Below, in pieces: positions 1-32,000 of a stretch of 32,000 nt of DNA (position 1 is the first letter of the stretch; every line of letters begins with the position of its first letter). Source of the DNA: Demequinaceae bacterium (GTDB taxonomy: Bacteria; Actinomycetota; Actinomycetes; Actinomycetales; Demequinaceae); assembly GCA_965250005.1 (NCBI GenBank), contig OZ252279.1:30001-62000 (forward strand). The letters are read 5' to 3'. Below the pieces are notes generated by a model, which saw only the letters and a program-made list of their open reading frames with translations, did no database searches and was not told where the DNA came from. The position numbers were made by a program, and so were the translations under genes.

Positions 1-207
1 CGCATCAAGGTTGCCGTGCACAGTGACCGTCGCGAGGTCGTGATAGTCGAGCCCGGCGCGAATGAGCCGGGGTTCGTCCAGCTCAAACCCCAAGGGCTCG
101 ATCAGGTGCAGTTGCGCGCCTGTGACAGCCGAGAGCCTGATCGCATTCCCCGTGTTCTGCGGGATGCGCGGCTCGTAGAAGGCGATCGAAGGAACGTCGG
201 CGGGCAT
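1..207 (-). CDS. trmL: tRNA 2'-O-methyltransferase TrmL (SpoU/TrmH family), N-terminal 69 codons; the rest lies off the left edge
   Basis: My translation of the minus strand from ATG 207..205 gives [61 protein letters not shown]. This follows the conserved TrmL/YibK N-terminus (YEPxIPxNTGNxxRL, LHxIxPxGF, RAGLDYH). It is absent from the ORF track because it runs off the window. Confidence 0.8.
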
Positions 208-247
208 GGCGCTAGTTTGCCACGGCGCCCGCCTGCCGCCGCGTCGC

Positions 248-289
248 TTGACACCCGCGGCACGCGTGATAACTTGTTAGTTGGCTAAC
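248..289 (+). promoter_or_regulatory. Candidate marR promoter with abutting inverted repeat (possible MarR operator)
   Basis: TTGACA at 248-253, a 16-nt spacer, then TAACTT at 270-275 (TANNNT type). This is followed immediately by GTTAG-TTGG-CTAAC at 276-289, 45 nt upstream of the marR ATG. Sequence pattern only. Confidence 0.35.
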
Positions 290-333
290 GAACGAAAGAA
301 CGCGGACAGATCCGCGCCAGGCAGGAAGCAACA

Positions 334-1023
334 ATGAAGACCCAAGACAACACTGGGGCGCACGCCCCACAACCGGGCGAGGAGAACCTCGTCCGCGCCA
401 TGGCAGGCACCGCTCACGCGATGCGCCGCTACCTTGAGACCACCCTCGGCGACGTACCCGGAGGCATGAGCGCCTGGGCCGTGCTCCGCACCGTTCACCG
501 CTGCGGCCCGACTACACAGGCCGACCTCGCCCGCTGGATGGGCATCGCGGGCTCAACGCTCACACGCCGCCTCGACCAGATGGAAGATGACGAACTCATC
601 GCTCGCGCCGACGACCCGGAGGACGGCCGCCGCATCATCGTGCGCCTGACGGACAAAGCCGAGCAGCTCATCGCCGCCCAGCACACGCGAATGCAGGCAG
701 AGACCGACCGCCTCACCGCGGGAGCAGCCGCCCACGACCTCGACGCCGTCGCCCGCGTGATCGCGAAGATTCGCGAAAACCTTGTCGAACTCGGCGCCGA
801 TCTGCACTCGCACGACGGCGGACGTGGTCGTGGCCGCGGGCGCGGCGGACTCGGCGGTGGCAGAGGGACAGGCGGCCGACGCGGGCGCGGCTCGCGCGGC
901 CGAGGCTCCCTGGGCGCTGGCGACCACGGCGACCACAGCGCCCCCGGTGACCACAGCGAAAACTCGGATGATAACCACAACCACCGCCCCCACTGGCGCG
1001 GCCCACGAGAGGGTTCCGAATGA
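334..1023 (+). CDS. MarR family transcriptional regulator with Arg/Gly-rich and His/Asp-rich C-terminal tail
   Basis: The 229-aa ORF has AGGAAG 6 nt upstream of the ATG. It carries a winged-helix MarR core (TQADLARWMGIAGSTLTRRLDQMEDDELIARADDPEDGRRIIVRLTDKAEQL). Its stop overlaps the next start (ATGA at 1020-1023). Confidence 0.85.
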   Translation: MKTQDNTGAHAPQPGEENLVRAMAGTAHAMRRYLETTLGDVPGGMSAWAVLRTVHRCGPTTQADLARWMGIAGSTLTRRLDQMEDDELIARADDPEDGRRIIVRLTDKAEQLIAAQHTRMQAETDRLTAGAAAHDLDAVARVIAKIRENLVELGADLHSHDGGRGRGRGRGGLGGGRGTGGRRGRGSRGRGSLGAGDHGDHSAPGDHSENSDDNHNHRPHWRGPREGSE

Positions 1024-3011
1024 GCTTCCACGGCGGCGGCAGCCACCCACCACCCGCGAGCCGCCCGGCGCGCGGCAAGGACGAGGCAAGCAAGGGAGGC
1101 GGCCCGCGCTGGGGCGTGGATATCAAGGCGCAGCGGCGCGAGAACGCCGAGGCGCCCAACATCCCGCACCTGTGGCGACGCGTCGGCGCGCTGTTCCGCG
1201 ACTACCGCGGGCGACTGCTCGCCACCGCGATCCTCGTCGTGGCAAGCGCAGTCGTCGGCATCATCCCGCCGCTGCTCATCCAGCGCATCTTCGACGACGC
1301 CCTCTTCCCGGCAGACGCATTCGGCCCCAATCTGCGGCTGCTCTCATCGCTGGTCGCGCTCGCTATCGGGCTCTTCATTGCGTCGGCACTCCTGGGCGTG
1401 TGGCAAACCTTCCTCACGTCAAAGGTGGGCAACCGCGTCGCGGGCGACCTGCGCGAGAATCTGTTTGTGCGGCTCCAGGGTATGGACCTCGCGTTCTTCA
1501 CGCGCACCAAAACCGGCGTCATCCAGTCGCGGCTACAGAACGACGTGGGCGGCGTTTCGGGCGTGCTCACCAGCACGGTTACCAACATCGTCGGCAACTC
1601 CGTGACGGTGCTCGCGAGCCTCGCCGCGATGATCGTGCTCGACTGGCGCCTCACGGTGATTGCCGTAATCGTCATGCCCGCGCTAGTGGTGGTGCAGCGG
1701 CGCGTGGGCCAGGTGCGCGCGCGCATCGCCTCCGCAACTCAGGAGTCGCTCAGCGAACTCACCGCCATCACGCAGGAGACCCTGAGCGTCTCCGGAATCC
1801 TCCTGTCCAAGTCGTTCAACCGCCAGGGCCTCGAGACCGAGCGCTACGCCACCGAGAATCGCAACCAGATCAGCCTCCAGGTTCGCCAGGCCATGAGCGG
1901 CCAGTGGTTCTTCGCGATGGTCATGTCCATCATGTCGAGCGTTCCCGCGGTCATATACCTTGCCGCAGGATTCTTCATCTCGCGCGACCTCGACAACGCA
2001 GGGATCTTCGCGGAGGGCGTGGCGAGCGACGCCTCCAGCTCGGTGGTGGTCGGGGGGCTCACCGCCGGGACCATCGTCGCCTTCACGGCCATCCAGGGCA
2101 GGTTGATCTTCCCGCTCATGGGCCTCATGCGCGTGGCGCTCGACGTGCAGACCTCGCGCGCCCTTTTCGCGCGGATCTTTGAGTACATGGACCTGGTCCC
2201 CAGCATCGCTGACGCGCCCGACGCCAAGACAATCGCCGACGCGCCCGGCCCCGTTGGCCAAGTGGAATTCCGCGACGTCACGTTCAAGTACCCGGACGCG
2301 AGCAAGAGCTCCAAGGCCACACTTTCCAAGGTGTCATTCGTTGCGGAGCCCGGGCAGCGCATCGCGTTCGTGGGGCCCAGCGGCGCAGGCAAGACCACCG
2401 TCCTCTACCTCGCGCCACGCCTCCACGAGGCGTCCGGCGGCTCGGTGATGTTCTCTGGCGCCGACGTCCGCGAACTCACGCACCAGAGCGTTATCGAGAA
2501 CATCGGGATCGTCAGCCAGGAGACTTACCTGTTCCACGCGACTATCGCGGAAAACCTCAGGTACGCCAAGCCAGACGCCACTGACGACGAGCTGATTGCT
2601 GCCTGCAAGGGCGCCAACATTCACAAGGCGATCATGAGTTTTGACGACGGCTACGACACGGTGGTGGGCGAGCGCGGCTACCGGCTCTCGGGCGGAGAGA
2701 AGCAGCGCGTCGCGATCGCGCGCGTGCTGCTCAAGGACCCACCCGTGCTGTTGCTGGACGAGGCGACGTCATCGCTCGACACCGTCTCTGAAAAGGTGGT
2801 GCAGTCTGCCCTCGACCGTGCGTCGCGCGGGCGGACCACCATCACCGTGGCGCACCGGCTCAGCACCATCGTGGATGCGGACATGATCCATGTGGTGGAT
2901 GCGGGCGCGATCGTTGAGTCCGGAACGCACGCCCAACTGATGCGCAAGCGCGGCGTCTACGCGGAGCTCGCGGCCCAGCAGGTGGACAGCGCCAATCACG
3001 CGGAGGGCTAG
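1020..3011 (+). CDS. ABC transporter, fused permease/ATP-binding protein (type I exporter, MsbA/MdlB-like)
   Basis: The 663-aa ORF has an N-terminal 6-TM-type domain. ATPase motifs are Walker A GPSGAGKTT, signature LSGGEKQR, Walker B VLLLDEATS and H-loop TVAHRL. The first ~50 aa are a low-complexity extension, so the exact start is uncertain. Confidence 0.9.
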   Translation: MSFHGGGSHPPPASRPARGKDEASKGGGPRWGVDIKAQRRENAEAPNIPHLWRRVGALFRDYRGRLLATAILVVASAVVGIIPPLLIQRIFDDALFPADAFGPNLRLLSSLVALAIGLFIASALLGVWQTFLTSKVGNRVAGDLRENLFVRLQGMDLAFFTRTKTGVIQSRLQNDVGGVSGVLTSTVTNIVGNSVTVLASLAAMIVLDWRLTVIAVIVMPALVVVQRRVGQVRARIASATQESLSELTAITQETLSVSGILLSKSFNRQGLETERYATENRNQISLQVRQAMSGQWFFAMVMSIMSSVPAVIYLAAGFFISRDLDNAGIFAEGVASDASSSVVVGGLTAGTIVAFTAIQGRLIFPLMGLMRVALDVQTSRALFARIFEYMDLVPSIADAPDAKTIADAPGPVGQVEFRDVTFKYPDASKSSKATLSKVSFVAEPGQRIAFVGPSGAGKTTVLYLAPRLHEASGGSVMFSGADVRELTHQSVIENIGIVSQETYLFHATIAENLRYAKPDATDDELIAACKGANIHKAIMSFDDGYDTVVGERGYRLSGGEKQRVAIARVLLKDPPVLLLDEATSSLDTVSEKVVQSALDRASRGRTTITVAHRLSTIVDADMIHVVDAGAIVESGTHAQLMRKRGVYAELAAQQVDSANHAEG

Positions 3012-3063
3012 CCAAACCAACTAAACGCGAGCGCCTCCAGCGTCGAACTGATTCAATGGCAAC

Positions 3064-3660
3064 ATGCCGATGACGTCAGACTCCAGCTACTTCGCTAGCC
3101 CCGGCCACCTTTACAAGGCCAACATCATTTTCGCAGGAGTGGTAGTTCTTCTCATTCCGACGGCTCTCGCTTTCCAAGCGATCGAGTGGGGGAGTCTCGT
3201 CCTTGTTCCGATCGTCTGGGTGGTTGTTTCATACGTCGTCCGCGCCGCAATGGCGGGGGTCGAAGTCTCCGCGGAATCGGTCACTGTTCGCGGGTTGGTC
3301 TTCAAGTACTCCATCCCGTTGGAGGCGGTGGAGTGGGTCGAAATCCATCCGAATTCGCACATCATCGCCATCACCCATTCGGGATCCAAGCGTTCAGTCT
3401 TTACGTACGGGGCAAAGTTCGTTTTGGGGGCAGGGCGGAAGCGGATCGAAGACTTCGCCGACTATCTCGAACCGCGGGTCGCGGACGGGAACGTCTACGT
3501 TGTGGTGCTTCCACTGTCGAAGTACGCCTTGGGCAAGCGCGCGCCCGGTGTTGGCCGCAAGGTTTGGGCGCCGATGCCGATCGAGTACGTGCTGTGGGGC
3601 GTTTTGGGCGGGCTCACGGCCCTCGCCGTCCTCGCGACCCTACTCCTACCGGCTACCTAG
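3064..3660 (+). CDS. Hypothetical membrane protein (two N-terminal TM helices, soluble middle possibly bacterial PH-like, C-terminal TM helix)
   Basis: The 198-aa ORF has hydrophobic stretches IIFAGVVVLLIPTALAF, LVLVPIVWVVVSYVV and VLWGVLGGLTALAVLATLLL. The function is inferred only from architecture. Codon third positions are visibly more A/T-rich than in neighbouring genes. Confidence 0.6.
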   Translation: MPMTSDSSYFASPGHLYKANIIFAGVVVLLIPTALAFQAIEWGSLVLVPIVWVVVSYVVRAAMAGVEVSAESVTVRGLVFKYSIPLEAVEWVEIHPNSHIIAITHSGSKRSVFTYGAKFVLGAGRKRIEDFADYLEPRVADGNVYVVVLPLSKYALGKRAPGVGRKVWAPMPIEYVLWGVLGGLTALAVLATLLLPAT

Positions 3661-3664
3661 CGAC

Positions 3665-3682
3665 GCGGGCGAGATCGCCCGC
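3665..3682. terminator. GC-rich hairpin between convergent genes (putative bidirectional terminator)
   Basis: GCGGGCG-AGAT-CGCCCGC forms a 7-bp stem. It lies in the 25-nt gap between the stop at 3660 (+) and the stop at 3686 (-). There is no clear U-tract. Confidence 0.45.
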
Positions 3683-3685
3683 AAT

Positions 3686-4027
3686 CTACGAGCGGGCTAG
3701 TTCGACGCCCTCGCGCATCAGCGCGGCCCACTGACCTACGTGCTGGTGCGGGACCGCGACCCACGCGCGGAACACCTTCTTGGCGGGGGCGAACGGCTGG
3801 CCCACGCCGGCGGCGATCAACTGGTTGACGCGCGCCTCGTCGAGCTTCACGATGAGCGCCTCCTCCTTGCCGTAGTACATGGCGAGGAATTCGCCATCCA
3901 CGCGCATGCAGCGGCCGCCCATGAGGGTGCCCTCCGCCACGCCCGGGTCGCCGTCAGCCAACGCGCCTGCGAGTTCCCAGAACTCGGTGGCCCGCGCGTC
4001 TAGCTCTGCGTCCTGTTGAGGAGCCAT
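3686..4027 (-). CDS. TfoX/Sxy N-terminal-domain-like small protein
   Basis: These are the last 113 codons of the 300-aa track ORF, starting at ATG 4027..4025. The sequence MAPQQDAELDARATEFWELAG...MGGRCMRVDGEFLAMYYGKEEALIVKLDEARVNQLIAAGVGQPFAP resembles the TfoX_N pattern. It overlaps the upstream gene by 28 nt. The family call comes from recall, not a search. Confidence 0.6.
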   Translation of the reverse strand: MAPQQDAELDARATEFWELAGALADGDPGVAEGTLMGGRCMRVDGEFLAMYYGKEEALIVKLDEARVNQLIAAGVGQPFAPAKKVFRAWVAVPHQHVGQWAALMREGVELARS

Positions 4028-4674
4028 TTGTGTACCTCCGTCAGCTCGGTAAGTTGGTCCACCATCCAGGTGGCGAAGTCCGGGGAGCGGACGTCCGGCT
4101 CGGAGTCTGCGACAAAGCGCACCTGAAAATTCTTGTGCTTGAGCAGCTCGCGCACAGGCGAGTCCGCGGGGACGTCGACTGCCGGGTTCTTGAGCTTGGG
4201 CGCAGCGATCTCCATTTTGACCCGCGTGCCGAGTCCGTCGAGCGCGGCGACCAGGTCCAGGCCGTTGGGCGAGGTAAGCGCCGCGCGCCAAATCTTCAGA
4301 CCCTCGGGTGTGAACCCGACGCCGGTGGCAAACCCGATGCCGTCGGAGGAGATCCGCGCGCGCAACGTGGGCGCCGTCTTCTTGTCTAGGCCGTCCCAGA
4401 AGCTCAGCAGGATGTGGTCCTTGTACGGGGGTGTGCCCTCGGGCGCGAACCGCAGGTCCCTGTGGATGGGGGAGATCGATCCGGGCGCGCGCGACACGTA
4501 CTTGATCTTGCGAGAGATGCGTTTGCCGATCATCGGCCCGATGGTGTCCACCAGGTCCCGCGTTGGCCGCAGCAACTCCTTCTCCCACTCCGCCTGCAGT
4601 TCGCGGAAGCCTTCCTTGGTCGACGCGCCGATCTGATCCAGAAGATCGAGCCCGTTGGGGTAGCCGCTAAACAT
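4000..4674 (-). CDS. DUF2461 (TIGR02453) family protein
   Basis: I place the start at ATG 4674..4672, which has AAGGAG 9 nt upstream (minus strand ggcAAGGAGactcctgacaATG). MFSGYPNGLDLLDQ...PIHRDLRFAPEGTPPYKDHILLSFW is typical of the family. The track ORF begins 10 codons earlier and has no RBS. Confidence 0.8.
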   Translation of the reverse strand: MFSGYPNGLDLLDQIGASTKEGFRELQAEWEKELLRPTRDLVDTIGPMIGKRISRKIKYVSRAPGSISPIHRDLRFAPEGTPPYKDHILLSFWDGLDKKTAPTLRARISSDGIGFATGVGFTPEGLKIWRAALTSPNGLDLVAALDGLGTRVKMEIAAPKLKNPAVDVPADSPVRELLKHKNFQVRFVADSEPDVRSPDFATWMVDQLTELTEVHKWLLNRTQS

Positions 4675-4772
4675 TGTCAGGAGTCTCCTTGCCCGTAGTA
4701 ACAAAACGATACGCGCCCGAGGGTCGCGACAACCTCATGGCGGGGTTCGAGCCGTTCTCGATGCTGTGTTCG

Positions 4773-6755
4773 CTACCAGATGGAGACGCGGTCCTCTGGT
4801 TCCAGCCACAGCGCGTCGTCCGGGCCAACGCCAAAAGCGTCGTACCAGGAGTCCATATTCCGGACGACGCCGTTAATGCGGAACTCCTCCGGAGAGTGCG
4901 GGTCGGTCGCGATCTGCGTGCGGAGTGCCTCGTCGCGGCGCTTGGTCTGCTCGGTCGCGGCGTAGCCAAGGAAGTACCGCTGGATCGCCGTGAAACCAGC
5001 GAGCTCGGGCCCCGCAGAGATGTCGCCGCCGAGCGCAATCTCGTAGGCGCGCAGCGAGATCTCCACGCCGGCAAGATCGCCGATGTTCTCTCCAACGGTA
5101 AGCGCGCCGTTGACGGTGTGCTCGCTGGGGCCGTCGGGGCCAGCCAGTTGGGCGGGCGAATAGCCGTTGTACTGGTCGATGAGTTTTTCTGCGCGCTTGG
5201 TGAACTCGGCGCGATCAGCTTCCGTCCACCAGTCGCTCAGTTTGCCAGTGCCGTCGTACTTGGAACCTTGGTCGTCGAAGCCATGGCCTATCTCGTGCCC
5301 GATGACCGAGCCGATCGCGCCGTAGTTGACCGCTGCGTCTGCGTCCACGTCGAAGAACGGCGGCTGCAGGATCGCGGCCGGGAACACAATCTCGTTCGCC
5401 ACGGGCAGGTAGTAGGCGTTCACGGTTTGTGGTGTCATGAGCCACTCGGAGCGGTCCACAGGCTTGCCGATCTTGCTCCATTCCCAGTCGTCGTCGAACG
5501 CCGAGGCGGCACGCACGTTGCCCATCAGGTCGTCTGCGGTCAGCTCGAGCGCGGAGTAGTCGCGCCACTTGTCGGGGTACCCGACCTTGGGGGTGAACTG
5601 ATCGAGCTTGGCTAGCGCCTTCGCCTGCGTTTCGGCTGTCATCCAGTCGAGGCTCGTGATGGAGGCGCGGTAGGCCTCGATCAGGTTGCCCACGAGTGCG
5701 TCCATCGCGGCCTTGTGGGTGGGCGGGAAGTGGCGCTCGATGTAGACCTGCGCGACCACCTCGCCAACCACGCCCTCGACAAGGCCGACGCCGCGCTTCC
5801 AGCGGTCGCGCTGTTCGGGAGCGCCGGAGAGGACGGTGCCATAGAAGTCAAAGTTGGCTCGCGAAATCTCCTCGGTCAGGTAAGCTGCTCGCGCGCTCAC
5901 CACCCGCCAGCGCATCCACGCGCACCATTCCACCGCTTCGATCTCGTGCCAGAAGTTCGAGATCGCTTCGAAGAAGGACGGTTCAGCGACAACAAGTAGA
6001 TCGTGTGCGGCCTCCGGAATCTCGATCGCGTCCGCCCACACGCGCCAAGGGAAGCCGGGCGCGGACTCCTCAAGCTTGGCGAGCGTCGTGGGGTTGTACG
6101 TCAGGTCCGCCTCGCGCGTTTTGACGATGTCCCAATGGTGCTTCGCGATCGCGGTCTCGATGGCCATCACCACCTCGCCAGAAAAGCCGGGCTGGCCACC
6201 GAACTCCGCATCCGTCAGATCAGCCATGCGGTCGACGTGCTTGACAAACTTGTCGCGCGTCTCCGCAAACGCGTCCTCGCGATAATAACTCTCGTCAGGC
6301 AGGCTCAGCCCGCTCTGTCCCAGGTACACCACGTTGCGATCGGGATCGTCGGCGTCAGCAAAGACGTAGTAGCCCGCGAGGCCGCCGATGCCGGACCGCT
6401 GCAACTGGCCCAGGATCCGAGCGCCATCCTCAGAGTTCCCGCTCTCGTTGATGAGGTTCAGCTCCAGGGCGAGCGGGCGGACGCCCAGTGTGTTCGCGGC
6501 GTCTGTGTTCATGAAACTCGAATAGAGCGCACCGATCTGAGTGTCGGCAGAGGCTTCCTCGATGATCTTGCGCACCTGGAGTTCCGCGTCGTCGCGAAGC
6601 TTGTGGAACGAGCCGTCCGCGGCGCGGTCTGCCGGGATCTCGTGGGTCTCAAGCCAAGGGCCGTTGACGTATCGAAAGAAGTCGTCCCCTGCCTTGACGG
6701 TGGGAGAAAACGTGGACGCGTCGATGCCGCTGCGGGGCTCTTTGCTCGGTGCCAT
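4773..6755 (-). CDS. pepO: M13 family zinc metallopeptidase (PepO / endothelin-converting-enzyme-like)
   Basis: The 660-aa ORF carries the zinc motif VIGHEIGHGFD, VNAYYLPVANEIVFPAAILQPPFF and the downstream GENIGDLAG motif. Confidence 0.9.
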   Translation of the reverse strand: MAPSKEPRSGIDASTFSPTVKAGDDFFRYVNGPWLETHEIPADRAADGSFHKLRDDAELQVRKIIEEASADTQIGALYSSFMNTDAANTLGVRPLALELNLINESGNSEDGARILGQLQRSGIGGLAGYYVFADADDPDRNVVYLGQSGLSLPDESYYREDAFAETRDKFVKHVDRMADLTDAEFGGQPGFSGEVVMAIETAIAKHHWDIVKTREADLTYNPTTLAKLEESAPGFPWRVWADAIEIPEAAHDLLVVAEPSFFEAISNFWHEIEAVEWCAWMRWRVVSARAAYLTEEISRANFDFYGTVLSGAPEQRDRWKRGVGLVEGVVGEVVAQVYIERHFPPTHKAAMDALVGNLIEAYRASITSLDWMTAETQAKALAKLDQFTPKVGYPDKWRDYSALELTADDLMGNVRAASAFDDDWEWSKIGKPVDRSEWLMTPQTVNAYYLPVANEIVFPAAILQPPFFDVDADAAVNYGAIGSVIGHEIGHGFDDQGSKYDGTGKLSDWWTEADRAEFTKRAEKLIDQYNGYSPAQLAGPDGPSEHTVNGALTVGENIGDLAGVEISLRAYEIALGGDISAGPELAGFTAIQRYFLGYAATEQTKRRDEALRTQIATDPHSPEEFRINGVVRNMDSWYDAFGVGPDDALWLEPEDRVSIW

Positions 6756-6812
6756 GCGGTCAGCCTAACCCCGCGGCGCCGCGTATCTGCGGCGACTGGC
6801 AGAATGGAAGCT

Positions 6813-7271
6813 ATGCGCATTCACATCGCCGCCGACCACGCCGGATTCGAACTCAAGCAACTCCTCATCGAGCACCTCGGGGCCGACGGCCACGACGTGA
6901 CCGACCACGGTGCGTTTGAGTTCGACGCGGCCGACGACTACCCAGAGTTTTGCTTTGAAGCAGGCGAGGCGGTCGTGGCCGACGAAGGCTCGCTCGGCAT
7001 CGTCCTAGGCGGCTCTGGCAACGGCGAGCAGATCGCCGCGAACAAGGTTGCCGGCGTCCGGGCCGCGCTTGCGTGGAATGAGGAGACGGCCCGGCTTGGC
7101 CGCGCGCACAACAACGCGAACGTGATCTCGGTTGGCTGGCGTCAGCACTCGCTCGAGGAGTCCATCGCGATCATCCACGCGTTCCTCGACGAGCCCTTCA
7201 GCGACGAGGAGCGGCACGCGCGACGCATCCAGCAGCTCTCGGATTACGAGACGCGCGGAATTGGCGAATAG
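6813..7271 (+). CDS. rpiB: Ribose-5-phosphate isomerase B
   Basis: MRIHIAADHAGFELKQ...GSGNGEQIAANK...NANVISVGWR is the RpiB/LacAB pattern. I place the start at ATG 6813 (GGAAG upstream); an alternative is ATG 6804. The long N-terminal part of track ORF 6003..7271 is antisense to pepO. Confidence 0.9.
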   Translation: MRIHIAADHAGFELKQLLIEHLGADGHDVTDHGAFEFDAADDYPEFCFEAGEAVVADEGSLGIVLGGSGNGEQIAANKVAGVRAALAWNEETARLGRAHNNANVISVGWRQHSLEESIAIIHAFLDEPFSDEERHARRIQQLSDYETRGIGE

Positions 7272-7285
7272 CGCCGCAACCCTGT

Positions 7286-7302
7286 GGCGCCCGCGAGGCG
7301 CC
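7286..7302. terminator. GC hairpin after rpiB (weak terminator candidate)
   Basis: GGCGCC-CGCGA-GGCGCC lies 15 nt after the rpiB stop, in a convergent gap. There is no U-tract. Confidence 0.25.
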
Positions 7303-7403
7303 TCGAACACGAACCAATGGCAGGCGCGACTTCGCCTAGCACGGCGTTCGGCTCCGCCACGGCGGGCCAGTAACCGACACTAGATACGTTGCAGTTACGA
7401 CTT

Positions 7404-8012
7404 TCAGGTCGTGGCGCGATCGAACTCAATCTTGGTCGCGAGGCGGCGGTACTCGAGCTTGATGCAGCGGTTCTGGATCACGGTCAGGCCCGCGTTGACG
7501 GCCGCGGCTGCGGCGCCCTCGTGCGTAATCCCGAGCTGCATCCACACGGACGTAGCGCCAACCGTGATCGCGTCGTCCACCACGGGCGGGACGTGCTCGG
7601 GGCGCCGGAAGATATCGACCATGTCTGGCACCACGGGCAGTTCCGCCAGCGAAGCGTAGAATGGGTGTCCTAGCGCCTGCTGGCCTGCCGCAACGGGGTT
7701 GACAAAATAGAGTTTGAAGTGAGTGTTGTCGAGTAGCCACGCTGCCACGCTGTAGCTGGTGCGCATGGGGTTTGGGGACATGCCGACCACGGCGACCGAA
7801 ACGGTTTGGGCAAGGAGCTCGGCGAGGTCATCGTCGTCGGGCGCGTGACCGGATCCCGCCGGCGACGGAACGCAAACCTCCGCCGGTAGGATCGCGGCGC
7901 CCAGCAACTCGAGTCCGGGTACAAACTGCTCGTGTTCCGTGCGAACCGGCTCTGCTGTGGTGGGGAAAGCATCGCCCGAATCGGGCGACGGCATTCCTGG
8001 AAGCGTATCCAT
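7404..8012 (-). CDS. CoA-binding domain protein (YccU-like) with ~60-aa N-terminal acidic/Pro-rich extension
   Basis: The core LAELLAQTVSVAVVGMSPNPMRTSYSVAAWLL...VDIFRRPEHVPPVVDDAI..GATSVWMQLGI matches the CoA-binding (Rossmann-like) family pattern. No SD precedes ATG 8012, so the start is uncertain. Confidence 0.8.
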   Translation of the reverse strand: MDTLPGMPSPDSGDAFPTTAEPVRTEHEQFVPGLELLGAAILPAEVCVPSPAGSGHAPDDDDLAELLAQTVSVAVVGMSPNPMRTSYSVAAWLLDNTHFKLYFVNPVAAGQQALGHPFYASLAELPVVPDMVDIFRRPEHVPPVVDDAITVGATSVWMQLGITHEGAAAAAVNAGLTVIQNRCIKLEYRRLATKIEFDRATT

Positions 8013-8064
8013 GGTGAGTCCAACGTACCCCGGCGCCCAGAGATTCCGTGGGACCGGGCTCCCG

Positions 8065-8283
8065 TCAGTCGCGGGCTCGCTTGTGAGACTCCCGGACGTA
8101 CTTCTTGTCGAGTATTGAGATCCGCTCGACCATCAGCAATCGCAGGTCCTTCGCGATCAGATCGCCAAGGGCGTCGTCGCTAATCTCGCGGCCGGGAATG
8201 TCGAGGCGGAAGCCCTGCCCCTGCAGGCCGCCGCCGTTGCTGAACGTGACGTCGAAGTCGAAGACGACTCGGTTCTCGGTCAC
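8065..8283 (-). CDS. Small hypothetical protein (72 aa) immediately downstream of cysE
   Basis: The GTG at 8283 has GAAGG 6 nt upstream. The track ORF begins at TTG 8298, which has no SD. Third codon positions are G/C-rich, like neighbouring genes. I recognise no family (MTENRVVFDFDVTFSNGGGLQGQGFRLDIPGREISDDALGDLIAKDLRLLMVERISILDKKYVRESHKRARD). Confidence 0.55.
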   Translation of the reverse strand: MTENRVVFDFDVTFSNGGGLQGQGFRLDIPGREISDDALGDLIAKDLRLLMVERISILDKKYVRESHKRARD

Positions 8284-8306
8284 GTTCAGCCTTCGCAAGT
8301 TCAGGC

Positions 8307-8972
8307 TCAGATGTAATACATTGCGGGCTCGTGCGCCTCGAACACCGGCGTCCGTCCCGCGTCGGCCAGCGCCCTATCCGGGTGTATGTGAGAATCTCCC
8401 GAATCCACCGACGACGCCGCAGTCCCGGCCTCGACAGCCTTGGGGTGCTCGCGAATAACCGCAGGAATCCCGACGGCTGTTGCGCCCTCGGGGATGTCCT
8501 TCACCACCACGGAGTTAGCGCCAATGCGCGCGTCGGATCCGATGTTAACCGGACCGAGCACCTTGGCTCCGGCGCCGATGACCACGCGGTCCCCAACCGT
8601 GGGGTGACGCTTGCCTGGCGACATCGTCGTGCCGCCAAGTGTGACCTGGTGGAACAGCAGCACGTCGTCGCCAATCACCGACGTCTCGCCTACGACTACG
8701 CCCATGCCGTGGTCGATGAATACTCGGCGCCCAATGACGGCACCCGGGTGGATTTCGATGCCCGTCGCAAGCCGCGCGTGCTGAGACAGCAGGCGGCCAG
8801 GGACGCGCATTCCGTGGGTCCACAGCCAGTGTGAAACCCGGTGATACCAGAGCGCCTGGACGCCTTGATAGGACAGCAGCACCACAAAACTGGAGCGGGC
8901 CGCAGGGTCGCGCTCGCGGGCGGCGCGAACATCCTCGCGGATGCGCCCGATCACCCCTACCTTCTTGCTCAT
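8307..8972 (-). CDS. cysE: Serine O-acetyltransferase
   Basis: The 221-aa ORF has the N-terminal RERDPAA motif followed by left-handed beta-helix hexapeptide repeats ([44 protein letters not shown]). Confidence 0.9.
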
Positions 8973-8990
8973 GACATGACTCCCGTGGTC

Positions 8991-9926
8991 CTAGTCCATC
9001 AGGTCGGCGTAAAGGACCGAGGTCAGGTAGCGCTCACCGAACGACGGGATGATGACCACGATGGTCTTGCCCTTGTTCTCGGGACGCTTGGCGACCTCGG
9101 TCGCCGCGTGGATAGCCGCGCCAGAGGAGATTCCCACGAGCAGGCCTTCTTGACGGGCTGCCGCGCGCGCGGTGGCGACGGCGGTCTCCGCGTCCACGTC
9201 GATGACCTCATCGATGACGTCGCGGTTGAGGATTTCCGGGATGAAATTGGCGCCGATGCCTTGAATCTTGTGCGGGCCAGGCTCGCCGCCGTTGAGCAGT
9301 GGGGACTCCGCAGGCTCAACCGCGATGATCTGGATGTCCTTGTTCTTCTTCTTGAGGATCTCGCTCACGCCGGTGATGGTTCCGCCGGTGCCGATGCCCG
9401 CAATGAAAATGTCCACCTTGCCGTCAGTGTCGTCCCAGATTTCGACCGCGGTGGTCTTGCGGTGAATCTCCGGGTTGGCCTCGTTGGAGAACTGGCGCGC
9501 GAGGATCGAGCCCGGGCGCTCCTCGGCGATGGTGTTGGCCGCATCGATCGCGCCCTTCATGCCGGTAGGGCCGGGGGTGAGGATGAGCTCAGCGCCGAAC
9601 GCGCGAAGCAGGGCACGCCGCTCCTTCGACATGGTCTCCGGCATGGCCAGCACCACGTTGTAGCCGCGGGCAGCACCCACCATCGCGAGCGCAATGCCGG
9701 TGTTGCCGGAGGTGGCCTCAACAATGGTGCCGCCCGGCTTGAGCGAGCCGTCCTTCTCTGCGGCGTCGACGATCGCGACACCGAGGCGGTCCTTCACGGA
9801 GCTTGCGGGATTGTAAAACTCGAGCTTGCCGAGCACAGTCGCGCCCGCGCCCTCGGTGAGTTTGTTGAGTCGCACCAGCGGGGTGTTGCCAATGAGCTTG
9901 GTGACGTCGTCGTAGATGTTTGCCAT
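8991..9926 (-). CDS. cysK: Cysteine synthase A (O-acetylserine sulfhydrylase)
   Basis: The 311-aa ORF has the PLP lysine motif [19 protein letters not shown] and [14 protein letters not shown] lies upstream of the ATG. Confidence 0.95.
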
Positions 9927-10008
9927 GGTCCAGTCCTTAACTGTTGTGCCGCTGTGACGTGGTGCCGCATCGGCTGTAGATGTGAAGTTCTTGCGTGAGA
10001 GCAGGGTG

Positions 10009-10083
10009 GTATCCGGTCGGGATACGTGAGCGAGCGCTGGCGCAGGCGGGATTGGCCTGAAGCCTGGGGAAGTGCCAGCGCTC
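10009..10083 (-). promoter_or_regulatory. Two stem-loops directly following the Cys-rich uORF (candidate attenuator structure)
   Basis: On the minus strand, a 10-bp stem pairs 10083..10074 (GAGCGCTGGC; the first G is the last base of the TAG stop) with 10041..10032, leaving a 32-nt loop. It is followed by GTATCC-CGACC-GGATAC at 10025..10009. Pairing was checked by hand. Function is inferred. Confidence 0.4.
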
Positions 10084-10139
10084 TAGAGACAGCAGCAGCA
10101 GCCCACGCACGTGCACATGCACATGGAGGGCGAGAACAT
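10083..10139 (-). CDS. Polycysteine leader peptide (uORF) of the cysK-cysE operon: MFSPSMCMCTCVGCCCCL
   Basis: Read by hand: ATG TTC TCG CCC TCC ATG TGC ATG TGC ACG TGC GTG GGC TGC TGC TGC TGT CTC TAG. Seven of 18 codons are Cys. The uORF is on the same strand as cysK and ends 156 nt upstream of it. An internal ATG at 10124 gives a 13-codon version. There is no SD. Confidence 0.6.
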   Translation of the reverse strand: MFSPSMCMCTCVGCCCCL

Positions 10140-10141
10140 CG

Positions 10142-10203
10142 AGGCAGGGGCGGACGCAGTCACGTTGGTGACGCGGAGCGTATGAGTGCTCACGGCCCTG
10201 CCT
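10142..10203. other. Nested inverted repeats forming a three-way-junction-like fold (unassigned RNA structure)
   Basis: An outer 8-bp stem pairs AGGCAGGG (10142-10149) with CCCTGCCT (10196-10203). It encloses hairpin CGC-A-GTCAC GTTG GTGAC-GCG (10155-10175) and hairpin GAGC...GCTC (10176-10191). The strand and function are unknown. Confidence 0.3.
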
Positions 10204-10428
10204 TTCCGATGGTCTGGTGGCCTCAGGGTAGCGCGCCAATGGCCGATGTGCCAATGTCCCCACGGCAGATGGGGCTGTTTTCTCCAGGGGCAGCCATAGT
10301 TATCCTGGCCGAAAGGCGCTCCGGCGCACGATCAACGCGGCGGCGTGGGAAGCCCCTCTTCCGCGTTTGAGCATCCGGCGCTAGTCTGGCCGAGTAGTCG
10401 CGACGACGATGTCGCCTGAGGAGGGACC

Positions 10429-10884
10429 ATGGGTTACCCGACGCTGACGGTTGCGCGCGAGATCAAGGCGTCGCCCGCGGCGGTGTGGAAGGTCTTGACT
10501 GATCTCGACAACGCACCCAAGAACATCAAAGGTATTGACGCGGTCGAACGCGTCGATGGAAAGGGTTATGCGGTGGGCGTCAGCTGGCGAGAGACGCGCC
10601 GCATTTTTGGCAAAGCCCAGACCGAGCTGATGGAAGTCGCGACTGCAGACAAGCCCAAATCGACCTCGGTGGTATCGGAGTCGTCCGGCACGGTGTTCAC
10701 GACCAAGTTCACGCTCGCCCCTGGCTCATCTAGCACGCGACTCGAATGCGAGTTCAGCGCAGTCGCGGGTGAACTGACCGTGGGCCAGCGAATCTTGACC
10801 GCGATCTTCTCGAAAGCAGGAATGAGCGCGAGCAAGAAAATGCTCGAGCAAGACTTGGCGGATATTGCTGCCGCCGCGGAGTAA
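10429..10884 (+). CDS. SRPBCC (START/polyketide-cyclase-like) family protein
   Basis: The 151-aa ORF has GAGGAGGG just upstream of the ATG. Its N-terminal pattern IKASPAAVWKVLTDLDNAPKNIKGIDAVE is typical of SRPBCC ligand-binding proteins. Confidence 0.8.
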   Translation: MGYPTLTVAREIKASPAAVWKVLTDLDNAPKNIKGIDAVERVDGKGYAVGVSWRETRRIFGKAQTELMEVATADKPKSTSVVSESSGTVFTTKFTLAPGSSSTRLECEFSAVAGELTVGQRILTAIFSKAGMSASKKMLEQDLADIAAAAE

Positions 10885-10948
10885 ACCGCAGGGCGCGGCG
10901 CTCATGGAGATTTCGGCAGCGTAGCCGGAGATTAACGGAGGACATGGC

Positions 10949-11368
10949 ATGGATTGGTTTTCATTTGACGACGTCACGTGGCTTGGAGTAATTCTCGCCA
11001 CGGTGTCCGCGTTCGCCGTGGGCATGAGCTGGTACTCGCTCAAAGCATTCGGGACCCGATGGATGGGCTACATCGGCAAAACAGAGAAGCAACTCCGGTC
11101 CGCCGGCGGCGTCCTCACGTACACGCTCACCATCGTCACGGCCTTCGCGACTGCGCTGCTACTCAACATCCTCATGGGAGCCCTCGCGATCGGAACTCCG
11201 CTCGACGGCGCAATCTTTGGTGCGGTCGTTGGGCTCGTATTCCGCCTTGGAACGCACGTCATTCACAACGGCTTCGCCGCGCGTCCCCAGGGGCTGATGC
11301 TCATCGACGGCGGCCATGACATTGTGGCGCTCGCCGCGGCCGGCGCGATCATCGGAGCGTTCATCTAG
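10949..11368 (+). CDS. DUF1761 family membrane protein
   Basis: The 139-aa ORF starts with WLGVILATVSAFAVGMSWYSLKAFGTRWMGYIGKTEKQL, which matches the DUF1761 N-terminal signature. It has 3-4 hydrophobic helices. Confidence 0.75.
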   Translation: MDWFSFDDVTWLGVILATVSAFAVGMSWYSLKAFGTRWMGYIGKTEKQLRSAGGVLTYTLTIVTAFATALLLNILMGALAIGTPLDGAIFGAVVGLVFRLGTHVIHNGFAARPQGLMLIDGGHDIVALAAAGAIIGAFI

Positions 11369-11431
11369 GCTATAAATAGCTGTGGCACACGCGCCCCCTC
11401 AATCCCCCCTCTTGGGCGCGAGTGAAACAAA

Positions 11432-11463
11432 GCGAGGCGGGGTTCTTCGGAGCCCCGCCTCGC
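11432..11463. terminator. Bidirectional intrinsic terminator between convergent genes
   Basis: GCGAGGCGGGG-TTCTTCGGAG-CCCCGCCTCGC forms a perfect 11-bp stem. It is flanked by AAA on the left and GCTTTGC on the right. Confidence 0.6.
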
Positions 11464-11482
11464 GCTTTGCATCGGGGGAGCG

Positions 11483-12211
11483 CTATTCTGCGGTGCGCAG
11501 CTTGAGTTTGCGCAGGCGGCGGACGGCGAAGAGCACCGCAGCCACCGTTGAGGCAGCGATGAGGACCATGCCAGTGGTGAAGCTCACGGCTGAGAAGACG
11601 CCCCACTGGATGCCATCCCCACCGAGCAGTTTCTCTGCAGCGGCGGCGGCCCATTGCCGGACGCTCACGGTCTGGATACCGGGGACAAACGCTGCGAGCG
11701 TGGTCTCCCACAGCAACGCGTAGATCAGGCCGATGATAACTGCGTTTCGCGACACAATCGCCATCGCGAAGAAGATGGACACGTACGCGATCGACGCGAG
11801 AGCGGCGGAGATGCCGAAGGACGCGGCGAGCTTGGCGTCCTGGTCGCCGGCGAGCAGAGTCGACAGCACCACCGGCACCACGCCCAGCAACATCGCCGAT
11901 GCGTAGGCAACGGCGAGCTTGGACAAGGCAATCGTGCGGCGCGGGAGCGGTTTGGCGAGCAGGTAGGCGATGGACGAGTCCTCGATCTCGGGGCCGATCA
12001 CGCCGGTGCCGATCAGCAGGCACAGCAACGGGATGACGGTGCCTAGTGTGAAGTTGCTGGTGAGCCCCGCGGTGGTGGCGGGGTCGCCGCCGGAGCCCCA
12101 GCGCGTGAGGCCCGCGACCAGCAGCATCAGCGCGGGCAGGGTGGCGAGCAGCCAGGCGCGCTTGCTCCCGAGCAGACCGCGGGCCGTCATCTGCATCACG
12201 ACGATGTTCAT
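11483..12211 (-). CDS. ABC-2 type transporter permease (second permease of operon)
   Basis: The 242-aa polytopic hydrophobic protein is the last gene of the four-gene minus-strand ABC operon. Its ATG overlaps the stop of a 6-codon mini-ORF. Confidence 0.8.
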   Translation of the reverse strand: MNIVVMQMTARGLLGSKRAWLLATLPALMLLVAGLTRWGSGGDPATTAGLTSNFTLGTVIPLLCLLIGTGVIGPEIEDSSIAYLLAKPLPRRTIALSKLAVAYASAMLLGVVPVVLSTLLAGDQDAKLAASFGISAALASIAYVSIFFAMAIVSRNAVIIGLIYALLWETTLAAFVPGIQTVSVRQWAAAAAEKLLGGDGIQWGVFSAVSFTTGMVLIAASTVAAVLFAVRRLRKLKLRTAE

Positions 12212-12238
12212 GAGCGGGCTCCAATCATGAGCGGGCTC
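12208..12238 (-). repeat. 14-nt tandem direct repeat (17-nt period) spanning the permease start codon
   Basis: The plus strand reads TCATGAGCGGGCTC at 12208-12221 and again at 12225-12238. On the coding strand this is GAGCCCGCTCATGA twice, which duplicates the ATG context. Confidence 0.8.
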
Positions 12239-12251
12239 GTGAGGTCCGCGT

Positions 12252-13163
12252 TCATCGCGTCACCAGGTACGAGAAGACGCTCTCGAGCGACTCGTCAGCT
12301 GGGGTTACCTCGTGGAGCAGGATCTTGCCCTTGACGGCTAGTCCAGGCAGGGCGTGGACGAACGCCCCGTAGTCGGCCGCCTGGACCTCGAGGCCCTTGG
12401 CGGTGAGCGAGACGGAATCGGCAGCACCCGAGGTGATGATCGCTGCGGCGAGCGCGCGGTCGTCGCTGGAAACCACCGTGTACTGGTGCGGCCGCTCGGT
12501 CATGAGCTGCCGGATCTTGCGGAAGTCGCCAGAGGCGGCGTGCCGGCCCGCGACCACCACCTCGATCTTCCCGGCGATCTCCTCGACCTCCTCGAGAATG
12601 TGACTGGAGAACAGGACGGTGCGGCCCTCGCGGCTCAGGCGGTGCAGCAGGTCCAGCAGGTGGAGGCGCTGGCGCGGGTCCATGCCGTTAAACGGTTCGT
12701 CGAGCAGCAGCACAGACGGCTGGTGGACCAGGGCGGTCGCCATCTTGACCCGCTGCTTCATGCCCTTGGAGTACTTGCCGAGCTGACGGTCGCGCGGCTC
12801 CATCATGTCGACGGCCTCGAGCGCGGCGCGCGCGGCGGCGCCGGGCTTGTCGAGTCCGTGCAGTTGAGCGTTCGCCAGTACGAACTGCCAGCCGGTCATG
12901 GTGTCGTACATCGCCTCGGCTTCCGGGACCATGCCGATGGTGCGATAGGACTCGGTGCGATCCCAGACGGGCTCTCCGTCGAGCGTCACGGTGCCGTGCG
13001 AGGGCGGCAGGAAGCCGCCCATCATTGAAATGAGCGTGGACTTGCCCGCGCCGTTCGGCCCGAGCAGGCCGGTCACGCCTGGGCCGACTGTCATGGTGAC
13101 GTCGTTGACCGCGACCACGTTGCCGAACCAGCGCGAGACGCCGGTCAGTTCGAGGATGCTCAT
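12252..13163 (-). CDS. ABC transporter ATP-binding protein (second ATPase of operon)
   Basis: The 303-aa ORF has Walker A GPNGAGKST, signature YSKGMKQR and Walker B VLLLDEPFNG. Its start overlaps the upstream stop (ATGA at 13160-13163). Confidence 0.9.
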   Translation of the reverse strand: MSILELTGVSRWFGNVVAVNDVTMTVGPGVTGLLGPNGAGKSTLISMMGGFLPPSHGTVTLDGEPVWDRTESYRTIGMVPEAEAMYDTMTGWQFVLANAQLHGLDKPGAAARAALEAVDMMEPRDRQLGKYSKGMKQRVKMATALVHQPSVLLLDEPFNGMDPRQRLHLLDLLHRLSREGRTVLFSSHILEEVEEIAGKIEVVVAGRHAASGDFRKIRQLMTERPHQYTVVSSDDRALAAAIITSGAADSVSLTAKGLEVQAADYGAFVHALPGLAVKGKILLHEVTPADESLESVFSYLVTR

Positions 13164-14080
13164 ACGCCGCCCACTTTCCGGAAGCGGCGCAGCAGCAGGG
13201 CCACGGAGCCGCTTGTCATGACGAGGAACACCAGAGTCGCGGCCAGGCCGGCGGTGAAGCCCGACGGCGCGAGGAACTCATCGCCTGTGGCGGCGCCCAA
13301 CCACGACACCCCGAGGGAGTTCACCACGGCATACGGGTCCAGCAATTGGTAGAAGAATCCGGAGGACTCGCTGACCTGTTCCGACACGATCACGGCGACC
13401 GAGAGTGCGAGGCCCTTGATCAGGATCAAGGCGCTCACAATGGCAGCAATTCCCATCCCGCGCTTGAGGGTCACAGACGCGATGGTGAGGGCGATGCTGC
13501 TCAGCAGGATCGCCAGCAGCGCCGCCATCAGTAGTCCGCCGAGCCACTCCAGCGTCTGACCACCGAACGACAACTTGCCGAGCAGGGCGCCTAGGTACAT
13601 GACCGTCAGCGGGATCGCGAGCAGGATGAACGTCGCGAGCGACAGACCCGCCAGTTTGGCCCACACGTAGTCGGCCCGTTTGAGGGGTCGTGACAAGTAC
13701 AGCGGGAGCACGCCGGCGCGCAGGTCGCGCGAGACCGCGTACGGCGCCCGGCTGGCCACGAAGAGCGTGATGAGGATTGAAGCGTTTCCGGGGAACTGCG
13801 TATACGAAACTTCGAGGCCGGGCTCGCCGCCCAAAACCGCAGTGACGCCCAGGAACAGAATTATCAGCAAGACCACAGCGAAAGCCACGAGCATCCCGAG
13901 CAGCACCACTGGCATCGCCTTGGCGCGCGCGGGGCGGCCGAGCCCAAACGCGCCGCGGAGCGTCTCGATCACGAGCGACCGGAAGATCCAGTCGCGGCTC
14001 AGGCGCGGCCCGTCGTAGTGGCGAAAGCCGATGTCGTGAATCGCGTCGCCGGGCGCCGCAGCGGGCGTGATCTCACTCAT
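13160..14080 (-). CDS. ABC-2 type transporter permease (first permease of operon)
   Basis: I place the start at ATG 14080..14078 (MSEITPAAAPGDAIHDIGFRHYDGPRLSRDW...). It overlaps the upstream ATPase stop by 8 nt. The protein has 6 hydrophobic helices. The 148 extra N-terminal codons of the track ORF overlap the ATPase gene out of frame. Confidence 0.8.
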   Translation of the reverse strand: MSEITPAAAPGDAIHDIGFRHYDGPRLSRDWIFRSLVIETLRGAFGLGRPARAKAMPVVLLGMLVAFAVVLLIILFLGVTAVLGGEPGLEVSYTQFPGNASILITLFVASRAPYAVSRDLRAGVLPLYLSRPLKRADYVWAKLAGLSLATFILLAIPLTVMYLGALLGKLSFGGQTLEWLGGLLMAALLAILLSSIALTIASVTLKRGMGIAAIVSALILIKGLALSVAVIVSEQVSESSGFFYQLLDPYAVVNSLGVSWLGAATGDEFLAPSGFTAGLAATLVFLVMTSGSVALLLRRFRKVGGV

Positions 14081-14993
14081 GGCTGGCACCCTCCGCGTCG
14101 GCGAATATTTCTGACAGATGGTGGCGGCGCTGCTGCAGGCGGACCAGCCCCACACCCTCGTCGGTGACAGCCTTGGGGACCAGCGCGAGCTGTTTGTCGG
14201 TTGGCGCTTCGATTGCGAAGGAGTGCGGGTCTGTGCCGACGGCCACGGTGAGGCCAGCCTTGGACAGGCGCGCCGCGACCTCGGCGGATTTTTCGGTGAC
14301 CTCGACGAGCGCCACGCCGCTGTTCTGCATGGCCGCGGCGGTCGCGGTGAACTTCTGGAGCTTGCCTTCCTCGATGACGACAACGTGGTTGGAGATGCGC
14401 TCGAGTTCGCCCAACAGGTGGGACGTGACGAGCACGTTGATCGCGAAGTCGCCGCTGATGCGCGCGATGAGTTCGAGCATCTCGTCGCGGCCGGCGGGAT
14501 CGAGGCCGTTGGTGGGTTCGTCAAGCAGGACCAGCTGCGGGTCGTGGACCAGCGCCTGAGCGAGCTTGACGCGCTGCTTCATGCCGGTGGAGTAGCCGCC
14601 AATCTCGCGGTAGCGCTCCTCGTAGAGCCCCACGTGGCGCAGGGTGTCTGACGCGCGCTCGCGGGCGGCGTCGTATGGCAGGCCGGACATGCGCGCCATG
14701 TGGACGAGGAACTCCGTCGCGGACACATCGAGGGGCAGGCACTCGCTCTCGGGCATGTAGCCCACGCTCTGGCGGACCTTCAGCCCGTCCGTCGCGCAGT
14801 CAAGGCCGAGGACATGGGCGGTGCCCGCCGTCGCGGGCTGCAGGCCCAGCAGAATCTTGATGAGCGTGGACTTGCCGGCGCCGTTCGCGCCCACCAGCCC
14901 CACTACGCCCTCGGGGACCGCCACCGTGAGGTCGGACAGCGCCGTCACGTCGCCGAACGTCTTGGTCACGCCATGGATGTCGATCACGGTCAT
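14073..14993 (-). CDS. ABC transporter ATP-binding protein (first ATPase of operon)
   Basis: The 306-aa ORF has Walker A GANGAGKST, signature YSTGMKQR and Walker B LVLLDEPTNG, followed by a C-terminal accessory domain. Confidence 0.9.
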   Translation of the reverse strand: MTVIDIHGVTKTFGDVTALSDLTVAVPEGVVGLVGANGAGKSTLIKILLGLQPATAGTAHVLGLDCATDGLKVRQSVGYMPESECLPLDVSATEFLVHMARMSGLPYDAARERASDTLRHVGLYEERYREIGGYSTGMKQRVKLAQALVHDPQLVLLDEPTNGLDPAGRDEMLELIARISGDFAINVLVTSHLLGELERISNHVVVIEEGKLQKFTATAAAMQNSGVALVEVTEKSAEVAARLSKAGLTVAVGTDPHSFAIEAPTDKQLALVPKAVTDEGVGLVRLQQRRHHLSEIFADAEGASHE

Positions 14994-15106
14994 GTAGTTA
15001 CCTTAGGAGGACTGCGGCTTGCGAAACATCCCCCGCGGTAATGAAACCGGACTCAGGGGAGCCCCCTAGGAGAGAATGCGAAGGCATCTGTCGAACGGAA
15101 TAGAGA

Positions 15107-15128
15107 CCGCTTCTATACGTCGAAGCGG
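15107..15128 (-). terminator. Hairpin just 3' of tRNA-Gly
   Basis: The minus strand reads CCGCTTC-GACGTATA-GAAGCGG, followed by TCTCTATT. The hairpin begins 4 nt after the tRNA 3' end. Confidence 0.4.
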
Positions 15129-15131
15129 CGG

Positions 15132-15205
15132 TGGAGCGGGCGACGGGAATCGAACCCGCGTGATCAGTTTGGAAAACTGAGGCTCTACCATTGAGCTACG
15201 CCCGC
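15132..15205 (-). tRNA. tRNA-Gly (anticodon UCC), CCA encoded
   Basis: Hand-folded cloverleaf: acceptor GCGGGCG/CGCCCGC, D arm GCTC-AATGGTA-GAGC, anticodon arm TCAGT-TTTCCAA-ACTGA, T arm GCGGG-TTCGATT-CCCGT, 3' TCCA. Confidence 0.9.
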
Positions 15206-15208
15206 AAT

Positions 15209-15222
15209 GCTGCACGTGCAGC
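15209..15222. promoter_or_regulatory. Perfect 14-bp palindrome between the divergent tRNA genes
   Basis: GCTGCACGTGCAGC begins 4 nt upstream of the tRNA-Gly 5' end. Function is unknown. Confidence 0.3.
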
Positions 15223-15297
15223 GCGTACTAGAGTAGCCGAGCCTGCCACATGGTGGGAACCGCTCAAGTACGCGTGTGTTCTACGCGGCGAGGGCAA

Positions 15298-15371
15298 CGG
15301 GGTGTAGCGCAGCTTGGTAGCGCATCTGCTTTGGGAGCAGAGGGTCGCAGGTTCAAATCCTGTCACCCCGA
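15298..15371 (+). tRNA. tRNA-Pro (anticodon UGG), CCA not encoded
   Basis: Hand-folded cloverleaf: acceptor CGGGGTG/CACCCCG, D arm GCGC-AGCTTGGTA-GCGC, anticodon arm TCTGC-TTTGGGA-GCAGA, T arm GCAGG-TTCAAAT-CCTGT. Confidence 0.9.
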
Positions 15372-15391
15372 CAACGAGCACGAACGGCGCG

Positions 15392-15676
15392 ATGGCGCAG
15401 ATCGACGACGACATCCGTCGGACTGTGATGATCGTGGCGGCCCTCGACCTCAGTTACTTCGTCATCGAATTCGTGGTCGCGTGGCTTTCCCCGAGCGACG
15501 CTGTGTTCGCGAACGCCGCCGGTATTGCGACCACGGGGCTCGCGCTATGGTTCGCGAGCGGCTGGCCGGACATCGTCGTTGGCTTGGTCATCGGGATGCT
15601 CAACGCGGGTGCGGCTCGAGACGTGTGGCGGGCGGCGCGGGCCGAGCGGCTCGACGCCGAACAAGCGCAGGCATAA
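15392..15676 (+). CDS. Small hypothetical membrane protein (94 aa), distantly reminiscent of cation-efflux (CDF) TM segments
   Basis: I place the start at ATG 15392, because the track ORF start at 15314 lies inside tRNA-Pro. Third codon positions are G/C-rich. Hydrophobic helices are MIVAALDLSYFVIEFVVAWL, GIATTGLALWFA and IVVGLVIGML. The family resemblance is a weak inference. Confidence 0.55.
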   Translation: MAQIDDDIRRTVMIVAALDLSYFVIEFVVAWLSPSDAVFANAAGIATTGLALWFASGWPDIVVGLVIGMLNAGAARDVWRAARAERLDAEQAQA

Positions 15677-15769
15677 CGAGGCGATCACCCCGCTTGAGCG
15701 GGTAGACTCCTTGAGTCTCGCGCGCGTGTCGCGTGCGCCCCAGGACCACAATCAACATCAGGAGCAGCA

Positions 15770-17107
15770 GTGACTAGCGCCATCGAACAAATTGACGCCA
15801 CAACCGTCAAACTCACCGTCACCCTCACCGAAGAAGACATTGCGCCCATGCTCGCGCACGCCTACGAGCACATTGGGGAAGAGGTCACCATCCCGGGGTT
15901 CCGCAAGGGCAAGGTCCCCAAGGCGATCCTCGAGCAGCGCATCGGCAAGCCCGCGGCGCTCGAGCACGCCATCAACGACGGCCTGCCCCAGTGGTACGGT
16001 GCTGCGGTCGAGGAGCAGGAAATCCGCCCGTTCGGCCAGCCCGAAATCGACCTCGTCAAGATTCCCGGCGCTGTCGAGGGAGACGAGGGCCTAGAGTTCA
16101 CCGCCGTCGTCGAAACCCGTCCGCAGGTGGCGCTGCCCAAGATCAATGGCATCACGCTCACGGTCGAGCCCACCGAGGTTTCGGACGCCGACGTCGACGC
16201 GCGCATGGACACGCTCCGGGAGCGGTTCGGCACCCTCGTCACTGTTGACCGTCCCGCGGCCGACGGCGACTTCGTCACCATCGACCTGGGCGCCAAGATC
16301 GACGGCAAGGACGTCGACACGGTCCAGGGAACGTCGTACCAGGTGGGCTCCGGGAACATGCTCGAGGGCCTGGACGAAGCGCTCGTTGGCTTGAGCGCCG
16401 ACGAAGAGACGAGTTACGAAGGTCCGCTCGCTGCCGGCGACCACGCAGGCGAGACCGCGCAGATCCACCTCACGGTCACGGCCGTCAAGGACCGAGAGCT
16501 CCCCGAAGCGAACGATGATTTTGCTCAACTGGCCTCGGAATTCGACACGGTGAAGGAGCTACGCGAAGACCTGCGCGAGCAGGCTGGTCGCATCCAGGCC
16601 AACAACCAGGCCGTTGAGGCTCGCGGAAAACTGCTCGAGCACCTCGTAGAAGAGACCGACTTCGAGCTTCCTAAGAAGGTTGTCGAAGCTGAGGTTCATC
16701 AGCACCTCGAGGGCGAGAGCCGGCTCGAAGACGACGTTCACCGCGCTGAGGTCACCAAAGAGGCGCAGGAGGCTCTGCGCGCGCAGATCCTGCTCGACCA
16801 GCTAGCGGAGGATCTTGCGATCGAGGTCGAAGAGAACGAGCTGATGGACTACATGCTCAACGCCTCGCGCCAGTACGGCATGGACCCCAACACGTTCATT
16901 GAGCAGGTGCAGAAGGCAGGTCAGGTTCCGTCCATGGTCGCCGAGGTTGCTCGCTCCAAGGCCACCGCGTTCGCGCTGCGCCGTATCAAAGTTAAGGACA
17001 CGGCTGGCAAGGCCGTCGACCTGAGCGACGTGGTCGGCAAGGACGAGGACGGCGGCAAGAAGTCCGCGGACAAGAAGGCGCCAGCTAAGAAGGACGCTGC
17101 CAAGTAA
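15770..17107 (+). CDS. tig: Trigger factor
   Basis: The 445-aa ORF starts at GTG with AGGAGCAGCA upstream. It has the ribosome-binding signature GFRKGKVP and a Lys-rich C-terminal tail. Confidence 0.95.
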   Translation: MTSAIEQIDATTVKLTVTLTEEDIAPMLAHAYEHIGEEVTIPGFRKGKVPKAILEQRIGKPAALEHAINDGLPQWYGAAVEEQEIRPFGQPEIDLVKIPGAVEGDEGLEFTAVVETRPQVALPKINGITLTVEPTEVSDADVDARMDTLRERFGTLVTVDRPAADGDFVTIDLGAKIDGKDVDTVQGTSYQVGSGNMLEGLDEALVGLSADEETSYEGPLAAGDHAGETAQIHLTVTAVKDRELPEANDDFAQLASEFDTVKELREDLREQAGRIQANNQAVEARGKLLEHLVEETDFELPKKVVEAEVHQHLEGESRLEDDVHRAEVTKEAQEALRAQILLDQLAEDLAIEVEENELMDYMLNASRQYGMDPNTFIEQVQKAGQVPSMVAEVARSKATAFALRRIKVKDTAGKAVDLSDVVGKDEDGGKKSADKKAPAKKDAAK

Positions 17108-17145
17108 GACGCGTAACTCCAAGCCAACGCATAGCCAACGCGAAG

Positions 17146-17172
17146 GCCCGCCACTCCTAGAGGGAGGCGGGC
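17146..17172. terminator. Hairpin between convergent tig and DUF4190 genes
   Basis: GCCCGCC (17146-17152) pairs with GGCGGGC (17166-17172), with additional inner pairs. There is no clear U-tract. Confidence 0.45.
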
Positions 17173-17205
17173 TCTCGCGATATCGGTAGAGCGCTTCCGA
17201 CGTCT

Positions 17206-17604
17206 CTAGTCGAAGCTCGAGCTGGACCCGCAGAGACCGCTTCCGGGATTGCGGTCACACTCGGTGACCAACAAAACGACAAACACGATGTACCCGATGA
17301 TGGCGAGCACCCAGAGCGCCGTGACGATGTAACTGATGATGAGGCCCGCTAGGCCCATGCCGCGGTGCTCAGCCTCGCCACGGTCAGCGGCGCGAATCCC
17401 CAGGTGACCGAATACGATGCCGGCAATGTTGGAGCCCGGGATAATGAACGAGACGAACGGCGCTATGAGAGCGACGATGTTCATCCACGTTTTGGATGAG
17501 ACGCCCGGTGGCAGCACGGGCGGGGCGGAAGCGGGCGGCACGGCCTGTCCAGCGGCCGAGCCGCTACCGGCCGGTGGCCGAGCAAAAACTTCGGGTGTGC
17601 TCAT
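17206..17604 (-). CDS. DUF4190 domain membrane protein (paralog 1)
   Basis: The 132-aa ORF has a Pro/Ala-rich N-terminus. The core WMNIVALIAPFVSF...GIVFGHLGIRAADRGEAEHRGMGLAGLIISY is typical of DUF4190. The C-terminus is ECDRNPGSGLCGSSSSFD. Confidence 0.75.
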   Translation of the reverse strand: MSTPEVFARPPAGSGSAAGQAVPPASAPPVLPPGVSSKTWMNIVALIAPFVSFIIPGSNIAGIVFGHLGIRAADRGEAEHRGMGLAGLIISYIVTALWVLAIIGYIVFVVLLVTECDRNPGSGLCGSSSSFD

Positions 17605-17637
17605 GCGGTGCTCCTTTGTACTTCAGGGTGGTGCCGC

Positions 17638-17940
17638 TCAGCACCACGTGGCCGGGTTGTCGCCCCCGCACTCGCGGAAGATGAACACCATGAACCAAAC
17701 GTACGCCACGGTTCCCACGAGCCACAGGAAGGCGCCCGTGTAGCCGAGAATCAGGCCCCACAGCCCCACAAGACGGTAATCGGCTTCACCGCGAGCGGCT
17801 GCGCGTAATCCGAGGTGACCGAGAATGATGCCGCCGAGCGAGAGTCCTATAACCGACGCGACCAGCGCCACGATGTTCATCCAGCTGTGCGGGTAGGTCC
17901 CAGGCGCGGCCTGAGACTTCTTGGTAGTTGGCGTGTTCAT
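17638..17940 (-). CDS. DUF4190 domain membrane protein (paralog 2)
   Basis: I place the start at ATG 17940 (GGAAGGGG upstream); an alternative is ATG 17964. WMNIVALVASVIGL...GIILGHLGLRAAARGEADYRLVGLWGLILGY aligns with paralog 1. The C-terminus is ECGGDNPATWC. The upstream 243 codons of the track ORF are antisense to clpP1. Confidence 0.7.
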   Translation of the reverse strand: MNTPTTKKSQAAPGTYPHSWMNIVALVASVIGLSLGGIILGHLGLRAAARGEADYRLVGLWGLILGYTGAFLWLVGTVAYVWFMVFIFRECGGDNPATWC

Positions 17941-18093
17941 TGCTGCCCCTTCCGTTGAGCTCATTGCTCCCAGACTCTGATGGTAGCCCCGCCCGCAACG
18001 CGTTTCACCCCGTAGCGAAACAGGCCCCCAAACGGCATCGGCGACGGGTCCTGCCGCGTTACTGTCATCGCATACGGATACAGGAGGACACCC

Positions 18094-18720
18094 GTGGAAA
18101 ACCCCACTCTTGACGCTGGACCTGGCCTTGGCATGGGCCTGAGTGACTCGATTTTCAACCGCTTGCTGCGTGAGCGAATCATCTGGCTTGGCGCGGAGGT
18201 TCGCGACGACAATGCGAACGCCATCTGTGCCCAGATGATGCTCCTCGCGGCGGAAGACCCTGACGAGGACATCCGCCTCTACATCAACTCGCCCGGTGGC
18301 TCGATCACGGCTGGTATGGCGATCTACGACACCATGCAGTTCGTCAAGCCGGACGTCTCTACCGTTGCCATGGGTATGGCTGCGTCGATGGGACAGTTCC
18401 TGCTGAGCTCCGGGGCCAAGGGCAAGCGTTACGCCACCCCCCACGCGCGCGTGATGATGCACCAGCCCTCGGGTGGCATCGGCGGAACCACCACCGACGT
18501 GCGCATCCACGCGGAGCTCATCATGCACATGAAGACGCAGCTCGCCGGGCTGACCGCGGAGCAGACAGGCAAGACGCCGGCGCAAATCAACAAGGATGCC
18601 GACCGCGATCGCTGGTTCACCGCCGACGAGGCCCTCGAATACGGGTTCGTCGACCACGTGGTGAAGCACGCGAGTGAGACCACCAAGGCCACCAAGACCA
18701 CCAAGGGAGACAAGGCGTGA
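18094..18720 (+). CDS. clpP1: ATP-dependent Clp protease proteolytic subunit 1
   Basis: GTG start with AGGAGGA upstream. The catalytic triad contexts are GMAASMG (Ser), MMHQP (His) and DRDRWF (Asp). The sequence closely follows the mycobacterial ClpP1 pattern. It has a Lys/Thr-rich C-terminal tail. Confidence 0.95.
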
Positions 18721-19400
18721 GCAACGACTTCTCAGGACTCAACGCCGCGAGCATCGGGGGCACTGCGCCCGCGGGGCCCGGCGGGCGCTACATCCTGCCG
18801 TCGTTCGAGGAGCGCACGGCCTACGGCTTCAAGCGCCAGGACCCATACGCCAAGCTGTTCGAGGACCGCATCATTTTTCTCGGCGTCCAGATCGACGACG
18901 CTTCTGCGGACGACGTCATGGCGCAACTGCTAGTTCTGGAATCCCAGGACCCCGAGCGCGATATCACGCTGTACATCAACTCGCCCGGCGGATCGCAGAC
19001 CGCGCTGACCGCGATCTACGACACCATGCAGTACATCAAGCCGCAGATCCAGACGGTCTGCCTTGGACAGGCAGCCTCCGCGGCTGCCGTGCTGCTGGCC
19101 GCGGGATCGCCAGGCAAGCGCCTCGCGCTTCCCAACGCTAAAGTGATGATTCACCAGCCCAGCATCGAGGGTGGATCACGGGCGCAGGCGTCGGACATCG
19201 AGATCTACGCAGAAGAGATGATCCGCATGCGCGAGTGGCTCGAAGACACCATCGCATTCCACACCGGCCAGAAGGCCGCGAAGGTCCGCGAAGACATCGA
19301 GCGCGACACGTTCCTGAGCGCCGCTGAGGCCAAGGAGTACGGAATCGTCGACCAGGTGCTCGAGAGCCGCAAGGGCACGGGAGAGACCGCCACTCCGTAG
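18717..19400 (+). CDS. clpP2: ATP-dependent Clp protease proteolytic subunit 2
   Basis: The GTG start overlaps the clpP1 stop (GTGA). [16 protein letters not shown]...GQAASAA...MIHQP follows the ClpP2 pattern. Confidence 0.95.
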
Positions 19401-19570
19401 GCCGATCGCGGCGCGCGGCGCGGCTCGCGCGGCGGTTGCGTGCCGGTAACGGTTCGGCGCGTCGGGGTGTGCGTTCTTGCGTCGCTAGGTAGCCTGAAAG
19501 ACAGCGCGCGGGCACTGCGCCCGTACGCACGCCGGGCCGCGCGCCTCGTGTAGCCCAGAAGGAGCGTGAC

Positions 19571-21052
<1,482 letters not shown>

Positions 21053-21060
21053 CGTCGGCC

Positions 21061-22488
21061 CTAGGACTTAACGGGTGCTCGCCTCGTTCGTGTGCGCGGC
21101 ACTGTCAGCACCAGCGTAAGAGCGCCAGCGGTCGCCAACAAACTCACTACCGGCAACCACGCGGCACCGTGCCCGGCGAGAATCCAGGACCCTGTCAACG
21201 AGCCAATTGCGATACCGCCGTTGAACGTTCCCGCATAGAGGGCCACCCCGATGTCGCTTGACCACGGAGAATGCCGCATCGCCCACGTCACCATGGCCGC
21301 GACGAACACCGAAAAGGCGAGGCCTTGCACCACGAGTCCACCGACCACCGCGATCTTCGAATCTCCCAGGAGGGACAGGCCGCCCCAGAATGCGGCGAGT
21401 CCGGCAAGTGCGCCTGCGACGAATCTCACGACGGCGCGATCGACAAACTGCCCCGCTACCCACATCCCAACGATTCCGACGAACCCCGAGAAAAGCAGGA
21501 GTGCTGGGACGTCGTCAGACGTGAATCCCGCGACGTCCTCGACGAAGGGTCTCAGGTACGTCCAGGTGACGCCCATCGCGCCGGTGGTGAGCACGGCCGC
21601 GAGAAGGATGCGCGCGAACCGCCGACCGGATGGAATCTCCCCGCGTGGAACTGAGCCCTCTTCGGTTTTGTAGTTGGGCATAAGAAAGAAGATGGCGACC
21701 GCCACGACAATGGCCGCGACCCCAATCACCAGAAAGGGCGTCTGCCATGTGGTGCGCTGGGCGAGCCATGTCGCGGCAGGAAGCCCGACCAAGCCCGCGG
21801 CCGATGCGCCGAGCAGCAGCCGCGACACGGACTTGCCGCGCATGGCTGCCGGAAACATGCCGGCGGCCGCGGGGGTGACTGCGGCCCAGAACAGCGCGTG
21901 CGCCATCGCGGTGAGGACGCGCCCGGCGACTAGTTGTTCGTAACTGTGGGCCGTGCCTTCGATGGTGACGCCGACGGCGAGTGCCAAGGCGACGCCCACG
22001 AGCACCTGCCTGCGCGGCAGGCGCGTGGTCGCCAGCGCGAGCGGGACGGAGGACAGTGCGACGACGGCCGCGAACACGGTCGTAATCAGGCCGATCTGTG
22101 ATTCGCTACGCCCGAGGCCTTCCGCCATGACGCTGATGAGCCCGATCGGACCCATTTCGTTGGTGACAAAAAGAAAGGCTGCTGTTGCGAGCACGGTGAG
22201 CGCCGCCCACGCGCGCTTGGTGGAAATGCCTGCGGGCGGCTGGTGAGAGACGACGTTCAGGTCAGTTGCCCACGGCTCGAACGGAGCGGCGACCGGGTAG
22301 TGCGCGTCCAAGTGAACCTCTGTTTCAGGGGGGTGGCGGATCGCGACGGCAGCGTCGAAACGATTCGGTTCCATTGTGGCACGCTGCAGCCAGCGCACCA
22401 CCAGACCGTGGGACGAGTCTTCTCGCAGACCATCGCTCACCATCCCGCCCCGTTCTTCGAGGGCGAACACGGCGCGCGAGTTCGACAT
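21061..22488 (-). CDS. MFS transporter (DHA1/sugar-efflux-like) with ~88-aa N-terminal extension
   Basis: The 475-aa ORF has a 12-TM-type hydrophobic core beginning near KRAWAALTVLATAAFLF. No in-frame ATG lies between M39 and the first TM helix, so the start is uncertain. Confidence 0.85.
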   Translation of the reverse strand: MSNSRAVFALEERGGMVSDGLREDSSHGLVVRWLQRATMEPNRFDAAVAIRHPPETEVHLDAHYPVAAPFEPWATDLNVVSHQPPAGISTKRAWAALTVLATAAFLFVTNEMGPIGLISVMAEGLGRSESQIGLITTVFAAVVALSSVPLALATTRLPRRQVLVGVALALAVGVTIEGTAHSYEQLVAGRVLTAMAHALFWAAVTPAAAGMFPAAMRGKSVSRLLLGASAAGLVGLPAATWLAQRTTWQTPFLVIGVAAIVVAVAIFFLMPNYKTEEGSVPRGEIPSGRRFARILLAAVLTTGAMGVTWTYLRPFVEDVAGFTSDDVPALLLFSGFVGIVGMWVAGQFVDRAVVRFVAGALAGLAAFWGGLSLLGDSKIAVVGGLVVQGLAFSVFVAAMVTWAMRHSPWSSDIGVALYAGTFNGGIAIGSLTGSWILAGHGAAWLPVVSLLATAGALTLVLTVPRTRTRRAPVKS

Positions 22489-22611
22489 CTGTTCATCACG
22501 ATCCCCGTCGACGTGGCCAGCGCAAACCTGATCCCGTGGAGGCGAGACGATATCGACATCATCTTCGAGCGTGAACTTCCCGACCGCTGGTTACTCCCGC
22601 GTGTCGCGCCG

Positions 22612-23340
22612 CTACGGACAGGCGATGTAGTCACACTCGGGGAACCATCCGGGATGGTCGGTCCGCAGCTCACCCAGAACTGCCACGGGCGCGATCGAGA
22701 GGGCAAACATGATCGCCCACGCTGTCATTGCGCGCCACACCGTGCGCCACGTTCGAGTGCCGCGGTCGGCGGGACGGGTCGATAGCACCACCGGGCCGAA
22801 AATCACGCTATAGACCACCATCGTGGGCAAGACCAAGATGAGCCCAGCGATCGGGTTTGTGACTAAGTGAAAGCCGATGTTTTCCGCGAAGAGGCCAAAG
22901 CCGCCTGCGATGAGCCAGGCGTCGAGGGTTCCGAACGCAAACATGCGGCGGGCGATCGCGAGCCCCCAGATCAGGCCAGTGAACGCGAAAACGTTGAACA
23001 GCACGAACTCGCTCACGCGCTCGCTCCACGATTCGAGGGTGAATCCCTCTTGCACGGCAAAGATCGTCCCGACAATCGTCTCCTCCGCGGCGACTGCCGC
23101 ATACCCGACGATCGCGAACCGCACCATGTTCGGGCCGGGGATCCGCTGCAGCGCGGCGCTAACTTTCGCTTGGTGACGTTGAAGTAGTGGTGCAGCCACG
23201 AGGATTAGGAGCACGTAGTAGATCGGGGTGAGCGAACCCGCTATGAGTCCGAACACGACGATGAGGAGCGCGATGCTCACCCAGAGGGGCCAGCGCGTCC
23301 ACCGCGGGCCGCTTACCAAAAATGGAAGCGCGTCGGTCAC
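22612..23340 (-). CDS. Hypothetical polytopic membrane protein
   Basis: The 242-aa ORF starts at GTG 7 nt downstream of the valS stop. It has about 7 hydrophobic helices and ends in ...WFPECDYIACP. I recognise no family. Confidence 0.65.
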   Translation of the reverse strand: MTDALPFLVSGPRWTRWPLWVSIALLIVVFGLIAGSLTPIYYVLLILVAAPLLQRHQAKVSAALQRIPGPNMVRFAIVGYAAVAAEETIVGTIFAVQEGFTLESWSERVSEFVLFNVFAFTGLIWGLAIARRMFAFGTLDAWLIAGGFGLFAENIGFHLVTNPIAGLILVLPTMVVYSVIFGPVVLSTRPADRGTRTWRTVWRAMTAWAIMFALSIAPVAVLGELRTDHPGWFPECDYIACP

Positions 23341-23347
23341 GGATGTC

Positions 23348-26083
23348 TTACGCGTCCCCTGGGACTAGTTCCGCGCCGCGTGTGGTCACCACGGTGGCTT
23401 CGCCATCCGCGATGTCCGCAACGGGGACAATGCTCAGATCGCGCGCGCGAGCGGCGACGGTGAGATCGGTGAGTGTGGCGGTGACGGCGGCGACGCGCGA
23501 CTCGGGGACCAGCAGGTCAACAGTTGCAATCTCCGCGCGCTGCTTCACCTTGGCCTCCGACTTCACCTTGCGCAGGGCGCTGAACGCCTGGCCTGCGCTG
23601 GCGAGCAGCTCGCGACCTGCGCCCGCGGGTACGTTGGAGGACTCGCCTTTTGCGGCCAGCGCGGCGAGCGGGGCTGACTCGGGCCACCTAGTCCGGTGGA
23701 TCGACCCCTCGTTGAACCAGGACCAGACCTCTTCCGTTGCGAACGGCAGAACGGGTGCGAACAGGCGCAGGAACGTGTCGAGCGCGACGGTCAGTGCGGC
23801 GCGCGCCGAAGCCGCGGTGGGCGAACAGGGGGCGAACGCGTCGACGGCTTGGCCGGGAGCGACCCCGTCGTACGCGCGCGTCTTGACCAGCTCGAGGTAA
23901 TCGTCGCAGAACTGCCAGAAGTACGTCTCTGCCGTCTCGAGCGCCTTCGTGTGGTCGTAGCCCTCTAGAGATGCAGTCGCCGCATCCACCACCTGGGCGA
24001 GCGCGTCGAGCATCGCGAGATCGAGCGGCTCGGTGATGGCCGAGGACTTTACGTGCGCGGCTGCTTTCATGCCGGCATCGAGCGACTCGTTGGCGGCAGC
24101 CTCCACGCCAGTGGCGCCCAGCACGAACTTGCTCGCGTTGAGCACCTTCATCGCGAGGCGTCGGCCAATCTTCATCATGCCGGTGTCGAACGCCGCGTCC
24201 GTGCCGAGCCGGGCGGACAGCGCCCAGTAGCGGACGGCGTCAGAGCCGTGCTCCTCCAACAGGCCCATGGGCGTGACAACGTTGCCCTTGGACTTGGACA
24301 TCTTCTTACGGTCGGGATCGAGGATCCAGCCGGAAATCGCGGCGTGCGCCCACGGGAGTTTGCCGTCTTCCTGGTGCGCGCGCAGCACCGAGCTGAACAG
24401 CCACGTGCGGATGATGTCTTGTCCCTGCGGGCGCAAGTCCATGGGGTACGTGCGCGCATGGAGGTCAGGGTCGTCACGCCAGCCGGTGGCGATATGCGGG
24501 GACATCGACGACGTGGCCCACGTGTCCATGATGTCTTTCTCGCCGTGGAAGCCGCCCGGCACGTCGCGCTGCGACTCGTCGAAGCCGGGAGGGGACTGCG
24601 AGGCGGGGTCTACGGGCAGCGCGTCCTCAGCCGGGACGATGGGGTTGTCGAAGTCCGGGTTGCCGTCGGCGCCCATGGGATACCAGACGGGGATGGGAAC
24701 GCCGAAGAACCGCTGGCGCGAGATGAGCCAGTCGCCGTTCAAGCCCTTGACCCAATTCTCGTAGCGGACGCGCATGAAGTCGGGCTCGAATCCCAGCTTG
24801 GTGCCGCGCGCCACCAACGCGTCGCGCAGGTCCTCGTCCTTGCCGCCATTCTTGATGTACCACTGGCGGGTGGTGACAATCTCGAGGGGCTTGTCGCCCT
24901 TCTCGAAGAACTTGACCGGGTGCTCGATTTTCTTGATTTCGGCGTCTATCGCGCCGTGCTCTTGAAGCAGCTCTACGATCCGCTTCTGCGCGCTGAACAC
25001 GGTCTTGCCGGCGAGCTCAGAGTACGCGGCTACGCCACCGTCGCTCTCGATTCCCTGCGGTGCCTCGGTGAGGATGCGCCCGTCCCAACCCAGGATGGGC
25101 CGCGTACCGAGCGACAGCTCGCGCCACCAGGTCACGTCTGTAGTGTCGCCGAACGTGCAGATCATGGCAATGCCGGAGCCCTTGTCGGGAGATGCGAGGT
25201 GGTGCGCGACCACGGGCACCTCAACATCGAACAGCGGGGTGCTCACGGTGGTGCCGAACAGCGGCTTGTAGCGCTCGTCATCCGGGTGGGCCACGAGGGC
25301 CACGCACGCGGGAAGCAACTCGGGGCGGGTGGTTTCGATGTGCACGTTGCCCGAACCATCGGCCTTGGCGAATGCCATGCGGTGATAAGCGCCGGGCATG
25401 TCCCGGTCCTCAAGCTCCGCCTGCGCGACGGCCGTGCGGAATGTGACGTCCCAGAGAGTGGGCGCCTCGGACTGATACGCCTCCCCGCGCGCCAGGTTGC
25501 GCACGAACGCCTGCTGGGCCACGGCTTGCGCAGACGGCGAGATGGTCTGGTACGTGCGTGACCAGTCCACCGACAGTCCCAAGTGACGCCAGAGCGCCTC
25601 AAATTGCTTCTCGTCCTCGTCCGTCAGGCGTTCGCACAGTTCAACAAAGTTGCGGCGCGAGATGGGCTGCTGGTCCGCGGCCTTGATCGATTTACTGGCG
25701 CCGGTGCCGTCTGCGGTGGCCCCGTGCGGCGGCTCGAAGCCGTCTTCATAGGGGAGGGTCGGGTCGCAGCGGACGCCGTAATAGTTCTGGACGCGGCGCT
25801 CGGTTGGCAGGCCGTTGTCGTCCCAGCCCATGGGGTAGAACACCTCGAGGCCGCGCATGCGCTTGAAGCGCGCGATCACGTCCGTATGTGTGTAGCTGAA
25901 CACGTGGCCCACGTGCAGCGAGCCGGATACCGTGGGCGGTGGCGTGTCGATCGAGTAGATCTGCTCGCGTGCCTTGGTCGCGTCGAAGCGGTACGTGCCG
26001 TCGGTCTCCCACGCGGAGTCCCACCGATCCTCGAGGCCGTCGACGGTTGCCTTGTCTGGGATGCGCTGAGTCATGAGCGCCAT
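23348..26083 (-). CDS. valS: Valine--tRNA ligase
   Basis: Class I motifs are HVGH (SGSLHVGHVFSY) and KMSKS (KKMSKSKGN), and the size is ValS-like. The start is ambiguous among ATG 26083, 26074 and the track start at 26125. Confidence 0.95.
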   Translation of the reverse strand: MALMTQRIPDKATVDGLEDRWDSAWETDGTYRFDATKAREQIYSIDTPPPTVSGSLHVGHVFSYTHTDVIARFKRMRGLEVFYPMGWDDNGLPTERRVQNYYGVRCDPTLPYEDGFEPPHGATADGTGASKSIKAADQQPISRRNFVELCERLTDEDEKQFEALWRHLGLSVDWSRTYQTISPSAQAVAQQAFVRNLARGEAYQSEAPTLWDVTFRTAVAQAELEDRDMPGAYHRMAFAKADGSGNVHIETTRPELLPACVALVAHPDDERYKPLFGTTVSTPLFDVEVPVVAHHLASPDKGSGIAMICTFGDTTDVTWWRELSLGTRPILGWDGRILTEAPQGIESDGGVAAYSELAGKTVFSAQKRIVELLQEHGAIDAEIKKIEHPVKFFEKGDKPLEIVTTRQWYIKNGGKDEDLRDALVARGTKLGFEPDFMRVRYENWVKGLNGDWLISRQRFFGVPIPVWYPMGADGNPDFDNPIVPAEDALPVDPASQSPPGFDESQRDVPGGFHGEKDIMDTWATSSMSPHIATGWRDDPDLHARTYPMDLRPQGQDIIRTWLFSSVLRAHQEDGKLPWAHAAISGWILDPDRKKMSKSKGNVVTPMGLLEEHGSDAVRYWALSARLGTDAAFDTGMMKIGRRLAMKVLNASKFVLGATGVEAAANESLDAGMKAAAHVKSSAITEPLDLAMLDALAQVVDAATASLEGYDHTKALETAETYFWQFCDDYLELVKTRAYDGVAPGQAVDAFAPCSPTAASARAALTVALDTFLRLFAPVLPFATEEVWSWFNEGSIHRTRWPESAPLAALAAKGESSNVPAGAGRELLASAGQAFSALRKVKSEAKVKQRAEIATVDLLVPESRVAAVTATLTDLTVAARARDLSIVPVADIADGEATVVTTRGAELVPGDA

Positions 26084-26222
26084 TCTCGCAGACTGCGGCC
26101 GATCCTCTCGCACGCAAGGGATCACCGGCCGGCGTGGGATTTCGCGGTCGGCAAGTCGGCAACGCAGAGTCTCGCTGCGGAGCCCCGCCGCCCCGCCCCG
26201 CGGCAGCGCGTAGCCTCAGAGC

Positions 26223-26957
26223 GTGTCCGCGTTTCCTATCCCCACTGTCCGCGTGAGCTTCGCGCCCGGCGCCGTCGCGCGGATGGCCGCCCCGTATCTT
26301 GCCGTGGCGGTCGGGCTGCTGTGGCTGGGCAACGGGTGGATCGCGATACTTGGCTACCACGCGCAGATTTTGATGTGGCTCGGGTGGGACAGGTGGCGCT
26401 CGCGTGGGGTTCGCGCTGCGGACCCGGAACGCCGCGCCGCGCGGGCCCACGGCGCGCATCTGCGCCCGGCTGCGCTACCTGCAGGGCACGCCGCGCTTCG
26501 CGACTCGATCGAGGCGCTGTTCAGGCCGGGCCTGAGGGTCGGCGCGGTCCTGCTGACCTTCGCGCTCGCCGGGCCTGCAGCATACCTGCTGCTGCCGGTT
26601 GTGACATCGCAGGACGTGGGGCAGTGGCTAGGCGCTATGGGAATATCGGGCGTGGGATTCGCGCTCATGGTGCCGTACTTCGGCATCGTCCACCCGATCC
26701 TCGAGCAGCAGCACTGGGCGCCGCTCCGAGAGCGAACCTTTCTCTCGCACGGCGCGTTCGCGGGCTACCACGCGATGGTTCTCGGCTCCCTGTTAACCGA
26801 GTATCCGCACGCGGCGGTGATCACTGCGCTCGGGCTCGCATCGATCACGTGGGCGTGGATGGTGCGGCGGACCGGCGGGATCACTGCCGCCACGGTGTCG
26901 CACATGCTCGCCGATTTTGGCGTGGTGCTCGCCGCGGCGTACCTGATCCCGACCTAG
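26223..26957 (+). CDS. CPBP-family (CAAX/Abi-like) intramembrane protease homolog, divergent motifs
   Basis: The 244-aa hydrophobic protein has candidate motifs PILEQQHWAPLR (EExxxR-like), FAGYH (FxxxH) and SHMLAD (HxxxD/N). The start (GTG 26223) is uncertain. The family call is an inference from these degenerate motifs. Confidence 0.6.
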   Translation: MSAFPIPTVRVSFAPGAVARMAAPYLAVAVGLLWLGNGWIAILGYHAQILMWLGWDRWRSRGVRAADPERRAARAHGAHLRPAALPAGHAALRDSIEALFRPGLRVGAVLLTFALAGPAAYLLLPVVTSQDVGQWLGAMGISGVGFALMVPYFGIVHPILEQQHWAPLRERTFLSHGAFAGYHAMVLGSLLTEYPHAAVITALGLASITWAWMVRRTGGITAATVSHMLADFGVVLAAAYLIPT

Positions 26958-26964
26958 GCGCGAG

Positions 26965-27738
26965 TTAGACCGTTGCGACGGCGAGCATATCGCCCGTCGG
27001 GGCGGCGGAGCCACCGAATGGCTCGGACGTAATCGCGAGCTCGACCACCGAGCCCATGTCGCCGTCGACGAAAGCCATGACCGACCCGTCCTCGTTCGGC
27101 ATGAAGGTGATGCTGGGCTCGACCGTCCCGTCCTCGTGCACCATCCACAATTGATAGACGGAGCCGCGCCAAGGAACGTAGATCTCTTCGCACATGAGCA
27201 GCGCGCCGCCCTTGGACTCGCTCACCACCACGTACGAGTTGCCCCACGGCATCACGGACTTCTGCGCATCTTCCGCACCCATGTATTCGATCGCCTGCTC
27301 GGCGAGGGTGAGCGGCTCCGGCGCTTCGGCGTTCAACGTCGCGATGCCGACCCCGGCGATCACCAGCGCCGATGCAGCGGCAGCGCCGATCCACGCGACC
27401 GCAGTGCGGCGGAACCGCGGCTGGCCGTCACCCGAACGTCCACGGCGGCGAGAAACCTGGGGCGTGACGCGTGCTTGGGCAAGTGCCGCGTCGCGCAGCG
27501 ACGCAGGGGCGTGCGCGGTGGTGGTTCCGGCAAGCCACACGGGAGCCTCTCGCAGGGACGCAACCTCGACGGAGCAGTCGTCACATTCGCGCAGGTGCTT
27601 CTCGAACGCGGCGCGCTCGACGTCATTCATGGCGTTGAGCGCGTACGCGCCCGTCAACCCATGCAGATTCTCGGTTGCATACGTTGATGCGTCGGCGCGC
27701 GTATTGGCTGGCGCTCGGTCTTTGTTGTGGTCGCTCAT
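26965..27738 (-). CDS. rskA: Anti-sigma factor, RskA-like (N-terminal zf-HC2, one TM helix, C-terminal anti-sigma-K domain)
   Basis: The ATG overlaps the sigma gene stop (ATGA). HLRECDDCSVE is an Hx3Cx2C motif. The TM helix is AVAWIGAAAASALVIAGVGIA. The C-terminal YQLWMV...ELAITSEPFGGSAAPTG is typical of RskA. Confidence 0.85.
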   Translation of the reverse strand: MSDHNKDRAPANTRADASTYATENLHGLTGAYALNAMNDVERAAFEKHLRECDDCSVEVASLREAPVWLAGTTTAHAPASLRDAALAQARVTPQVSRRRGRSGDGQPRFRRTAVAWIGAAAASALVIAGVGIATLNAEAPEPLTLAEQAIEYMGAEDAQKSVMPWGNSYVVVSESKGGALLMCEEIYVPWRGSVYQLWMVHEDGTVEPSITFMPNEDGSVMAFVDGDMGSVVELAITSEPFGGSAAPTGDMLAVATV

Positions 27739-28418
27739 AGCGCGTCTCCCAAACTGTCGCGCAGACGGATCAGTCCGTCGCGCAAGCGGGTCTTGGCGGT
27801 GCCGAGCGGCACCCCAAGGCTTTCGCTCACCTGAACGTGGGTGAGCCCTCCGAAGTAGGCGAGGTGAATGGCCTCGCGTTGAAGTTCAGTCAGGTCGCCG
27901 AGCGCCTGGCGCACGCGATCCTGTTCCCAGTGGCCCTGGAGCGCATCGATCACGACGTCGTGCGGCTGTTCCGGAGTTTGGTGCTGACGGGCGGCGGCCG
28001 CGACGCGATTCTTGTGGGACTCCTCGCGGCGGACCTTGTCGACGGCCCGCCGGTGGGCGATGGTCATGATCCACCCGCGGGCTGAGCCTTTGGCCGGGGA
28101 GAAACGCGGCGCCGTTCGCCACACCTCGACGAGCGCATCCTGCGTCACATCTTCGGCGAGCGACGGCGAACGCGTCACGCGCAGTGCGAGCGAGTATACG
28201 GAGTCGGCGGTCGCGTCGTACAAGAGCTGAAAAGCAACGGCGGACCCGCGCGCGCAGCGGCTCATAGTCGACTCGAGGTCCGTGTCCGGAGCGCCGCCGC
28301 CCATGCCCTCGGGCGGCGCGTCCGTAAGATCAGGTTCGGAGACGGCGCGCGCGCCCGTGCCATCAACAAGCCGAAGCCTTCGTTGAGCGCCCACGCGCCG
28401 CCTCCTTCCCTGTCCCAT
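27735..28418 (-). CDS. sigK: ECF (sigma-70 family) RNA polymerase sigma factor, SigK-like
   Basis: Region 2 is DVTQDALVEVWR...RGWIMTIAHRRAVDKVR. Region 4 is LTELQREAIHLAYFGGLTHVQVSESLGVPLGTAKTRLRDGL. The start is uncertain. ATG 28304 or 28265 would remove a low-complexity N-terminus. Confidence 0.85.
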   Translation of the reverse strand: MGQGRRRRVGAQRRLRLVDGTGARAVSEPDLTDAPPEGMGGGAPDTDLESTMSRCARGSAVAFQLLYDATADSVYSLALRVTRSPSLAEDVTQDALVEVWRTAPRFSPAKGSARGWIMTIAHRRAVDKVRREESHKNRVAAAARQHQTPEQPHDVVIDALQGHWEQDRVRQALGDLTELQREAIHLAYFGGLTHVQVSESLGVPLGTAKTRLRDGLIRLRDSLGDAL

Positions 28419-28426
28419 TCGCGTTT

Positions 28427-28442
28427 ATCACTATGGAGTGAT
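28427..28442. promoter_or_regulatory. Perfect palindrome ATCACT-ATGG-AGTGAT just upstream of the sigma ORF
   Basis: Seen directly in the 55-bp gap between the dipZ-like stop (28474) and the longest sigma start (28418). This is an A/T-rich island in a GC-rich context. Confidence 0.3.
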
Positions 28443-28473
28443 TCGCAGTTAAGTAGATGACGGATTGCTCTAC

Positions 28474-30195
28474 CTAGCCAAACGTGAATGCGTAGGCTTC
28501 TATGCCCGGAGTGAACTCCAGGTGAAGGTAGTCGTTGATCGCGTCGCCCGCATACAGCGTGTAGAGCTTGGGCGTGCCGCTAATCTCAATCACCTGGGAA
28601 GAGTCCGGGTCCCCGTAGCGCGAGACCGTGAGCGTGCCTTCGCCACCGAGGACCAGGTGAACGTCGGCTGCGAAAAAGTGGAGAGTGAGTTCAGCATCCT
28701 CGACGGCTCGCGCGGCTTCCGCGTCAACAAACCACGTGCCGCCGAGCGAGAAGTAGTGGAGCGCAGGGCTGGGCTTCATGGTGAAGAGGAAGTCCACGCC
28801 GCCGACCCCGGTGTCGTTGTCGATGTACTGAATGCGCTCGTGGCCCAGGTAGGCCTCGAGCGATTGGCCGCGGGTCCCTCCAGCAAAGGGGGCGGTCACG
28901 GGATCAAGCGCGGGGGTCTCGAGAAGTTCCTGGATGAGGGCCTCGGTCTGGGCGTACGCGCCCTCGCCGTAGTGGACCTGGCGCACTGTGCCGGTCTGGT
29001 CGATCAGGTAGTGTGCTGGCCAGAACCGCTGGTCCCATTCCCTCCAGGTCTCGAAGTCGTTGTCCATGGCGATCGGGTAGTCGATGCCGAAGCGTTCCGC
29101 GGCGTCGACCACGTTGCCCTCAACCTTTTCAAACGCGAACTCGGGCGTGTGAACGCCGATGATTACGAGGCCTTCGTCGGCGTAGCGGTCGTGCCACTCG
29201 GTTATGTACGGAAAAGTTCGCTGGCAGTTGATGCAGGTGTACGTCCAGAAATCTACGAGGATGACCTTGCCCTCGAGGTCCGCGGCAGTGAGTGGCTGAT
29301 TGTCGGGAGTGTTGAGCCACTGAACGATGCCGGAGAACTCGCGCATCGGGCCGCAGTCTTGGAGCTGGTCGCCTGGACCCGCCTCACAGTCGTCAAAGGA
29401 CTTCTCGGATCCGAGGACGGGCTCGCGCACGGTGTTATCGTGTCCAGCGAGTGCGTCGAGCGCGTCCCGCACTTTGTCGTTGGTCTCGATGTTCTCTTGG
29501 ATACTTGCAAGAGTTTCGGGTACTACGCGCTGCAGCGGCTCGACCACATTGGTCGCGATGGCGATTGCTGTGAGGACCAGGATTGCACCGGAAACCTGGC
29601 GGATGCGGGGCAGCTTCTCGCGCACTGACGTGATGCGCTGACCGAGCGCGTGGCCGGCGAGCGCGAACACCATCAACGGAATGGCCACGCCCACGCTGAA
29701 CGCTAGCGTCAACGCCACGAGCCCCCACGACACCCCGCTGGTCGCGGCGAGCACGGTGATCGCGGCCAGAATGGGGCCCGCGCACGGGACGAACACCAGG
29801 CCGAGCGCGGCGCCCAGGCCGAGTGCACTTCCGTCTCGGTTGAGCCTAGGAATCCTGGCGTAGACAAACGGCCGCTCCAGCATGTGCGCGACGGCGGGAA
29901 TCAGCAGGCTAACTCCCACGAGGGCGATCGCGGTGATGCCCAGCCAGTGGAGCAGGTCGTCGGGAAGGTTCAGCAGGCTCAGCAGCGAGCCGCCGATGAG
30001 CGTAAACACCGCGAAACTGGCCACCAGACCCGTTACCACCAGCACCGGGCGTCTCCGAGACGTCGCGCCATCCTGCACGCTTGACGTGAGGATTGCCGGG
30101 AGCACAGGCAACACGCAAGGGGATACTGCGGTGATGATTCCGGACACGAGCCCAACAACGATGAGAGTGGTCACGTCTTTATCTTCGCGCTCCAA
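28474..30195 (-). CDS. dipZ: DipZ-like protein-disulfide reductase (CcdA/DsbD membrane domain fused to thioredoxin-like and C-terminal beta-rich domains)
   Basis: The membrane-domain cysteines are SPCVLPVLP and FVPCAGP. The periplasmic thioredoxin fold has WTYTCINCQR (CxxC). The track start is TTG 30195; an alternative is GTG 30174. Confidence 0.85.
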   Translation of the reverse strand: MEREDKDVTTLIVVGLVSGIITAVSPCVLPVLPAILTSSVQDGATSRRRPVLVVTGLVASFAVFTLIGGSLLSLLNLPDDLLHWLGITAIALVGVSLLIPAVAHMLERPFVYARIPRLNRDGSALGLGAALGLVFVPCAGPILAAITVLAATSGVSWGLVALTLAFSVGVAIPLMVFALAGHALGQRITSVREKLPRIRQVSGAILVLTAIAIATNVVEPLQRVVPETLASIQENIETNDKVRDALDALAGHDNTVREPVLGSEKSFDDCEAGPGDQLQDCGPMREFSGIVQWLNTPDNQPLTAADLEGKVILVDFWTYTCINCQRTFPYITEWHDRYADEGLVIIGVHTPEFAFEKVEGNVVDAAERFGIDYPIAMDNDFETWREWDQRFWPAHYLIDQTGTVRQVHYGEGAYAQTEALIQELLETPALDPVTAPFAGGTRGQSLEAYLGHERIQYIDNDTGVGGVDFLFTMKPSPALHYFSLGGTWFVDAEAARAVEDAELTLHFFAADVHLVLGGEGTLTVSRYGDPDSSQVIEISGTPKLYTLYAGDAINDYLHLEFTPGIEAYAFTFG

Positions 30196-30241
30196 CGCCG
30201 GGTGGATTGCTCCGGCGCCTCAATGGGTCGCTACCATCCGG

Positions 30242-31531
30242 CTACGCGTCCCGGGCGATGGGAGCAGTCATACAGTGGGCACCTCCCCGGCCGCGGCCCA
30301 GTTCTGCGCCTGGGATCTCAATCACTTCGATGCCAGCAGCCCTCAATGCCGCATTGGTGTATGTGTTGCGGTCGTACGCGATGACGACACCCGGTTCGAG
30401 GACAAACACGTTGTTGCCAGCGTCCCACTGCTCGCGCGCGGCGGTAGCCGGACTGCTACTTGCTGCGGGCCCGCCGGTCTCAACGACACGCAGTTTCTTC
30501 ATGCCGAGCGCCTCGGCCACGACGCCGGCGAGCGGGCGACCCTCCGGCGTCTCCTCGATGCCTCCAGTATCCGTGGGCCGCAGGGAGAACGGTTCGATGG
30601 CGTCCACGATGGGCGCGTAAGCGGTCGCGAGGTCACGGTCCGCGAGCGTGAACACCATGTCGAGATGCATGGCGGACCGCAGGCGCGGCAGGGGCGCGAC
30701 GATCATGCGGGTGGCGGCGCCCGCGGCGAATAGCGCCGCTGCGGCCGACCTGGCGCCATGGAGACTGGTCCGTTCGGACGTGCCTATCAGCACAACGCCG
30801 TCGCCCAGTACGAGCAGGTCACCACCCTCGAGAGTCACGGCGCCGGACAAGCCGTCGGCTCCCAATCCGGCCTCGCCCGCTGCCTGGCCAGTCTCGTGCC
30901 CGGGCGCGTCCGCCTCGCTGCTACGCCACCATTCCTGTAGGCCGCCAGCAAGTCCCGGGTGGTACCGGTAGATGGCTGCCATCAGCGAAGACTCAGGCTG
31001 GCGCGCGGCGAAGTGGAATCTGTTGAGCATGATGCCGCCGTAGATCCAAGACGCGATATCGCGCGGGTACAGTGCATTGGGCAGCGGCGGAAGCACAAAC
31101 GGGTCCTTTGGGCGGCGTGCTGCGCGCAGGTCGCCAGGCAGTTCCGCCGTCGCTAGCCCGCCGACTACGTGGCGCGCAAGGGTGGCGGCGGGCATCTCGG
31201 TCAGAAACGCGCGAAGTTCGTCAGTGTCAGTGTCAGCAAGCGCACGGTCGAGCACCCGGGCGCGGGCGTTTGCGACCGCGAGGGTCTCCGCCAGAACGTC
31301 TTCGAACTCGAGCACCGCAATCCTGCGTTCGCGCATCGCGCCAACGAACGCCGCGTGATCTTTCCGCGCGCGATCCACCCAGAGGACGTCGTCGAACAGC
31401 AGGCTTTCGCAGTTGGCGGGAGTGAGGCGTTCGTGTGCCAGACCCGGCGCATTCACGAGCACGGTCCGCAGGCGCCCGACCTCGCTGTGCACGCCGAATT
31501 CGTGTGTGCCAACCCGCTCCGCTAAGGGCAC
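30242..31531 (-). CDS. arcA: Arginine deiminase
   Basis: GTG start with GAGGAGG 6 nt upstream. The N-terminal [15 protein letters not shown] and the C-terminal catalytic Cys context [17 protein letters not shown] are arginine deiminase hallmarks. Confidence 0.9.
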
Positions 31532-31606
31532 TGGCGCCTCCTCTCGACCTGTGCCGCGAGGGTATCATCGCCCGGCGCGTTCGCTGCAATGGCGACGCGG
31601 CTACAT

Positions 31607-32000
31607 CTAGCCAGCACCGTTGGGTGCCATTGCGTCGACGAGGTCGTTGACGCCAACCGAGGCAACCCTGACTCGACTGTCGCCAACGCCGTAGGGGATC
31701 CACAGCAGGTCGTCGTGCACAATCCCGCCGCATGAGTAGACAACATTCGGTACGTACCCTTCGCGGTCGCCGTCACCGTCAGGCTTGAGCAGCGGCTGCT
31801 TAAGGGACGCAATAACACGAGACGGATCGTCAAGGTCGAGCAGAATCGCGCCGATGGAGTAGCGGCGCATCGGTCCCACGCCGTGTGTCAGAACCAGCCA
31901 GCCGTGCTCAGTTTCTATCGGTGAGCCGCAGTTGCCCGTCTGGATGATCTCCCACAGCATCGTTGGGACGCGAAGTGGCTGAGGCTCGTCCCAGACGCGG
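31607..32000 (-). CDS. Glycoside hydrolase family 130-like protein, C-terminal part (5' end off the right edge)
   Basis: The frame stays open upstream of the track ATG to the window edge (RVWDEPQPLRVPTMLWE...). GSPIETEHGWLVLTHGVGPMRRYSIGAILLDLDDP...YVPNVVYSCGG...LWIPYGVGDS resembles the GH130/DUF377 beta-propeller C-terminus. Confidence 0.7.
   Translation of the reverse strand, partial: RVWDEPQPLRVPTMLWEIIQTGNCGSPIETEHGWLVLTHGVGPMRRYSIGAILLDLDDPSRVIASLKQPLLKPDGDGDREGYVPNVVYSCGGIVHDDLLWIPYGVGDSRVRVASVGVNDLVDAMAPNGAG

Follow-up and report, generated by a model that had tools for sequence, protein, structure and literature searches.

The window (the whole 32-kb stretch of DNA that was analysed) carries on its minus strand a cysteine synthase gene and a serine O-acetyltransferase gene, preceded by an intergenic gap of 502 bp (9927–10428). 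Within this gap, and on the same strand, lies a short open reading frame (sORF) that ends in a cluster of cysteine codons and that would be the first cistron of a co-transcribed cysK–cysE operon. The features of the locus, in the direction of transcription, are as follows.

10249–10254, minus strand: putative −35 hexamer of a leader promoter (TTGGCA), read from the sequence and lying in a conserved arrangement
10225–10230, minus strand: putative −10 hexamer of the same promoter (TACCCT, TANNNT type), 31 nt before GTG 10193
10201–10207, minus strand: Shine-Dalgarno (SD) sequence of the leader ORF (GGAAAGG), 7 nt before GTG 10193
10083–10193, minus strand: leader ORF of 36 codons plus TAG, peptide MSTHTLRVTNVTASAPASMFSPSMCMCTCVGCCCCL, which includes the 18-codon ORF
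10083–10139, minus strand: 18-codon ORF from ATG 10139 to TAG 10085–10083, peptide MFSPSMCMCTCVGCCCCL
10089–10121, minus strand: Cys-codon cluster, 7 Cys in 11 codons (C25, C27, C29, C32–C35), read from the sequence
10079–10092, minus strand: invariant block CTGTC-nn-TAGAGCG, covering the final Cys codon, the sense codon after it, the stop and the base of the hairpin
10032–10083, minus strand: hairpin P1, stem GAGCGCUGGC...GCCAGCGCUC, which begins with the G of the TAG stop
10009–10025, minus strand: small hairpin P2 (GUAUCC-cgacc-GGAUAC), just after P1 in the minimum free energy (MFE) fold of the window
9944–9978, minus strand: segment predicted by the MFE fold of the window to pair with the poly-Cys tract (long-range closing helix)
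9927–10031, minus strand: C-rich, G-poor spacer between P1 and cysK (37% C, 21% G), by composition a candidate Rho-loading (rut-like) region
9934–9938, minus strand: SD sequence of cysK (AAGGA), 7 nt before ATG 9926
8991–9926, minus strand: cysK, cysteine synthase A, 311 aa (NCBIfam TIGR01139, 455 bits, above cut-off)
8307–8972, minus strand: cysE, serine O-acetyltransferase, 221 aa (NCBIfam TIGR01172, 240 bits, above cut-off)

The two genes are separated by 18 nt, and the CysK protein of the window is 85% identical to a Demequina CysK. A preliminary description of this DNA had reported an ORF of 18 codons, seven of them Cys codons and four consecutive, which ends 156 nt before the cysK ATG (9926) in the 502-bp gap. 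All of these values matched the sequence (codons ATG TTC TCG CCC TCC ATG TGC ATG TGC ACG TGC GTG GGC TGC TGC TGC TGT CTC TAG), and the internal ATG that it claimed is present at 10124. The leader sORF carries no annotation, which is common for small regulatory ORFs.

The preliminary description had also held that the sORF lacks an SD sequence and might be leaderless, and this part did not stand. The same reading frame stays open upstream to GTG 10193, which is preceded by a canonical SD sequence and, further upstream, by the putative −10 and −35 hexamers. All 28 relatives with a definable start have a strong SD sequence 6–10 nt before an ATG, GTG or TTG located 18–40 codons before the stop; these SD sequences are of the GGAGG, GAAAGG or GGAAGG type and are spaced as in the window. 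Support for the upstream start comes from metagenome locus L131 (MSDNALRVTDVTSPS...), with which the N-terminal part of the 36-codon peptide aligns. We concluded that the real leader ORF is probably the longer version beginning at GTG 10193.

Upstream of the sORF, Demequina-like loci share the arrangement TTGCCC/TTGGCA, 17–18 nt, TAGCCT/TACCCT, and the −10 element is kept as TAGCCT, TACCCT or TAGATT in L001, L002, L004, L086, L102, L171, L178 and L185. A generic sigma-70 scan did not call the two hexamers. Their position points to a promoter of sigma-A type with a predicted 5′ untranslated region (UTR) of about 25 nt; thus, judged by these sequence proxies only, the leader transcript is not leaderless in the sense of Canestrari et al. 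(2020).

The Cys codons are concentrated at the end of the leader ORF, where the last 12 codons hold all seven and a run of four (CCCC) occupies codons 32–35 of 36. The final Cys codon is a TGT (10091–10089), two codons before the stop. Among the 28 sORFs compared, Cys codons were confined to the last 22 codons, and position −2 was a Cys codon, and a TGT, in every one; in 11 genes of the window, TGC was used 21 times out of 24. TGT is the wobble-read codon, TGC the one that the window genes prefer.

Sixteen related genomes and at least 20 metagenome contigs have an SD-led sORF in front of cysK. The genomes belong to Demequina, Cellulomonas, Actinotalea, Oerskovia, Cellulosimicrobium, Promicromonospora and Myceligenerans, and thus to three Micrococcales families. 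The related sORFs comprise 18–40 codons and carry 2–9 codons for Cys, every one of them close to the stop. In most relatives CC, CCC or CCCC is found there, and a few have spaced Cys codons only (e.g. C-R-C). Among these leaders the in-frame Cys cluster is preserved against a drifting background of flanks and other peptide positions, so that the comparison of cysK upstream regions bore out the pattern for which the preliminary description had proposed to look.

Common to almost all leaders are also a nucleotide block, CTGTCnnTAGAGCG, with hairpin P1, and the C-rich, G-poor spacer. The shorter block CTGTC-nn-TAGAGCG is identical in 15 of 17 leaders (the window and 16 genome loci) and invariant in alignment A1; because the loci were found by CysK homology, this set is unbiased with respect to the block. 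It occurs once in the 32-kb window. A metagenome scan with the pattern CTGTCKSTAGAGCG-N30-60-CGCTC gave 120 matches, of which about 22 were true elements, all located before cysK wherever the flank permitted a call. The remaining matches were due to chance and had no Cys-rich sORF. In all 20 metagenome elements with enough flanking sequence, cysK followed 94–202 nt downstream.

Hairpin P1 has a predicted stability of −25.2 kcal/mol (z = −3.76 against shuffles) and is predicted in 15 of the 17 genome-derived leaders. Its overall length varies from 27 to 78 nt, with very different loop lengths. Its geometry relative to the sORF is fixed: in 15/17 leaders a Cys codon is followed by one sense codon, then by UAG, and P1 starts from the G of that UAG. 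In the P1 alignment 89.7% of cells were paired, five of ten pairs showed compensatory changes, and the covariation exceeded that of all 500 shuffles. A covariance model of P1 found one match per leader and no other match in the window. RNAalifold applied to 10 full Demequina-like leaders recovered P1 only, and neither folding nor duplex tests revealed a conserved partner for either P1 arm in the related leaders. Rfam gave no match in the window at gathering thresholds, and at E ≤ 10 the region 9880–10460 yielded only a chance match to a miRNA model on the other strand.

P2 was not recovered as conserved by RNAalifold. Hairpins resembling it, with GGUAUCG, GGCAUCG or GGAAUC, occur at the same place in Demequina-like loci. 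More broadly, P2/P3-like hairpins and a GYGUU motif are found in some loci and are not general.

The spacer between P1 and cysK stands out by its composition. Its (C−G)/(C+G) value of 0.279 lies at the 99.6th percentile of all 105-nt segments on both strands of the 32 kb, and C exceeds G in 35 of 35 related spacers (mean 0.26), which are variable in sequence and range in length from 49 to 173 nt. The part of the sORF that precedes the Cys cluster is just as rich in C (0.26). Resemblance to a rut site was assessed here by composition only. No site resembling a terminator was called on the cysK strand by a consensus scan, neither P1 nor any other hairpin in the 35 spacers is followed by a U-run, and RNAalifold on 10 leaders revealed no conserved antiterminator mutually exclusive with a terminator. 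The comparison with trp/his/leu-type attenuation made in the preliminary description is therefore not supported, as the locus has neither a hairpin with a U-run nor a conserved terminator/antiterminator pair.

The ORF with its SD sequence, the Cys cluster, the covarying P1 and the C-rich spacer are present at this locus, and all of them are conserved upstream of cysK. On balance we think it probable that the element serves the cysK–cysE operon as a leader that responds to cysteine through the ribosome. Its parts would be, in order, the promoter, the 5′ UTR of about 25 nt, the 36-codon ORF, P1, the 105-nt spacer and cysK with an accessible SD sequence of its own. When Cys-tRNA(Cys) is plentiful, ribosomes would reach the stop, and accommodating UAG in the A site would require that the whole 5′ arm of P1 be unwound. 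When Cys-tRNA(Cys) is scarce, ribosomes would stall a few codons earlier, within the Cys cluster, and P1 would remain folded.

The regulatory output is most likely transcriptional, although we are less certain of this than of the sensing logic, and the features point to control of the Rho type. Under cysteine-replete conditions, termination at the stop would open P1 and leave about 145 nt of single-stranded C-rich RNA (the P1 loop, its 3′ arm and the spacer) on an untranslated leader; Rho would load on it and halt transcription before cysK or early within it. Under starvation, stalled and queued ribosomes together with the folded P1 would limit the loading or translocation of Rho, and cysK–cysE would be transcribed. 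Two observations speak against a role for Rho: the shortest spacers, at 49 nt, are short for a rut site alone, and the C-rich spacer is predicted to be exposed with or without ribosome stalling. RNAalifold, which recovered P1 only, offered no conserved alternative structure that would explain a stalling-dependent protection from Rho.

These data also bear on other readings of the locus. Runs of Cys codons can arise from GCTGCTGCTG-type repeats in GC-rich DNA, and the sORF might be a stretch of this sort outside coding sequence that reads as Cys by accident. The window indeed contains eight other CCC runs, off-frame artefacts of GCTGCTGCTG-type coding sequence, and thus a Cys run alone is weak evidence. 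The run upstream of cysK, in contrast, is intergenic, and its frame has both a start with an SD sequence and a conserved stop. CCCC occurs only here across the six frames of the 32-kb window, and a first-order Markov simulation gave expected values of 0.04 CCCC runs and 0.025 stretches with at least six Cys in 13 codons per window. The Cys-run pattern is thus beyond chance, and decisive in this respect is its recurrence upstream of cysK in the 16 genomes and at least 20 metagenome contigs. With the same architecture at no fewer than 36 independent loci, a chance ORF has next to no probability and is effectively refuted by the comparative data. It is also very improbable that the sORF, instead of acting as a sensor, makes a Cys-rich, metal- or redox-binding micropeptide with a function of its own, co-expressed with cysK–cysE. 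Such a product would fit the good SD sequence and the conservation of the sORF as an ORF, and Canestrari et al. leave independent activity open for some such peptides. However, the length (18–40 codons), the number of Cys residues (2–9) and all non-Cys residues vary freely, and no NCBIfam model matched the peptide. What is conserved is a set of nucleotides (CTGTCnnTAGAGCG, the TGT at −2 and the UAG) and an RNA hairpin, not a peptide sequence.

Two further readings keep the sensing ribosome and change what it controls. Translational attenuation as in Ms5788A, in which the vacated poly-Cys tract would pair with sequence preceding cysK and hide its ribosome-binding site, and a stalled ribosome would disrupt the duplex and free the SD sequence, is the only mechanism experimentally shown for a polycysteine sORF; the pairing of Cys tract and SD has been shown only for Ms5788A, and its authors note that it may not hold at all loci (bioRxiv 10.1101/834739). 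In the window, the fold does pair GCUGCUGCUGCUG with 9978–9944, just upstream of the SD sequence (−36 kcal/mol, z = −2.9 against shuffles), and given so strong a predicted pairing near the cysK SD, control may have a translational component in this window. This pairing spans −52 to −18 relative to the ATG, so that it ends 18 nt before the start codon and leaves AAGGA uncovered, and it is not conserved family-wide. We folded 15 leaders under constraints that represent three states (a free leader, a ribosome at the sORF stop, and one stalled at each Cys codon); the cysK SD was predicted to be about 50% unpaired whatever the position of the ribosome, in 15/15 loci. Complementarity of the Cys tract was no better than in shuffles, whether the target was the initiation region of cysK (mean z = +0.23 over 32 loci) or the whole spacer (mean z = −0.15 over 33 loci). 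The same was true family-wide of the P1 3′ arm against the initiation region, and the Cellulosimicrobium variant, which lacks P1, was also not significant. With the cysK SD predicted to be accessible in all states and the Cys tract no more complementary to the initiation region than shuffles, our data argue against SD sequestration and for a transcriptional output. A mechanism of the Ms5788A type would also leave the conserved P1 and the C-rich spacer without a role, and we regard it as unlikely. P1 itself could instead be a hairpin that protects a 3′ end, a pause hairpin or a terminator without U residues. One version of this, which we consider quite unlikely, is that P1 is an intrinsic terminator or pause hairpin lacking a U-tract, whose formation is sterically blocked by a ribosome at the −2 Cys codon, as in pyrBI. 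The start of P1 exactly at the stop codon and the universal Cys at −2 agree with it, and, from the known footprint of ribosomes, one holding the −2 TGT in its A site would extend some 4 nt beyond the stop, onto the invariant GAGCG. However, no U-run follows P1 in any locus, and mycobacterial RNA polymerase needs a U-tract in vitro. Moreover, starvation would stall the ribosome first at the upstream Cys codons (−13 to −3 in the window), which would leave P1 intact, and thus the regulation would have the wrong sign.

The reading that we prefer, a cysteine-responsive leader acting through ribosome position, joins a known kind of element. In 2005, leader peptides with Cys runs were predicted to precede cys operons in Mycobacterium and in P. 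acnes as well as cbs in B. longum, and Rho-dependent termination was suggested, by analogy with tna, for Cys leaders 'without obvious terminators' (Seliverstov et al., BMC Microbiol 5:54, PMC1262725). Later experiments in M. smegmatis showed that polycysteine sORFs there act as attenuators responding to cysteine (Canestrari et al. 2020, bioRxiv 10.1101/834739 / Mol Microbiol 114:93). The same work described Ms5788A and a 'Cys ribulon' of leaderless mycobacterial polycysteine sORFs, and listed one of these, Rv2334A, upstream of M. tuberculosis cysK1–cysE (bioRxiv 10.1101/834739). The link drawn to mycobacterial attenuators in the preliminary description was therefore apt, and its view that such a leader was not known for cysK–cysE is not supported in that form: Rv2334A precedes cysK1–cysE in M. 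tuberculosis, whereas for Micrococcales we found no description of a Cys leader sORF before cysK–cysE in the literature searched. Since leaders of this kind were predicted in 2005 and validated in mycobacteria in 2020, the kind is already known, and we concluded that the locus is a real, regulatory and differently built version of it.

The element resembles the mycobacterial polycysteine sORFs in being an unannotated short ORF with a C-terminal Cys run, on the same strand as, and in front of, genes of cysteine metabolism. With Rv2334A, compared by its description, it also shares the downstream genes cysK–cysE. The presumed logic is common to both as well, in that stalling at limiting Cys-tRNA would raise expression of the operon. 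Unlike them, it lies in Micrococcales rather than Mycobacterium, has a canonical SD sequence and a predicted 5′ UTR where they are leaderless, and carries a conserved hairpin abutting the stop. It differs from Ms5788A in that the Cys tract shows no family-wide complementarity to the SD sequence, so that SD sequestration is unsupported here. The leaders predicted in 2005 share with it the Cys run near the stop, the lack of a hairpin with a U-run and a pyrimidine- or C-rich region before the first gene. No hairpin was found to be conserved among them, nor were their poly-Y motifs, whereas here the hairpin covaries and C exceeds G in all 35 spacers; the lineages studied here were absent from that set (PMC1262725).

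Like the trp, his, leu and ilv attenuators, the leader ORF contains codons for the pathway's end product; unlike them, it is followed by no terminator hairpin with a U-run and by no conserved, mutually exclusive antiterminator. The E. coli leaders tnaC–tnaAB and speFL–speF are Rho-dependent leader-peptide switches in which an arrest peptide serves to sense a free small molecule, and in both the stalled ribosome itself masks the rut site. The element described here shares with them a leader ORF followed by an untranslated C-rich region, and where the ribosome stands at the 3′ end of that ORF would likewise gate Rho. What the element senses, in contrast, would be the charging of tRNA at Cys codons, and the C-rich region is separated from the stop by a hairpin.

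To our knowledge, the control of cysteine biosynthesis in Actinobacteria is poorly understood outside mycobacteria. Our data extend Cys-codon leader ORFs to Micrococcales, in front of the core cysK–cysE operon, which they would control. The motif is absent from Rfam, and the covariance model of P1 can be used for annotating it. A hairpin that is fixed at the stop and easily mutated also provides a handle on how 'terminator-less' Cys leaders relay stalling, whether through Rho or through translation. We suggest, tentatively, that the sORF, the stop-abutting P1 and the C-rich spacer form a distinct and undescribed class of cis-regulatory RNA in Micrococcales (Demequinaceae, Cellulomonadaceae and Promicromonosporaceae), read out through the opening and closing of P1 and termination by Rho; this is possible, and we hold it with some doubt. 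If it is true, the class would be a cysteine attenuator that differs mechanistically from both the trp type and the mycobacterial SD-sequestration type, and it would answer the question raised in 2005 of how 'terminator-less' Cys leader peptides work.

The 502-bp gap between cysK and the divergent gene (9927–10428) contains, on the cysK strand, the frame on which the preliminary description rested. That account gave an ORF of 18 codons, seven of them Cys and four of these in one run, with a second ATG at 10124 (minus strand) and a stop 156 nt before the cysK ATG (9926); all of these figures, and the gap length, were confirmed on the sequence.

Features of the cysK leader region
8307–8972, minus strand: cysE (TIGR01172, 240 bits)
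8991–9926, minus strand: cysK (TIGR01139, 455 bits)
10083–10032, minus strand: hairpin P1, GAGCGCUGGC...GCCAGCGCUC, beginning at the G of the TAG stop
10139 to 10085–10083, minus strand: 18-codon reading, ATG to TAG (ATG TTC TCG CCC TCC ATG TGC ATG TGC ACG TGC GTG GGC TGC TGC TGC TGT CTC TAG)
10254–10249 and 10230–10225, minus strand: putative promoter hexamers TTGGCA and TACCCT
10429–10884: divergent gene, SRPBCC/polyketide-cyclase-like protein

The frame is open further 5', and an in-frame GTG at 10193 gives a 36-codon ORF, MSTHTLRVTNVTASAPASMFSPSMCMCTCVGCCCCL, preceded at 7 nt by the SD GGAAAGG (10207–10201, minus strand). Its N-terminal residues LRVTNVT aligned with LRVTDVT of the metagenome relative L131. 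Because GTG 10193 alone in the window fits the SD-led start pattern of the relatives, and because of this N-terminal alignment, the SD-less ATG 10139 proposed as the start is very probably an internal codon. A promoter-like pair, TTGCCC-N17/18-TAGCCT, was conserved in Demequina-like loci; its counterpart in the window lies ~30 nt upstream of the sORF start codon, although a generic sigma-70 scan of the window gave no match there. This spacing suggests that the transcript has a short 5' UTR rather than being leaderless, contrary to the SD-less or leaderless initiation first suggested.

Several neighboring features were recorded. The opposite strand carries a terminator-like site (10258–10284, plus strand; CCCCACGGCAGATGGGG then CTGTTTTCTC) within the cysK/SRPBCC intergenic region, just upstream of the putative −35; it may be due to chance, because no plus-strand gene end is nearby. 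On the same strand as cysE and ~300 nt downstream of it, a gene at 7404–8012 (minus strand) encodes a CoA-binding-domain protein (PF13380), perhaps with a functional link to CysE, which uses acetyl-CoA. A divergent tRNA pair, tRNA-Gly(UCC) (15132–15205, minus strand) and tRNA-Pro(UGG) (15298–15372, plus strand), lies upstream of trigger factor (15770–17107, plus strand); neither is tRNA-Cys.

Relatives were found by a CysK-based scan with one genome per species, and the top matches were inspected upstream of cysK for a small ORF on the cysK strand with Cys close to its stop. The nearest relatives of the window were Demequina (85% CysK identity). Among the top matches, 16 loci carried a Cys-rich sORF whose stop lay 124–237 nt upstream of cysK: Demequina (three loci), a related MAG, Actinotalea, Cellulomonas, Oerskovia, Cellulosimicrobium, Promicromonospora and Myceligenerans, spanning three Micrococcales families. 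By the same criteria no such sORF was found in the Microbacteriaceae, Intrasporangiaceae, Micrococcaceae and Propionibacteriales loci of the list. One Propionibacteriales locus (L032, Propioniciclava) has two overlapping small frames at 2364–2560, …CPCCCRA and …CVCCCLSV…, ~450 nt upstream of cysK; they could represent the Cys leader of the P. acnes type described in 2005.

Wherever the start of an sORF could be defined, it was an ATG, GTG or TTG behind a strong SD (GGAGG, GAAAGG, GGAAGG and similar). The 28 sORFs with clear starts had 18–40 codons (median 29) and two to nine Cys codons, none outside the final 22 codons; residues other than Cys were not conserved. The general reading of a cysteine-sensing leader ORF was right. 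Position −2 was Cys, encoded by TGT, in all 28 (10089–10091, minus strand, in the window), whereas TGC made up 21 of 24 Cys codons in 11 window genes. The stop was TAG in all sORF loci except two from Cellulosimicrobium. In these high-GC genomes TGT and TAG are each the less common option, which suggests either constraint at the nucleotide level or deliberate use of a wobble-read codon.

The window contained a single CCCC run, at the sORF, and eight other CCC runs, all in different contexts. A first-order Markov model gave per-window expectations of 0.04 for CCCC runs and 0.025 for at least six Cys in 13 codons. Cys runs do arise off-frame in GC-rich coding DNA: a second Cys-dense stretch, CCWAWCRWCCRLC (~11854–11892, minus strand), lies out of frame inside an ABC-2 permease-like gene (11483–12211, minus strand) and is such an artefact. 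Cys density by itself is therefore weak evidence, and the comparative data are the stronger case against chance.

The stop codon lies in a block, CTGTC-nn-TAGAGCG, identical in 15 of 17 leaders (the window plus the 16 genome loci), a set unbiased as to this block because the loci were located via CysK. P1 was predicted in 15 of the 17, with overall length 27–78 nt and stability −17 to −43 kcal/mol (−25.2 kcal/mol, z −3.76, in the window). It was absent from the two Cellulosimicrobium loci (L012 2718–2798 and L013 2723–2803), whose Cys-rich sORF (…SCCRCLGCR) has Cys in position −2 but stops with TGA, and which lack the TAGAGCG block. In their MFE fold CCUGUUGUCG pairs with CGACAG beside the cysK SD, but compared with shuffles this pairing did not reach significance (z about −1). 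A metagenome pattern scan gave 120 matches, ~22 with a Cys-rich sORF and the rest chance matches; cysK lay 94–202 nt downstream in all 20 elements with enough flanking sequence.

A covariance model built from the sORF end and P1 matched exactly once per leader in 37 loci, with no second match in the window. Paired cells amounted to 89.7% of the model-based alignment, compensatory double changes affected five of ten stem pairs (e.g., GAGCGCUGG/CCAGCGCUC vs GAGCGUCC/GGACGCUC vs GAGCGCC/GGCGCUC), and covariation exceeded that of all 500 column shuffles; these figures lean toward structure since the alignment was fitted to it. The loop varies in length while the register to the stop codon is fixed, which argues for an RNA element tied to the ribosome and against a DNA operator. 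No Rfam family matched the leader. Demequina-like leaders also have GCCC(C) after P1, then a small hairpin with an SD-like GGAAUC/GGUAUCG motif (window 10009–10025, minus strand; related loci L001, about 2916–2940, L005, L102, L171, L178, L185 and L086). In many of these loci the hairpin also contains a G(C/U)GUU motif, and no start codon follows it.

A ribosome covers ~12–13 nt 3' of its A-site codon. By this geometry, a ribosome with UAG in the A site would have had to open the 5' arm of P1 along its full length, and one stalled at Cys codons at least three codons upstream would leave P1 intact; P1 would thus report whether ribosomes pass the Cys cluster.

How this is converted into an output was weighed among several models. 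The only output established experimentally for polycysteine sORFs is that of Ms5788A of M. smegmatis, whose Cys tract pairs with the downstream SD (Canestrari et al. 2020, 10.1101/834739). Folding gave it no family-wide support: the predicted accessibility of the cysK SD (~0.5–0.6) was unchanged by ribosome position in 15 of 15 leaders, complementarity of the Cys tract did not exceed that of shuffled versions for the cysK initiation region (mean z +0.23, 32 loci) or the whole P1–cysK spacer (mean z −0.15, 33 loci), and RNAalifold on ten full leaders recovered P1 and nothing else. The window's own poly-Cys tract pairs well with 9978–9944 (z −2.9); this helix ends before the SD, is not conserved and is possibly a local add-on. 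The trp-type analogy drawn initially was not supported, for no hairpin followed by a U-run was found in the window or related spacers. In a pyrBI-like steric model, P1 would itself act as a terminator lacking a U-run and would be blocked by a ribosome positioned at the −2 Cys, but this has the wrong sign if ribosomes stall at earlier Cys codons.

The spacer varied in length (49–173 nt) and content among related loci, yet was always C-rich and G-poor. C exceeded G in 35 of 35 related spacers (mean skew 0.26). The window's spacer (37% C, 21% G; (C−G)/(C+G) = 0.279) ranked at the 99.6th percentile when every 105-nt segment of the 32 kb was scored on both strands; within the sORF, the part that precedes the Cys cluster had a skew of 0.26 and the cluster itself 0.03. 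Because the SD is accessible, an intrinsic terminator is lacking and a uniformly C-rich untranslated leader follows the short ORF, we infer that Rho-dependent premature termination is the most likely output. In the replete state, termination at the stop would open P1 and expose ~145 nt of C-rich RNA; under starvation, stalled and queued ribosomes together with folded P1 would limit Rho. The weak point of the Rho step is that no conserved alternative structure hiding the spacer was found, leaving it exposed in both states.

A Cys-run leader before cysK-cysE is already known as a kind. In M. smegmatis, polycysteine sORFs that are leaderless act as attenuators responsive to cysteine, and Rv2334A is listed upstream of M. 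tuberculosis cysK1-cysE (Canestrari et al. 2020, 10.1101/834739), so the novelty claimed for this operon does not hold. Rho-dependent termination was suggested for terminator-less Cys leaders in which conserved hairpins were not found (Seliverstov et al. 2005, PMC1262725). In contrast, the leader described here is SD-led with a predicted 5' UTR, has a conserved, covarying hairpin abutting the stop codon and a universal C>G spacer, lacks family-wide Cys-tract-to-SD complementarity, and occurs in three Micrococcales families; no description of this version was found in the literature searched. We concluded that the cysK-cysE leader is real and functional-looking. It would not greatly surprise a specialist, but the conserved hairpin P1 makes the working of terminator-less Cys leaders directly testable.
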